64,000 nucleotides of DNA from an uncultured Verrucomicrobiae bacterium (GTDB lineage Bacteria > Verrucomicrobiota > Verrucomicrobiia > Chthoniobacterales > Chthoniobacteraceae). The translations under genes were made by a program, and so were the position numbers. The notes beneath the pieces are model-generated. The model made no database searches and was not told where the DNA came from. It worked only from the letters and a program-made list of their open reading frames with translations. Shown here one piece after another: positions 1 through 64,000 of this stretch. The DNA is taken from contig CAVYKI010000006.1 of the NCBI GenBank assembly GCA_963769025.1, forward strand, positions 576,001 to 640,000, written 5' to 3'. The first letter of the stretch is position 1, and each line of letters begins with the position of its first letter.

Positions 1-2953
1 GAAGCCGGATGGTACGGTGACCTGGATCGAGGCGCGCGGAAAACTGTTCCTCGATGCGCAGCGGCAATCCGGAGCGGATGGCCGGACTTTGCATGGACGT
101 GGCGGGACGCAAACACGCCGAGGAGGCGCTGCTACAGAGCGAACGCTTCAATCGCACCATCATCGAGAGCAGCCGCGACTGGATGACCACGCTCTCCCCC
201 GATGGTGTGCTCCTGTGGATCAATACTGCGGGGATGGAAGCCGTGTGCGCAACCGACTCCGCGCAGGTCGTCGGCAGGTCGTGGTTTGACTTTTGGGAGG
301 GCAAAAATCGCAGGCTGGCCGAGGCCGCCGTCCACGCCGCCGTCGCGGGCGGGAAGGGCACCTTCGTGGGCTACATCATCCTCGAGGGCCGGACCACCTG
401 GTGGGATGTGGCGGTCACGCCCATCGTCGATGCCGCAGGCAAACCGGAGAGGCTTCTCGCCGTATCGCGCGATGCCACCGAGCGCCGGAAGCTGGAGGAA
501 GTCCATGCGCGGCTCGCGGCGGTGGTCGAGTTTTCCGATGACGCGATTGTCAGCAAGTCGCTCGATGGCATCATCGCCACATGGAACCGGGGCGCGGAGC
601 GGATGTTCGGCTACACGGCGTCCGAGATGATCGGGAAGCCGGTCACCATCCTGATTCCGCCCGACTGCGTTTCTGAGGAGCCGGAAATCCTCAGGCGCGT
701 GAAAAGCGGGCGAAGTCGTGGAGCCTTACGAGTCGGTGCGGATGCGGAAGGATGGCACATTGCTCGATGTGTCGCTCACCGTTTCACCGATCAAGGACGC
801 GAGCGGGAAAATCATCGGCGCCTCGAAAATCGCGCGCGACATCACGCAGCGCAAGCAGGCCGAGGCCGAGCGGGCACGGCTCGCGGCCGTGCTCGAAAAG
901 AGCCTGAACGAGATTTACATCTTCGATACGACGCAGCTCCGCTTCCAATACGTGAACGAAGGCGCGCTGCGGAATCTCGGCTACTCGATGGAGGCGATGC
1001 GCGAGATGACTCCGCTCTCGATCTCAAGCCGGAATTCACCGAGGAGAGATTCCGCGCGATGGTCGCGCCGCTGCTCGGCAGGGAAAAGGAGAAGCTCATT
1101 TTCCACACCGTGCACCGCCGCGCCGACGGCAGCCTTTATCCCGGTGGAAGTCCATCTCCAGTGCGTCGCGCACGCCGGCGAGGATGTCTTCATGGCCGTC
1201 ATCCTCGACATCACCGAACGGCGCAAGGGCGAGGAGGAGCGCGAACGCCTGCTCGCCAGCGCAGCAGCGCGCCCGGGCCGAGGCCGAAGAGGCGGGAAGC
1301 CGCGCGCGTTTCCTCGCCGAGGCAAGCGCGAGCCTGGCCTCCACGCTCGATTACGAGGTCACGCTCGGCAATGTCGCGCGGGCCGCCGTGCCGGGCATCG
1401 CGGACTGGTGCGCCGTGCACATGCGGAGGCGGATGGCACGGTGCGCGTCGTCGCCACCGCGCATGCGGATCCCGCGAAGCTGGCCATCGCGAAGGAACTC
1501 CAGGAGCGTTATCCCGAGGACACCGGTTCGCCCTTCGGCACGCCGTCCGTGCTCCGCACCGGCCAGTCGCTGCTCCACACGCAAATCCCGGACGACGCTG
1601 CTCGTGGCCAGCTGCGCGCGATGCCGAACATCTCGCGCTGATTCGCAGCCTCGGCCTGAAGTCCGCTGTTGATCGTCCCGCTCGTCGCGAACGGCCAGAC
1701 GCTCGGCGCGATCACGCTCGTCGCGCGCCGAGTCCGGCCGCCACTTCAGCGAAGCGGACCTCCCGTTCGCCGAGGATCTCGCCGCACGCGCCGCCGCGGC
1801 CGCGGAAAATGCGCGCCTTTACCGCGAAGTCCGCCACGCCAACGCCGCGAAGGATCACTTCATGGCCGTGCTCAGCCACGAACTGCGCACGCCGCTCAAT
1901 CCCGTGCTCATGACGGTCGCCGACCTCGAGCGCGATGCCACCGTGCCCGCGCAGGTCCGCAAGCAGATGACCCTCGTGCGCCGCAACGTCGAACTCGAGG
2001 CGCGGCTCATCGATGACCTCCTCGACTCCACGCGCATCGCGAACGGAAAGCTGCAACTCCAGCGCACGGTGGTGGACGCCCGCGAACTGCTCCGCCGCGC
2101 CACCGCCATCGTGGAAAGCGAAGCCAGCAGCAAGGATGTGCAGCCTCTCGGTGACCACTTGCGCCGCAGCCGTGCCCGGTGCTTGGCGACCCGGCACGCC
2201 TCCAGCAGGTCTTTTGGAACGTGGTGAAGAACGCCGTGAAATTCACCCCGGAGGGCGGCTCCGTCCGCATCGCGGTGCGACGTCTCCGCGAGGCACACCG
2301 TCCGCATCACCGTGCAGGACACCGGCGTGGGCATCGCGCCCGAGGATGCCGCGAAAATCTTCAACGCCTTCGAGCAGGGCGACGCCGCCATCACTCACCG
2401 CTTTGGCGGCCTCGGTCTCGGCCTTGCGATTTCAAAGGCGCTTGTCGCCATGCACGAAGGCACGCTCACCGCACACAGCGAAGGCATCGGCCGCGGTGCC
2501 ACCTTCACCGTCGAACTCCCGCTCACGCGCGCGGCCCGCACTGGCACTGCTGACATCGCCGAACCGTCCGCGCCGCGCCGTGCCGTGCGCCTCCTCGTCG
2601 TCGAAGATCATGAAGCCACCTCGCAGGTCATGGAGCGCCTGCTCAAGCGACGCGGCTACAGCGTCGCCGTCGCAGCGGGAATGAAGGCCGCATTGAAGGT
2701 TCTCGAGGACGCGCCGATCGACATCCTCATCAGCGACCTCGGCCTGCCGGACGGCACCGGTCGCGAGCTCATGGAAAAGGTCCGCGAAACGAGAAAGCTT
2801 CCCGGCATCGCCCTGAGCGGCTTCGGTACCGACAACGACATCAACAGCAGCCGCGAAGCCGGCTTCGCCGCGCACCTGACCAAGCCCATCGACATCGAAC
2901 AGCTCGACCGCGAAATCCAGCTCCTCGCAAGCGCGCCCGATTTCCAAGCGTGA
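1..2953 (+). CDS. Hybrid sensor histidine kinase/response regulator (multiple PAS/PAC, GAF, HisKA, HATPase, REC); 5' end outside the window; split by several frameshifts
   Basis: PAS motifs ([45 protein letters not shown]), GAF ([17 protein letters not shown]), H-box [14 protein letters not shown]-box [15 protein letters not shown]-boxes DTGVGI/GGLGLGL and REC ([18 protein letters not shown]) are spread over successive ORFs 17, 54, 718, 1184, 1669, 1862, 2179 and 2312. Confidence 0.92.
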
Positions 2954-3026
2954 GCATGGCCGGGATTCCTCGCGCTGGCGCGTGTGGTTTCCGATTGGAC
3001 CGTGTCACGCTCTGCAAGCGCCGATG

Positions 3027-3371
3027 TCAGCGGAAGAGCTTTGTGAACCGCCGCGAAAGCTTTTGCAGTCCGCTCCCGAGTTCCAGATCCTTCAAGTGCG
3101 CGACACCATTGCTGACTGCGTTGGAGCCGCTCTCAAAAAGGTGCCCCGCATGCCGCTGGACGGGCGCCGCGATGGTCTGCAGTCGGTCGCGGATGTCCGT
3201 GAGCAGGCGCGCGGCGCGGCTTTCCGGAGTGTGCGGCCGCAGCGTGCGGACGAGGAGGCCGGCAGCGAGCCCCACGCCGATCGCGATGAGCAGCGAGCGC
3301 GTCGGATTTTCGCGGGCGAGCCGGTTGAATTTGGTCGTGCACTCGGTGACTGGGTTGGATGGTTTGTTCAT
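3027..3371 (-). CDS. Small membrane-anchored hypothetical protein (ElaB/DUF883-like motif)
   Basis: ARENPTRSLLIAIGVGLAAGLLVR resembles the ElaB/YqjD anchor motif; stress-gene context. Confidence 0.6.
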   Translation of the reverse strand: MNKPSNPVTECTTKFNRLARENPTRSLLIAIGVGLAAGLLVRTLRPHTPESRAARLLTDIRDRLQTIAAPVQRHAGHLFESGSNAVSNGVAHLKDLELGSGLQKLSRRFTKLFR

Positions 3372-3374
3372 GGA

Positions 3375-3671
3375 TTAGGCTTTGGATTTCGGGTTGCAGG
3401 AGCAGAGTTCCCAGGCCTTCAGCATGCCGAGGCAGAGCAGCACCGGCCGCGCGAGCGTGAAGACGACGGCGGTGGTTGCGCGGGTCGGGAGAAGGTTCAG
3501 GAGAAGTCCCGTGCCGAATGCGAATGCGACGGCCTTGGCGGGTTCGCGATGGGCGAATGACTCGGCCTGGTCGAGCCACGAATGAGGTGCGGCGCTGCGT
3601 GTGCTTCCGGGCCGCGCGCCGGTCTCCGTTGCGCCATCGGGTGTCGCGATCTTATTTTTTTTGGTGCTCAT
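3375..3671 (-). CDS. Small membrane hypothetical protein
   Basis: ATG at 3671 (MSTKKNK...); FAHREPAKAVAFAFGTGLLL plus a second hydrophobic helix; ends 3 nt before the next ORF. Confidence 0.6.
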   Translation of the reverse strand: MSTKKNKIATPDGATETGARPGSTRSAAPHSWLDQAESFAHREPAKAVAFAFGTGLLLNLLPTRATTAVVFTLARPVLLCLGMLKAWELCSCNPKSKA

Positions 3672-3760
3672 ATCACCTTGGGATTCGTGGTCCGGGTGCG
3701 GTTTGCGTGTGTCGTTGGATACAAACTTCGCATTTGTCGAATCCGTCGCAGGCAGGCCGA

Positions 3761-4438
3761 TCATTTGCCCTCCGCTCCGGTGTCCCGCGCCTTCCCCAAT
3801 TCCTCGCGCCTTACCCTGTCCATACATGTGGGGCAGACGCCGTGGGTAAAGTCAGTGCCGGTGTGCTTGTGGATGTATTCCTCGATCTCCTGCCAGTAGT
3901 CCGAGTCATCGCGGATGCTCTTGCAGTAGCAACAGATCGGCAGAAGGCGCTTGAGTTGCCGGCCCGTTTCCAGCGCGTGTTCGAGTTCCGTCACCCGATT
4001 GGCGAGGCTGCGCTCGAGTTTCAGCGTGCGTTGTCCGTTCCGGATCCGCGCCACCACCTCCGGCACCCCAAAGGGCTTGCGGATGAAATCATCGGCGCCT
4101 GCCGCCATGGCTTCGGCGATGCCTTCTTCGCCTTCCCGCGCAGTAATCACGATCAGGTAGAAGTAGCGCCCGGCGGAATCGCTTCGCAGCGCGCGGCAAA
4201 TCTCGGGACCGCTCCTGCCGGGCATCTCCCAATCCAGCAGTGCGATCGAGGGAGCGTCCTCGGATGTCAGCACTTCAAGGGCGTCATCACCATTCTCAGT
4301 GGTGGTGACCGCGAAACCTTTCCACTCCAGCAGATTCTTCAGCGCTTCCCGTGCGATGGCGTGATCTTCGGCGATCAGGATCCGATCGGACGTTTCGACG
4401 GAAGGGGCGGTGATTATCGATTCGGCGATGGCATCCAT
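3761..4438 (-). CDS. Response regulator with C-terminal Cys-rich (CxxC...CPxC) tail
   Basis: ILIAEDH, ALLDWEMP, DDFIRKP receiver motifs; LPICCYCKSIRDD..HGVCPTC. Confidence 0.9.
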   Translation of the reverse strand: MDAIAESIITAPSVETSDRILIAEDHAIAREALKNLLEWKGFAVTTTENGDDALEVLTSEDAPSIALLDWEMPGRSGPEICRALRSDSAGRYFYLIVITAREGEEGIAEAMAAGADDFIRKPFGVPEVVARIRNGQRTLKLERSLANRVTELEHALETGRQLKRLLPICCYCKSIRDDSDYWQEIEEYIHKHTGTDFTHGVCPTCMDRVRREELGKARDTGAEGK

Positions 4439-4592
4439 GACTCAAGGGGGAAATCGCACGGCGTCATGCGGATGGTGGTAAAAAGAATCACGGTTCGTTG
4501 CCGAAGAGCCTGCACGCAGGAGAGGTGGAGCAGCAAAACCGGAAATCCAAACCGGACACAACCAACCGCCCGCCGCGGCGCGATTACCAAGC

Positions 4593-5027
4593 ATGAATAC
4601 ATTCACATTCGATGGCTCATGGGATCTGATCAAAGGCAAGCTGAAGCAGAAGTATGCCGACCTCACCGATGATGATCTGACCTTCGTGGAAGGCAAAGGG
4701 GATGAACTGCTCGGCCGCCTGAAGACGAAGCTGGGGATGTCCAAGGATGCGGTGATCGCGATGTTGCATGAACTCGAAGACAGCGGGTCGAGCCTCAGGC
4801 ACGGAGTTCGCGAAAAGGTTTCCGAAGCCACCGCGCGGGTGGGCGAAATGGTGGACGATGTGCGGGAGCGAGTCACCGAGGCCGCTGGCGAGGCTTACGA
4901 ATACACCCGCGATGGCGCCCGCACGCTGCAGGTGAAGGCGGAAGACTACGTCACCCGGCAGCCGGTCACCGCGCTCCTGACGGCCCTCGCCGTCGGTTTC
5001 GTCGCAGGCATTTTGATCCGGCGGTAG
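4593..5027 (+). CDS. CsbD-family stress protein fused to an ElaB/DUF883-like C-terminus
   Basis: [22 protein letters not shown] (CsbD); YVTRQPVTALLTALAVGFVAGILIRR (DUF883-like tail). Confidence 0.85.
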   Translation: MNTFTFDGSWDLIKGKLKQKYADLTDDDLTFVEGKGDELLGRLKTKLGMSKDAVIAMLHELEDSGSSLRHGVREKVSEATARVGEMVDDVRERVTEAAGEAYEYTRDGARTLQVKAEDYVTRQPVTALLTALAVGFVAGILIRR

Positions 5028-5219
5028 TTCGACATGATGCGATTTCATGACGCGGCTGTAAGAGATCGCAAAGTCAGCGAAGTCGGTGGCGACACTGAAC
5101 TTGGAAAACCGGTCCCTGCAGGCAGCGCCTTTCTCGGGCGGACGGGATCGCAAGGAACCGCTCGCACCTCGTCTCGCGGGATTGATGCTGGAATCCATCG
5201 TCCGGTGGAAGAAGCCGCG

Positions 5220-6506
5220 ATGAGGCATAAGCCAGGCATGCGTGCCATGCGGTGGGCGTCGCTGGTTCTGGCGGCGAGTCTTTTCACCGGCTGCTCCCTT
5301 TTCCAAAAGCGCGCGCCAGCCGGGTCCCCCGATCGCGCCTACATCGCATACTGGCCGCCCTCCGAAGGCGATCACCGGCTGCGGCTTGCGGTAAAGGACC
5401 TCATCGACATGGAGGGCGTCGTGACGACCGGAGGATCCAAACATCTCGCGAAGAACAATCCGCCGGCTGCCCGCGATGCCAAGTGCCTGACCATCGCACG
5501 GGAGAGAAACGTGCAGATCGTGGGAAAGACAAATCTCGCGGAACTCGCGCTCGGGGTCACTGGCATCAATAGCTACTTCGGAACTCCGAGGAACCGCCTG
5601 GCGGGAAAGCAGCGGATCATCCCTGGCGGGTCGTCCAGTGGTTCAGCCGTCGCGGTCGCGAACGGATCGGCGGACATCGCATTCGGCACGGATACCGGCG
5701 GCTCGATCCGCGTTCCGGCGGCATGCTGCGGCATCGCGGGTCTAAAGACGACGTTCGGACTCATCTCGCTCGATGGCGTGCATCCGGTCTCGCCAAAGTA
5801 TCTGGACACCGTCGGCCCGATGGCGAAGGACGTTGCGCATCTCGTGCAAGGCATGGATTTGCTGCAGCGGGGATTTGCCGGACGGTACGCGAGCGCAGTG
5901 GCAGCAAGGCCGTCGGCCCGCAGCATCCGTATCGGGCGGCTCTACGTGGATGGCACGGACCCGAGAATCGACCGAGCGGTGGATGCCATCCTCGCTGCGA
6001 GGGGATTCAAAGTGGTGGTGCTGGACAAGAACTTCAAAGCACAGTGGGAGCAGGCGGAGAAGGATGGGGACACAGTCGCCACGGCGAGCGCCTGGCAGAG
6101 CGATGGGCATTTCATGGGCAAACCGGGAATCGGCGCGCTGCCCAATGCCGTTCTTGCGCTCGGATCCATCGAGTTTAACAACAGCTATCCCGAAGCGGTG
6201 AAACGGCGGGCTGAGTGGCAACGCACGTTGCGCAGAGTTTTTCGCAAGGTGGACTTCATCGCGCTGCCGACGCTCAAGAACCTCCCGCCAAAGGTCCCGT
6301 TCTTCGGCGGCTCTCCCGCCTTCGAGGTGCTCGTCCGCGCCAAGCAAGCCACGGTCGCCGTGAATTTTGCGGGCAACCCGGCCCTCGCGCTGCCGATCCC
6401 GGTGGAGGACAAAAAGATTCCTGTCACCAGCCTGCAGCTCATCGGACCGCGCCTGAGCGAGGCGCAGCTTCTCAATGCGGGCAGGCTCATCGAGGCGAAG
6501 CGGTGA
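5220..6506 (+). CDS. Amidase-signature family enzyme, predicted lipoprotein (start uncertain: 5220, 5238 or 5247)
   Basis: AVKD, GKTNLAELA, PGGSSSGS and GTDTGGSIRVPAACCG amidase motifs; lipobox LFTGC. Confidence 0.9.
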   Translation: MRHKPGMRAMRWASLVLAASLFTGCSLFQKRAPAGSPDRAYIAYWPPSEGDHRLRLAVKDLIDMEGVVTTGGSKHLAKNNPPAARDAKCLTIARERNVQIVGKTNLAELALGVTGINSYFGTPRNRLAGKQRIIPGGSSSGSAVAVANGSADIAFGTDTGGSIRVPAACCGIAGLKTTFGLISLDGVHPVSPKYLDTVGPMAKDVAHLVQGMDLLQRGFAGRYASAVAARPSARSIRIGRLYVDGTDPRIDRAVDAILAARGFKVVVLDKNFKAQWEQAEKDGDTVATASAWQSDGHFMGKPGIGALPNAVLALGSIEFNNSYPEAVKRRAEWQRTLRRVFRKVDFIALPTLKNLPPKVPFFGGSPAFEVLVRAKQATVAVNFAGNPALALPIPVEDKKIPVTSLQLIGPRLSEAQLLNAGRLIEAKR

Positions 6507-6678
6507 GGTGCCCGAAAGGTCGCAGATCAAGATCCCGAGCGCCGTTCCCGATCATGGGGGACGACCCTATCCGCTCCGCGGTTTCCGGAACTCAAACACG
6601 GTCACTTTCCCCCGCGGCGCGGCCCGGTGCCATTACACGCCCAATGCACTCACGCCCTCGTGAAACCCAGGTGCCGTC

Positions 6679-7344
6679 CTACTGCGCCGGCGCGAACTGC
6701 TCGCGCGACGGTTCCCGCTGGAGCAGGTTTTCCTTGCAGGCCGGGCAAACCCCGCTGGCGAGATTGGCGGCGGACGGGTCACGTCGGTATGCCTCGATTT
6801 CTTCCCAGTAGTCCGCGTCGTCGCGCACCTTCTTGCATTCGGTACAAATCGGCAGGAGTCGCTTCAGACTGCGCAGCTCCTCGCGGCTCATCTCCAGGTC
6901 GTCTGAGCGCTCCGAGTACCGCTTTTCCAGGCTGAGCACGCGCAACCCGCAGCGCAGCCGGGCGAGGAGCTGCGAACTGTCCAGCGGCTTGCTCAGAAAA
7001 TCGTCCACACCCGCTGCGAACGCCGCGAGCGCATCGGTGGCCTCGTCGCGCCCGGATACCATGACGATGTAGGTGTAGGGGTTGGATGGAATCGAGCGCA
7101 CGGCCAGGCACACGTGGATGCCGTCCAGGCGCGGCATCGTCCAATCGAGCAGCGCGATGTGCGGCGGGTCCGGCGCGAGGAGGATGTGGATCGCATCCTG
7201 CCCGTCATTTACCACGGTCACGTCGTAGCCTTCGCGCTGCAGCAGACGGACGAGCGCATTCCGTGAGGTCTCGTCATCTTCCGCCACGAGGACACGCGTC
7301 CGCGGCTGGTCGGAAATAGCGGAAGTGGGCGCTGTGCGATTCAT
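6679..7344 (-). CDS. Response regulator with C-terminal Cys-rich tail (paralog of 3761-4438)
   Basis: ATG 7344; VLVAEDD, ALLDWTMP, DDFLSKP; LPICTECKKVRDDADYW..GVCPAC. Confidence 0.9.
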   Translation of the reverse strand: MNRTAPTSAISDQPRTRVLVAEDDETSRNALVRLLQREGYDVTVVNDGQDAIHILLAPDPPHIALLDWTMPRLDGIHVCLAVRSIPSNPYTYIVMVSGRDEATDALAAFAAGVDDFLSKPLDSSQLLARLRCGLRVLSLEKRYSERSDDLEMSREELRSLKRLLPICTECKKVRDDADYWEEIEAYRRDPSAANLASGVCPACKENLLQREPSREQFAPAQ

Positions 7345-7491
7345 CGTACCAGATTCGTAGCCGCGGTCAGATTGCGTGCGTGAAATTGGCAGGAGCGCGA
7401 TAATTCCTGCACGGTATGTTGGGGTCTCGGCAAAATTTTCACAACCGCGAGCGCGCATGGGGACGATGCAAGGGCGTATCCATCTCACAAC

Positions 7492-7710
7492 GTGCTTATG
7501 AAAATGTTCAGCCAAACTCTCCGGTCCGCGCTGGTTGCCGTGCTCTCCATGGCGACCGTCGGCTTGGCGCAGCCCCCGTCGGGTGGTCCGCCACCGCCAC
7601 CGCCACCTCCGGGTGAGCCAACTCCTCCTCCGCCACCGCCGAAACGGCCGAAGCGTCCCAAGCCGCCGATTCCCCTGCCTCCACCGCTCCCGCCGGTTCC
7701 GCCTCCGTAG
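7492..7710 (+). CDS. Small secreted proline-rich protein
   Basis: Signal-peptide-like N-terminus (..RSALVAVLSMATVGLA-Q) followed by poly-Pro runs; fills an otherwise empty gap. Confidence 0.5.
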   Translation: MLMKMFSQTLRSALVAVLSMATVGLAQPPSGGPPPPPPPPGEPTPPPPPPKRPKRPKPPIPLPPPLPPVPPP

Positions 7711-7810
7711 AAGCTCGTTGATTCGAACGGCCAGGGCTGGCGTGCCAGAGTCCGCGTGCGCTGAGGCCGCTTGTGTTTCAGAACGTCGCAGGAGGAGATG
7801 CGTCTCTCGC

Positions 7811-9628
7811 TCAGCTCTCCCGCAGCGCTTCCGGCGTTTCGTTGCGGGGGGGCAGCGTGCAGGCGGCATAGGCGGCCACGCCGGCGGCGGCGCGTCGCAG
7901 ATCGGGATACGTTTCGTCCGCCCCCGCCTTGCCCAGTCGCTCGTGACGCGCGGAAAATTCTTCATCGTCGGGCCGCCAGAGTCCGACCACGATCCGTGTC
8001 GAGGGCAGCCGGGCGCGCAGCCTTTTGCACAGCGCGCGGGCGGCGATGGCCGAGACCGGCGGCAGCGCCGAAATGCACACGATGGACGGCGCGAGGGCCA
8101 CGGCCTGCTCGACGGATTCGCTCGCGAGCAATTCCGAGGAAAGCACGGTGGTCGCGACGTTCGATTCCGCGAGCACATGGGCGAGCATGAGCGCGGCGAG
8201 TTCGTCCCCTTCGTGGCTGGCCGGGATGCAGAGGATGGTCGCAGTTGCCGGCGGCTTTGCATCGGAGCCGGGGCGCGGCTCCGGGAGGTCCGTGATGATC
8301 TGGCGCAAAGTCTGAAAGGCATCGGTGCGTGCGGCATCGGAGAGCACTCCCGATCGGAAATCGGTCTCGATGCTGCGCAGCGCCGGGATCACGGCCTCGT
8401 CGAACGAAGCGAGCGCACCCTGTTCGCGGATGCGCCGTTCGACGATGTCGGTGGCCTCCTCTTCATTCAGCGCGAGCAGTCGTTGGTAAAGCCGGTCGCC
8501 GGGAGCGATGGACGGCTTTGCGCCCATGAGGAGGTCGAGGAAGGCAAGATCGGGCAGATATTTTCCCGCCACGGCGAGGCAGACGGTCAGCGGTGTGGCG
8601 AGCAAGAGTCCCACGCCGCCCCACAGCCATGTCCAGAAAAGCGCGGATACGATCACGGCCAGCGGGGAAATCTCCGTGCTCGCGCCATAGAGCCACGGTT
8701 CGACCACGTGCGCCACGAACAGATCGACCACCAGGAACAGTCCGATGATGAGCAGCGGCTGTGTCCACGATGGCGAGATCGCGAGGGACAAGGCGAGCGG
8801 AAGCGCGGTGGCGATCCATGCGCCGATGTACGGCAGGAATCGCAGCGCCATCGCCAGCAGTCCCCAGAGAAGCGCGTTGGGAATCCCGATGAAATACAGG
8901 CCGACTCCGATCGTCACGCCGAAGCTGGCGTTGACCATCACCTGGGCGCGGAGGTAGCGGCCGATCCGCTGACCCACTTCGTCGAGGGCCTGGGTGGTCA
9001 CGCGCAGCCGGCCGCGGCCCATGAGGTGGATCAGGCGGTCGCGCAGATCGGTGCCGGCCATCAGCATGAAAATCACGATCACGATCACCACGAGTGTCTT
9101 TCCGAGCGGGCCGACGATCGGCCACAGCACGCCCATGAGTTTTTGAATCGAGCCGTCCGGGCTGGGAACCACTTCCACGCGCACGGGACGGGGCTTTTCC
9201 ATCACCGTCACCATCGGCGCCGGCGCCTTGGTGTCCTCCTTGTTGACGGCTTCGGTCACCTCGGTGATCGTCCGAGCGCCGAGGCGCAACGGGTTGTTCG
9301 GGTTTTTCAACGCCTCGACCCGTGCGATCAGGTTATTGCGGTACTTCGGCAGCAGACCCGCCAGATCGAGAAACTGCGTGGTGACGAGGTACGCCAGCCC
9401 ACCGATGAGCACGAACGCCAGTGCGGCCGTGACGAGGACCGCTCCCGCACGTCGCAGCCCCCACCGCTCCAATCGCCGGACGAGCGGTGAGAGCAGGAAG
9501 CTCAGCAGCCCCGCGAGCACCAGCGGCAGGAAGAACTCCTGGGCAATGTGCAGCATCGCCGCCACGCCAACGAACAGCGCGAGGACGAGAAGCGGTCCCA
9601 CATATCTCTTTCGGTCGGGGATGGTCAT
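7811..9628 (-). CDS. AI-2E family transporter with extended cytoplasmic C-terminal domain
   Basis: FFLPLVLAGLLSFLLSPLV, LRFLPYIG, VEPWLYG, LWGGVGLLLATPLTV motifs; about 200 aa Rossmann/B12-binding-like tail. Confidence 0.9.
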   Translation of the reverse strand: MTIPDRKRYVGPLLVLALFVGVAAMLHIAQEFFLPLVLAGLLSFLLSPLVRRLERWGLRRAGAVLVTAALAFVLIGGLAYLVTTQFLDLAGLLPKYRNNLIARVEALKNPNNPLRLGARTITEVTEAVNKEDTKAPAPMVTVMEKPRPVRVEVVPSPDGSIQKLMGVLWPIVGPLGKTLVVIVIVIFMLMAGTDLRDRLIHLMGRGRLRVTTQALDEVGQRIGRYLRAQVMVNASFGVTIGVGLYFIGIPNALLWGLLAMALRFLPYIGAWIATALPLALSLAISPSWTQPLLIIGLFLVVDLFVAHVVEPWLYGASTEISPLAVIVSALFWTWLWGGVGLLLATPLTVCLAVAGKYLPDLAFLDLLMGAKPSIAPGDRLYQRLLALNEEEATDIVERRIREQGALASFDEAVIPALRSIETDFRSGVLSDAARTDAFQTLRQIITDLPEPRPGSDAKPPATATILCIPASHEGDELAALMLAHVLAESNVATTVLSSELLASESVEQAVALAPSIVCISALPPVSAIAARALCKRLRARLPSTRIVVGLWRPDDEEFSARHERLGKAGADETYPDLRRAAAGVAAYAACTLPPRNETPEALRES

Positions 9629-9661
9629 AGGCAGGCGTGCAGCGTGTCTTTCACCCAGCGC

Positions 9662-9886
9662 CTACGCTTTCGCCCGGCCTGAGAAAGCGAGCGCGATGGC
9701 GCCGCCGGCAATCGCCGCCCAGCCGAGGATCGGCGGGATCGGGACATGGTGCGTTTTTTCTGCCGTGGCCTTGATGGGCCCGATCTCGAGCACCGTCTCG
9801 CGGGACTGATAGCTGAAATGCCCGTAGGCGAGAATGGCCGCGCCGATGAGGATGAGGATGATGCCGATGATGGATTGGCTTTTCAT
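9662..9886 (-). CDS. DUF3185-like small two-TM protein
   Basis: Two TM helices with SRETVLEIGPIKATAEK..PIPPILG loop. Confidence 0.75.
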   Translation of the reverse strand: MKSQSIIGIILILIGAAILAYGHFSYQSRETVLEIGPIKATAEKTHHVPIPPILGWAAIAGGAIALAFSGRAKA

Positions 9887-9912
9887 GGTTGGTTTGGATG
9901 GAAGGTTTCGGG

Positions 9913-10686
9913 TCAGTCGCGGAGGCCTGGGATCCGGGCGTAGCCGATGAAAGTGGTGCGCTGTTCATTCGCGATCGGCGAACGGGGCATCGTGAAGTCG
10001 AACACGCTGACGCCATTCCGTTTTGCGCCGTGATAGGTGCGTCCGTCGCTTGATCCGATCATCACCTTCGCGCCGGTGGATTTTTCCGTGCCCAGGTAAA
10101 TCATCGTGTGGGTCACCGGCGGATCATGGTCGGTCGCGTAGGTGCCGATCCAAAACAGGAGGTCACCCGGGAGAAGTTCGTCCATCTCGGCGCTGTCAGG
10201 CTTGCGGCTGATGACCGCGCGGAAACCGCGCGCCTTGCGCACCCACATATAGAGGCCGCTGGAATCGCGTGGCACTTGGGTCAGTCCATGCTGGCGGAGG
10301 ACATAGTGGACGAAGCCCGAGCAATCGAATCCGCCGTTCGCAGGATCCGCGGAGCCGAAAACGTACGGAAGGTTTTGCCGGGCGAGATCGAGGCTGGACT
10401 CGATGAGCTTCCGAACACCCGCAGGCTGCGCGCGGAATTCCAAAAGTTCTTCAGGCGCTATGGCGACGTTGGGCTCGGTTGGTCGTTTCGCCGAAGGCGC
10501 GGTTTCCAGTTTCGGGTCCACCGTTTTGCGTTCCGCGGGCGGGGTGGTCGGTTGCGGCTTGTTTTTGGGCTTCACAGCCTCGACGGCAGCCGGCTTTTTC
10601 CTGGCCTGCGTTTTGCCAGCGGCAGATGAGACGGCCAGTGCGAGCAACATCGCGACTACGGAAACAAATGGACGTTTCGGGCTCAT
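9913..10686 (-). CDS. NlpC/P60 (C40) peptidase with signal peptide
   Basis: YVFG..GFDCSGF..VPRDS..PGDLLF..VTHTMIY; N-terminal hydrophobic signal; start uncertain. Confidence 0.88.
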   Translation of the reverse strand: MSPKRPFVSVVAMLLALAVSSAAGKTQARKKPAAVEAVKPKNKPQPTTPPAERKTVDPKLETAPSAKRPTEPNVAIAPEELLEFRAQPAGVRKLIESSLDLARQNLPYVFGSADPANGGFDCSGFVHYVLRQHGLTQVPRDSSGLYMWVRKARGFRAVISRKPDSAEMDELLPGDLLFWIGTYATDHDPPVTHTMIYLGTEKSTGAKVMIGSSDGRTYHGAKRNGVSVFDFTMPRSPIANEQRTTFIGYARIPGLRD

Positions 10687-11057
10687 GATGACCGCGTCCT
10701 GCGCGAGGTGCATAACATCGCCACCTTTACGGGACGCTCGCTGACGCAGCGTCGCCGAACTGTCGTTCTGTTGCTTGGAAAGGCTTCTGCTCCGTTCTGC
10801 CGCGCCTCCTCAGTGCATTTTGGGTGCGGAACAGACGGGCGGATGTTTTTCACGACACTGAATCGTGACTCGCCTTCTGCACGGCTGGATTTTTTCGCCG
10901 CCCATCCAGTGCATCGGTGCGTCCGCGCTCGCGGGGATTTGACGAAACCTTGCGTCAAGTCCGAAACCGACGGCGCGCTGAACCGCCGGGGAGCACGGAG
11001 ATGTGCCGCCGCTGCCGTCGCGTCGGCTTTTCGGAGCGGGAAACTACGGACGGCGCT

Positions 11058-11747
11058 TCATTTTTGCAGGCCCCGGGGCGGGCCGAGCAATTCTGCGGCG
11101 AGAATTGCCGAGCGGATGTCCGTGGGGTTTGTAAGCGTACGGCGGAGCGATGCGACGAGGGGGTTGCCCTCGCGCTCAAGAACGCTGGTGGTTCCTGCGT
11201 TTTGGGGCTCGCGTGGCGCGGGTCCTTCGCCGTGGTGAACCGCCGGCACGGCCACGCGGGCATTCATCGCCCGGAACTCCCCGGAAATCCGCTCGATGGC
11301 GGAGGCCGGTTCCTCCAGACGGCCCGCCTCGGCAAATTCCTCGGGATACTGGATGACGGGTCGCTTCGCGGGGAGATCGACCCGGGTCACGGGCTTCGCC
11401 ACAGGCTTCGGGGTCTGCATCCGCCGTTCGCGTGGCTGCGGGACCGGGCGCGGACGCGGAGGCTGAACGGGCTGCGGCCGGGGTGTCTGGGGCTTGGGCT
11501 GCGGTGGCGGAGGCTGCTGCTGGCCTTGGGGGACGCCGAGCGCTTCGAGGAAACGGCGGAGGCGTTCCTGTTCCTCGGATCCGCGTGCCGCGTCGGGAGT
11601 GGCGGAGTCGGTCGGCTCGGGAGGCGGCTCCGGAGTAGCTGACTTGGATTCCTTCTTCTTCTTCTCCAGCCACCAATTGATCACCCCCGCCGCGGCGGCG
11701 ACGATCAGGAAGATCAGATTCCCTTCGATGGCTGCGAGCATGATCAT
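11058..11747 (-). CDS. Membrane-anchored Pro-rich hypothetical protein (YqfB-like partner of FloA)
   Basis: N-terminal TM helix, Pro-rich linker, C-terminal [17 protein letters not shown]; overlaps the floA stop (ATGA). Confidence 0.7.
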
Positions 11748-12799
11748 TTTCCGCCCTCGGGTCCGCGCGGCGTGCCTGCGATGGTCTCACGCATCGAGGT
11801 GTCGGCCTGCACGTTTTTCATCTTCATGTAGTCCATGATGCCCATGTTCCCGCTGCGGAACGCATCCGCCATCGCAAGCGGGATCTGCGCCTCGGCCTCG
11901 ACGACCTTGGCGCGCATTTCCTGCGTGCGCGCGTGCATCTCCTGCTCGGTGGCGACGGCCTGTGCGCGCTGTGCCTCGGCGCGGGCCTGTGCGGTGCGCT
12001 TGTCGGCCTCGGCCTGCTCGGCCTGCAGTTTCGCGCCCACGTTTTCGCCCACGTCCACGTCGGCGATGTCGATGGAGAGGATTTCAAACTGCGTGCCGCT
12101 GTCGAGGCCCTTGGCGAGCACGGTCTTGGAAATGCGGTCGGGGTTTTCGAGCACGTCCTTGTAGGTGGAGGATGAGCCGATGCTGGTGACGATGCCCTCG
12201 CCGACGCGCGCGATGATGGTCTCCTCGGTCGCGCCTCCGACGAAGCGGTCGAGGTTCGTGCGCACGGTCACGCGGGCCTTCACCTTCACGCCGATGCCGT
12301 CTTTCGCGACGGCGTCGATCGTCGTGCGCCCCGCAGCGGGATTCGGGCAGTCGATGACCTTCGGGTTGATGCTCGTGCGGACGGCTTCGAGCACGGTCTT
12401 GCCGGTGCCCTTGGTCGCGAGGTCGATGGCGCAGGCGCGGTTCCAGTCGAGCGTGATGCCGGCCTTGTGCGCGGCGATTAGCGAGAGGATGCAGTTGGTC
12501 ACGTCGCCGCCCGAAAGGTAGTGCGCCTCGATGGGATCCGTTTCGAGGTTTAGGCCGGCCTTGGTCGCCGTGATGCGCGCATCCACGATCTGCGCGACCG
12601 GAACGCCGCGGAGGCGCATGGCGATCATCGTGATCATGCTCACCGGTGCATCGGCGACCTTGGCGCGAATCCAGATGCCGAGGAAATTGAAGAGGATCAG
12701 CGCCACGCCGAGGATGACGACGATGATGATGCCGATGGTGATCGGGTGGGTGAGGAGGCTGCCTGCCTGCGCGAGGATGGGATTGAGCGGGATGTTCAT
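11744..12799 (-). CDS. floA: Flotillin-like protein FloA (YqfA/UPF0365)
   Basis: [56 protein letters not shown]. Confidence 0.92.
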
Positions 12800-13033
12800 A
12801 AAATAGTTTTTATTGTAAGAGGGTGTGATGCGTTTCAGCTGAAAGAACAGGCTGCACTTTGCAGATTCAGCCATGCATTGCGCATGGCGATGGCATAAAA
12901 AGCCCGGGGGCCAAAGTCAATTCGCCGGGGAATGTGCGGTCCGCGCTGGAAGTCGATGGGCGAGAAGCCCCCGCAACGAATCGGAAACTCGCGGGTGTTT
13001 TCCATTTTTGGGAAAAGAGTGCAAAGGCATCGC

Positions 13034-13062
13034 TTGACGCATCGGGGTTCCCTCCCTATCGT
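13034..13062 (+). promoter_or_regulatory. Putative sigma70 promoter of the nusA operon
   Basis: TTGACG (13034-39), 17-bp spacer, TATCGT (13057-62). Confidence 0.7.
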
Positions 13063-13092
13063 TCGCCAGTAACAAAGCAGAGCCGGACACCG

Positions 13093-13121
13093 AAAGTGGG
13101 TTCACAGCCCACTTTTTTTGT
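13093..13121 (+). promoter_or_regulatory. Leader hairpin/attenuator of the rimP-leader type upstream of nusA
   Basis: AAAGTGGG-ttcacag-CCCACTTT followed by a T-run, between the promoter and the nusA ATG. Confidence 0.65.
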
Positions 13122-13148
13122 TCCCGGCATGACATTTTTAGCCAAGCC

Positions 13149-14402
13149 ATGAACGCCGAATTTATCGCGATGATCGAGTACCTCGAGAAGGAGAAGGGCA
13201 TCAAAAGGGATGTCCTGATCGAGGCTGTACAGAGTGCCCTTTTGAGCGCTGCAAAGAAGTCAGTCGAGGCTGGCCGGGATCTCGAAGTCGTGATGGATCC
13301 GAAGAGCGGCGAAATTCGCGCCCGCGCGCACCTCATCGTGGTGGACAAGGTGAACAACAAGCACGATGAGATCGCGCTGAACAAGGCGAAGGTCGCCAAG
13401 CCCGACGTGAAGATCGGTGAGGAAGTGTGGGTGGATGTGACGCCGAGGGATCTCGGGCGCATCGGTGCGCAGACGGCGCGGCAGGCCATCATGCAGCGCA
13501 TCCGGCAGGCGGAGAAGCAGATGATTTATGATGAGTTCCGCGACCGCGCGGGGGAGATCGTGTCGGGCATCGTGCGGCGTTTCGAACGGCAGGACGTGAT
13601 GATCGATCTCGGGAAATTCGAGGCCGTGATGCCGAACCGCGAGCGCGTGCAGACGGAGGATTACGCCATCGGTGATCGCGTCCGTGCATATGTCGTGGCG
13701 GTGGAGAATACCGCGCGCGGACCGGAGATCGTGCTCTCGCGCAGCCACCCGAATTTCGTCCGGCGCCTTTTTGAAACCGAAGTCGCGGAGATTGCGGACC
13801 GCACGGTGGAGATCAAGGCCATCGCCCGCGAGGCCGGCTACCGCACGAAGGTCGCCGTTTTCAGCGCGAACGAGAAGGTGGACCCGGTCGGTGCCTGCGT
13901 TGGCATGAAGGGTGCCCGCGTGAAGAACATCGTCCGCGAACTGAACAACGAGAAGGTGGACATCATCCGCTGGTCGTCCGACGTGAGGGAACTTGTGATG
14001 GAGGCGCTCAAGCCTGCGCGGCTCAAGCACGTCACGCTCAACGAGGCGAAGAAGACCGTCGAAGTCCGCGTGGACAACGATCAGCTTTCGCTCGCCATCG
14101 GCAAACGTGGCCAGAATGCGCGTCTGACCGCGCGGCTCACCGGGTGGGAAATCAACATCGAGGAGGACACCTCCGCGAAGGAGGCGTTCAACGCCAGTCT
14201 CTCCGGTGCCGCGAAGCAACTCATCGACTCCCTCGGCATCACCGAGGAGGTCGCGCAGAAGCTCGTCGCCGTCGGCATGAATGCAGTCGAAGTCATCGCG
14301 GATGTCTCGGCGCAGGATGTCGTGGACGCGACCGGGCTTGACCTCGCGATTGCCGAGGAAATTGTAAACAAGGCCAAGAGCGCCGCTGTGGCTTCACAAT
14401 AG
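13149..14402 (+). CDS. nusA: Transcription termination/antitermination factor NusA
   Basis: GRIGAQTARQ, S1 domain, IAREAGYRTK, VGACVGMKG, LSLAIGKRGQNARL. Confidence 0.98.
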   Translation: MNAEFIAMIEYLEKEKGIKRDVLIEAVQSALLSAAKKSVEAGRDLEVVMDPKSGEIRARAHLIVVDKVNNKHDEIALNKAKVAKPDVKIGEEVWVDVTPRDLGRIGAQTARQAIMQRIRQAEKQMIYDEFRDRAGEIVSGIVRRFERQDVMIDLGKFEAVMPNRERVQTEDYAIGDRVRAYVVAVENTARGPEIVLSRSHPNFVRRLFETEVAEIADRTVEIKAIAREAGYRTKVAVFSANEKVDPVGACVGMKGARVKNIVRELNNEKVDIIRWSSDVRELVMEALKPARLKHVTLNEAKKTVEVRVDNDQLSLAIGKRGQNARLTARLTGWEINIEEDTSAKEAFNASLSGAAKQLIDSLGITEEVAQKLVAVGMNAVEVIADVSAQDVVDATGLDLAIAEEIVNKAKSAAVASQ

Positions 14403-14438
14403 GTGAAGCCATGAATACCCAGGAAAACATTTCGATTC

Positions 14439-16676
14439 ATGCCCACGAAGAGCAAGTCCACCGGATCCGCCGCAGGCGACAAGCCAGTCAAGTCGCTTCT
14501 CAAACCCATCACGGGTAGGAAGCCTGCTGCGCCTGCCGAGGCGGAGGATAAGAAAACGGCAGCGGCAAAAAAAGCGGCCGGGGAAAAGGCCGACAAACCA
14601 GTCTCAAAGCGGGGGCCCAAGGCGGGCGAGGAACCGGTGCCGGAGAAACCGAAGGAGGTTCTCTCCTTGATCGACCAGGCTGAAAAGCCCGCGCCGCGCA
14701 CCCGCAAGCCGTCCTCGCTCACCAATCCGGTCCTGCCGAGCATCTCGAAGCTCAAGGATGCGGAAACCGCGGAGACCGCGGCTGCAGCCGAGCCCGTCGC
14801 GCCCGGCGCGCCAGCTTCCGCAGCTCCCTCTGAATCGGCCGCCGCCGAGGTATCGCCGACCGGGGAAAAGCTCATCCATCTCAAGCCACCGTTCACCGTG
14901 AAGGACCTCGCGGCAGCCATCAACTTGAAGCCGTTCGTGCTCATCAAGAACCTGATGGACATCGGGGTGTTCGCGAACCAGAACCAGAACCTCGAGGCGG
15001 ACGTGGCGTCCAAGATTTGCGAACTGCACGGCTTCAAGTTCGAGAAGGAGCGCCGGGAAAAGGGCGGCGGCGTCCACAAGCAGGAGCAGAAAATCGAGCC
15101 GCCCCCGGCGCCGAAGCCGGAGGAAGTCGCGGAGGATGACGAGCCCGAGGTTCTCAAGGTCCGTCCGCCGGTGGTCACTTTCATGGGCCACGTCGATCAC
15201 GGCAAGACGACGCTGATGGACACCATCCGGCGCACGCGCGTCGCTGCTGGCGAGGCCGGTGGTATCACGCAGCACATCGGCGCCTACGCCGTGAAGCACA
15301 AGGACAAGGCTGGCGTGGAGCACTCGATCACTTTTCTCGACACGCCGGGCCATGCGGCCTTCACCGCCATGCGCTCCCGCGGCGCGACGGTGACGGACAT
15401 CGTCATCCTCGTCGTGGATGCCAGCGACGGCATCATGCCGCAGACGCTCGAGGCGATCAGTCATGCACGTGCCGCCAAGGTGAAAATCATGGTGGCCATC
15501 ACGAAAATCGATCTGCCAGGAGCGAACATCGATCGCGTGAAGGGCCAGCTTCAGGAGAAGGGCCTCGTGCCCGAGGACTGGGGCGGCGATGTGATCGTGT
15601 GCCCGGTGTCCGCGCTGAAAGGGCAGGGGATGGACCACTTGCTGGAGATGATTTTGCTCGAGGCGGAAATCCTCGACCTGAAGGCGAACGCGAAGGTTCC
15701 CGCCCGCGCGTCCGTCATCGAGGCGCAGGTCGAGCAGGGCCGCGGCCCGACCGCCACGGTCATCGTCAAGATGGGCACACTCAGGATTGGGCAGCCGTTC
15801 ATCTGCGGCGACTACTCGGGCAAGGTGAAGGGCCTCGTCAGCGAGACCGGCGCGAACATGAAGGAAGCCGGGCCTGCGACTCCGGCGAAAGTCATCGGCT
15901 TCTCCGGGATGCCGAATGCCGGCGACGAACTGATCGTGATGGACAGCGAGCGCGACACGCAGCGCCTGAGCCAGGAGCGGCTCGACAGCAAGCGCCTCGG
16001 CAAGCTCACCGCGCCACGCCGCGCCACGCTGGAGAACATTTTCGAGACCATCAAGCAGGGTCAGAAGCCCGTGCTGAATCTCATCCTGAAGGGCGACGTC
16101 CAGGGCTCCCTCGAGGCGCTCTCCACCGCCCTCAACCAGATCGACAGCAAGAAGGTGGACTTGAACATCGTCCACTCCGCCGTCGGTCCCATCTCCGAGA
16201 ACGACGTATTGCTCGCAGCGGCGAGCAGCGCCGTTGTCGTCGGGTTCAACGTGAAGACCGAGAACAATGCCGCGAACGCCGCGAGGAGCGAAGGCATCCA
16301 GATCAAGCTCTTCTCCATCATCTACGAACTGATCGATCAGGCGAAGGAAGCCATGGCCGGACTGCTCGAACCGGAGAACCGCGAACAGGTCATCGGCCAC
16401 GCGCAGGTGAAGCAGGTCTTCGAACTCACCAAGGGCATCGTCGCCGGCTGCTACGTCAGCGACGGCCGCATCCAGCGCACGGGCCGCGCCCGCGTGCTGC
16501 GGAACCGCCAGCCGATTTACGACGGCGGCATCGCCACGCTGAAGCGCTTCCAGGACGACGTGAAGGAAGTGCGCAGCGGTGTCGAATGCGGCATCAAGCT
16601 CGGCGACTACACCGAGTACGAAGTCGGCGACATCATCGAGTGCTACCTGCTCGAAAAAGTTCCGCAGACGCTCTGA
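14439..16676 (+). CDS. infB: Translation initiation factor IF-2
   Basis: [44 protein letters not shown]. Confidence 0.99.
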
Positions 16677-16680
16677 AGCT

Positions 16681-16754
16681 GTTGAGAGTCGAAAGTTGAG
16701 GGTTGAGAGGCGCACTGCCTTTTCCCTCTCAACCGTCAACTCTCAACCCTCAAC
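16681..16754. repeat. Intergenic palindrome built from GTTGAGR heptamers
   Basis: 30-nt arms 16681-16710 and 16725-16754 are inverted repeats with 4 mismatches. Confidence 0.85.
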
Positions 16755-16759
16755 TCCGC

Positions 16760-17137
16760 ATGAAGAACCGTCTCGATCGAGTCAACGAATCCATCAAGCG
16801 CGAGCTTGGCGGGCTCATCCGCCGCGAGTTCACCTTTCAGGCGAAACTCGTGACCGTGCAGGAAGTGGACATCTCGCCGGACCTGAAGACCGCGCATGTT
16901 TACATCGGCGTCCTCGGCACGCCCGAGGAGCAGCACGCCGCGCTGGCGCAGCTCCACGAGGCGCGCCCGCGGCTCCAGCGCGATCTCAGCCGCCGCGTCA
17001 TCATGAAGTTCACGCCGCATCTGCACTTCAAACTCGATCAGGCCGGAGAGCGCGGCGATCGCATCCTGCAGATCATCGAGGAACTCCACCTCCCGCCCGA
17101 GTCCGCCACGCCACCCACTGAAGACGATGCCCGCTGA
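16760..17137 (+). CDS. rbfA: Ribosome-binding factor A
   Basis: MKNRLDRVNE..VDISPDLKTAHVY..KFTPHLHFKLD; follows infB. Confidence 0.95.
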   Translation: MKNRLDRVNESIKRELGGLIRREFTFQAKLVTVQEVDISPDLKTAHVYIGVLGTPEEQHAALAQLHEARPRLQRDLSRRVIMKFTPHLHFKLDQAGERGDRILQIIEELHLPPESATPPTEDDAR

Positions 17138-18107
17138 TTCCACGCTCGAGGAAATCGCCGACGTCATCCGCGCGAACCAGCGCTTCGTCGTCATCTCCCA
17201 CATCCGCCCGGACGGCGACGCCCTCGGCTGCACGCTGGCGATGGGGCTCTGCCTGCGGCAGCTCGGCAAGGACGTGCAAATGTGGAACGACGACGGTTGC
17301 ATCGAGCGCTTCCACTTTCTGCCGGGCTCGAAATTCGTGCAGCAGCCGCCCGGCGAGCCGCAGGAGTTCGACGTCGCCATCATGCTCGACACCGCGGTGA
17401 AGGATCGCGGCGGACGCAGCATGCGCGCGGTGAAGAAGGCCGGTGCGTGGATCAACATCGATCACCACGTCTCGAATCCGCGCTACGGCGACCTGAACTT
17501 CATCGACGCCACGTCGCCGGCCACGGGCCAGATCCTGTTCGAGCTGTTCCGCACGGGAGAAATGCCCATCACCTACGAGATGGCCGACAATCTTTACGTC
17601 GCGATCAGCACCGATACCGGCAGCTTTCAGTATCCCAACACCACGGCGCGCACGTACGAGATCGGCGCGGAGCTTGTCCGCATCGGCGTGAAGGTCGGCG
17701 CACTTTCCCAGCAGCTCTACGAGAGCCATCCGCGGCGTCGCATCGAGCTGCTGAAGGCGATGCTCAACGTCATGCGCTTTTCGAGCGAGGGACGCGTCGC
17801 GAGCTTCGCGCTCTCGCTCGCCACTGCGCGCGAGGTCGGCTCGAACCCCGACGACACCGAGGGGCTCATCGATCACATCCGCTCGATCGAGGGCGTCATC
17901 GTCGCGGCGTTCTTCGAGGAATTGGAGGACGGGCTGGTCCGCGTGTCGTTGCGGTCGAAGGATCCGCGCGCCGATGTCTGCCAGATCGCCGTGGCATTTG
18001 GCGGCGGCGGACACACGCTCGCGGCCGGGCTGCGCATGCGCGGCACGCTCGCCGAGGTGCAGGAAAAATTACTCCAGGCCATTCATGACAAACTCCCGCG
18101 AAATTGA
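17127..18107 (+). CDS. nrnA: DHH/DHHA1 phosphoesterase (oligoribonuclease/pAp phosphatase)
   Basis: HIRPDGDALG, NIDHH, TDTGSF, SLRS, GGGGHTLAAG; rbfA-truB synteny. Confidence 0.92.
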   Translation: MPADSTLEEIADVIRANQRFVVISHIRPDGDALGCTLAMGLCLRQLGKDVQMWNDDGCIERFHFLPGSKFVQQPPGEPQEFDVAIMLDTAVKDRGGRSMRAVKKAGAWINIDHHVSNPRYGDLNFIDATSPATGQILFELFRTGEMPITYEMADNLYVAISTDTGSFQYPNTTARTYEIGAELVRIGVKVGALSQQLYESHPRRRIELLKAMLNVMRFSSEGRVASFALSLATAREVGSNPDDTEGLIDHIRSIEGVIVAAFFEELEDGLVRVSLRSKDPRADVCQIAVAFGGGGHTLAAGLRMRGTLAEVQEKLLQAIHDKLPRN

Positions 18108-18808
18108 CGGTGTGCTGCTGGTGGACAAAGCCGGCGGGATGACTTCCCACGACATCGTCGCCATTGCCCGCCGCACGCTCGGCACGAAAAAGATCGGCCA
18201 TTGCGGCACGCTCGATCCGCTCGCCACCGGCCTGCTCATCCTCACGCTCGGGCGCGGGACGAAAATCCAGGACCTGCTCATGGCCGAGGACAAGGAATAC
18301 GTCGGCACGCTGAAGCTCGGCGAGAACACCGACAGCCAGGATGCCGACGGCCAGATCACCGAGACGCGCCCGGTGCCGGAGCTTTCCCGCGAGCAGATCG
18401 ATGCCGCGTTCGCGAAGTTCAAGGGCGACTTTTACCAGATGCCGCCGATGGTCTCCGCGATCAAAAAGGACGGCGTGCCGCTCTACAAACTCGCGCGCCA
18501 GGGCAAGACCGTCGAACGCGAGCCGCGCTTCGTCCACGTCTATGCGCAGGAGCTGCTCGATGTGCGCCTGCCCGGAGATCGACTTCCGCGTCGTGTGCAG
18601 CAAGGGCTTCTACGTCCGCACCTACGCCTTCGACATCGGCCAGGACCTCGGCTGCGGCGCGCATCTGAAAGCGCTCCGCCGCACCAAGAGCGGCAAGTTT
18701 TCCGTGGACAACTCCGTCTCCGCCGACGTGCTCAAGAACGGCCCGCTGGATGCGGTGCTCGCGAAGGTGATGACGCTCCCGCAGGTCTCCATCCTCCGCG
18801 GGGCATAA
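18085..18808 (+). CDS. truB: tRNA pseudouridine(55) synthase; one frameshift near 18570
   Basis: [51 protein letters not shown] in the next frame. Confidence 0.93.
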
Positions 18809-18823
18809 CGCCCGGCGCGCCGC

Positions 18824-19755
18824 GTGACCGTGAACGTCCTCCGCTCGATTCCCGATCTCGCGACGGTGCGCGGGCCGGTCGTCCTCGCGGCGGGCGTCTT
18901 CGACGGCTTCCACCTCGGCCATCGCGCCGTCATCGAGCGCGCCATCGCCGATGCCACCGCGGCGGGCGGCACCCCCGTCGTGCTCACCTTCGATCCGCAT
19001 CCCGCGACCATCCTCCGCCCGGGGAATGCGCCGCCGCTGCTCACCTCCACGCGGCACAAGGTGCGGCTCATCGGCGAGGCCGGCGTGCGGCACATGCTCG
19101 TGCTGCCATTCACGCCCGACTTCGCAGCCAAGGCGCCGGAGGCCTTCATCGCGGAACTCGCCGCAGCCTGTTCGCCGCTGCGCGAGATCTGTGTCGGCGA
19201 GGACTGGGCATTTGGAAAGGAACGCGCGGGGAATCTCGCGCTGCTCGCATCGCTCGGCGCGAGCCTCGGCTTCACCGCCACCGGCATCCCGGCGGTGACG
19301 GTCGATGGCCGCGCCGTCAGCAGCACCGTCATCCGCGCCGCCGTGGAGAGCGGCGCGCTCGACGTCGCCGCGCGGTTGCTCGGCCGCGACTTCAGCGTGT
19401 TCGGCACCGTCATCGAGGGACGCAAGCTCGGCCGCACGCTCGGCTTTCCCACCGCGAACGTCCGCCCCGAGAGCGAGCAGCTCCCGCCGAACGGCGTCTA
19501 TGCCGTCCGCGTCGCGCTTGACGGGAGCCGGCGCGAGGGCATCGCGAATGTCGGCGTGCGCCCCACGGTCGCCGGGGAAAATGCACAACGCCTCGTGGAG
19601 GTGCACCTCTTCGACTTCGCCGGCGAACTCTACGGCCGCGACCTCGACGTCTCCTTCCTCCGCTTCATCCGCCCCGAACAAAAGTTCCCGGCCTCGAAGC
19701 CCTGCGCGCCCAGATCGCCAGCGACGTCGCTGCCGTGCGGGGCGACCGCGGGTGA
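18824..19755 (+). CDS. ribF: Bifunctional riboflavin kinase/FAD synthetase; frameshift near 19690
   Basis: GVFDGFHLGH, VSSTVIR, GRTLGFPTAN, GVYAV, GVRPT, EVHLFDF, IRPEQKF; true tail GLEALRAQIASDV ends at TGA 19753-55. Confidence 0.95.
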
Positions 19756-19859
19756 GGAAGCGGCGTACATTTCAGGTTGACGATCATTCGATCCGGAGTC
19801 TTCCTCCCCGCGCGATGAATGTGGCCCCCCTAATGATGCCTTCTGCTGCGGTCGGACGC

Positions 19860-19914
19860 GAGCGTCGGAGCGTCGGAGCGTCGGAGCGTCGGAGCGTCGG
19901 AGCGTCGGAGCGTC
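19860..19914. repeat. Perfect microsatellite (GAGCGTCG) x ~6.9
   Basis: Direct inspection: six full units plus 7 nt. Confidence 0.95.
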
Positions 19915-19988
19915 TAGTACAGGCGGGGTCTGGCGTTTCGGCAAATGCGAGGCTGAAAACTTTGCCCGGTCGGCGTGTGCGGGCGCAT

Positions 19989-20324
19989 CCGTGCAAGGTG
20001 CAGGGGGCGGGTGCCAGTGTGGCAGGCGGCTTTTGCACGGTGCAAATGAAGGGTGCCAGTGGCAGTCGGGCCATGCAGCCATGCACAGTGATGTCTGCCT
20101 GCCTGTCCGCGGTTTCGTGCAGGCTGCACGGGGCGCGGCGGAGTGTCCCACGGGGTGCGTTCGCGGTGCATGGGGCAGGCCGGAGTCTGGCAAGGGCTTC
20201 GAGCATGATGCACGGGGCGGCTGCCACACGCCGGGCCGGTTCGTGCGCGGTGCAAATGCGGACTGCCAGCGTGGCAGACGGCCCGTGCACGGTGCAGGAG
20301 GCGTGTGCCAGCAGGGAAACCGGC
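19989..20324. repeat. Degenerate tandem array of 8 x 42 nt with alternating dyads every 21 bp
   Basis: TGCA at 19999, 20041, 20082, 20125, 20167, 20209, 20251, 20293; alternating TGCA-nGn-TGCA and TGCCA-nnn-TGGCA palindromes. Confidence 0.85.
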
Positions 20325-20352
20325 TCATTTTCAGCCCTTTACACATCCGAGC

Positions 20353-21358
20353 ATGAAAACCGCCTATTGGGATTCCGGCCTCAAATGGGATGACCCGAAC
20401 CTCCGCTGGGGCGACCCCGCGTACCTGCTCGAGCCGGGCGATCCCGGCTTCGTGAATGACCCGAATTCCGCTTCCTACGAACCACCAAAGACCAAGACCA
20501 AAAAACGCAAGTATATGGCATCCAACCCCACTCCAGACGCCATCGGCGAACTCATCGCTTCCGGCGAAGACCTCTGCGACGGCCTGAACCAGCGGCATCT
20601 CGCGGAAAATTGCCCCGTTTTCGCCTCCGCGCCTCGGGCCGCGCCTGAAATGCCTCAGCAATGCGAAGGGCTTCATCGCCCGCGCCATCAAGGTGCTCTC
20701 CATCGCGCTCGGCAATGCATGGAGCGACGCGTGGAGCGCGACCGGCCTGCCGGACAATACCGTGGGCGTCCCGCGCACGCAGGACGTGCGCTTTGCCGCC
20801 CTAGGCGGGCTGAACGCATATTTCACTGCGAACCCGGCAAAGGAAAACGCCCCGCTGAACGTCACCGCCGCCATCGTCGGGACGCTCTATCAGGCGCTCT
20901 CCGACGCCCGCACCGCCGTGGGCAATGCGCTCACGCTCACCAAGAACAAGGTCATGGCCCGCGACGCTGCGAAAGTCACCTTCCGCGACCGCTATCGCGC
21001 CACCATCGGCGAACTCGAACAGCTCCTCTCCGACGACGACGCGAAGTGGTATGACTTCGGCCTGAGCCGCCCGAGCGACCCCGCGCAGCCCGGCCAGCCC
21101 TCCAATGTCCACGCCACCCCGCTCGGCGCAGGCCGCGTGCTCGTGCAGATCGACGGCGCACGGCGGGCGAATTCATTCAACTACTACAAAAAGGTCACCG
21201 GCACCGACGCGAAGCCCGTGAAGGTGATCAATACCGAAGGCACGCAGCACACCATCGAGGGCCTGCCCGCCGGCGCGACGGTGGAAATCACCGTCACCGG
21301 CGTGAACGACGCCGGCGAAGGGCAGGCGAGCGACCCGGTGAGCGTGGTGGTGACATAA
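20353..21358 (+). CDS. Signal-less protein: Trp-rich N-terminal peptide, helical domain, C-terminal fibronectin type III-like domain; interrupted at ~20594-20655
   Basis: MKTAYWDSGLKWDDPNLRWGD..MASNPTP..DGLNQ, then in another frame SNAKGFIARA..WYDFGLSRP..PGQPSNVHA..TIEGLPAGATVEITVTGVNDAGEG (Fn3 signature); alternative start 20515. Confidence 0.75.
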
Positions 21359-21413
21359 GAGTGAAAGTTCCCGCGCACCGCCCGTCATTCATTCAACCCA
21401 TCCCATCCAAACC

Positions 21414-22547
21414 ATGAACACTCCGCGCACACTCATTCTCGCGCTCTTCGCCACCTGCATCGCGGGCGCGCAGGAGAATCCCGCCCCAGCTCCCCCAGCT
21501 ACGGATGCGCCGGCGACACCGGCGCAGACGGAAATCCAAAAGTGGATCGCCACGACGGATGCGCAGTGGCAGGCGGCATATAAGCGAGAGGTCAGCGACG
21601 TGCATGAGGCGGACGTCAGAAAGTTGATGCTCCAGTTTCTTACCTCGATCGAGGCGGCCATTACCAAAGCGAGCGGTGCCGGGGATCTGGATGGCTCGGT
21701 GGCGCTTCGCAACGAGCAGAAGCGCTTTGGCGACACGAACGTATTCCTTGAACAGGACGATCCCGGCGATCATGCCTCCGTGAAGCAACTCCGGGCGGCG
21801 GCTCGCATACAAAAGGCGAAGCTTGAAAAGGACAGCACCGCCCGCACCAAGACGCTGCACGCCAAATACGATCAGCTCCTCGCGCAGGCGCAGGCACAGC
21901 TCACGCAGCGCCAGCGCTTCGACGAAGCGCTGCTGGTGAAAGCCAAGCGGGATGAAGTCGCAGCGACCTGGCTGCCGTCCGTGCCTGCCGCTGCGCCTGC
22001 TGAAGGTCCTGAAAAGCCGGCGGCTCCCATCGCGACCCCAAACTCACCGGCGGCGCCTGCCGCCGCAGGGACGGGCACGAATCTTTTCACTAACGGCAAC
22101 TTTGAGCAAGGCACTGACGGCTGGACCTTGAGTGCTCACCGAAAGAAAGGACAGATGGCTGTGGACGCGAAGGAACTCCATAAAGGGAAGCCAAGTCTGC
22201 GAGTGGAAAATGTCGAAGCCGACGACACGCAGGTGACACAGAAGGTGAGCGTCAAACCGAACACACGTTACCGGCTTGCCGGCTACATTAAGACAAAAGA
22301 CGTGGAGACGGAGAAGCGCGGCGGCAAGGATGGAGCAACGCTGGCGGTCACCGGCGGATTCGCCAAGACACCACCGGTGTTCAAAACCAAGACATGGACC
22401 CGAGTCGACATGACCTATGTCACTGGAGCCAAACAAACCGAGATCGCTGTGGGACCGCGTCTCGGCCATCATAGCGCGGTGGTTTTGGGAACGGCGTGGT
22501 TTGCAGAATTGACGCTCACGGAACTTGGCCGCAACGCCAAACAATAG
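21414..22547 (+). CDS. Secreted protein: coiled-coil region plus C-terminal CBM4/9-like beta-sandwich
   Basis: Signal peptide; NLFTNGNFEQGTDGW..QKVSVKPNTRYRLAGYIKT..GTAWFAELTL. Confidence 0.8.
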   Translation: MNTPRTLILALFATCIAGAQENPAPAPPATDAPATPAQTEIQKWIATTDAQWQAAYKREVSDVHEADVRKLMLQFLTSIEAAITKASGAGDLDGSVALRNEQKRFGDTNVFLEQDDPGDHASVKQLRAAARIQKAKLEKDSTARTKTLHAKYDQLLAQAQAQLTQRQRFDEALLVKAKRDEVAATWLPSVPAAAPAEGPEKPAAPIATPNSPAAPAAAGTGTNLFTNGNFEQGTDGWTLSAHRKKGQMAVDAKELHKGKPSLRVENVEADDTQVTQKVSVKPNTRYRLAGYIKTKDVETEKRGGKDGATLAVTGGFAKTPPVFKTKTWTRVDMTYVTGAKQTEIAVGPRLGHHSAVVLGTAWFAELTLTELGRNAKQ

Positions 22548-22555
22548 CCCGGTAA

Positions 22556-22650
22556 GCGTGCGGTCAGTGGATGGCTGGGTCGCGGCGCATTTGTTCAAGC
22601 AGGATGGCTACGACATCATCGGAGTGACGACGAAGGTGTGGCCTGAGTCT
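22556..22650 (+). pseudogene. Decayed N-terminal fragment resembling MnmA
   Basis: SVDGWVAAHLFKQDGYDIIGVTTKVWP versus the MnmA SGGVDSSVAAxLLKxQGYDVIGVTM pattern; no start codon and no continuation. Confidence 0.55.
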
Positions 22651-22692
22651 CGGGCGCTTGCGGAGGGCGGGAGTTCTGGCATCTTCGCGGGC

Positions 22693-22922
22693 ATGAGCAT
22701 CACCGTCATCGTCGAGAACGACACCATCAAGCTGCCCGTGCATGTGCCGGACGGGACGCGGCTGGAGATTACGTTGCCCGGCGAAGGCGAAGCTGGAGCC
22801 ACGGGCAAGGCCGAAGAAGTCACGGCTGCACTGCTGGCAATGCAGCGCGCGGGTAAAGGGGCTGCCGTCGGACCTTGCGAGCGGAGCATGATCATTACCT
22901 GCACGGGCAGGCCAGGCGGTGA
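22693..22922 (+). CDS. Putative antitoxin (DUF104-like), frameshifted
   Basis: MSITVIVENDTIKLP..VPDGTRLEI and C-terminal LPSDLA..EHDHYLHG reconstructed across frames; directly upstream of the PIN gene. Confidence 0.65.
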
Positions 22923-22925
22923 GCA

Positions 22926-23335
22926 ATGGCCGTTTTTGCGGATACGTTCTTCTTCCTCGCAGCGCTCGAATCCGGGCGACGCCGCCCACGGGACGGCGAT
23001 CCGTTGGAGCCGGGAGCATGATCGCCATCCGGGTCGGACCGACGGCATGGGTGCTCACGGAAGTCGGAGACGCGGCTTGCCCGGCGACAATCGCGAGGCG
23101 CTTTCTGAGCCTGCTCGGCCTTGTCCGGAGTTCGACCGCTCTTCCGGTTTATCGGCGCGACACCGCAGGCGTTTTCGAGCGTGGCGTGGAGCTTTACCGA
23201 CGACGTCGCGACGACAAGGCGTGGTCGTTGACGGACTGCATTTCATTCGTCGTCATGGGCGATGAAGGGGCTGACCGAGGCGCTGACTGGCGACCGGCAC
23301 TTTGAGCAGGCGGCTTCAAGGCGCTGCTGATTTAG
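22926..23335 (+). CDS. PIN-domain (VapC-type) toxin with multiple frameshifts (errors or pseudogene)
   Basis: MAVFADTFFFLA..WVLTEVGDA..DKAWSLTDCISFVVM..ALTGDRHFEQAGF across frames. Confidence 0.8.
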
Positions 23336-23350
23336 CGCGGCCTGTGCCGC

Positions 23351-24261
23351 TCAGCGGGGGGCGAGCAGGGCGGCGCGCATGAGTTCGATGTCGGGCGTCG
23401 CGCTGGAACCAGATTTTGAAACTGAGCGCGCCCTGGTGCAGGAGCATCGAGAGGCCGTTTGCGCCGCGGGCGCCGGCGGTGTCGGCGGCGGCGAGGAGCG
23501 GGCGTGCGGTGGCCGACGTAGATGGTGTCGTAGATGAGGTGGTGGCTGGCGAGCAGCTTGGCGGGGACGGGGGAGGGGTCGCCGGGCTTCATGCCGAGGG
23601 AGGTGCAGTTGACGACGAGGTCGCTGCTGGCAAGGCCGGCGCGGAGGAAGATGTCGGACATGTCGCCGGATGCGACGCGGTCGAAGGGGTAGATTTCCGC
23701 GATGTCGTCGAGGATGGGCTCGAGCTTTTCGAGGCTGCGGTTGAGGAGCGTGAGGGCGGGGCAGTTTTCCTTTGCGCATTGCATCGCGATCGCGCGGCCC
23801 GCGCCGCCGCCTGCGCCGAGGATGAGGACGCGCATTTTCCCGAGCTCGACGCCGAGGGTCTCGCGCACGGCGAGCGAGAAGCCGGGGCCGTCGGTGCTGT
23901 GGCCGGTGAGGCGGCCATCCTTGCCGACGACGACGGTGTTCACTCCGCCCGCGCGGCGCGCGCCTTCGTCGGACTCGTCCACGGCGGCGAGGACGGCGGC
24001 CTTGTGCGGGATGGTGCAGTTGATGCCGATGAAGCCGGAGCGGTGAAGGAGCGAGAGCGCCCTTTTCAATTCCGGCGGGCGGACGTGCAGGCGCGTGTAA
24101 CGGGCGGGGATGCCGAGCGCGGCGAGCGCGGCATTGTGCATCTGCGGCGAGGCGGAATGCGAAACGGGATCGCCGATGACCGCGAGGCGCAGCGGCGGGT
24201 CGCACGCGGCGGTGGCCGTCTGCCAGTGCGCGAGGTCTTCGAGCGTGTAGAGCTGCTTCAC
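23351..24261 (-). CDS. aroE: Shikimate dehydrogenase; frameshifts near the 3' end
   Basis: IGDPVSHSASPQMH, NCTIPHK, VNT, GHSTDG, GAGGGAGRA, VNCTSLGM; GTG start overlaps the gltX stop. Confidence 0.92.
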
Positions 24262-25592
24262 TGCGGGGCGGAAAGTTTCGCCAGCGCGCGGTCGAAACGC
24301 GCGAGCACGCGGTCGCGGCCCAGCACCTCCAGCGTGTGATAGAGGCTCGCGCCGACGCTGCGGCCGGTCGCGCCGATGCGCGCGGGATGCACGAACTCGC
24401 CGACCTTCACGCCCGCCGCGGTGGCCTGCGCCTTGAGCGTCGTTTCGAGCGCGGTCGCGGTCCATTCGCCGAGCGTCGCGTATGCAGCGGCGAGCGCGCG
24501 GAGATGATCCAGCGCGCCGGGCTTGGCGAGCACTTTCGCCACGGCCTCCGCATCGAATGGGAAATCCTCGGTGAAGAAATAGTCCATCCACGCGGGAGCG
24601 TCGCTGAGCTTCTTCAGCCGCTCACGCACAAGCGCGAGCACGGGGAGCATGTCGGCGTGCGTGCCGAATTGGATCCCCGCCTTCACCAGCCACGGCTCGA
24701 CTTGCGCGGCGAGCGCTTCGAGCGGCATTTGCAAAATGTATTGCTGGTTGATCCAGTCGCATTTCTCCAAGTCGAAGTGTGCGGCCTTGCGGTTGATGTT
24801 CGCGGGATCGAAGCGCTCGATGACTTCGCTGATGGGCATGATCTCGCGGTCGTCCTTCGGCGACCAGCCGAGCAGGCAGAGGAAATTGCGCACGGCCTCG
24901 GGCACGTAGCCGCCCTCGATGTAGCCGCCGACGGCCGCGCCCGTGTCGCGCTTGCTCATCTTGCTGCCATCCTTGTTCATGATGAGCGGGATGTGCGCGT
25001 AGCGCGGCGGCGTCGCGCCGAGCGCCTCGAAAAGCTCGAGATGCTTCGGCGTGTTCGAGAGGTGATCCTCGCCGCGGATGACGTGCGTGATCTTCATCTC
25101 GATGTCGTCCACCACATTCACGAAATGGAAAATCCACGAGCCGTCGGGGCGGCGGATCGTCATGTCGGGATGCGTCTCGGCATTCGAGAGATCGAACGGA
25201 ATCTTGCCGCACACCATGTCGTCCACCGTCTGCACTTTCCGCAGCGAGCGGAAGCGCAGCGCGCCGCCGTCCTCGTAAAGGTGGCCGCCGTCGCGCAGCT
25301 TCGCGATGTAGCTTTCGTAGATCGCATTGCGCTGACTTTGAAAATACGGGCCGTAGTCGCCGCCCACGAGCGGGCCCTCGTCCCAGTCGAGCCCGAGCCA
25401 GCGCATCCCGTCGTAGATCGCCTGCATCGCGGCCTCGGTGTTGCGCGCGGCGTCGGTGTCCTCGATGCGCAGGATGAATTTCCCGCCGGTGTGCCGCGCG
25501 TAGAGCCAGTTGAAGAGCGCCGTGCGCGCGCCGCCGACGTGAAGGTAGCCGGTGGGCGATGGTGCGAAGCGGACGCGGACTTGTTCAGACAT
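24258..25592 (-). CDS. gltX: Glutamate--tRNA ligase
   Basis: RFAPSPTGYLHVGG, RIEDTD, ITHVIRGEDH, KMSKR. Confidence 0.97.
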   Translation of the reverse strand: MSEQVRVRFAPSPTGYLHVGGARTALFNWLYARHTGGKFILRIEDTDAARNTEAAMQAIYDGMRWLGLDWDEGPLVGGDYGPYFQSQRNAIYESYIAKLRDGGHLYEDGGALRFRSLRKVQTVDDMVCGKIPFDLSNAETHPDMTIRRPDGSWIFHFVNVVDDIEMKITHVIRGEDHLSNTPKHLELFEALGATPPRYAHIPLIMNKDGSKMSKRDTGAAVGGYIEGGYVPEAVRNFLCLLGWSPKDDREIMPISEVIERFDPANINRKAAHFDLEKCDWINQQYILQMPLEALAAQVEPWLVKAGIQFGTHADMLPVLALVRERLKKLSDAPAWMDYFFTEDFPFDAEAVAKVLAKPGALDHLRALAAAYATLGEWTATALETTLKAQATAAGVKVGEFVHPARIGATGRSVGASLYHTLEVLGRDRVLARFDRALAKLSAPQ

Positions 25593-25640
25593 AGGGCGGC
25601 GGAGGGTGGAGAAGGTCGTCGCGTGTGGCAAGCGGAGCGC

Positions 25641-25994
25641 TCACTCAAAGTAGGTGTCTTCGTGGCTGTACGGCGGCGCGCAGCAGCAGAGGAAACGGAG
25701 CGTTTCGCCCGCGGTGATGGTGTGCCAGGCGCCGGGCGGGATGAGGATGGCGTCGCCGGGGGTGACTTCGCGGCGCTCACCGTCGATCTCCATGGTGCCG
25801 CGGCCTTCGAGGATGAAGTAAAACTCCTCGCTCACGCGGTGGTGGTGCCGCTGCGTGGCGGTGGCGGCGGGGACGGTGGCCTCGGCGAGGGATTGGTTTT
25901 GCACGGGGGCATTCGCGCGGTCGAGGATGCTGCGGATGGTGGAGCCGTCCTTGGTGGTGAAGGGGAGCTGGGTGGCGATGTGGAGGATGGTCAT
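25641..25994 (-). CDS. Cupin-domain protein
   Basis: HHHRVSEEFYFILEG..GDAILIPPGAWH. Confidence 0.88.
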   Translation of the reverse strand: MTILHIATQLPFTTKDGSTIRSILDRANAPVQNQSLAEATVPAATATQRHHHRVSEEFYFILEGRGTMEIDGERREVTPGDAILIPPGAWHTITAGETLRFLCCCAPPYSHEDTYFE

Positions 25995-26007
25995 GGGGCG
26001 GAGCCTC

Positions 26008-26048
26008 GAACGTCCGGCGTTGAACGTCCAACTTTCAACGTTCAACGC
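26008..26048. repeat. Heptamer-based (AACGTYC) hairpin in a divergent intergenic region
   Basis: GCGTTGAACGT (26017-27) and ACGTTCAACGC (26038-48) form a perfect 11-bp stem. Confidence 0.7.
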
Positions 26049-26105
26049 GCCTGCCGCACTCGTCACTCGACACGCCGGAAGTGGTGCGGAATAAAACGGG
26101 CACAC

Positions 26106-26912
26106 ATGACTTCACTGCACGGATGCACTGCATTGATCACCGGGGCCTCGGCCGGGATCGGTGCCGAAATGGCGAGGCAACTCGCGCCGCACGCGCGTGC
26201 GCTCGTGCTGGTGGCAAGGCGGCGTGACCGGCTCGATGCGCTGAAGGCGGAACTGGAGCGGAGCGGGATGGAGATTCAGTGCCATGCGGTGGATCTCGCG
26301 GACGGAGAGGACGTGGATGCGCTGCTCGCTGCGTTGGCGGCGAGCGGGACGAAGGTGGATTTTCTCATCAACAACGCGGGCGTGGGGGACCATGGGAGTT
26401 TCGAGGACAGCGAGTGGGCGCGTGTGCAGGCGATGCTGGATGTGAACATCGCGGCGCTGACGCGGCTGACGCACGCGCTGCTGCCGGGGATCCTCCGGTC
26501 GGGGCGCGGGGCGATTCTGAATGTGAGTTCCATCGCGGCTTATTTTCCGATGCCCGGGATGGCGGTCTATGCGGCGAGCAAGGCGTATGTGAACAGCTTC
26601 ACCGAGGCGCTGCGTGCGGAGCTGCGGGGGACGGGCGTCGCGGTCTGCGCGTTGTGTCCGGGGCCGGTGGATACGGAGTTCGGCGGGCGTGCGATGCGGC
26701 CCGGCGAGGCGGACTCGAATCCGGCGCCGGATTTCCTGAAGCTGCCCGTGGAGCGGATTGCGCGGGAGGGATTGCGCGCGGTGGACAGGAATCGCGCGCG
26801 GGTCGTTCCGGGCGTCCTGCTTGCGGCGTCGATGTTTCTCGCGGCGATGGTGCCGATTGTCTTGTTGCGTCCGTTCCTCGGCGGACGCTCCCGCGATGGA
26901 AGTGCGAACTGA
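26106..26912 (+). CDS. SDR-family oxidoreductase
   Basis: TGASAGIG, NNAG, YAASK. Confidence 0.93.
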   Translation: MTSLHGCTALITGASAGIGAEMARQLAPHARALVLVARRRDRLDALKAELERSGMEIQCHAVDLADGEDVDALLAALAASGTKVDFLINNAGVGDHGSFEDSEWARVQAMLDVNIAALTRLTHALLPGILRSGRGAILNVSSIAAYFPMPGMAVYAASKAYVNSFTEALRAELRGTGVAVCALCPGPVDTEFGGRAMRPGEADSNPAPDFLKLPVERIAREGLRAVDRNRARVVPGVLLAASMFLAAMVPIVLLRPFLGGRSRDGSAN

Positions 26913-26922
26913 CTTCACCACC

Positions 26923-28303
26923 ATGATGCGAAACGTTTTTTCCAATGCCCGGCGTTGTGCGCTCGCGGCGAGTCTTGCGGTGCTGGGTTTCCAAGGCTGC
27001 GAACGGAAGCCGCAGCCGGACACGACAACAGCGCGACGCCGCGGCCAAGCCCAAGCGTCCGACGCCCGCCATCACTCCTGCACCGCCGACGCCGGTGCCG
27101 CTGCCGACTCCGGAGCCGACGCCATACGTCCCGCAGAAGACTCTGAACGTGGGCAGCATTTTCAACGGGATCCATTTCAAAGACGAAGCTCGAGACCGTG
27201 ACCGGCGGAACTGCGGCCGTGGATCGGAGCAAGCCCGGAGAGCTACACGGTGGAGGTGAGCGTGAAGGTTTCCGTGCCGAAGCCGCATCGAAGCATCGAG
27301 GACCTGGCGAAGCTGAACGGGCAGATCGGCACGGTGCTGCCGGAGCTCGCGGGGATGCTTGGCACGGCGAAGGTCTCGCATGAGTTCGACGATCTGTACC
27401 GGCGGAAGGTGACCTCCATCCGGACGAATCTCGACCGGCTCGATCAGCTCGATTTCGCGGCACAATTTTTTCGACTGCGAGACGATCCTCGAACTTCAGA
27501 ATCCCAAGACGAAGCGGAAGGCCCTGCTGATCCAGGCGGACATGGATGTGGACACGGATGGGACGGACGGGGATCGCTGCCGTCGTTCGAGCCGGGTCGC
27601 GCACGTTTCAGCCGTTCACGAGCTACCGGTGGAAGAAGCGGACACCGATTCCGAGCCCGTGCATGCCGCACTGGGAAAAGCGGATCGCGGACAACGAGGT
27701 GAAAATCAAGGATCCGAAAACGTCGGCCGCAGAGCTCCAGAAGCTGAAATCCGACAACGCGCGGCTGCGGATGGAAGTGCGGGACCTGCAGGCTCACAGC
27801 TTTCTGATCGCCGCGCTGGATCCGTTCATCGTGCTGCCGACGCAGATGTTCGGCGGAACAAGAGCGGCTGTACACGCCGCGGATGGGAGATTACTGCGTG
27901 GTGCTTTTCGAGGATGTGTTTTACCCGGCGATCGTCGGCGATGCCGGGCCGACGACGAAGATGGGCGAGGCGTCGTTGCGGCTTTGCCGGAGATCAATGC
28001 GAAGGCCGACGGGAGAGTTCCGGCCGGTGAACGATTTGAAGGTCACGTATCTCGTGTTCCCGAGTTCCGTGGATAAGGACTGGGGGCCGCCGAATTTGCT
28101 GACGTGGCAGACGCGCTGCGAGGAGCTGCTCAAGGAACTCGGGGATTACAAAGGGAAGTTTTTCCTGTGGGAGCAACCGCCGCCGCCCACGCCGCCAGTC
28201 GTGCCGACCCCGGAGCCGCGCGGAGTCTGCTCCCGCATGCGACTCGGCGGACGGGGACTCCGCAGCCGGTCACGCCTCCAGCCGCGGCACCGCCAAGCCG
28301 TGA
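26923..28303 (+). CDS. Lipoprotein with GH75 (chitosanase)-like domain; several frameshifts, 3' end approximate
   Basis: Lipobox GFQGC; MDVDTDG, DPFIVLP, YPAIVGDAGP..MGEAS motifs across ORFs 26945, 27250, 27542, 27546, 27883. Confidence 0.65.
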
Positions 28304-28318
28304 TGGCGCGGTGGCGCG

Positions 28319-29712
28319 TCACTTTGCGCCCCAGCCGAAAAGCACGACCGGGATGGTCTTGATGCAGGATCCGGAGGTCGAGGAGCGGAGACCAGTTGTC
28401 GATGTATTCGAGGTCGAGCGCGACCCAGCGGTCGAAGCTGGTGACGTTGTTGCGCCCGCTGATCTGCCAGAGGCAGGTGATGCCCGGCTTCATGCTGAGC
28501 CGGCGGCGGTGGGCGGTGGCTTCGATGCGCTCGACTTCGTACATCGGGAGCGGACGCGGGCCGACGAGGCTCATGTCGCCTTTGAGGACGTTCCAGAGCT
28601 GCGGAAGCTCGTCGAGGGAGGTCTTGCGCAGGAAGCGCCCGACGGCCGTGACGCGCGGATCGTTGTCCACCTTGAAAACCGGGCCGGACATCACGTTGAA
28701 GCGCTGCAGTTCGTGGTGCTGCATCTCGGCGTCGCTGGTCATCGTGCGGAATTTGAACATCGCGAACGGACGCCCGTTTTTTCCGCCGCGATTCTGACGG
28801 AAAATCACCGGCCCGGGGGTGGTGAGCTTGATGGCGATGGCGATGAGGGCGAACAGCCACGAAAGGGCGAGCAGCAGGGCAAGCGCGACGATGCGGTCAA
28901 CGAGATGCTTGAGGAACAGGGCCCACGACACGCTGGGCGCAGTCCGGAAGACGAGCATGGGGCGGCTCCCGAAATGATCGAAGTCGGGGCGCGCGATGGC
29001 CATCTGCATGAAGTCTGCGCACAGCCAGGCTTCGACCCCCTCGGTTTCGCATGCGCTGATGTATTCCTGGAGACGGCCGAGCTCGCTGTGGTTCCCGACA
29101 AAGAGAACGCGCTCGGGAGTGTGCTTGTGGAGCGATTCGACGAAGTCGCCGGCGGTCCGTGTTGTCACGTCGAGATCGTCGGCTATCTCGATTTCCATGA
29201 CTTCCGCGGGAGTCAGCGTTTTGCGAAAAGCGAAGATGTCGCCCAAGGTGCCGACGAGGATGACACGTTCGCGGATTTCGCCGCTGATGACGCGCCGCCG
29301 GTAGCGGACGATCGTGAAGCGCTCCCGGAGCAGCAGAAAGAACGTGGCGAGGACCGCAAAGATCGGCATGACGGCGCGGCTGTCCACGGTGCGTCTCAAA
29401 AAGTACGCGCAGAGGGCGATGATGAGGCCGAGAACGATCGGCCGCGCGGCCCAGCTGGCTCAGGCTTCTGCCGACCGTCTTGCGCTCCGGATGTTCGTAA
29501 AAGCCTTGCGCGTGGAGGCATATCGGTCCGAGGGGGATGAGGACGAACAGGAGCCACTGAAACTCGGTGAACGGGGCAATGTGGACTTCAAACACGCCGA
29601 ATTCGGGCCCCATATATCGCAACCAATGGGCGGTCCAAAACGTGGCGACCAACAGAAACGCGTCAACGATCTGGAGGAATTGCAAATTGAGTTTTTGACG
29701 GCGACCAAGCAT
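28319..29712 (-). CDS. Polyprenyl glycosylphosphotransferase (sugar transferase, WcaJ-like); frameshifts near 29450 and 28365
   Basis: FKFRTM, DPRVT, RKTSLDELPQLWNVLKGDMSLVGPRP, KPGIT, DLEYIDNWS; N-terminal TM helices. Confidence 0.92.
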
Positions 29713-29767
29713 TGTCGTGACGCAGGGGGGATTTTTTATCACTATATCCATCTTTCGGGCAAACCGA

Positions 29768-30460
29768 GTGAAAAAGCTTAAAGACTTAAATTTGACCGGT
29801 CCGGTGGTCGTTGCGACGGCGCATTCGGTGTCCGGGATGAGGCTGGCGGAGAAGCTAGGAACGCGGGATGTGGACTTGCTGGAGCTTCGCGCGGATGCCC
29901 TTGAGGCGAAGATGGGAGCGGTCCGGAGATTTCTGGCAACGGTCCGGCTGCCGATCCTGCTGACGGTGCGGCATCCAGCTGAGGGCGGGATCGGGAATCT
30001 TTCGGTCGAGCGTCGGAGGGAAATCTTCCGTGAATTGCTGCCGTATGCGGCGCTGGTGGACGTGGAACTCCGTTCGGTCGCATCGATGCGGGAGGTGATT
30101 TCCGCGGCCAAAGGGCAGGGGATCGGCCTTGTCGTTTCGAGTCACGATTTTCATAGAACTCCGTCGCTGGCCGAGATGGGGAACCGGCGGGACCGGGCGT
30201 TTGCGGCGGGCGCGGACATATTCAAGGTCGCGGCGCGCGCGGATGACGCTGGTTCGGCAGCCCGGCTGCTTGATTTCGTTTCCACGGCCAAGGCGCGCCG
30301 GCTCGCTGTGATGGGAATGGGGAAACTCGGACAGGCTTCGCGGCTCGTCCTGGCCTGCGCCGGTTCGACCTTGAACTACGGCTACCTCGACAAACCGAAC
30401 GCGCCCGGGCAGTGGGAGGCGAAGGAACTGAAGACCCTGCTTTTCCGGCTCCGCCGGTGA
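29768..30460 (+). CDS. aroD: Type I 3-dehydroquinate dehydratase
   Basis: ELRAD, LLTVR..EGG, VDVE, SSHDF, DIFKVA, MGMG..SR, APGQ. Confidence 0.9.
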   Translation: MKKLKDLNLTGPVVVATAHSVSGMRLAEKLGTRDVDLLELRADALEAKMGAVRRFLATVRLPILLTVRHPAEGGIGNLSVERRREIFRELLPYAALVDVELRSVASMREVISAAKGQGIGLVVSSHDFHRTPSLAEMGNRRDRAFAAGADIFKVAARADDAGSAARLLDFVSTAKARRLAVMGMGKLGQASRLVLACAGSTLNYGYLDKPNAPGQWEAKELKTLLFRLRR

Positions 30461-30519
30461 AAGGTGTGGAGAGGGAAGCAGGCTCGGAAGCCTGCCGGCG
30501 GCACGGAACTTGGTGCCGG

Positions 30520-30906
30520 CTACGCGGCTTGGCCGGCCGGCACCGCGGTCTGGCTGAGGACCCTCATCAGAGCCGAGTAAATTTCCGATGGTCCAAGGCC
30601 CTTGCTGACGTAGCCGTTGGCGCCGGCCTTGCGGGCAGCCTGCATGGCCTCCTCGTCGTAACCCAGGCCGGTGAACATCACGATTGGAAGCGCCGCATGC
30701 TTCTCGCGAATCAATGCGGTGAGGGCGATGCCGTCGATTTTCGGCATGCCGATGTCGAGGATGATCGCGTCGCAGGGGTTGAGGTCGAGCCAACTGACCA
30801 CTTTGGAGCTGTCCGAGAGCGAGGAACAGGTGTGACCCTTTCCGCGAAGGAAAGTGGTCAGGAAGCGATTGAGGAGGCGATTGTCGTCAACAACGAGGAA
30901 GTTCAT
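30520..30906 (-). CDS. Single-domain response regulator
   Basis: LVVDD, ILDIGMP, MFTG, YVSK. Confidence 0.9.
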   Translation of the reverse strand: MNFLVVDDNRLLNRFLTTFLRGKGHTCSSLSDSSKVVSWLDLNPCDAIILDIGMPKIDGIALTALIREKHAALPIVMFTGLGYDEEAMQAARKAGANGYVSKGLGPSEIYSALMRVLSQTAVPAGQAA

Positions 30907-30936
30907 TCGGATGGGCCTTTGTGTGGGCTTTGAATT

Positions 30937-30953
30937 AGCAGTGACTATGCCAG
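30937..30953 (-). promoter_or_regulatory. Putative sigma54 promoter
   Basis: Minus strand CTGGCATAGTCACTGCT (GG-N10-GC), 30 nt upstream of ATG 30906. Confidence 0.55.
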
Positions 30954-31160
30954 CGAAGGCGCGGGTTGGAGAATTTGTGCCGCTGTCCGGCCCTCAGAGG
31001 GAAATTGTCGATTTGCGGGGCTCGCTGACCGGTCTGGGGCAACAAGTCCGGAAGTGAACGCCCGCTCGGTGCGGGGTCCTACCTTTTCGAGCGCAGAGCG
31101 TTTGGAAAATGGGTGCACTCAGGAGGCTCGCCCGCTCCCCGGCGAAGGGCTCTTTGCCGC

Positions 31161-31201
31161 AAAAGAAAACTCCCCCGGGACGTTGCCGCCCCGGGGGAGT
31201 T
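31161..31201 (-). terminator. Rho-independent terminator of the porin-like gene
   Basis: AACTCCCCCGGG/CCCGGGGGAGTT stem with a T-run on the minus strand. Confidence 0.85.
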
Positions 31202-31228
31202 GAATTCAGAACAGATGGTCTGTGTTAC

Positions 31229-32143
31229 TTAGAACGCGACCTTGAGGCCGCCCGAGAACACGAGCTCGTTCTTGTCCGTGACGCCCGGGAACGGTGCGCC
31301 ACCGCCCTGGCCGGACGAACCAGCCCGCTGGCCGAGGAGACCCGTGTTCCTGCCGCCGAGACGGTAGTAGTTGAAGCCGGTGTAGACCGACCACTTGCCG
31401 AGGCAGGCGGGGACCATGTCCAGCGCGTAGGTGGCCTTGATGCCGACGCCGATGAAGCCGAAGCCGCGGTTGTGGAGGTAGAGACCACCGGAACCGAAGC
31501 CGGCGTTAACCGGGAGCGACAGCGTGAGGTTGCCGTAGCTGTGCGAAGGGGCGATACCCACTTCGTAGTACTGGCCACGGCTGCCGTTGATGTTGTTGCC
31601 GGTCGTGCCCTGAACGTTGAGTTCAACGACAGCGTACGGGTGCAGCGCGAACGCGCCGAGGAGGTCGGAGTCATCATACGCGAGGCTGAAGCCGATCGCG
31701 TAGGCGTTGGCGAACCGGTCGGACGGGCTGGAATAGTCCTTCCAGTAGGTGCCGATCGCCAGCTTGTCGAAGTTCCACGTCAGGCCAGCCTGGAAGTCGA
31801 ACTCATACCAGTTGCGGGTCGTGCCGCCGACGCCCTGACGATGGCCATGAAACGAGTTCCAGATGCCGAGGTCGACGGTGACGGAGGTCAGTGCGCCCGC
31901 GCCCTTGTAGATGCGGAAGTGCAGGTTGGCGTAGGGCTGGATGATGAAGCCCTGGTTCTCCTGGACGACGCCCTTGGTGATGTAGTTGCTGACGATGTCG
32001 AATCCGATATCGCCGGTGATGCAGGATTCCTGCGCGACTTCCTTGACCGCTTTGACGGTCTTGGAGGTCCCAGCGTAGGCGTTGGAGCCCGCGAGGCAGG
32101 CTGCCGCGAATGCTGCGACCGTAGTGATGGTGCGTGTGTTCAT
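31229..32143 (-). CDS. Outer-membrane beta-barrel protein (TorF/TIGR02001-like putative porin)
   Basis: Signal peptide, SNYITKG..QPYA, WYEFDF, aromatic beta strands, C-terminal Phe (LKVAF). Confidence 0.75.
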   Translation of the reverse strand: MNTRTITTVAAFAAACLAGSNAYAGTSKTVKAVKEVAQESCITGDIGFDIVSNYITKGVVQENQGFIIQPYANLHFRIYKGAGALTSVTVDLGIWNSFHGHRQGVGGTTRNWYEFDFQAGLTWNFDKLAIGTYWKDYSSPSDRFANAYAIGFSLAYDDSDLLGAFALHPYAVVELNVQGTTGNNINGSRGQYYEVGIAPSHSYGNLTLSLPVNAGFGSGGLYLHNRGFGFIGVGIKATYALDMVPACLGKWSVYTGFNYYRLGGRNTGLLGQRAGSSGQGGGAPFPGVTDKNELVFSGGLKVAF

Positions 32144-32345
32144 GTGTTTAGTGGTGGTGTTTGGTGTTTGCTTGTTACATGCCTTTCGGCGGCGCGGTTT
32201 GTAGCTGGGTTGACAGGAGGGCGCAACAAATTTTTTTAGGATTGTGAATTGGTGTTAATAACTCTCCGCGCCTCTGTAAAACCCGCGTTTGCCTGTGAAT
32301 AACTTGCCGCTTATGCCCGGGGCTGAAAATGAGGCGCTGTTTTTT

Positions 32346-33323
32346 TCAGAATTTCGCCCCTGTTTGCAGGATGATTTTCCCCCGGTGCCCTCTTCCGAGG
32401 ACCGCCTTTTGGGCTTCGGCTGCTTCTGCAAGGGGGAGGACTTGGCCGATCACCGGACTCAGCTTTCCCGATGCGAGCGCCTCGTTGATCGCCGCGTGGC
32501 ACTCGGCGAGTTCCGGCGCGGGCGTATTGGACACCATCACTCCGCGGACGTCCGCATCGCGCAACATGAGGTCCCGGGGGTTGATTTCGATGCTCCCGCG
32601 GTTCCCGACAACAACGACCCGCCCGTTCCGTCCGAGCACTCCGAGGTCGCGGGCAAGGTTCACGTTTGCGAGCATCTCTATGATCAATCCGACGCCCTGA
32701 CCGTCAGTCGCCTTAAGGACCCCATCCATGTAACCGTCGGCCGTGTGGTCGAAGACCGCGCTCGCGCCCTGCTCGCCGAGCATCTTCCGCCCTTCCTCGC
32801 TGCCGCCGGTCGCGAAGACCCGCAGCCCGGCAGCCTTTGCGAACTGGATCGCCGCCACCCCCACGCCGCCAGTCGCACCATGCACCAGCACCGTCTCGCC
32901 CGACTTCGCCCCGCCGCGCTGGAAGAGCGCCCGGTACGCCGTGGAGTAGGGGATGCCCAGCGCCGCGCCCTGTTCGAAAGTCACGTGGTCTGGCAAGGCG
33001 AACACCCGTCCCGCGACGCACACCGTCTGCTCGGCATACGTCCCGCTCACGCTCCCGGCCACCCACACGCGCTGACCCGGTCGGAGCCGCGCCTCCACGC
33101 CCGTGCCCACGCTTTCCACCACGCCCGCACCGTCCGAGCCCGGCGTGTAGGGCAAAGGCGGCAGCTTCGCGTAAGTGCCCGCTCTTATATAGGTCTCCAC
33201 CGGATTCACGCCGGCTGCCATCAGGCGCACGAGCACCTGTCCGGGGCCGGGCTCCAGGTTGGGTTCGTCACTGAGTTCGAGGACTTCGGGGCCGCCAAAG
33301 GCCTTCATGCGGATTGCTTTCAT
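32346..33323 (-). CDS. NADPH:quinone reductase (zeta-crystallin/MDR family)
   Basis: FGGPEVL, GVNPVETYIRAG, PYTPGSDGAG, HGATGGVG, GKIIL. Confidence 0.92.
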   Translation of the reverse strand: MKAIRMKAFGGPEVLELSDEPNLEPGPGQVLVRLMAAGVNPVETYIRAGTYAKLPPLPYTPGSDGAGVVESVGTGVEARLRPGQRVWVAGSVSGTYAEQTVCVAGRVFALPDHVTFEQGAALGIPYSTAYRALFQRGGAKSGETVLVHGATGGVGVAAIQFAKAAGLRVFATGGSEEGRKMLGEQGASAVFDHTADGYMDGVLKATDGQGVGLIIEMLANVNLARDLGVLGRNGRVVVVGNRGSIEINPRDLMLRDADVRGVMVSNTPAPELAECHAAINEALASGKLSPVIGQVLPLAEAAEAQKAVLGRGHRGKIILQTGAKF

Positions 33324-33371
33324 GCGCGCAGTCTTTGACAGAACGCACCTCCTCGTCCATCCCTTTGCACC

Positions 33372-33809
33372 GTGAGCGACTCCTGCTGCCAGCACCATTC
33401 ACCCGAACCCGATTCCGAAAAGCCCGGCGCCTTCGGCGTCGAAAATCCGCGCGGCCTCGACGCCCTCGCCTTTGACGGCGAGACCGGCGAAGCCGTCCTC
33501 ATTATGGTCGAGCCCCGTCCGTGGGACGGCTCCGAGCAGCGCCTCTTCCAGCTTCAGGAGAAAGTGAACGCCTACCTCAGCTTCGCCCTCGACGGCGAGA
33601 TGACCGACGCATTCCCCCACCTCGCCGGCAAGCCCGTCCGCCTCCAGCTCGACTGCGCCGCCCCGCCCGACTCGATGACCGAGCACCTCATCACCGCCGT
33701 CCGCGAGCACATCGCGCTGCAGGACATGAAATTCGCCGTCCGCATCGTCGGCGAGCCCGCTCCCGCCGGCGAGGGCAGCTGCGGCACCGGCTGCGGCTGT
33801 CATCCGTAG
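33372..33809 (+). CDS. Hypothetical protein (DUF6572-like core) with Cys/His-rich termini
   Basis: RPWDGSEQRLFQLQEKVNAYLSFALDGEM core; SCCQHH and CGTGCGCH ends. Confidence 0.65.
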   Translation: MSDSCCQHHSPEPDSEKPGAFGVENPRGLDALAFDGETGEAVLIMVEPRPWDGSEQRLFQLQEKVNAYLSFALDGEMTDAFPHLAGKPVRLQLDCAAPPDSMTEHLITAVREHIALQDMKFAVRIVGEPAPAGEGSCGTGCGCHP

Positions 33810-33832
33810 CCCAGCGCGCAAGGCGGACCTTT

Positions 33833-34316
33833 TTACCTCTCTCCTCCCGCTGGAGCAGCAGCGCCGCGGATCTCCGCGTGCTGGATCGCACCGCCGAAAT
33901 TTGCCGCGCGCCCCATGAGGCCCACCGTGATCGCTGTGAGGACGAACACAGCCATCATGATGCGTCCGGACAACCGCTTTCCTCCGCGCCCGAGGATGAG
34001 CGCCGCGAGCGCCATTACTCCTGCGAGTGCAGCGGCGGCAAACGCGAACCCCGCCGCACTCTCATGTTTCTCGATGAGCGGGTCCTCATCCACCGGCGTC
34101 GCCTCGATGATTTCCATGATTCCCTCAAACGCCGGCTCGCCGGTCATGTAGGCTGGCACGGTCAGCAACGCCACCAGTACCGACCGCGCCGAGGGCGGCG
34201 CGCTTGAGTTCCTCGCTGCGCCGGAAAATCGCCCAACCCAGCAGGCCGAGCGCAAACGCAGAGCCGACCAGGGGAATGTGATTGAGCAGCAAATGCCAGT
34301 GAGCGGGATTGATCAT
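33833..34316 (-). CDS. Membrane protein (DUF2231-like), frameshifted
   Basis: HWHLLLNHIP..AYMTGE..EKHE..NFGGAIQHAEIR across two frames; four TM helices. Confidence 0.7.
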
Positions 34317-34506
34317 GGCGTCGGGAATATGACACGCCCGCTTCGCTTGTTGGAGGATTTTCGATCTCAGCACATGCGAAAGTCGGGCGCGGCGTCGCGA
34401 TCCGTGAGCCGCTGGCCGCCGCATGCACTACGCAAACTCTGTCGCGAGGAGGAATCGCGGGCGTGCGCGATTGCATTCCGTTGCGGAGGGCGACAACATC
34501 CGGCCC

Positions 34507-35070
34507 ATGTCCACAGAACCAGTCCCCCCGGACCCACCTTCTGCGCCTGCCGCTGATCGCCGTGAATTTCTAAAATCCGCCGCGTGCGTCGCGCTCGGCG
34601 GCGCGTGTGTGCTGGTCCCGGCGCTTGCGGGTGTGACCGTGCTGGTCGGCCCGTTGAGCCGTCCCGCGCCGGACGGCTCGTGGGTGCAGCTCGTAAAGCT
34701 CGACGCCCTCCAGATCGGCGCTGCGCCACGACTTTTCCAAGTCTTCATCGAGCGCACGGATGCCTGGACGCGGCACGCGCGCAATGCCGTCGGCACCGTC
34801 TTCCTCGAACGGCTCAAGGATCAAACCGTGCGCGCTTTCCAGTCCGCGTGTCCGCACCTCGGCTGCGCGGTGGAATGGCGCGCCGAGCAGAAACATTTCT
34901 TCTGCCCGTGCCACAACAGCGCGTTTTCGCATGACGGGGAAATCATCCAGCCGAGCCCGTCTGCGCGCGGACTCGACACGCTGGAGGTATCGATCCACGA
35001 GGACGGTGGCGTGTGGGTGAAGTTCCAGGACTTCAAGGCGGGCGTGAAGGAAAAGATCCCCGTGGCATGA
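34507..35070 (+). CDS. Rieske 2Fe-2S subunit of quinol:cytochrome c oxidoreductase
   Basis: Tat motif DRREFLK; CPHLGC and CPCHNS. Confidence 0.93.
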   Translation: MSTEPVPPDPPSAPAADRREFLKSAACVALGGACVLVPALAGVTVLVGPLSRPAPDGSWVQLVKLDALQIGAAPRLFQVFIERTDAWTRHARNAVGTVFLERLKDQTVRAFQSACPHLGCAVEWRAEQKHFFCPCHNSAFSHDGEIIQPSPSARGLDTLEVSIHEDGGVWVKFQDFKAGVKEKIPVA

Positions 35071-36851
35071 AGGCGCTCTTCGACTGGTTCGACTCCCGCA
35101 CCGGCTACCGCAAGCTCGTAAGGACCGCGCTTTACGAGCATGTCCCCGGCGGCGCGCGCTGGCGCTACGTGTGGGGCAGCACACTCAGCTTCGCGATCGT
35201 CGTGCAGTTCATCACCGGCGTGTTCCTTTGGATGAACTACAGCCCGAGCGCGCAGACCGCTTGGGAAAGCGTCCACTACATCAACGACGTGATGCCCGGC
35301 GGATGGCTGCTGCGCGGCATCCACCACTACATGGCGCAGCTCATGGTGCCGCTGCTCGTGCTGCACTTCATGCAGGTCATCATCGACCGCGCCTACCAGG
35401 CTCCGCGCGAAGTGAACTACTGGTTCGGCCTCGGCCTGCTCGGACTCACGCTCGCGATTTCCGTCACGGGCTACCTGCTGCCTTGGGACCAGCGCGGATA
35501 CTGGAGCACGAAAGTGGTGACCAATCTGATCTCCGGCGTCCCGGTCGTGGGAGACAGCCTCCAGCGCCTCGTTGTCGGCGATGCGAACTACGGCCACCAC
35601 ACGCTCACGCGGTTCTTCGCGATGCACGCGGGGATTTTGCCCGCGCTCATGGTGCTGGTCATCATCGGCCACGTCGCACTTTTCCGGAAGCACGGCCTCA
35701 CGCCGAAGCTGCCGAAGAAGAAACGCGACTCGATGTTCTGGCCCGATCAGGTGCTCAAGGACGCCGTCGCGTGTCTCGCCGTGCTCGCTGCGGTGCTCGG
35801 CCTCGTGTGGTGGTTCAAAGGCGCGGAACTCGGTGCGCCCGCAAATCCGTCCGAGCCCTACAGCGCCGCGCGGCCCGACTGGTATTTCATGTCGCTCTTC
35901 CAGTTCCTGAAATTCTTCCAGGGCGAGGACATCATCTGGGGCTCGCTGATCATCCCGGGCATCATTTTCGGCCTGCTCATGCTCATGCCGCTGCTCGGCC
36001 GATGGCAGCTCGGGCATCGGTTTAATCTCTTCGTGCTCTTCGCCGGCCTCGCGGGATTCGGCGTGCTCACCGCGATGGCATTCACCCACGACGCGCGCGA
36101 TTCGCACTATCACGCCGCCGTCGCGCAGGCCCGCCGCGATGCCGCGCGCACCAAGGAACTCGCCGCCGCCAACAAGGGCATCCCGAACGAAGGCGCGCTC
36201 TCACTCCTGCGCAACGATCCGCACACGCAGGGTCCGCGTCTTTTCGCCAGCCAGTGTGCGAGCTGCCACACCTATGCCGGACACGACGGTCTCGGCGCGC
36301 CGCTCCCCGAGCCGCCCACCGCGCCCGACCTCGCCGGCTTTGGCTCGCGCGAATGGCTGCGCGGTTTCATGGACCCCGCGCAGATCGAGACGCCGAAATA
36401 TTTCGGCGGCACGGTCTTCGTGAATCCAAAGCCCGGCGACAAGAAGAGTCGCATGGTCCGCTTCATCCTCGAGGACGTGGCCGGGTACGGCGCGGAGGAA
36501 AAGGCGCAGCTCGAGAAAATCATCGCCGCCGTGAGCGCCGAGGCGAAACTTCCTGCGCAGAGCGAAGCCGACAAGCGCGACATCGCCATCATCGAGGAAG
36601 GCCGCAAGCTGCTCGCCGACCTCACGCTCGACTGTACCGACTGCCACACGTTTCACGCGACGGAGGGCGGCAAGGGCCCCGACTTCACCGGCTACGGCTC
36701 GCATGAGTGGCTGTCCGGCTTCCTGAAAAACCCGGCCCACGAGCGCTTCTACGGAAAGCGCAACGACCGCATGCCGGCATTCAGCGGCGAGGGCAGCCGC
36801 CTCACCGAGCGCGAACTCGACCTGCTCATCCGCTGGCTGCGCGGCGAGTGA
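35067..36851 (+). CDS. Cytochrome b (b6-like + subunit IV) fused to a di-haem cytochrome c
   Basis: RGIHHY..LH, TGYLLPWDQ, RFFAMH..GH, PDWY; CASCH and CTDCH. Confidence 0.93.
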   Translation: MKALFDWFDSRTGYRKLVRTALYEHVPGGARWRYVWGSTLSFAIVVQFITGVFLWMNYSPSAQTAWESVHYINDVMPGGWLLRGIHHYMAQLMVPLLVLHFMQVIIDRAYQAPREVNYWFGLGLLGLTLAISVTGYLLPWDQRGYWSTKVVTNLISGVPVVGDSLQRLVVGDANYGHHTLTRFFAMHAGILPALMVLVIIGHVALFRKHGLTPKLPKKKRDSMFWPDQVLKDAVACLAVLAAVLGLVWWFKGAELGAPANPSEPYSAARPDWYFMSLFQFLKFFQGEDIIWGSLIIPGIIFGLLMLMPLLGRWQLGHRFNLFVLFAGLAGFGVLTAMAFTHDARDSHYHAAVAQARRDAARTKELAAANKGIPNEGALSLLRNDPHTQGPRLFASQCASCHTYAGHDGLGAPLPEPPTAPDLAGFGSREWLRGFMDPAQIETPKYFGGTVFVNPKPGDKKSRMVRFILEDVAGYGAEEKAQLEKIIAAVSAEAKLPAQSEADKRDIAIIEEGRKLLADLTLDCTDCHTFHATEGGKGPDFTGYGSHEWLSGFLKNPAHERFYGKRNDRMPAFSGEGSRLTERELDLLIRWLRGE

Positions 36852-36880
36852 GCGACACACCGTGCGCGGTCCCGTACCGA

Positions 36881-36959
36881 AACCACGGAGGACACGGAGA
36901 GCACGGAGGAGAAAGCGATCAGCTCCGTGATTTCCGTGTGCTCCGTGTGCTCCGTGGTT
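36881..36959. repeat. REP-like palindrome of CACGGAG nonamer units
   Basis: AACCACGGAG-GACACGGAG-AGCACGGAG versus the inverted arm ..TCCGTGTG-CTCCGTGTG-CTCCGTGGTT. Confidence 0.85.
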
Positions 36960-37053
36960 AAAACCTTTGGCACCTCCCGAAATCCGACGCCACGTTCCGC
37001 GCGTGCGAGTTGACCGCCCGCACCGTTTCCGAAAAGACACCGCAACCTCATTC

Positions 37054-37902
37054 ATGATTCGCCCGCTTCTCGTCCCGCTCGTTCTCGCTTTCATCACGCT
37101 CACCACGGTCGCACGCGCGGGACTTCCGCAGGTCATCAATGTCTCGGCCTATGATCCCAAGGAGCGGCAGCGTTCCGGCAAGGGCTACTCGGAGCACGAT
37201 GTCTCCGCGCTCCGCGACAACGGCGCCAGCGCGCTCATCGCCCGCGCCGGAAAGGGCGGCGTGCTCGACGACAAATGCGGAAATTTCCTCGCCGCAGCGG
37301 ATCGGGTGAACCTGCTGCCCGGAGTTTACTATCGGCTGCAAAAGCACATCGATGCCGTGAAGCAGGCCGATCAATTCATCTCCCGCGCGCGGCAACTCGC
37401 ACGCAGCCGTGCGTGGAATGCGCCCGCGCTGCTGCTCTGCGGCGACTTCGACGCGGCCTCGAAACTCTCCGACATCCTGCGCTTCATGGATCGCGTGGAA
37501 TCGCGCACGGGCGTCTTCCCTGTCGCGTATCTCGAAAACAGCACGCACCTGAAAGTTCTCCTCAGCACCGCCAGCGCCTCCGAGAAGGCGAAGCTCCGCC
37601 GCATGCCATACTGGCTCGCCCTCTACTCGCACGAGAGCGGCGGCGGCTCGCAGTTTCCCGCGCCCGTGAATCCGCGCGGTCTCGTGAAGCAATACGACGT
37701 CTGGTCGGACTGGACGCTCTGGCAATATGGTGGCGTCGATTGGGAGCGCGGCGCTTCGCGTGCGAAAGTTTACAGCCACGGCCCGTACCGCTTCAGCCGC
37801 TATTTCGGCGACCTGGACCGCCCCATCGAGCGAAACGTCTTCAACGGCTCGCTCGCGTCGCTGCAGACCTTCTGGAAACGCCACGGCCTGCCGCTGAACT
37901 GA
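37054..37902 (+). CDS. Secreted GH25 (lysozyme-like) TIM-barrel protein
   Basis: Signal peptide; INVSAYD, PGVYY, QADQF, GDFD, YWLALY, TLWQY, RNVFNGS. Confidence 0.7.
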   Translation: MIRPLLVPLVLAFITLTTVARAGLPQVINVSAYDPKERQRSGKGYSEHDVSALRDNGASALIARAGKGGVLDDKCGNFLAAADRVNLLPGVYYRLQKHIDAVKQADQFISRARQLARSRAWNAPALLLCGDFDAASKLSDILRFMDRVESRTGVFPVAYLENSTHLKVLLSTASASEKAKLRRMPYWLALYSHESGGGSQFPAPVNPRGLVKQYDVWSDWTLWQYGGVDWERGASRAKVYSHGPYRFSRYFGDLDRPIERNVFNGSLASLQTFWKRHGLPLN

Positions 37903-37903
37903 C

Positions 37904-38425
37904 ATGAACAACGACTGGAAACTCGAATTTCGCAACGTGTGGGATCGCGCTGTCGCCGCGTGGAAAGCGGGACGCAATTCGCCGCAGACCATGTTCACGC
38001 CGGACGATGTGGCCTTCCTCGCAACCATCGGCTGCACCGCGCAGGAGTTGTTCGATTTCGTCGATGACTCGCTCGGTTACGACGATCTCGATTTTGAAAC
38101 CGCACTCGCCGTCACGGAGATCCGGCGCTCGTATTTCCTCGATGTGATGCACGGCAAGCCGACCGGCCGCGTCGTGCCGATGAGCGACCTCCCCGCAAAG
38201 TCCGCTGAAGTGGACGGCATCGCATGGCTCCCTCGCCTCATCGAAAAGGCGCGCATCAAGCTGCGCGGCGAGATGAACCCCGACCTCATGTACGGCTGCG
38301 CCGGCGACCGCCCGTTTCTGCGCGAGCACGGCATGACGCTCCCTCAATTCCTGCAACTCGTGTGGGACAAGGGCGACGATGACCGCGCGATCGTGGACGC
38401 GGTAAAGCACGCCGCGGGACGTTGA
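37904..38425 (+). CDS. DUF5069-like protein
   Basis: GIAWLPRLIEKARIKLRGEM..YGCAGDRPFL. Confidence 0.7.
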   Translation: MNNDWKLEFRNVWDRAVAAWKAGRNSPQTMFTPDDVAFLATIGCTAQELFDFVDDSLGYDDLDFETALAVTEIRRSYFLDVMHGKPTGRVVPMSDLPAKSAEVDGIAWLPRLIEKARIKLRGEMNPDLMYGCAGDRPFLREHGMTLPQFLQLVWDKGDDDRAIVDAVKHAAGR

Positions 38426-38459
38426 TTTTGGCGAAAGCGCAGGCGCGTATGCGCCGCAC

Positions 38460-40406
38460 TCAGATCTCGAAGTCCGTCTCGAATTTCAGCCGCTCGCGCA
38501 GGAACTCCAGCACCTGCGCCGTGCTTTCGCCGACGGTGAGCTTGCTCGTCTCGACGACCATCTCCGGATCGCTCGGCGCTTCGTAAGGCGCGTCAATTCC
38601 GGTGAACTGTTTGATCTCCCCGGCGCGCGCTTTTTTGTAGAGGCCCTTCGTGTCGCGCTGCTCGCAGACTTCGAGCGAGGCGTTCACATACACCTCGTAA
38701 AAGTCCACGCCGCTCTCGCATGCGATGGCGCGCGCGCGGCGGCGGTCGGCCTGGTACGGCGAGATGAATGCGGTGATGACGACCACGCCCGCATCGGCCA
38801 TGAGCCGCGCAGTCTCCGCGACGCGGCGGATGTTTTCCACGCGGTCCTCGGGCGAGAAGCCGAGGTTCGAGTTCAGCCCGTGGCGGATGTTGTCGCCGTC
38901 GAGGATGTAGGTCTGCATCCCGAGGTTGAAGAGTTCGCGATCCAGTTCGTGCGAGAGCGTGCTTTTGCCGCTGCCGCTCAGGCCGGTGAACCACACGATC
39001 GCGCCCTTGTGCCCGTTGCGCGCGAAGCGCCGGACCTGCGTGACTGCGCCGTCACTCCAGAAAATGTTCGAGGACTTCGGCTGCGTGCGATCCGTGTAAA
39101 CGCCGCCGAAGATGATGCCGCCGCCCGCGACGTTGCGGTTGTCCACGATGACAAATCGCCCAAGCAGCGCGTTGCGATCCGCGTTGTCAAAAGCGAGCGC
39201 GCCGCGCGTCTGGATGGTGATTTCCGCGACGTCGTTCTTTGCGATGTAGCCGCGGTCGCCGGGGAGCGCGTCGAGCGTGGAGGCGTCGATGATGCGCTCG
39301 ATGCTCACGACCTCCGCATCGAGTTCCTGCGTCGTGAGCTTCAGCTTGTAGCGTTCGCCGACGGTGAGGTTTCGCTTGCCCATCCAGAACAGCCGCGCCT
39401 TGAAACGGTTCGATTCAATCGGCGATTCCTGCTCGTGCGAGGCGACGTGCCCGCGGTCCACGAAAATCTGCTCCGTGAGCGTGATGCCGATGCTTTCCCC
39501 CGCGGTCGCGGAAGTCTTCGGCGGCGCATTCCAGTTTTCGATGGTCTTGATGACCGCCGTCTTGTTGCCCGGCGAAAACACGAGCGTGTCGCCGACCTTC
39601 AGCGACCCCGCCTCGATGCGGCCCGCGATGATGCGCCGGTCGTCAAAACGATACACGTCCTGCACGGGGAACCGCAGCGGCAGATCGTTGAGCGGCTTCG
39701 GCGGCTCGAAGGAATCGAGCATGTCGGTGATCGTCGGCCCCGTGTACCAAGGCATCCCGGACTGCGGGTTACTCGCCGCAGAAGCTTCGCCCGCGCGGCT
39801 CGCGACATTGATCCCGCTGCGTGCCGAAATCGGAACGAACGCGCGCGCCTCCAGCCCGATCTCCTTCAGAAACGCCGAGTAGTTCTTCACCACGTCGTCG
39901 AAGACATCCTGCCGGAAATCCACGAGGTCCATCTTGTTCACCGCGACGACGACCTGTTTGATGCCGAGCAGCGACAGCAGGTAGCCGTGCCGCCGCGACT
40001 GTTCCTGCACGCCTTCGTTCGCCGCGATCAGCAGCACCGCCGCATCCGCGCTCGCCGCGCCGGTGATCATGTTTTTCAGGAACTCCTTGTGCCCCGGCGC
40101 ATCGATGATCACGTACGGCCGCTTCGCCGTCTTGAACTGAATCTGCGTCGTATCAATCGTGATATTTTGCGCCTGCTCCTCGAGCAGCGCATCGAGCAGG
40201 AACGCATACTCAAACTCCATGCCCTCCTCTTTGCACGCCGCCTGGATCTGCTCGACTTTGCCGTCCGGCAGCGACTTCGTGTCGTAGAAAATGCGCCCGA
40301 TGAGCGTGCTCTTGCCGTGGTCCACATGACCGACGAAGACGACGCGGAGGCGGCGGACGGAGTTGGTGCTTGAGGCGTTATCGGCTGAGGTGCTAGAAGT
40401 GGACAT
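38460..40406 (-). CDS. cysNC: Bifunctional sulfate adenylyltransferase subunit 1 / APS kinase
   Basis: [55 protein letters not shown]. Confidence 0.96.
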
Positions 40407-40608
40407 GACTTTCAAAGTGATAGTTCACCGCGCAGAGGAGGGCGGCTTTTGGGCAGAGGTGCCGGCGATTCCAGGCTGTGCCACGCAGGGCGAGACGCAC
40501 GAGGAACTCCTGGCGAACGTTCGCGAGGCCATCGAGGGGTGCCTCTCGGTGGACGTGACGGATTTCGAGCGGCATCCCGACGACGAGATCGTGCAGCTCG
40601 CGGTGTGA
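40405..40608 (+). CDS. hicB: HicB-family antitoxin (short, no DNA-binding tail)
   Basis: [43 protein letters not shown]. Confidence 0.9.
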
Positions 40609-40811
40609 AAGCGATCTCCGGCAAGGATTTCGTGCGCCTTCTTCAGCAGAAGGGCTGGCAGCTCGCGCGTATCAACGGTAGCCATCACATTTTCACGAAG
40701 CCGGGCAGGCGTGAGCGCATCGTTGTTCCCGTTCACGGGAACCAGTCGCTGAAAATTGGCTTGCTGCGGCATCAGATGAAGATTGCTGGAATCGAGGAGA
40801 GCGAATTGTAG
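40605..40811 (+). CDS. hicA: HicA-family toxin
   Basis: GTG start overlaps the hicB stop; SGKDFVRLL..GW..GSHHIF..VPVH..LKIGLL. Confidence 0.9.
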   Translation: MKAISGKDFVRLLQQKGWQLARINGSHHIFTKPGRRERIVVPVHGNQSLKIGLLRHQMKIAGIEESEL

Positions 40812-40817
40812 CGAGGC

Positions 40818-41762
40818 CTACATGAAGCCCTTCGCGCGGAGCTTCTGCATCGCGTTGCGTTCGTGGTGATCCTGCGCGCGGCCGGCGCGCTCGCTGGTCT
40901 TGGTGTGCGCGAGTTCGTCCACGATTTTGTCAATGGTGTCGGCCTCGCTCTCGACCGGGCCGGAGATGGGCCAGCAGCCGAGTGAACGGAAGCGGTAGCG
41001 GTGCCCGTCCTTCGCCTTGCGGGCGAAATACATCTTCGGGATCGGGATGCCTTCGCGCTGGATGTACATCCAGATGTCGCGTTCGCTCCAGTCGAGCAGC
41101 GCCTGCACGCGGACGTGCTCGCCCGGCGCGCAGCTCGTCGTGAACTGGTTCCAAAACTCCGGCGGCTGATCCTTGTAGTCCCACTCGAAGTCCTTTGTGC
41201 GCGGTGAAAAGTAGCGCTCCTTCGCGCGCGTCGGATCCTCGTCGCGGCGGATGCCGGTGATGAGCGCGTCCCACTTGTGCTCGGCCATCACCTGCTGGAG
41301 CGCGACGGTCTTCAGCTCGTGCGTCACCGTCACCGGGTCCGTCGTGTCGTAGCCGATGGGCCCGCGCTTTTCCCACTCGCCGCGTCCCGCGCGCGCGTCC
41401 TCGTTGATTTTCACGATGAGATTCAGCCCGTGATACTTCACCGCCCAGTCGCGGTACTCGATCATCTCGGGAAATTCGTAGGTCGTATCGATGTGCAGGA
41501 GCGGGTAGGGGATGTGCCCGCCGAACGCCTTTTTCGAGAGCCAGATGAGGACGTTCGAGTCCTTGCCCATGCTCCACGGCATGCAGATGTTTTTGAAATG
41601 ATGGAAAGCCTCGCGGATGAGGAACACGCTCTGCGCCTCGAGCTGGTCCAGGTGCTCCTGGTCGCTGTGCGCGATTTTCTCCGGGAAAAACGCAGCCGGT
41701 TCATCGGCCCCCGGCGCTGCGTAGAGCCGGGAGTAGGCGGGGTGCTTGGAAAAGTCGGACAT
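40818..41762 (-). CDS. cysD: Sulfate adenylyltransferase subunit 2
   Basis: LEAQSVFLIRE, SMGKDS, HIDT, RRDE..RAKERYFS, RFRSLGC, SERAGRAQD. Confidence 0.96.
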   Translation of the reverse strand: MSDFSKHPAYSRLYAAPGADEPAAFFPEKIAHSDQEHLDQLEAQSVFLIREAFHHFKNICMPWSMGKDSNVLIWLSKKAFGGHIPYPLLHIDTTYEFPEMIEYRDWAVKYHGLNLIVKINEDARAGRGEWEKRGPIGYDTTDPVTVTHELKTVALQQVMAEHKWDALITGIRRDEDPTRAKERYFSPRTKDFEWDYKDQPPEFWNQFTTSCAPGEHVRVQALLDWSERDIWMYIQREGIPIPKMYFARKAKDGHRYRFRSLGCWPISGPVESEADTIDKIVDELAHTKTSERAGRAQDHHERNAMQKLRAKGFM

Positions 41763-42162
41763 CGAAGGGTGAAAGGGCGGAGTTTTCGGAAAGGGGCGGG
41801 GAGAAAAGCAGTCAAAATGTTGATTGTCTATCGGGAAAATAGACTTTGTCCGTTTCAGTCGAGGATCGGGGGCGCGAAGATGCGGAACGGGTGTGAAAGT
41901 CCTGACGGCATTCCGAGTTGCGGTGTGCTTTGACCGGTTCCACCGTGAGGAAGCGTATCCCGCGATCGATTAGTGGTGCAATCAACCGTCTTACCGGGCT
42001 CATTTTCTCGGGCCACTCGGAGAGATGGTCCAAGGGGTCAATCCCCGGTGTCCAGATTCCTCAGGCAATGGCGGCGTGTCGCGCAACGCTTCGCATGCTT
42101 GCATTGAAAGGGCGCGCCGCGGATACTTCGAGCCCTTCTCTCAAATCAACCAAAACACAACC

Positions 42163-42801
42163 ATGGCATACGAACTACCTGCACTTCCCTACGCAACCAA
42201 CGCGCTCGAGCCGCACATCGATGCGCGCACGATGGAAATCCATCACGGCAAGCATCACAACGCGTATGTGACGAATCTCAACAACGCGCTGAAGGATCAC
42301 GCCGATCTCGCCGCGAAGACCATCGACGACCTTTGCAAGAGCATCGCCTCGGTGCCGGAAGCGATTCGCGGCCCGGTGCGCAACAACGGCGGCGGGCACT
42401 GGAACCATTCCTTTTTCTGGAAGCTCATGAAGGCGAATGCCGAGGGCAAGCCGGTGGGCAAGCCGGTGGGCAAGCTCGCGGAGGCGATCACGGCGACGTT
42501 CGGGAGCTTCGAGGCGTTTCAGGAGAAATTCGCGGCGGCTGCGGCGACGCGTTTCGGCAGCGGCTGGGCGTGGCTTTGCGTAAAGGACGGCAAGCTGGCG
42601 ATCTGCTCGACGGCGAACCAGGACAACCCGCTCATGGGCGAAGCGGTCGGCGGCTGCGGCGGCACGCCGGTGCTCGGACTCGATGTCTGGGAGCACGCCT
42701 ACTATCTCAACTACCAGAACCGCCGCCCCGACTACGTGAAGGCGTGGTGGAACGTGGTGAACTGGGCGCAGGCCGAGGCGAATTTCGCAGCGGCGAAGTA
42801 G
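42163..42801 (+). CDS. sodA: Mn/Fe superoxide dismutase
   Basis: [32 protein letters not shown]. Confidence 0.95.
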
Positions 42802-42821
42802 CGCCGGCGCGAGTCGTCTTC

Positions 42822-42857
42822 AAAAGCCCGGCTGTCCGAAAGGCGGCCGGGCTTTTT
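42822..42857 (+). terminator. Intrinsic terminator after sod
   Basis: AAAAGCCCGGCTGTC-CGAAA-GGCGGCCGGGCTTTTT. Confidence 0.85.
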
Positions 42858-42899
42858 GCTGCACGGACATCGGGAGCATCCGCGGAAAGGAGGAGTCTA

Positions 42900-43046
42900 T
42901 CCGCAGATTTCGCAGATGGAGGCAGATTGTCGGAGAGGAGCGGAGGGAAGCGCAAACGCATCCGCGGCGCATCCGGGGTGCAGCCGCGTGCTTCGGAGGC
43001 CGCTTGTTCGATTTTTCCTCTGCGAAAATCTGCATAATCTGCGGAC
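42900..43046. repeat. REP-like palindrome of GCAGAT nonamer units with ~70-nt interior
   Basis: TCCGCAGATTTCGCAGATGGAGGCAGAT versus CTCTGCGAAAATCTGCATAATCTGCGGA. Confidence 0.75.
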
Positions 43047-43065
43047 AACCCCGCCGCTAGCTGGG

Positions 43066-44664
43066 TTACCCGAGCGAGGCGACGGAGGCGGCGGTGATCA
43101 GCGGAAGCAGCGCGTACCGGGAATCGCGGCGCGGCTTGTTCGGCTTCGGCTCGCGGGATTGCTGGGGCTGGCGCTGCTGCTGGGGACGGGATTCGGTATC
43201 AGCCGGCGCTTCGTGCATTCCCGCAGTCTCGGCGGCGATGTCGTGGCGATGGTCGTCCGCGTGCCCAGCTTCCTTGCGGGCGGGAGGGAGTTCCATGCAG
43301 CCATTCTGAAATTCCACGACGTAGCCGAGTTGGACGAGGTAGTGGAGGTCCGCGGCGAGCGCTGAGAGCTTTGCCTCGTGGGCTTGTTGGGCTTCCTCGG
43401 TCGCATCGGGCGGGAGTGTGCCGAGAAGCCGCGCGGCAAGCTGCGGACGCTTCATTCCGGGATGCTCGCCGACCGCGGTCAGGATGGCGCTGATGCCCTC
43501 GGAAAATGCCTGCTCGGGGTGCCGCTGCGGGCGGATGCCGGAGGCGTAGAGGATTTTCCGCTTCCACTTGAAGAGCTGCAGCCCGGCTTCGTTGAAGTAA
43601 GGACGCAGCGCATTCACCATTTGCACGGGCACCTCGCGCTCGCGCTCCACGGCGTCGCGCACGGTGAAGCCGATGCTCTTGTCCAGCAGTGAACCGGCGA
43701 TGGCACCGCCGACTTCGAGCGAGTTGCCGCTGGTCAGCAGCGAAGGAAGGTGCGTTTTGCGGAAGTGCTCCTCGGCCTCCTGCTCGGTCTTGAAAACAAT
43801 CGGCTCCTCGCCCTCGGCGACCTTGGTCTTGTAGGTAGTGACGCTGCTCGCCTGCTGCTTCCACTGCTCGACGGCGGCGGGGTCGGTGACGTTGTCGATG
43901 TTCCGCTGGAAGTCCTGGAACGACATCCGGCGCGCGTAGCGCTCCTCGTAAAGCTTGCGCAGCGCGACCTGGTAGCCGTGGTGACTCGACGGCCCGAGAA
44001 GTGCGCCGCTGAGACGGTCGCGCGCGACGCTCGTGTAGTTGCCCTTCGGCGGCTCGCCCTGCACGACTTCGGTGATGTAGTGCTTGTCGAAGTTCGCCTT
44101 GAACGCACCGCTCTCGACGGCGGAACGATCGAAGGAAAGCGGACCTTCGCAGATGCGATACATCACGGCATTTGGATCGAGCGCCGTCACACGCACGCGG
44201 AACCGGTCGAAGCGATCCATGAACATGTTCGCGACGCGGAAGACGCCGCAAGCGCGTGCGCTGGCCTTGATCTGCTTTGCGATCCCCGCCGCGGCTGCCG
44301 GTTCGGGAAGGATCTCCACTTTCACCACGGGAACACGCGGCGCCTGCGGCTCCGGCGGGCGCTGGTCGCGAAATCCACGGTCGTCGCGCTGCCCGCGGGG
44401 GCCTCCGAATCCGCCCGGTTTGCCCTGCCGTCCGCCCGGTCCGGAAGGGCGCCCGCCGCCACGGTCATCCCTGCGCGGCCCGCGATCCCGATCGCCCTGC
44501 GGCGGGCGCGGTCCACGGCTCGGACCCCGGCCCGGTCCGCGGCGGTCGTCACGTTCGCGACGCGGTTCTTCGCCCGCGAAATCCGCGTAGCGGTTCGGTG
44601 CAGGTGCCTCCTTCAGCCAGGCAGGCAGGAATTTCAAATCGAGTTCAACAGGCGAATCACTCAT
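43066..44664 (-). CDS. Hypothetical protein with R/G/D-rich disordered N-terminus
   Basis: Long ORF with typical codon usage; ATG 44664 (MSDSPVELDLKFLPAW). Confidence 0.8.
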   Translation of the reverse strand: MSDSPVELDLKFLPAWLKEAPAPNRYADFAGEEPRRERDDRRGPGRGPSRGPRPPQGDRDRGPRRDDRGGGRPSGPGGRQGKPGGFGGPRGQRDDRGFRDQRPPEPQAPRVPVVKVEILPEPAAAAGIAKQIKASARACGVFRVANMFMDRFDRFRVRVTALDPNAVMYRICEGPLSFDRSAVESGAFKANFDKHYITEVVQGEPPKGNYTSVARDRLSGALLGPSSHHGYQVALRKLYEERYARRMSFQDFQRNIDNVTDPAAVEQWKQQASSVTTYKTKVAEGEEPIVFKTEQEAEEHFRKTHLPSLLTSGNSLEVGGAIAGSLLDKSIGFTVRDAVEREREVPVQMVNALRPYFNEAGLQLFKWKRKILYASGIRPQRHPEQAFSEGISAILTAVGEHPGMKRPQLAARLLGTLPPDATEEAQQAHEAKLSALAADLHYLVQLGYVVEFQNGCMELPPARKEAGHADDHRHDIAAETAGMHEAPADTESRPQQQRQPQQSREPKPNKPRRDSRYALLPLITAASVASLG

Positions 44665-44820
44665 GTGCGAAGACCGTAAAGCATTCCCGCGGGAATTGGC
44701 AACCACGGCGGAACATTGCGCGCGTTTCTCAGTGCGGAAATATTTTCGAACTTTCGTTGTTGCCAACCTGCGGAACGAACCATAAAGCAACCGCCCGTTT
44801 CGAAAACTACCATCTACGCC

Positions 44821-45066
44821 ATGTCCGAAAAATCCATCTCAGAAAAGGTCAAAGAAATCATCGTCGAACAACTCGGCGTGAACCCTGAACAGGTCACCGA
44901 ATCCGCATCGTTCATCGAGGATCTCGGCGCCGACTCGCTCGACACTGTCGAACTCGTCATGGCCTTCGAGGAGGTCTTCGGCGTGGAAGTACCGGACGAG
45001 GACGCCGAGAAGCTCCAGACCGTCGGCAACGTCGTCGATTACATCGAGAAAAAGACCGCGAAGTAA
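44821..45066 (+). CDS. acpP: Acyl carrier protein
   Basis: [21 protein letters not shown]. Confidence 0.98.
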
Positions 45067-45100
45067 GCGCTTCGCGAACCCATTTCCCAACACGAAGGAG

Positions 45101-45130
45101 ACCCAGCCAGCCGGCTGGGTTTTCTTTTTC
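45101..45130 (+). terminator. Intrinsic terminator after acpP
   Basis: ACCCAGCC-AGCC-GGCTGGGT followed by TTTCTTTTT. Confidence 0.85.
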
Positions 45131-45212
45131 CCGGCCGAGGTGCCGCCGGCTGGCAAATTTTTTTTGCAACGGCGCGCAACTACGGCGGACAGCGCGTGTT
45201 TCCCAGCCTCGT

Positions 45213-45671
45213 ATGAAACACTTCACACTCACCCTCAGTCTCGCCGCGACGGCGTTGCTCACCCTCCCCACGCTCAGCCTCGCGGCTGACGAAGCCAAAC
45301 CCGAGCGCAAGCGCCCCGAAGGCGCCGGCGGCCCCGGCGGCCAGCGCCCCAATCCCGAGGAGCGCCTCAAGCGCATGACCGAAACGCTCGGCCTCACGCA
45401 GGAGCAGCAGGACAAGGTCAAGGCGATCTTCGAAGGCGGCCGCGAAGAAATGGCGAAGCTGCGCGAAGTGCCGGAAGGCGAGCGCCGGGAGAAATTCGGC
45501 GAGTTCATGAAAGGTCAAAACGAAAAGGTCCTCGCGGTCCTCACGCCCGAGCAGCAGGAGAAGTATAAGGCTGCCGCTGCGGAGCGTGCGAAGCAGGCCG
45601 GCGACCGTAAGCCGGGCGACCGCAAGCCGGGCGACCGCAAACCGGGCGACCGCAAGCCGGAAGCGAAATAA
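45213..45671 (+). CDS. Periplasmic Spy/CpxP-like (LTxxQ) protein with (GDRKP)4 tail
   Basis: Signal peptide; LGLTQEQQ and VLTPEQQ motifs. Confidence 0.8.
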   Translation: MKHFTLTLSLAATALLTLPTLSLAADEAKPERKRPEGAGGPGGQRPNPEERLKRMTETLGLTQEQQDKVKAIFEGGREEMAKLREVPEGERREKFGEFMKGQNEKVLAVLTPEQQEKYKAAAAERAKQAGDRKPGDRKPGDRKPGDRKPEAK

Positions 45672-45699
45672 CCGAACCGAAACTTCAACCAATCTCACG

Positions 45700-45736
45700 A
45701 AGGGCGGGAAGCGTTGGCTTCCCGCCCTTTTCTTTT
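45700..45736 (+). terminator. Intrinsic terminator
   Basis: AAGGGCGGGAAGC/GCTTCCCGCCCTT followed by a T-run. Confidence 0.85.
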
Positions 45737-45908
45737 GGCTACGGACGATAGTTCGGACGAAGAACCGCGCCCGACGGGATTTCGGCTTGCGCGCGCCGGC
45801 GTCGATATTTGAACGGATGTGCCGGGGCATCCTTATCCCGACATCGCCAAGCGAAATCTTGCCGAGCATGATTTGTCCCTCTACAAGCTGCGCTCCGCTT
45901 TTCACACG

Positions 45909-47096
45909 ATGAATATCCACGAGTACCAAGCCCGCGAACTTTTCGGAAAATTTGGAGTCGCCACCCAACCGGGGCGCGTCGCCAGCACTGCGGAGGAGGC
46001 GGAGAAAGTCGCCGTGGAAGTCGGCACGAAGAACGTCATCGTGAAGGCGCAGATCCACGCGGGCGGACGCGGAAAGGGCACCTTCAAGAGCGGATTCAAG
46101 GGCGGTGTGCACCTCGCGAGTTCGCCGGCGGAGGCGCGGGATTTTGCGGGGAAGATGCTCGGCCAGACGCTCGTGACGCACCAGACGGGGCCGGACGGGA
46201 AACTCGTCGGAAAGGTCTTCGTCGGCGAGGCCGTGGACATCGCGAAGGAACTGTATTTTGCAATCCTCCAGGATCGCGCGACGAGCGGCTACACGATCAT
46301 CGCCAGCACCGAGGGCGGCGTGAACATCGAGGAGGTCGCCGAGCACACGCCGGAGAAAATCGCGCGCGAGCACATCCACCCGACGCTCGGCTTCCAGTCG
46401 TATCAGGGTCGGAAAATCGCGGCGGCACTCGGCCTCCGCGGACCGCTCATGACGCAGGCGGTGAAACTCTTTACGAATCTCTTCAAACTTTTCCTCAGCG
46501 CCGACTGCTCGATGGTGGAAATCAACCCGCTCGTCATCACGACGGATGGCCGGCTCATGGCGCTGGATGCGAAGTTCAACTTCGACGACAACGCGCTCTT
46601 CCGGCATCCGGAGATCGTTGCGATGCGGGACAAATCCGAGGAGGATCCGCGCGAGGTCGCCGCGAGCGAATTCAACCTCAACTACATCGGCCTCGATGGA
46701 AACATCGCCTGCCTCGTCAACGGCGCGGGCCTCGCGATGGCGACGATGGACATCATCCAGCACTACGGCGGCAAGCCCGCGAACTTCCTCGATGTCGGCG
46801 GCGGCGCGAGCAAGGAGCAGGTCACGGCGGCGTTCAAAATCATCCTGAGCGACACCGCGGTGCAGGGCATCCTCGTGAACATCTTCGGAGGCATCATGGA
46901 CTGCGACGTGATCGCCAACGGCATCGTCGCCGCCGCGAAGGAAGTTCACATCGCCATCCCGCTCGTCGTGCGACTCGAAGGCAACAACGTCGCCGCCGGG
47001 AAGAAAACGCTCGCCACGAGCGGCCTCGCGATCTTGAGCGCCGACACGCTCGACGACGCAGCGCAGAAGATCGTCGCCGCAGTCAAAGCCAGCTAG
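45909..47096 (+). CDS. sucC: Succinyl-CoA synthetase beta subunit
   Basis: [40 protein letters not shown]. Confidence 0.98.
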
Positions 47097-47105
47097 CCGC
47101 GCACA

Positions 47106-47480
47106 GTGAAAGTCACCGAACTCGCCTTTGCCTCCTACCCTGTCACCGACGTGGCGCGGGCGCGCGCTTTCTACGAAGGCGTGCTCGGCCTCAAGGCGAC
47201 GATGGACCAGGACATGGGCGAGAAAGGCCACTGGATCGAATACGACATCGGCGCAGGCACGCTCGGAATCGGGCGGTACGAGGGCTGGAAGCCCACGGGC
47301 GACGGATGCGTCGTTGCGCTCGAAATGGACGATTTCGACACCGCCATCGCGGAACTCAAAAACGCGGGGACGCCATTCCGCATGGGCCCGTTTGAGACGC
47401 CCATTTGCCACATGGCGATGGTGAGCGATCCGGACGGCAACACACTCATCATCCACAAGCGCAAGCCGGGGCACCACTGA
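47106..47480 (+). CDS. VOC/glyoxalase family protein
   Basis: [24 protein letters not shown]. Confidence 0.88.
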
Positions 47481-47520
47481 CCCTCATCCTTCAAACTTTC
47501 TTCCTTCATCCTTTTTTCCA

Positions 47521-48429
47521 ATGGCCATCCTCGTCACACCACAGACTCGCATCCTCGTCCAAGGCATCACCGGCGACTTCGGCTCGCGACACGCGAAGCT
47601 CTCGCTCGACTACGGCACGCAGCTCGTCGCCGGCGTCACGCCGGGAAAAGGCGGGCAGGTTTTTGAACATAACGGACACAAGGTGCCCGTCTTCGACACC
47701 GTCGCCGAGGCCGCGAAGCAGACCGGCGCGACCGTGAGTGTCATCTTCGTCCCGCCGCCGTTCGCCGCCGATGCGATCCTCGAGAGCGTGGACGCGGGAC
47801 TCGATCTCGCCGTCGCGATCACCGAAGGCATCCCGGTGAACGACATGGTGCGTGCGAAGGCCGCGATGGCCGGCAGCAAGACGCGGCTCATCGGGCCGAA
47901 TTGCCCCGGCCTCGTCACGCCCGGCACGGGCAAGGATTCGCACGGCGGCTGCCGCATCGGCATCGCGCCCGGCTACATTCACAAGCGCGGCAATGTCGGC
48001 GTCGTCTCGCGCAGCGGCACGCTCACGTATGAGGCCGTGTGGCAGCTCACCTCGCGCGGCTACGGGCAGACCACGTGCGTCGGCATCGGCGGCGATCCCG
48101 TGAACGGCACCTCGCATCTCGACGTGATGAAGATGTTCAACGAAGACCCCGAGACCGAAGCCATCATCATGATCGGCGAAATCGGCGGCGAAGCCGAGGA
48201 GCAGGCCGCGGCCTGGGTGAAGGCGAATTGCAAGAAGCCCGTCGCCGCATTCATCGCCGGAGCCAGCGCGCCTCCCGGACGCCGCATGGGCCACGCGGGC
48301 GCGATCGTGAGCGGAGGAAAAGGCACCGCCGCCGCTAAGATCGCCGCGCTCAAGGACGCCGGCATCGCCGTCTCCGAAACGCCGAGTGCGATGGCGGACA
48401 CGCTGCTGCGGCATTGGGGCAAGGCGTAG
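47521..48429 (+). CDS. sucD: Succinyl-CoA synthetase alpha subunit
   Basis: [32 protein letters not shown]. Confidence 0.98.
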
Positions 48430-48751
48430 CCGTTCAGGTCATCCACGCCGGACGCGCCGCGTCAGGGATTGTTTTTCGATTCCGCCGATAATGTAGGATT
48501 TCGCACATCCGGGATGTGCGTTCAAAGCGGTCATCGTCGTTCGATGCGCAGATGAATTGCCGATTTCGGCGGATCCATTTGAGTGACGATATGAAGGCTT
48601 TCCATGATCTCAAAGTCGGCAGCCAGATCGCGATCCGCGGGTGTCGCCGTGTTTGCTCCGGGCTTCGCCGACGCTTCGGTGAATCCTTGCTGGACGTCCG
48701 AACTGACAGCGGCAAAACACCAGCGCGCCAATGTCGCGCCCTTTTCCCCTC

Positions 48752-50260
48752 ATGAAATCCCTCCGCCTCCTCGCCGCATTCCTTCTCGCAGCCGCCGTCG
48801 CCCGTTCCGCCACGCACGCTGCGGAGAAGCCGAACGTCATCTTTCTCCTCGCCGACGACATCGGCTATGCGGACCTCTCGTGCTACGGCGCGAAGCACGT
48901 GAAGACTCCGAACCTCGACCGGCTTGCTGCGCAGGGGTGCCGGTTCACGGATGCGCATTCGCCGGCGTCCACTTGCACGCCCACGCGGCGCGCGTTCCTC
49001 ACCGGCGTGTATTCGTGGCGCCAGCAGCCGGGATCGAGCATCGCGCCGGGGGATGCGCCGCTGAGCATTCCTGTCGGCACGCCCACCGTGGCGTCCATCA
49101 TGAAGCAGGCGGGCTACCGCACGGGCATCGTGGGGAAGTGGCACATGGGACTCGGGCCTGAGGGCGGGCCGGATTGGAATGGCGACATCAAGCCGGGGCC
49201 GATGGAGATCGGTTTTGACTCGTCGTTCATCATGGCTGCCACTGGTGACCGTGTGCCGACGGTATACGTGGACGGGCACCGCATCGCCGGGCTCGATCCG
49301 AAGGATCCCATCACCGTCAGCTACAAGGCGAAAGTGGGCGCTGAGCCGACGGGTCGCGAGAATCCCGAGGTGCTGAAGCTCAAGCACACGCACGGCCATG
49401 ACATGACGATCGTGAATGGCGTGGGTCGCATCGGCTGGATGACGGGCGGCAAGGCAGCGCGCTGGAAGGATGAAGACATGAGCGACATCTTTGCCGGCAA
49501 GGCCGTGAAGTTCATCGAGGACAGCAAGGACACGCCGTTTTTCCTGTACTACGCCACGCATAATATCCATGTGCCCCGCGTCCCGCATCCGCGCTTCAAA
49601 GGCAGGAGCGGTGCGGGCACCCGTGGCGATGCGATCGCGGAACTCGATGACGCCGTCGGCAAGGTGATGGCGAAACTCGACGAGCTGAAACTCACGGAAA
49701 AGACGCTGTTCATTTTCAGCAGCGACAATGGCGGAGTGATGGATGACGGCTACGAGGACGTCGGCAGCTTCGACTACAATCCGAACACGCCGCTCAACGG
49801 CCGCAAGGGCAACGTCCTTGAGGGCGGCCACCGCGTACCCTTCATCGCGTGCTGGCCGGGACACATCAAACCCGGCACGAAGAGCGACGCACTCATCGCG
49901 CTGCTCGACATGCCCGCCACGTTTGCAGCGCTCACTGGCGTGAAAATCCCGCCCGGTGGCTGTCGCGATAGCGTCAACGTGCTCCCCGCGCTCCTCGGCG
50001 AAGCGAAGACCGCGCGCGAAACCTTCGTCGCCCACAACGGCGGGATGAGAGGTCCCTTCGGCTTTCGTGTCGGCAACTGGAAGCTCATCACCGCGGGCGC
50101 GAGCGCCTACGGGGGAGGAAAGAAAAACGCGAAACCCGGGGAGTCTGGCGTGCAACTCTTCGACCTCGCCGCCGACCTCGGCGAAACCAAAAACCTCGCC
50201 AGCGAAAAGCCTGAAAAGGTGAAGGAACTCGGCGACCTGCTCTCGAAGATCCGTGATTAG
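48752..50260 (+). CDS. Secreted Cys-type sulfatase (arylsulfatase family)
   Basis: PNVIFLLADDIG, CTPTR (CxPxR), GKWH, SDNG, EGGHRVP. Confidence 0.95.
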   Translation: MKSLRLLAAFLLAAAVARSATHAAEKPNVIFLLADDIGYADLSCYGAKHVKTPNLDRLAAQGCRFTDAHSPASTCTPTRRAFLTGVYSWRQQPGSSIAPGDAPLSIPVGTPTVASIMKQAGYRTGIVGKWHMGLGPEGGPDWNGDIKPGPMEIGFDSSFIMAATGDRVPTVYVDGHRIAGLDPKDPITVSYKAKVGAEPTGRENPEVLKLKHTHGHDMTIVNGVGRIGWMTGGKAARWKDEDMSDIFAGKAVKFIEDSKDTPFFLYYATHNIHVPRVPHPRFKGRSGAGTRGDAIAELDDAVGKVMAKLDELKLTEKTLFIFSSDNGGVMDDGYEDVGSFDYNPNTPLNGRKGNVLEGGHRVPFIACWPGHIKPGTKSDALIALLDMPATFAALTGVKIPPGGCRDSVNVLPALLGEAKTARETFVAHNGGMRGPFGFRVGNWKLITAGASAYGGGKKNAKPGESGVQLFDLAADLGETKNLASEKPEKVKELGDLLSKIRD

Positions 50261-50427
50261 GGAAATCGGATCAGGAGCGGCGGGCCGTTGCCTTCCGCCG
50301 CCGCCGGTGTCGCTTTTCGGGTGGTGATTGGGCGGCGAACGCGAGGCAAATGTGCCAATTTTCGCCTCCGGCAAAAAAAGCCTTGCGTGCCAGCAGGGAC
50401 ATCTCCTACGTTCCCGCCCACGAAAAC

Positions 50428-50500
50428 GCGGGCGTAGCTCAGTTGGTAGAGCATCTCGTTGCCAACGAGAATGTCGAGAGTTCGAATCTCTTCGCCCGCT
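50428..50500 (+). tRNA. tRNA-Gly(GCC), CCA not encoded
   Basis: GCGGGCG/CGCCCGC acceptor stem, D-arm AGCTCAGTTGGTAGAGC, anticodon GCC 50461-63, GTTCGAATC T-loop. Confidence 0.97.
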
Positions 50501-50744
50501 CTCCTTTCGTCACAGGTGTCCCCGGCAGGGACGAGGCAGGGCATCGGGGGTGGGGAAACGGGATCCTCACCGGGGATTTGGTATGTCCAAATTCACCAAG
50601 GCGTCGAACTCATCGCGGGCGGGCGTGTCGCTGCGATGGGAAGGGGCAGGGGCGGAATTCCATCCATGCTCCGGTGTTGACGAAGGTCGCCAGCGTCCCT
50701 TTTATGCGCCGTTCTTTCTCCAGGCACTCAAAGAACCAACATAG

Positions 50745-51803
<1,059 letters not shown>

Positions 51804-51942
51804 GCACTCCGCGCCAGATGGCGCGCAAACATTCACCAAGACGCCGGGCGGGCCGCAGAGGCTCCCCGGCGTTTTGCTTTTCACGGCCGGCATCCGCGAC
51901 CCTTGACCCGGCGTATCCGGCAGTGCTTCGTTCCACTCCTTC

Positions 51943-53076
51943 ATGCTAAGGCTCGCGCTCAAGATGCTCTACGGTGACGTGGCGAAGTTCGTCATGCTTC
52001 TCGGCGGGCTCACATTTTGCGCCCTGCTGATGACCCAGCAGAGCGGGGTCTTCTGCGGGTTGATGCTCTGGACCACGTCCACACTGCGGAACATCAAGGT
52101 GCCGATCTGGGTCTGCGATGCAAAGGTCGAGCAGGTCAACGAAGTGATCCCGCTGCGCGACATCGAGGTGAACCGCGTGCGCAGCATCGAGGGCGTGGAC
52201 TGGGCGGTGCCGCTTTACTGGGGAATCATCCAGGCGCGCCTGCGCGACGGCTCATTCCAACCGGTGCAGCTCACCGGGCTCGACAGCGCGACGATGGTCG
52301 GCCGCCCGGCACGCATGACTGCGGGCAACATCGAGGATTTGCGGCTGCCGAACGCGGTCATCGTCGATCAGATCGCGATCAAGAAATTCAAGCGCAAGGG
52401 CTTCGACCTCAAACTCGGCGACACTTTCGAGATCAACGACAAGGAGGCTCGCGTCGTCGGCATCTGTTACGCCGAGCAGAGCTTTCTCGGACAGCCGTAC
52501 GTTTACACGACCTACGAGCGCGCGCTCGAATACGCGCCGCCGCAGCGCAAGCTGCTCTCGTTCGTGCTGGTGAAGCCGCGTGACGACGTGGCGGCCGCCG
52601 ACGTCGTCCGGCGAATCCGTGCGATCCCCGGGCTCAATGCGTTCACCGATCAGGAATTCAACGACCGCACCATCGACTGGTATATCAAGTACACCGGCAT
52701 CCCGATTTCCTTCGGCACCGTGGTCATCCTCGGCGCGCTCGTGGGCATCGCGATCGCGGGGCAGACCTTCTACCTTTTCGTGCATGAAAATGTGCGGCAC
52801 CTCGCCGCGCTGAAGGCGATGGGCGCGGACAACACGCTGCTCGCCGAGATGGTATTCCTGCAGGCGTTCACCGTCGGCACGATGGGCTACGGCCTGGGCA
52901 CGGGACTCACCGCCATCTTCGGGAACATCTTCCTGAAAACGGGCGAGCCGCCGTTCTTCCTCCCGTGGCAGGTGCTCGCGTTCACGGGATCGATCATCGT
53001 TTTCATCTGCCTCTTCTCGGCCTCGATCGGGCTGCTCAAAGTCATCCGCGCCGAGCCGGCGATCGTATTCCGATGA
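51943..53076 (+). CDS. ABC transporter permease (MacB/FtsX-like)
   Basis: N-terminal TM, periplasmic loop, LKAMGA, three C-terminal TMs, EPAIVFR. Confidence 0.9.
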   Translation: MLRLALKMLYGDVAKFVMLLGGLTFCALLMTQQSGVFCGLMLWTTSTLRNIKVPIWVCDAKVEQVNEVIPLRDIEVNRVRSIEGVDWAVPLYWGIIQARLRDGSFQPVQLTGLDSATMVGRPARMTAGNIEDLRLPNAVIVDQIAIKKFKRKGFDLKLGDTFEINDKEARVVGICYAEQSFLGQPYVYTTYERALEYAPPQRKLLSFVLVKPRDDVAAADVVRRIRAIPGLNAFTDQEFNDRTIDWYIKYTGIPISFGTVVILGALVGIAIAGQTFYLFVHENVRHLAALKAMGADNTLLAEMVFLQAFTVGTMGYGLGTGLTAIFGNIFLKTGEPPFFLPWQVLAFTGSIIVFICLFSASIGLLKVIRAEPAIVFR

Positions 53077-53798
53077 TCGAGAACGGAAAACAGACCGCCG
53101 TGCTCACACGCGGCGTCACGAAGACGTTTGGCCGCGGCGACAACGCCGTGCGTGCGCTCAAGGGCGTGGATTTTGAAGCGCGCTGCGGCGAGATGGTGAT
53201 GATCGTCGGCCCGTCCGGCTGCGGGAAGACGACCTTCCTCAGCGTCATCTGCGGCACGATGAAGGCCGACGCGGGCAGCGTGGATGTCTTCGGCACCGAC
53301 CTCATCCATCTCCGCGCCGGCAGGCTCACGGAGTTTCGCGGGCGGAACGTCGGGTTCATCTTCCAGCAGTTCAATCTCATCCCGACCTGGAACATCCTCG
53401 AGAACGCGAGCATCCCGCTGCTCCTGCAGGGCCAGAGCCGGCGCAAGGCTGAGGACACCGCGGCGGCGATGCTCACCGAGGTCGGCCTCGGCGAGCGGCT
53501 CGGCGCGCATCCGCAGCAGCTCTCCGGCGGCCAGCAGCAGCGCGTCGCCATCGCCCGCGCGCTCGTGCATGAGCCGCGCCTGCTCATCTGCGACGAGCCC
53601 ACCGCGGCGCTCGACGCCGCGACGGGGCACAAGGTTCTCGAACTCCTCAAGGCCAGTGCCTGCCGCGCGGATCGCTGCGTCATCGTCGTCACCCACGACA
53701 GCCGCATCTTCAGCTTCGCGGACCGCATCGCGGAAATGGAGGACGGCATCGTGAAAAGGATCCACGACGCCGGGCAGTATAACGCCCAATACGTCTGA
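53073..53798 (+). CDS. ABC transporter ATP-binding protein
   Basis: GPSGCGKT, LSGGQQQR, DEPT, VTHD. Confidence 0.95.
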   Translation: MIENGKQTAVLTRGVTKTFGRGDNAVRALKGVDFEARCGEMVMIVGPSGCGKTTFLSVICGTMKADAGSVDVFGTDLIHLRAGRLTEFRGRNVGFIFQQFNLIPTWNILENASIPLLLQGQSRRKAEDTAAAMLTEVGLGERLGAHPQQLSGGQQQRVAIARALVHEPRLLICDEPTAALDAATGHKVLELLKASACRADRCVIVVTHDSRIFSFADRIAEMEDGIVKRIHDAGQYNAQYV

Positions 53799-53816
53799 GT
53801 TGCGCCCGCATTTTCC

Positions 53817-54770
53817 ATGAAACGCCTCATCTTCTGGCTCCTCATTGTCACCGCGATTGTCGGTGCATTCGCGTCCGTGCGGCTCGTGCTCACGTCGCGG
53901 AAAACCATTCCCGCCGCCACCGCACTCAACGAACCGCCGCGCGCGCCATTTCCGAAATCCATCGGCGGCCGCGGCCTCGTCGAGAGCGTGAACGAAAACG
54001 TCCGCATCGCCCCGGCCGTCGCCGCGCTGGTCGCGAAGGTGAATGTGAAGGTCGGTGACGACGTGAACAAAGGCGACGTCCTCATCGAGCAGGACACGCG
54101 CGACGCCGCGGCGCTCGTCACCGCGCAGGAGGCGGAATTCGAAGCGCTGCAAAAGCAGCTAGCGGAGGCGGAGGTGGGTCTCGCCGACAAGCGCGACCAG
54201 TGGGAGCGCATGCAAAAGCTGATCGCGACCGGCGTCGCCAGCGAGGACGAGAAACAGCGCAAGCTATTCGCCGTGCAGAGCGCGGAGGCGCAGTTTGGCA
54301 GCATGAAGGCGCGCATCGCGGGCGCGGAGGCGCAACTCCATCGCGCAAAGGTCCAGCTCGACCTCCTCACCATCCGCGCGCCGCGCGACGGCCGCATCCT
54401 TCAGGTCAACATCCGTGCCGGGGAATACGCGTCGCCGATGACGCTCATGGCCGGCGCGACGGACCCCATCCTCATCCTCGGCCAGACCGAGCAGCTCCAG
54501 CTCCGCGCAGACATCGACGAGGACAACGCCTCGCGCGTCCGTCCCGGCATGGAGGCGAAGGCATACATCAAGGGCCGTCGCGACGTGGAGATCCTGTTGC
54601 GGTTCGTTCGCATCGAGCCGTACATCGTTCCGAAACGATCGCTCACCGGCGACAGCAGCGAACATGTGGACACCCGCGTGTTGCAAATCATCTACCGCTT
54701 CGACCGCCCCCAGGGCGCCAGCATTTACGTCGGCCAGCAGATGGATGTCTTCCTCGACGCAGGGAAATAG
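53817..54770 (+). CDS. Periplasmic adaptor (HlyD/MFP family)
   Basis: VKVGDDVNKG lipoyl half, helical hairpin, IRAPRDG, VDTRVLQIIY. Confidence 0.9.
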   Translation: MKRLIFWLLIVTAIVGAFASVRLVLTSRKTIPAATALNEPPRAPFPKSIGGRGLVESVNENVRIAPAVAALVAKVNVKVGDDVNKGDVLIEQDTRDAAALVTAQEAEFEALQKQLAEAEVGLADKRDQWERMQKLIATGVASEDEKQRKLFAVQSAEAQFGSMKARIAGAEAQLHRAKVQLDLLTIRAPRDGRILQVNIRAGEYASPMTLMAGATDPILILGQTEQLQLRADIDEDNASRVRPGMEAKAYIKGRRDVEILLRFVRIEPYIVPKRSLTGDSSEHVDTRVLQIIYRFDRPQGASIYVGQQMDVFLDAGK

Positions 54771-55706
54771 ATGCGCACTATCGGAGCCGTGAATCCCGTG
54801 TTCCTCCTCCTTCGTTCCCGTGCTGCTGCGGTTCTCGCCGTTTCGTTTTTTCTCACCCGCGGCGTGTATGCCGATGATGCCGCCGTCGCGAAGCAGCTCG
54901 AAGCGATCGGCGGCAAGGTCACGCAGAGGGATGGCGTCGTGTCTCAGGTGGAATTCCGGGATTGCACCAAAATCGGCGACGCGGAATTGCGCGCAATCGG
55001 GCAGCTCTCGCACCTGAAAAGCTTGACGCTGTACGGCAAGCTTCACGGCTTGAACGACTCAACTGTCGGGCATCTCAAGGGACTTCAGGAGCTCGAATCG
55101 CTCTCCACCGACGGCGCGCAACTGAGCGATGCCGGCCTCGCGCAGCTCGCTGCGCTGTCCAGCCTGCGCTCCGCGGCATTCTTTCACCTGTCGTTCCGCA
55201 TGGAGGGTTTCACCGGCAAGGGTTTCGCCGCATGGAAGGTGCTGCCGAAACTGGAGCGGCTCACCGTCGCGGGCATGACCATGGGCGATGAAGGGTTCGC
55301 CGCCATCGCGACTCTCACCGGCTTGCGCGATCTCTCGACGTGGCACACCTATCAGACCGAGGCCGGCAACGCCGAGATCGCAAAGCTGCCGAGCCTCACG
55401 AGCCTGAAGCTCGGCCAGCGCCTCCCGCACGCCGGGGCGAAGGCGCCGAGCCTTAGCGACGCGTCGCTGCCGACGCTCGCAATAATCAAAACCCTCGAGT
55501 CGCTGAAGATCGGCGAGGCGCAGTTCACCCTTGAAGCTTTGCGGGCTCTGAAAGCGCTGCCGAAGCTGAAGCAGCTCGCCATCTACGAATCCAACATCGC
55601 TGCCACCGACGTGGAGAAGCTTCGCGCGGAGATGCCGGGCGTGAAGATTGACTTCCAGCCGCTCACGGATGAACAGCGCAAGAAGCTGGAGTCGTATCTG
55701 AAGTGA
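54771..55706 (+). CDS. Exported leucine-rich-repeat protein
   Basis: Repeated LxxLxxLxL and ..DAGL.. motifs after a signal-like N-terminus. Confidence 0.8.
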   Translation: MRTIGAVNPVFLLLRSRAAAVLAVSFFLTRGVYADDAAVAKQLEAIGGKVTQRDGVVSQVEFRDCTKIGDAELRAIGQLSHLKSLTLYGKLHGLNDSTVGHLKGLQELESLSTDGAQLSDAGLAQLAALSSLRSAAFFHLSFRMEGFTGKGFAAWKVLPKLERLTVAGMTMGDEGFAAIATLTGLRDLSTWHTYQTEAGNAEIAKLPSLTSLKLGQRLPHAGAKAPSLSDASLPTLAIIKTLESLKIGEAQFTLEALRALKALPKLKQLAIYESNIAATDVEKLRAEMPGVKIDFQPLTDEQRKKLESYLK

Positions 55707-55764
55707 TCGTCTCCGGCGACATGCGGAGCGAAAAACCGGCAGCTTTCTGAAACCACCGCAACGG

Positions 55765-57549
55765 TCAGCCCTGGGTGGTGGGCATGTAGCGGTAGAAGAC
55801 CTCGAGCATGAGGATGCAGAGCGAGGTGCGGTAAACGGCGCCGGTCATACTTTCTGATCGCTCCGGGCCGATGCCGCGGCCACCGGTGGCCGGCCAGCTT
55901 CCGTCGCGGTTTTGCGCGTCGCAGATCTCGTCCTGGAACCAGCCGTTCCATTTGGTCCACGCTTCACCGCCAAACATCAGGCAGGCCTGCGTGTGATAAT
56001 ACCAGGCGTAGAGGTCCGCGCTGTCCCCATGGTATTTCACCGGCATTCGCGTCTCGGTTTGATCGAGCAGCCATTCCATGCCTTTGCGGAGCGCGGCGCG
56101 GTCGGCGCGCCAGAAGAGCTGACAGAGGATTCCGACGCCGGTGAGGCTGTACTTGTCCCCGGCCTCGCGGTATCCGTATCCGCCTCTCGGGCCGCGCACG
56201 CGCTCAATGTAGGCGATGGCCTTGTCGAGCGCGACATCGACTCCGGCGATTTTGATCTGGCTGAGGTGCGCGGCCTTGAGCGCCTGGATCTGCCAGCCGC
56301 TCACCGAGAGGTCGTCCTCGCTTTGGTCGTAGGAATACATCCACCCGCCGCCGGGGCCCTGGCCTTGGACGATGTAGCCGATGGCCTGCTTGAAAAGTGC
56401 GGCGACGCGTTCGTCCTTGGTCATCGTGTAGTACTCACCGAGCGCGTAGGCGCAGATGGCGTGCTCATAGACGCCGGACTGATTGAAGGAACTGGCCATG
56501 TGCAGCCGGCCTTCGTGCTTGGTGCCGTTGTCGAGGATCCACTGGACGGCACTTTTCACCGTCGAGCCGAATCCCGGCGACGTCGGCGTTTCGCCATGCC
56601 CGAGGAAGCAGAGCAGGCCGAGGCCGGTCATCGCTCCCTTGTTGCTGTCGCCCCACGAACCGTCCGCGTTCTGGTTCTGCATCAGCCAGACGAGGCCGTT
56701 CAGGACCGCCTGCTCGGACTTGGGCTTCATACCGTTCAGCGCCATCGCCTTTGCCATGCCGACGCCGGTGCGGCCACCCATGGCGCCGGGGAGGCTGCCG
56801 GCAAATCCCCGCGCCGCCGCGACCCTCACCTTCACTTGCGGGATGGCGACCTTGAAATTGCTGGCCGGGGTCGCGGTGGTGATCACGTTCACCGTCGGCG
56901 CGTCGAGGTTCGGCGTCGGTTGCACGACCTTCTCCGTGGGCACCGAGTCAGCGGGCGTCTCCGGCGGTGCCAAAAGGTCGTCCGTCGACGCAATCAGCCC
57001 GTTTCCACCCTCGGCGACGAAATCCGGCGGCTCCACGGCCACTTTGTAAAAGACGAACGTCCCCGCGAGAATCACGATGATCGTATGGATGACCAGCGAG
57101 AGCATGAAGTAGCGCGACTCGGCGAGAGTCTGCTGCAGCCGTTGCGCAAAGGTCAGCGACTCGACCGGTTCGATCGGTTCGATCGGCTTGACCGATTCGG
57201 CGCGTTGCTCGGCCTTCGCGGTGACCGGGATGGGGGGCGGCATGTCCGCGGCGGACTGCTTTTCGCGGCGGTAATAGCAGACGATCGGGCCAAAGCGAAT
57301 CTCGTCTCCCTCCGAGAGCGGCGCTTCGCTGATCCGTTTCCGGTTCAGTTTGGTCCCGTTGGATGACGTCAGATCCCGGAGCAGCGTCTTGCCGTCCTTG
57401 GTGGTGACTTCGGCGTGAAAAATCGAAACGAACTCGTGATCCAAGACGACGGTGTTCTTCGGATGGCGCCCGATGGAAATCAGATCACCAGCGACCGGAA
57501 AGGTCCGGGATTTGCCGGTGTCAGATTCGAAAACTAGCTGGTGGGCCAT
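55765..57549 (-). CDS. FHA domain + TM helix + prenyltransferase/squalene-cyclase-like alpha/alpha repeat protein
   Basis: [17 protein letters not shown] (FHA); SLVIH TM helix; [19 protein letters not shown] repeats. Confidence 0.85.
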
Positions 57550-57749
57550 ACGAGGGGCGTATGAGAGTCATGAATTCAGCCGTCGAGGAAGCGAACGCAA
57601 CCGAAATATCCCGCACGAGTCGCGGGAACGGCGGACGCGTCATGGGATGGTTGCGAAGGGCTGGCCGTTCGCCCGCGCAACCGTGCAGGAGATCAGCATC
57701 AAGTTCGCCGCGCGGCTTTGCGACAAGCCGCGGGCGCCACGCGATGCCA

Positions 57750-58393
57750 TCCATGTCGGCCGACTTCGGAGGCAACTCGCTCATCGGCGCCATGACGCCG
57801 CGGCGCTGTCGCAGGTGCCGATGTTGCCGGATGAATTTGCGGCGCAGAAGGATCTCTTCCCGGAGGGGCGCCTCGACCAGGACATGCAGCAGGTCGATCT
57901 GCGCGAGCGCAACTCATGGCGGCTCATGCTCGCCGAGGTGCCGGCCGTGGAACTGCTGGAGGTCCAGCTCGTGAATGCCATCGCGCCTTTCATCCTGAAC
58001 GCCCGGCTGAAGCCGCTCATGCTGCGGTGCCCGGAGCGCGACAAGCACATCGTGAATGTCTCCGCCGTCGAGGGGCAGTTCTACCGCAGTTTCAAGACGA
58101 CGCGGCATCCGCACACGAACATGGCCAAGGCCGCGCTCAACATGATGACGCGCACTTCGGCCACGGATTACTTCGCCGATGGCATCCACATGAACAGCGT
58201 GGACACCGGCTGGGTGACGGACGAAGACCCCGCGCACATCGCTGCGCGCAAGGTCGAGGAACACCGCTTCCATCCGCCGCTCGACATCGTGGACGGCGCG
58301 GCGCGGATCGTGGACCCGATCATCGCCGGCTTTAACACTGGCGAGCACGTGTGGGGAAAATTCCTGAAGGACTACAAGCCCGCACACTGGTAG
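57750..58393 (+). pseudogene. C-terminal fragment of an extended SDR oxidoreductase; N-terminal NAD-binding part absent
   Basis: [44 protein letters not shown]; no TGxxxGxG motif or credible start upstream. Confidence 0.7.
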
Positions 58394-58555
58394 CAGGGCG
58401 GGGATACCAGATTTGCGGGCAGCGTAATCTGAGATACACGACGTTGTACCGCCAAACGCACTCCTTCCTCGCAACCGTGAACCATATCCGACACGAACTG
58501 TTCCTCACATGGCGCCCGACCAATGAAGCGGGCGACTTCGATTCAGTTTTTGACA

Positions 58556-58987
58556 ATGAGCATGTTCGCTTGGAATTGGGAAAATAGCGCGTTGCAGCTT
58601 GGAAAGCTGCTCGCGGCTTTCGTCGTGACGCTGCCTGTGGCTTGGAATCGCGAGCGCGCAGATCGCGTAATGGGGTTGCGGACGTTTCCGCTCGTTGCGA
58701 TGGCGAGCTGCGGGTTTATGCTTCTTGCGGAAAGTGCGTTTGCCTCCCATCCGGACGCTCAGGCGCGGGCTCTCCAAGGAATCATAACCGGGATCGGATT
58801 CATCGGAGCGGGCGCGATTTTGAAGCAGGACGGGAGCGTGAAAGGGAGCGCTACGGCGGCGAGCATTTGGAACGTTGGAGCGATCGGAGCGGCGGTTGCG
58901 CTCGGGCGCTATGAGATCGCAGTCCTGCTTGGCTTGGCCGATTTTCTCATCCTTCGTTACCTGTCGAAGTTGAAGCATGAAAAATAG
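58556..58987 (+). CDS. MgtC/SapB family membrane protein
   Basis: WNRE..GLRTFPLV, GIITGIGFIGAGAI, GSATAASIW. Confidence 0.9.
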   Translation: MSMFAWNWENSALQLGKLLAAFVVTLPVAWNRERADRVMGLRTFPLVAMASCGFMLLAESAFASHPDAQARALQGIITGIGFIGAGAILKQDGSVKGSATAASIWNVGAIGAAVALGRYEIAVLLGLADFLILRYLSKLKHEK

Positions 58988-59051
58988 ACGTTCGCTGCTT
59001 CGCATCCTGAAGGGTGAGGGAAGACCTGGATGCGGGTCGAGGAAACCGATC

Positions 59052-60512
59052 ATGCGAGAGCTTTTGCGGGTTGTTTTTGTGTGCGGCTTGTTGGCCTCCG
59101 CGGGTTCGGCTCAGGTGCCCGGAGCCAAGCCCGGCGAGCCGCCATCACCCACTTCCGCGAAGGAAGAACTTTCGCTGGCTCCGGCGAAGGTGGTCGTCAA
59201 CCCCGTGGCGCGGGACGAAGAAATTCGCAAACGTCTCCAGAGTGTCATGGATGCAACCGAGTGGTTCACCGTGCCGGAAGTCCGGGTCCAGGAGGGCGTC
59301 GTTTTTCTCAAGGGGAGGGCGGCAACCGCGGAGCTTAAAAAGTGGGCCGGCGATCTGGCTCGCAACACGCAGGACGTCGTCGCGGTCGCCAATCGGATGG
59401 AAGTGGCGGAGCCATCGACTTGGGATATGAGTCCAGCGTGGAATGGCCTTCTCGCACTCTGGCGTGATTTCCTCCGCTCGCTTCCATTGCTTGCTTTCGG
59501 CATCCTTATCCTCGCCTTGTCTGTGGGGGCGGCTATCTTTGCCACACGGAAATCGCGTTCACTTTTAGTGGAGCGCATTCAGGCCAAACTCCTCCGGAAT
59601 GTCGTCGCAGGAATCATTGGCGCGTTCGTGTTTCTTTTCGGGACCTACATCGTTCTCAGGGTCTCCGGTCTGACCCAGCTGGCATTGACCATCATAGGTG
59701 GAACGGGCCTCGTTGGGTTGGCCGTGGGTATCGCCTTCCGGGACATTACTGAGAACTTTCTGGCCAGCATTTTTCTGAGCATCCAGCGGCCTTTTGAAAT
59801 GGGCGACCTCGTTGAGGTCTCGGGGGTGACCGGTTACGTGCAGCAATTGAATGTGCGCACGACGATCTTGATGACCCTTGATGGCAACTTGGTGCAGATC
59901 CCAAACGCCAGCGTTTACAAGAGCAACCTTCGCAACTTCACCACCAACGCCAATCGTCGGGAGGTCTTCGACGTCGGGATCGGTTACGATGACTCGATTG
60001 GTGAGGCGCAGGAGATTGCGCTCAAAGTGCTCACGGACCATCCGGCTGTATTGAATGACCCCGAGCCGTCGGTGCTGGCCGAAAGCCTGGGGAAAGCGAC
60101 CGTCAACCTCCGGGTTTATTTTTGGGTCAACGGCCGCGAGCACAGTTGGATGAAAGTACGATCTTCGCTCATCCGCCTCGTGAAACGGGCGTTTCAAAAG
60201 CATGGCATCTCGATGCCCGACGAAGCCCGCGAGGTTGTCTTTCCCCGTGGAATTCCGGTCACGATGCTGAACGCGAAACCAGAGGAGGAGGCTGATGGCG
60301 CGACGGAAAAAAGCCCCAAGACCGGGCCAACGGCTGAAGAACCTGAGGCGACTTCCACGAAAGCGGAAGCCGGCTTGTATAGCGAAGAGGGCGTCATCAA
60401 GGAACAGGCTCGCCAAGCTCAACCACTGCCTGCAGCGGACAATCTTTTGGCCGGTGCACCGGACGCGCCTCCTCGTCGGGAACCGGATCCTCGAGGTTCG
60501 CGAGCTTCGTAG
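59052..60512 (+). CDS. BON-domain MscS-family mechanosensitive channel
   Basis: Signal peptide, BON (VRVQEGVVFLKG..VVAVANRM), GIAFRDITENF, PFEMGD, IPNA, GIGYD. Confidence 0.92.
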   Translation: MRELLRVVFVCGLLASAGSAQVPGAKPGEPPSPTSAKEELSLAPAKVVVNPVARDEEIRKRLQSVMDATEWFTVPEVRVQEGVVFLKGRAATAELKKWAGDLARNTQDVVAVANRMEVAEPSTWDMSPAWNGLLALWRDFLRSLPLLAFGILILALSVGAAIFATRKSRSLLVERIQAKLLRNVVAGIIGAFVFLFGTYIVLRVSGLTQLALTIIGGTGLVGLAVGIAFRDITENFLASIFLSIQRPFEMGDLVEVSGVTGYVQQLNVRTTILMTLDGNLVQIPNASVYKSNLRNFTTNANRREVFDVGIGYDDSIGEAQEIALKVLTDHPAVLNDPEPSVLAESLGKATVNLRVYFWVNGREHSWMKVRSSLIRLVKRAFQKHGISMPDEAREVVFPRGIPVTMLNAKPEEEADGATEKSPKTGPTAEEPEATSTKAEAGLYSEEGVIKEQARQAQPLPAADNLLAGAPDAPPRREPDPRGSRAS

Positions 60513-60745
60513 CAGTGGTCGTGGGGCGGATTTTCTGGCTGTCATCGACCAGCCGAGCAAACGAAAAGGTGTCCCGCCGCTCCGACTGGCCATTCCGAAG
60601 GGATGAGCCCTGACGCCTGTCGCGAGCAATCTCGAAACGGAGCAGTGGTGGGACGAAAACAGGGTGTAGTGGCGCCGCGACAGTGATGTCGGATTTCACG
60701 ACGATTTTCCAGCTGCCTGCCTCGGTCCTACAGGGTAGCGGGCGC

Positions 60746-60762
60746 TTGGCACGGGGAACGCA
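60746..60762 (+). promoter_or_regulatory. Putative sigma54 promoter of the ECF sigma gene
   Basis: TTGGCACGGGGAACGCA (TGGCACG -24 box, GG-N10-GC), 34 nt upstream of ATG 60797. Confidence 0.55.
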
Positions 60763-60796
60763 AAGGACGGAAGGCGAACCCAAAACCCAACCATTT

Positions 60797-61510
60797 ATGC
60801 TCCATTCATTCGAACAAGCTTGCGGTAAAAGTCTCGTCACCCTCGTCATCGGACCGACCGACGAGCAGCTCATGGAACGTATCCAGCAAGGAGACGAAAC
60901 GGCCTTGGCGGCCCTTCATCGTCGGCATCGCGCGCTCATTCGCACGATTATCGGCCGCATGATCTACAACGACCACGATGTTGACGAACTCGTTCAGGAT
61001 TGTTTCCTCGATCTTTGGCGCCATGCGTCCAATTTCGACGGCACGAAAGGCCAGGTGCTGGGTTGGATCGTGACGCTTGCCCGCCGTCGGACGATCGATC
61101 GCATCCGTCGCAAGTCGGCCTACTCTAGGGCGCAGGATCGTTTCCGCGAGGAATGCTCAATGACCTGTGAAAGCGAACATGGGGGGGCCGATGAAGAAGC
61201 CGCCGGCAGTGATCGGGCCGAGGCGGTATCCCGCCTGATCGGCCGGCTTCCGGAAGCGCAGCAGGAGGCGGTGCGCCTTGCGTTTTTCAATGGCATGACC
61301 CAGCGCCAGATCGCCGCCCATACCGGCATCCCGCTCGGCACGATCAAGACGCGGCTTGAACTCGCCCTCCGGAAACTCCGCTCGTCTGTCCTCGCCTTCG
61401 GGGAATTGCATGATCCGGTCCGGACCCCGGCGGTTCGTCCGCAATGTCACGCGCACCAGAACGCCGGAAGCGCGCCTGAGGCATTGGATGTGGAGCTGGC
61501 AGCGGCTTAA
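60797..61510 (+). CDS. ECF sigma-70 factor (SigK-like)
   Basis: DEQLM..GDETAL, ELVQDCFL, WIVTLARRRTIDRIR, LPEAQ..GMTQRQIA..PLGTIKTRL. Confidence 0.93.
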   Translation: MLHSFEQACGKSLVTLVIGPTDEQLMERIQQGDETALAALHRRHRALIRTIIGRMIYNDHDVDELVQDCFLDLWRHASNFDGTKGQVLGWIVTLARRRTIDRIRRKSAYSRAQDRFREECSMTCESEHGGADEEAAGSDRAEAVSRLIGRLPEAQQEAVRLAFFNGMTQRQIAAHTGIPLGTIKTRLELALRKLRSSVLAFGELHDPVRTPAVRPQCHAHQNAGSAPEALDVELAAA

Positions 61511-62892
61511 GCAGACAGTCCGAATTGTCGGAGCTTCGCGTAGACCGTCGCGCGATGAATGCCGAGAAGCCGGGCGGCGTGCGCCTTGTTGCCGTTTGCG
61601 CGGCGCAGCGCCTCGATCAAGGTTTCACGCGCTGCGTCGGCGAACGAGACCGGGGATGCCGCGCGGACCAGCGGCAAAGGCGCAAGGTCGGGCCGCTGGA
61701 TTTCCCGTGGGAAATGGCGAGGGCTCAATATCGGTTCATCGCAAAGCACGAGCGCGTGCTCGATGGCATTTTGAAGTTCCCGCACGTTGCCTGGCCAGGG
61801 ATATCCCCGCAGCATCTCGAGCACTTCGAGATCAAGCTTCGGCGGCACTTTGCCCAGTTGCTTTGCGAACCGACGCAGGAAAGTGTCCGTGAGCTTTGGC
61901 AGATCTTCCCAGCGTTCGCGCAGTGGCGGAATCTCGATTTCGAACGTCTTCAATCGGAAATACAAATCCTGGCGGAGCCTGCCTTCCTGCACGGCTTTCG
62001 CGGGAGGGCGATTGCATGCAGCGATGAGCCGGAAATCGACGGGTCGGCTCTTCGTGGTTCCGAGCGGCCGATACTCGCGATCCTGAAGCACGCGCAGGAA
62101 CCGGGTCTGCAGTTCGATCGGCATCTCCGTGATCTCATCGAGAAAAAGCGTTCCGCCATTTGCTTCCGCGACCATGCCGGGAAATGCCGACACCGCTCCG
62201 GTGAAGGCTCCCTTGGCGTAGCCGAAAAGTTCTCCCTCGATCATATTCGCGGGAAAGGCTCCGCAGTTCAGCTTCACCATCATGGCGCGCACCCGCGCGC
62301 TGCCCGCGTGCAGCCGGGCGGCGACGACTTCCTTGCCGACTCCGCTCTCACCCGTGAGCAACACATTCGAATCGCTGGGAGCGATGCGGGCGACGAGCTG
62401 CTCGACTTCGCGCATCCTTCGGCTCAGCGCCACCGGCGCGAGCTGTTCTTCTGCCGCGCGCAGCTTTATCTGCAATTGCGCCTTTTCCTTTTCGAGCGCA
62501 GCCGTTCTTTCCACGAGGGCTCGTTGCTCCAGGGCACGGCCGCACAGGCTGACGAGTTCTTCCACCGCATACGGTTTTGCCAGAAAATGGAATGCTCCGA
62601 GCTTGATGGATTCCACTGCGTTCGCGAGCGAATCATGCGCAGTGAGGATCATCACCGGGACTTCCGGTTGCTCGGCTTTGAGGTCCTTCAACACAGCGAG
62701 CCCGTCCGCATCGGGCAGACCCAGGTCGAGCAGAACGAGGTCCGGCTTCAATTCCGCCACCTTCCGCCGGCCCTGCGCGGCGGTCGGGGCAATCTCCACG
62801 GCAAACCCATTGCGTCGCAGCACCGCCGTCAGCGTTGCCTGCGCATTGCGCTCATCATCGATGACGACAATCGTTGGAATTCGTTCATTCAT
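61507..62892 (-). CDS. Sigma54-dependent response regulator (NtrC family: REC-AAA+-HTH)
   Basis: LLDLGLPD, GESGVGKE, GAFTGA, FLDEI, WPGNVREL, GNKAHAARLLGI. Confidence 0.96.
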   Translation of the reverse strand: MNERIPTIVVIDDERNAQATLTAVLRRNGFAVEIAPTAAQGRRKVAELKPDLVLLDLGLPDADGLAVLKDLKAEQPEVPVMILTAHDSLANAVESIKLGAFHFLAKPYAVEELVSLCGRALEQRALVERTAALEKEKAQLQIKLRAAEEQLAPVALSRRMREVEQLVARIAPSDSNVLLTGESGVGKEVVAARLHAGSARVRAMMVKLNCGAFPANMIEGELFGYAKGAFTGAVSAFPGMVAEANGGTLFLDEITEMPIELQTRFLRVLQDREYRPLGTTKSRPVDFRLIAACNRPPAKAVQEGRLRQDLYFRLKTFEIEIPPLRERWEDLPKLTDTFLRRFAKQLGKVPPKLDLEVLEMLRGYPWPGNVRELQNAIEHALVLCDEPILSPRHFPREIQRPDLAPLPLVRAASPVSFADAARETLIEALRRANGNKAHAARLLGIHRATVYAKLRQFGLSA

Positions 62893-63014
62893 GCGCATTG
62901 CGGGACTCGTCCGAAAGCTGTGGACGCCAATAGCGCGAACCGTGGCGCGAAGGGGAAGAAGGCGAGTGCTGTAACCTGCATGACCTACGGGAAGGAACCG
63001 AATGAAAGGTGATA

Positions 63015-63053
63015 AAAAGAAAGCGGCGCAGACTCGTGCGAGACCGCGCCGCT
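63015..63053 (-). terminator. Probable terminator after csbD
   Basis: AGCGGCGC..GCGCCGCT stem with a T-run on the minus strand. Confidence 0.65.
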
Positions 63054-63075
63054 GCTCCGAAACGAATGGACGAGA

Positions 63076-63261
63076 CTACAGCGCCTCAATTTCGTCGCGG
63101 ATCTGGTCCTTCGTACGGCCGAGCTTCTTTTGCAGGCGTCCCAGCAACTCGTCGTCCTTACCTTCGGCGAACGTGAGATCGTCGTCGGTGAGGTTAGCGT
63201 ATTTCTGCTTCAGCTTGCCTTTGAGCTCGTTCCAAGAGCCTTTGAGTTGGAGTTTATTCAT
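63076..63261 (-). CDS. csbD: CsbD family protein
   Basis: [31 protein letters not shown]. Confidence 0.93.
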
Positions 63262-63322
63262 AGCAAACGTGGATCGCCACTCGCGCGCGGGATGGATGGG
63301 TGAAACTTTGCCGATGCTCCCG

Positions 63323-63511
63323 TCACGAACGTCGGGGGCTTTTCTTCTCTCCCAACTGCTTGCTTTCCTTCGTCAGTTTTTCCCGCTCGCGTCCGCTGGC
63401 GTGCTCGGCCTCGGCTTGCAGGTCGAGTGCTCGCTTTTGCCGCTCGGCGAGATGTCGGGTCTCACGAGGTTTGGACGCTCCAGTTCGTGTCGTCTCTTTT
63501 TCATCAGGCAT
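63323..63511 (-). CDS. Small charged hypothetical protein
   Basis: Hydrophilic 62-aa ORF upstream of csbD on the same strand; no motif recognised. Confidence 0.4.
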
Positions 63512-63669
63512 AGCGCTCCGGGATCGAAATCAGCGCTCTGTTGGCCGTATGCAAATGGAGGATTTGCGGGTCCCCTGTCCGGTTTTGCCGCGATCGTGCA
63601 TGCCGTTTTGGATCGTGAAATACGTCCAGGGCACGAGTCCCGGGCGATGGTACCAGAAAAGCCGCTCTT

Positions 63670-63924
63670 ATGACACCCAGAGGAGACAAACGCAGCTACA
63701 CCGCCAAACAGAAGCGTCAAGCCGAGCACATCGAGGAAGGCTACGAAGATCGGGGTGTGCCAAAAAAAGAAGCTGCCGCCCGCGCGTGGGCCACCGTGAA
63801 CAAAATGGACGGTGGAGGAAAGAAGAGCGGCTCGGGCCGGGGTAAGAAAACCAACAAAGCACGGGCCAAAAAAGGCGGTCGCAAGGGTGGGCGCTCGGGA
63901 AGCAAGCGGAAGACCAAAGCTTGA
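63670..63924 (+). CDS. Small basic stress-associated protein (PRGDK..KQKRQAEHIE family)
   Basis: PRGDKRSYTAKQKRQAEHIEEGYEDRG..ARAWATVNK..GGGKKSGSGRG. Confidence 0.85.
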   Translation: MTPRGDKRSYTAKQKRQAEHIEEGYEDRGVPKKEAAARAWATVNKMDGGGKKSGSGRGKKTNKARAKKGGRKGGRSGSKRKTKA

Positions 63925-64000
63925 ACCCGCGATCACTCAGGCAGAGCGCTCCGACTTCGGGGCTGCAAGATCGGCAACTGCCAGCGCTTATGAGTGGCCG

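Follow-up and report, generated by a model that had tools for sequence, protein, structure and literature searches.

A phased 42-nt repeat array linked to a helical-Fn3 gene in Verrucomicrobiota and Abditibacteriota looks like an undescribed repeat-plus-protein module

This analysis of a 64,000-nt stretch of DNA (the window) identified a periodic array of short dyads that is strictly linked to the gene of a helical-Fn3 protein: the gene is immediately preceded by an array of 41- or 42-nt units in the window as well as in all 20 loci for which the 5' end of the gene and its upstream DNA are available. The period of the array is conserved despite divergent unit sequences, the array displays no coding selection, and it belongs to no known family. 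Array and gene are one module, which looks like an undescribed combination of repeats and protein. The explanation that we tentatively favour is that the array is transcribed and that its stem-loop units partner the encoded protein.

In the window the array comprises eight 42-nt units on the forward strand (19989..20324), the first of which starts at 19989 and the others every 42 nt thereafter, and it ends 28 nt before the ATG at 20353, the intervening linker being 20325..20352. Each unit is composed of dyad A (TGCA-nnn-TGCA), approximately 9 nt, dyad B (TGCCA-nnn-TGGCA) and approximately 9 nt more, such that repeats of 11 and 13 nt alternate with 9-nt segments over 8 units. Both dyads have TG at the start and CA at the end, while the segments between them are G-rich and alike from unit to unit. 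This layout, first proposed in the initial annotation, is substantiated by base identity within the array, which reaches 0.493, 0.468 and 0.500 at lags of 42, 84 and 126 nt, respectively, against a lag-42 background with a mean of 0.306, a standard deviation of 0.036 and a maximum of 0.422 in 188 other 336-nt windows of the 64 kb (array z = 5.2). The accompanying claim of a 21/42-nt periodicity held for lag 42 and for the dyad centres, with perfect 5-nt-arm dyads showing centre spacings of 21, 20 and multiples of approximately 21 nt; identity at lag 21 equals background in the array (0.324, z = 0.5), and the 21-nt spacing is therefore a property of the dyad centres and not of the sequence. The window units are approximately 50% identical to one another, and Tandem Repeats Finder at a score of 30 did not report the array because its units are too diverged.

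The motif GTGCANGGTGCA occurs, with at most one mismatch, at 8 sites in the window, 6 of them inside the array, where 1.11 were expected and 0 of 100 shuffles reached 8, while both window sites of TGCCANNNTGGCA (0.05 expected) fall in the array, in units 1 and 7. Units 3–6 and 8 are degenerate; unit 2 carries a shorter B dyad (TGCCA-G-TGGCA) and unit 4 has GGA-GTG-TCC in its place, both variants being as first described. Register is restored after small indels, unit 2 being short by 2 nt that are made up further on. The pre-array segment (forward strand, 19915..19988) is conserved in alignment with relatives, and a 19-nt direct repeat at 19942–19960 copies the start-codon region (20342–20360).

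Homologs had been expected to carry periodic flanking arrays, and this was borne out in all 20 usable loci, which consist of 16 full-length loci, L026 and L028, and L001 and L014. When approximately 501 kb was scanned in 23,460 windows of 252 nt, those exceeding 5 standard deviations at 42 nt came from 13 sources and were all situated directly upstream of the gene or of a remnant of it in L030, with no strong 42-nt signal away from the gene family. Eighteen sources have units of 42 nt, whereas those of the two most distant homologs (L026 and L028) measure 41 nt; arrays contain 5–8 units, and their carriers span two phyla, Verrucomicrobiota and Abditibacteriota, including one Abditibacteriaceae homolog at 31% identity. 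The period is constant between lineages while the unit sequences are unrelated, in agreement with the earlier remark that symmetry and period are kept better than sequence.

Among closer relatives, alignment revealed that the window units are positionally orthologous to those of 8 other loci; in all 9 loci the short-centred TGCCA-G-TGGCA marks unit 2, and unit 6 has a variant of its own. Between the window and L009 the dyads are 83% identical and the 'spacers' 65–67%, which indicates that the latter are inherited and not replaced. The sequence of dyad A is the same in lineages whose proteins are only approximately 57–72% identical to the query. One of the two dyads is missing in other lineages, the L002 group being devoid of dyad A, and L028 and L026 possess other unit types. 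The leader evolves faster than the gene, as L002 and L003 differ at 58 positions in 380 nt of leader versus 6 in 240 nt of gene.

The gene itself is broken in the window. Its 5' part (forward strand, 20353..20592, frame 1, 80 codons, MKTAYWDSGLKWDDPNLRWGDP...DGLNQ) encodes an N-terminal extension, a basic linker and the start of the helical domain, as judged by alignment with homologs, while the 3' part (forward strand, 20633..21358, frame 2, 241 codons) encodes the remainder of the helical domain followed by Fn3. The lesion between them (20593..20660) comprises gaps of 14, 8 and 58 nt relative to L009, L004 and L006 together with a diverged stretch, and these shift the frame. Earlier mention of a 'repaired protein' understates this damage, as the three gaps total 80 nt. 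The window copy of the gene is probably dead in this genome and the window module is decayed, with the gene broken and B dyads well formed in only 3 of 8 units; other remnant gene copies are present in L018, L023, L024, L027, L029 and L034, as well as the remnant in L030.

A search with the 3' piece retrieved 163 homologs, and the family amounts to 986 clusters at 50% identity, sampled here through 21 sources. Family members measure approximately 306–365 aa, with a small N-terminal portion preceding a helical bundle and an Fn3 domain. The latter occupies residues 155–238 of the 3' piece (PF00041, E = 9.8e-5, 22.9 bits, below the 25-bit cut-off), scores 26.8 bits in family member P0001 (cut-off 25) and is corroborated by Foldseek, in which the C-terminal domain matches Fn3 domains at a TM score of 0.8. 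The structure model of the closest full-length relative is helical plus Fn3 and lacks a signal-peptide-like helix at its start, in keeping with the proposed signal-less product. Structure prediction with Foldseek, as had been suggested, recognised Fn3 and left the helical domain without a structural match: the model of this domain (pLDDT 91.8) yielded a best E value of 0.17 against PDB folds (RipA N-terminal domain), 0 of 500 matches counted at E ≤ 0.001, and Foldseek against the PDB and viral models found nothing beyond the Fn3 domain. The only family that Pfam recognised was fn3, both in the window pieces and for 19 of 25 family members, and a Nop domain did not appear even at E ≤ 10; a profile search of PDB sequences with the family gave Fn3 chains and noise only, and PHROGs gave weak Fn3 matches only. 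Searches with the protein produced no match in NCBIfam and no named cluster in the ESM Atlas, and PADLOC had no matches for six family proteins and the downstream gene of the window. Pfam, PDB sequence and fold searches thus recognised no nucleic-acid-binding domain in the protein.

The gene downstream (forward strand, 21414..22547) encodes a CBM_4_9 domain (PF02018, E = 8.6e-11) and a hydrophobic N-terminal leader, the latter read by eye. The N-terminal helical region of its product recurs in the products of the corresponding downstream genes of L006 (46% identity over 265 aa), L002 and L003 (33–35% over 156 aa), while five other downstream genes had no match to that of the window at E ≤ 1e-3. 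Array and gene stay paired while neighbouring genes vary, from ribF in the window to PQQ-repeat, sucA/sucB, type II secretion F/G, IS110, WD40 and AraC-family genes at other loci. The module is not accompanied by a gene for a DNA-binding regulator, an AraC-family gene being present in 1 of 12 loci scanned. A defence-island setting was discarded since clear restriction-modification genes lie near only 2 of these 12 loci, the remaining neighbours being mostly housekeeping genes.

A literature search for a described element of this kind gave nothing relevant among the records listed. CRISPR-Cas was dismissed in line with the initial annotation, as the units are approximately 50% identical and no Cas family was found among the flanking proteins scanned for the window and 12 loci. 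The likeness to TIGR arrays noted at that time holds for the architecture in the window: the published description gives dual-repeat arrays of two alternating 8–12-nt repeats with 9-nt spacers and 5–15 units beside a gene (PMC12045711), which the array of the window resembles in its two alternating short repeats, 9-nt segments, unit number and adjacency to a partner gene. Repeats with common end motifs and poorly conserved array sequence are further shared features (PMC12045711; bioRxiv 10.64898/2026.09.09.750476). In contrast, the unit here is 41–42 nt where that of TIGR is 36 nt. TIGR spacers are unit-specific guides flanked by box D (UG) and box C (CCA), whereas no CCA box is present here, GCA being the end of the repeats, and the G-rich 'spacers' are inherited; some lineages have only one dyad or a long-loop hairpin. 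TIGR membership did not stand, as no Nop domain was detected by Pfam, PDB sequence search or fold search with the helical domain.

Type III toxin-antitoxin systems (toxIN, cptIN, tenpIN) likewise have an array upstream of, and co-oriented with, one protein gene. PMC3401426 describes tandem repeats of 31–62 nt directly upstream of the protein gene, a range which includes the 41–42 nt found here, with 1.9–5.6 repeat units per family, and reports repeat sequence, length and number that differ among homologous loci, as in the present arrays, implying co-evolution with the protein. Pseudoknot potential in at least one lineage here (L028) adds to the resemblance. The module departs from these systems in its protein, a helical bundle plus Fn3 of 306–365 aa and not a ToxN-type endoribonuclease of approximately 150–170 aa, in its 5–8 units, with many arrays diverged to approximately 50% unit identity, and in the lack of a palindromic terminator between the window array and gene. 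Neither PADLOC nor Pfam matched a ToxN-, CptN- or TenpN-type toxin.

REP/BIME elements are short GC-rich palindromes, GTAG- or CGTC-tagged and sometimes in tandem, that are known in Verrucomicrobia (PMC3733652); the present dyads are also short GC-rich palindromes, and GTAG precedes a dyad in some units of L005, L008 and L019. Unlike REP/BIME, which are scattered between genes in many copies and associated with a RAYT transposase, they have a fixed period and direct orientation. No dispersed REP-like copies were found in the DNA covered, the motifs being concentrated in the array within the 64-kb window and the period occurring only upstream of the family in approximately 501 kb; no RAYT-type transposase was present among 53 neighbouring proteins scanned. 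The sopC repeats of plasmid F, at 43 bp, exemplify the class of phased operator, iteron or centromere-like arrays, which share with the module direct repeats of about four turns containing an inverted repeat, beside the gene of the binding protein. The present module differs from this class in that it has no partition ATPase or known DNA-binding protein, a variable chromosomal context, an array that abuts the start codon, and old, diverged units with unit-specific variants. Finally, the conservation of the pair across phyla would be accounted for by a structured, autoregulatory mRNA leader to which the protein of the same gene binds, although we know of no described leader with 5–8 phased repeats and of none in which such repeats are combined with a microsatellite.

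Pairing within the dyads was examined over the six B dyads of the 9 loci, in which Watson-Crick pairs account for 226 cells, G·T for 21, A·C for 6 and other combinations for 56; leader-wide, C/T versus A/G differences number 70 versus 55. The dyad cells pair in 81.3% of cases, compared to 75.1% in shuffles (0 of 500 reach the observed value) and 25–56% with slid partners. By eye, the excess of G·T consists mostly of C-to-T changes and could therefore be partly mutational, and within-array G·T versus A·C is only 24 versus 14. The claimed covariation of dyad A around its central G was seen in three window variants, but across loci T·G or G·G frequently occupies the innermost position, and such covariation is not a robust signal. 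A unit-level search revealed no covariation beyond dyad B. A candidate helix at columns 158–168/200–210 has both sides changed in 7 of 9 pairs, yet this is essentially one two-group contrast and was not relied upon. A start-codon-masking helix between pre-array and post-array segments was not supported (z −2.1 to +1.3, 16 sources), and the perfect 9-nt pairing of the window (19951–19959 with 20328–20336) is not conserved. In L028 the units have a 7-bp stem with a 10–11-nt loop, and the loop sequence CUUCC could pair with a spacer GGAAG in 4 of 5 units, giving potential for a pseudoknot; hairpin loops in L017 and L026 are 4–13 nt. Such long-loop hairpins would fit RNA better than dimer operators. 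Folding relative to shuffles is similar on both strands (z = −3.0 and −3.9) and leader G>C skew occurs in only 12 of 19 sources, both being uninformative. Rfam at the gathering threshold matched only a tRNA in the window and nothing in nine related loci, and at E ≤ 10 gave one chance-level match in 19600–20600.

Concerning transcription, a sigma-54-type motif lies directly 5' of the microsatellite described below in L013 (1 mismatch) and L016 (2 mismatches), and as a promoter it would place the array within the transcript of these loci. Such motifs are at the right place in only 2 of 17 sources, and the scan of these sources gave 9 matches at ≤2 mismatches, about chance by rough estimate. Sigma-54 promoters within the units were rejected as TGGCA...TGCA is spaced GG-N12-GC by our own count, two bases too long. 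Neither a sigma-70-type promoter nor a plus-strand terminator-like site was detected in 19600–21500, and hence there is no such terminator between the window array and gene, while weak AU-rich hairpins are seen there, by eye only, in some other loci.

A perfect microsatellite, (GAGCGTCG) × 6.9 at 19860..19914 (Tandem Repeats Finder score 110, 100% matches), precedes the array. L009 has the same unit at the same relative position, which in other loci is taken by unrelated units of 4, 7 or 8 nt. Of 11 microsatellites in 501,342 nt, 8 sit just 5' of arrays, with unrelated units of 8, 8, 8, 7, 7, 7, 4 and 4 nt, none of which is a multiple of three; 10 of 17 sources have none. In the window an ATG-started ORF of 192 codons (forward strand, 19815..20393, frame +2 relative to the gene) spans both the microsatellite and the entire array, with its stop 41 nt inside the gene; its product matched no Pfam family. 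Frame +2 is stop-free over −378..−30 in 14 of 17 sources, the lower-GC ones among them, stops being present in L009, L017 and L019, while other frames have up to 7 stops in the lower-GC sources, and ATG-started frame +2 ORFs of 163–210 codons ending at +41 to +143 are present in 11 of 17. Differences in the leader are spread evenly over codon phases (17/17/24, 20/24/24, 29/25/28, 33/37/31 and 32/39/38) and its indels are 1–2 nt, whereas the gene, serving as positive control, gave 1/1/4, 4/4/13, 15/7/30 and 14/8/30 in four of five pairs, a weaker codon pattern between the window and L009 (16/17/24), and indels of 3 or 6 nt. These flat phases and indel lengths rule out a translated 14-aa repeat, an alternative that the initial annotation had raised.

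In the reading that we tentatively prefer, the module would be self-contained and vertically inherited, comprising a promoter, often a hypermutable microsatellite, 5–8 units and the helical-Fn3 gene. We infer that transcription proceeds through the array, which would form the transcribed front part of the module, and that its units act as RNA. Each unit would present a short hairpin formed by dyad B, and a second one formed by dyad A if the unit has it, to a sequence-specific protein, most likely the product of the gene immediately downstream acting as a symmetric oligomer. The array may then regulate synthesis of that protein by feedback or form a ribonucleoprotein with it, a logic that would be shared with type III toxin-antitoxin repeat RNAs, TIGR arrays and autoregulated ribosomal-protein leaders. 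In those systems a fixed protein footprint holds unit length constant while sequence co-evolves with the protein. This RNA reading is favoured by the linkage, the persistence of the pair in changing surroundings, the constant unit length, the orthology of units, the pairing of B dyads, the long loops, the putative promoter position and the 28-nt proximity to the start codon. It is weakened by the negative promoter and terminator scans of 19600–21500, the scarcity of well-placed sigma-54-like motifs, the four-turn period, the invariant arms, the small within-array G·T excess, the lack of covariation beyond dyad B and of a conserved helix across the array, the similar folding of both strands, the inconsistent leader skew, the lack of a recognisable nucleic-acid-binding domain and the modest sample of 21 sources from 986 clusters.

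Its main rival, which we regard as rather unlikely, is a phased DNA operator platform in which the palindromes would be half-site pairs for a dimeric regulator, either some other factor or the module's own protein; with sites every four helical turns, dimers on one face would cooperatively repress or activate the gene or block upstream polymerase. That all 21 sources (20 loci plus the window) have a period of 42 or 41 bp despite unrelated unit sequences is naturally explained at the DNA level, as 41–42 bp corresponds to four turns of B-DNA, and the compensated indels that keep register, the short A-runs, one per unit, of the L016, L026 and L028 arrays, and the persistence of dyad A where proteins have diverged are in agreement with it. 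TGCA/TGCA arms are kept in 6 of 6 units of L021 and 7 of 7 of L006 and L004 while centres vary, with perfect palindromes of 15–17 bp in L021 and L006, and near-invariant arms with variable centres are the pattern of operator half-sites and not of covarying RNA stems. An operator would nevertheless have to tolerate the short-centred B dyad of unit 2, which is present in all 9 loci and alters half-site spacing by 2 bp while a hairpin of 5 bp with a 3-nt loop is retained, as well as stems with 10–13-nt loops in L028, L026 and L017; the excess of G·T over A·C at B dyads (21 versus 6) and the lack of an accompanying regulator gene also count against it, and its sites would lie downstream of the transcription start if the motifs of L013 and L016 are promoters.

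A microsatellite of fixed place whose unit is not a multiple of three is a hallmark of phase variation at contingency loci, and it is conceivable, if distinctly unlikely, that slippage toggles ribosome read-through of a structured leader and hence gene expression, the long ORF passing through the array without amino-acid constraint and the 42-nt (14-codon) period holding the frame open. The placement and unit lengths of the microsatellites and the openness of frame +2 agree with such a switch, as does the ATG 5' of the microsatellite, which is in frame in the window and L006 and one repeat unit from correction in L007, L009, L010 and L013; yet one unit can reach any frame, so that this last point is no test. 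Moreover, no frame can be sustained through the 41-nt arrays of L026 and L028, the 120 nt 5' of the L016 microsatellite contain no ATG, stops interrupt frame +2 in three sources and most sources lack the microsatellite, while GC-rich repeats of 3n period are readily open by chance, the openness being only borderline unusual by rough estimate after repeat structure is taken into account. It is improbable that the array is strictly TIGR-like or type III-like, with unit-length RNAs guiding the neighbouring protein to nucleic-acid targets or neutralising it as a toxin. The window architecture and the length and place of the repeats do match the published descriptions (PMC12045711; PMC3401426), and pseudoknot potential in L028 and frequent gene decay would suit such a system, but neither a Nop domain nor a ToxN-, CptN- or TenpN-like protein was found, and the 'spacers' are inherited; the phage search that had been proposed gave no match for the array in 50,697 phage records, restriction-modification neighbours are few, the window lacks a terminator between array and gene, and 5–8 units exceed the 1.9–5.6 given for type III families (PMC3401426). 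Highly improbable is a functionless, slippage-prone satellite hitch-hiking by the gene, or a translated 14-aa repeat: degenerate units at approximately 50% identity and fast-changing leaders would be in character for a satellite, but not a constant period in 21 of 21 sources from two phyla, unit-specific variants conserved over 9 loci or dyads better conserved than spacers, and codon phases and indel lengths exclude translation under selection.

Arrays of short structured repeats beside one protein gene have repeatedly proved to be RNA-guided or RNA-regulated, as in CRISPR, TIGR and type III toxin-antitoxin systems. Returning to the RNA reading, a bolder and more doubtful extension of it is that the module represents an unrecognised class of repeat-RNA plus helical-Fn3 protein, in which structured units of approximately 42 nt would be transcribed, possibly cut to unit length and assembled with the protein, with its own microsatellite on/off switch, present in at least Verrucomicrobiota and Abditibacteriota, and following the same principle as CRISPR, TIGR and type III toxin-antitoxin systems without being related to them by descent. 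For annotation, the window copy is to be regarded as a decayed remnant. The wider importance of the finding resides in the coupling of array and gene in every testable relative, across two phyla and in an unannotated family of about a thousand 50%-identity clusters, where array and helical domain alike are without a described counterpart. Should the array be an RNA that binds the protein, the module would constitute a new ribonucleoprotein system; if it acts as DNA, it would amount to a phased operator of unusual regularity with conserved four-turn spacing; and if the microsatellite and open frame matter, it would represent a new kind of phase-variable leader.

In the window, the eight array units recur in steps of 42 nt from 19989 to a last base at 20324, with 28 nt remaining to the ATG of the helical-Fn3 gene at 20353, and the self-identity of the array amounts to 0.493 at a lag of 42 nt, 0.468 at 84 nt and 0.500 at 126 nt. 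Since 188 windows of equal length from the same 64 kb gave a lag-42 identity of 0.306 ± 0.036 with a maximum of 0.422, the array reported in the initial annotation is borne out. The 21-bp spacing that had also been proposed holds for the dyad centres but not for the sequence, as identity at lag 21 is at background level and the 21-nt recurrence is therefore confined to those centres. The dyad A pattern (TGCA-nnn-TGCA) has eight occurrences in the window, six of them inside the array (expected, 1.1), and the exact dyad B pattern (TGCCA-nnn-TGGCA) has two, both inside the array (expected, 0.05). The gene order is nusA-infB-rbfA-DHH-truB-ribF, followed by the array, the helical-Fn3 gene and a gene whose CBM_4_9 product has an N-terminus judged by eye to be signal-peptide-like; two overlapping ORFs 3' of this last gene (22525–23305) had no Pfam, NCBIfam or PADLOC match.

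Several smaller repeats were also observed. The array is flanked by a 19-nt direct repeat (19942–19960 and 20342–20360, 79% identical), the second copy of which spans the start codon, and a similar motif, GAGCATGAAAAC, opens a short ORF of 13–15 codons approximately 120 nt upstream of the start in the related loci L006 and L004. An isolated CCGGAGTCTTCC element between ribF and the microsatellite described below (19793–19804) is similar both to unit 5 of the window array and to the second dyad found in the units of L006 and L004. Tandem Repeats Finder identified a 15-nt tandem repeat, GGCGACCGCAAGCCG, at 45593–45660 (4.1 copies, 93% matches).

The array observation is real and more general than could be known from the window. 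A scan of species-representative genomes yielded 35 related loci, and the periodic flanking DNA that the initial annotation expected of homologs was found as a 41- or 42-nt array upstream of the gene in 20 of 20 loci in addition to the window, a sample of 21 sources that are nearly all Verrucomicrobiota. In all 16 loci combining a full-length match with upstream DNA, the best upstream autocorrelation lag was 42, 84 or 83; arrays were also seen in L001 and L014, on contigs that start a short way upstream, and, outside the count of 20, in L030, where the array lies beside a gene remnant. Among lags 39–45, lag 42 was highest in 18 sources. Lag 41 was highest in L026 (38% identity) and in the Abditibacteriaceae locus L028 (31% identity), the two most divergent homologs, each of which codes for the protein in its short form. 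No array was seen at ten further partial matches (L018, L023, L024, L027, L029, L031–L035), and the six of these that were inspected (L018, L023, L024, L027, L029 and L034) all hold truncated gene remnants; in L018 (7779–8762), an L015-like leader is fused directly to approximately residue 111 of the gene, indicating that the array and the 5' third of the gene were deleted together. When 23,460 windows (approximately 501 kb) were scanned, those with a periodic signal above 5 SD came from 13 sources and lay without exception directly 5' of the gene. Neighbouring genes vary from locus to locus, which argues that array and gene form one module; in L006 (4468–12207), sucA and sucB, which encode 2-oxoglutarate dehydrogenase E1 and E2, enclose the module together with a downstream gene for a protein with a hydrophobic N-terminus, and a related hydrophobic-N-terminus protein is encoded next 3' of the module in four of ten sources compared.

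Contig ends fall in the 5' region of the gene or in the array in seven of the 35 loci: four contigs start inside the gene (L011, L012, L022 and L025, which were kept outside the array count) and three in or just before the array (L001, L014 and L017), suggesting that assemblies break at the array repeat. Several genomes carry more than one copy, an example being the three loci of MFD01213.bin.2.156.

The period of the units is constant across lineages while their sequence is not. By array types named by eye, dyads A and B occur in the window, L009, L001 and L030; dyad A with a CCCGGAGTCTTCCGG-type dyad in L006 and L004; a perfect dyad A of 17 bp, repeated every 42 nt, in L021; dyad B with a non-palindromic CGTCGTTG-type element in a Verrucomicrobiaceae group (L002, L003, L005, L007, L008, L010 and L020); GAGTCT-centred dyads in L013, L015, L016, L017 and L019; and hairpins with loops of 4–13 nt in L026 and L028. 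These types roughly track the protein tree, itself poorly resolved. In L028 (7740–7960), the loop CUUCC is complementary to GGAAG of the purine-rich spacer in four of five units, and the loop of the first unit itself carries GGAAG, so that these units would have the potential for pseudoknot or loop-loop pairing. Nine leaders could be aligned unit by unit, and in all nine unit 2 is a short-centred TGCCA-G-TGGCA and unit 6 its own non-palindromic variant; the retention of such unit-specific variants implies that the array is old and its units individually conserved rather than homogenised by slippage. When the window is compared with L009, identity is 83% in the dyads and 65–67% in the segments separating them.

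The initial annotation had also considered a translated, conserved 14-aa-repeat protein. Across five leader pairs, differences are level over the three codon phases and indels are of 1–2 nt, while the gene, over its first 240 nt and for these same pairs, has indels of 3 or 6 nt and a third-position excess in four of five, the excess being weak for the window against L009. The leader shows no codon-phase pattern, and a leader translated under selection was ruled out on these grounds. Frame +2, relative to the gene, nevertheless runs through the leader without a stop in 14 of 17 sources (19815–20393 in the window, and 13 other loci), and is often an ATG-started ORF of 163–210 codons ending just inside the gene. 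The window array is directly preceded on its 5' side by a perfect microsatellite, (GAGCGTCG)x6.9 (19860–19914), and among the perfect microsatellites (unit of 4–9 nt, at least four copies) in 501,342 nt scanned, seven of 11 sit 381–533 nt upstream of the family's ATG and an eighth opens the L001 contig, just ahead of the array there, making this position a hot spot for eight of 11. Those outside the window are at L001 1–88, L006 7538–7565, L007 7518–7566, L009 3971–4026, L010 7468–7502, L013 821–864 and L016 7525–7620. The eight unit sequences are unrelated, and none of their lengths (8, 8, 8, 7, 7, 7, 4 and 4 nt) is divisible by three. Microsatellite and open frame together suggest that the leader may contain a phase-variable ORF, although the 41-nt arrays, and loci lacking a microsatellite or an upstream ATG, speak against this as a general mechanism.

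The initial annotation allowed for either a DNA-binding platform or a small-RNA precursor. A period of 41–42 bp corresponds to four helical turns, dyad arms are invariant and centres variable, and register is regained after small indels, all of which would suit an array acting as DNA; within-array covariation is moreover scant, no conserved long-range helix was found when looked for, and neither strand folds better than the other when set against shuffled sequence. On the side of RNA, the non-Watson-Crick cells of six B dyads in nine loci include 21 G·T and 6 A·C, to be read beside leader-wide C/T and A/G differences of 70 and 55, and 81% of the proposed pairs are formed, compared with 75% in shuffled and 25–56% in slid controls. 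Hairpin but not operator geometry is kept by the short-centred unit 2 and by the long-loop hairpins of distant lineages, the array adjoins the start codon, and the microsatellite of L013 and that of L016 each have a sigma-54-like motif immediately on their 5' side. We tentatively put ahead an array that would act as RNA, as this accommodates all lineages and as known array-plus-gene systems of conserved unit length work in this manner.

Among such systems, the likeness of the window layout to dual-repeat TIGR arrays extends to the repeat and spacer lengths given in the published description (PMC12045711), but the defining Nop-domain protein is absent here, the unit is not one of 36 nt, and inheritance accounts for the 'spacers'. 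Type III toxin-antitoxin loci, as outlined in PMC3401426, similarly have tandem repeats of the same length range directly 5' of a single gene; the protein here, however, is not a ToxN-type nuclease, and the window has no terminator between array and gene. The earlier exclusion of CRISPR stands, and a dispersed REP family, as characterised in PMC3733652, was rejected given that the motifs are concentrated in the array within the 64 kb of the window and that the periodic signal, in approximately 501 kb, occurs only upstream of the gene. Rfam assigned the array to no known family, and a literature search for a described element of this kind gave nothing relevant among the entries listed.

The gene family is large: 163 proteins match at E ≤ 0.001 (90% clusters), and the helical domain is matched by 986 clusters at 50% identity, most of them approximately 306 aa long and starting at a MASNP motif, while the window's protein group has an additional N-terminal part of approximately 55 aa and a basic linker. 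Confident AlphaFold models, with a pLDDT of 87.9 over the whole protein and 91.8 over the helical domain, place a small N-terminal part before a disordered basic stretch, a helix bundle with two helices of approximately 53–63 residues, and Fn3. Fold searches with the model matched the Fn3 domain only, the helical domain alone gave no significant match (best E = 0.17), and Pfam, NCBIfam, PHROGs, PADLOC, a PDB sequence search and ESM Atlas added nothing on the protein. As read from its frames, the window gene is broken: frame 1 from 20353 provides 80 sensible codons before the reading passes to frame 2, which holds the remainder and with it the Fn3 domain, with 14, 8 and 58 nt missing around 20593–20660 relative to L009, L004 and L006 and diverged sequence between. 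A 96%-identical relative, P0005, likewise starts in the wrong frame. The housekeeping gene truB (18085–18808) is split between TruB_N (18085–18684) in one frame and TruB_C_2 (18341–18805) in another, owing to a frameshift or else to a sequencing indel, indicating that simple sequencing indels occur in the window record; the three gaps in the helical-Fn3 gene, totalling 80 nt, are not of this simple kind. Array and gene constitute a conserved module, of which the window holds a decayed copy.
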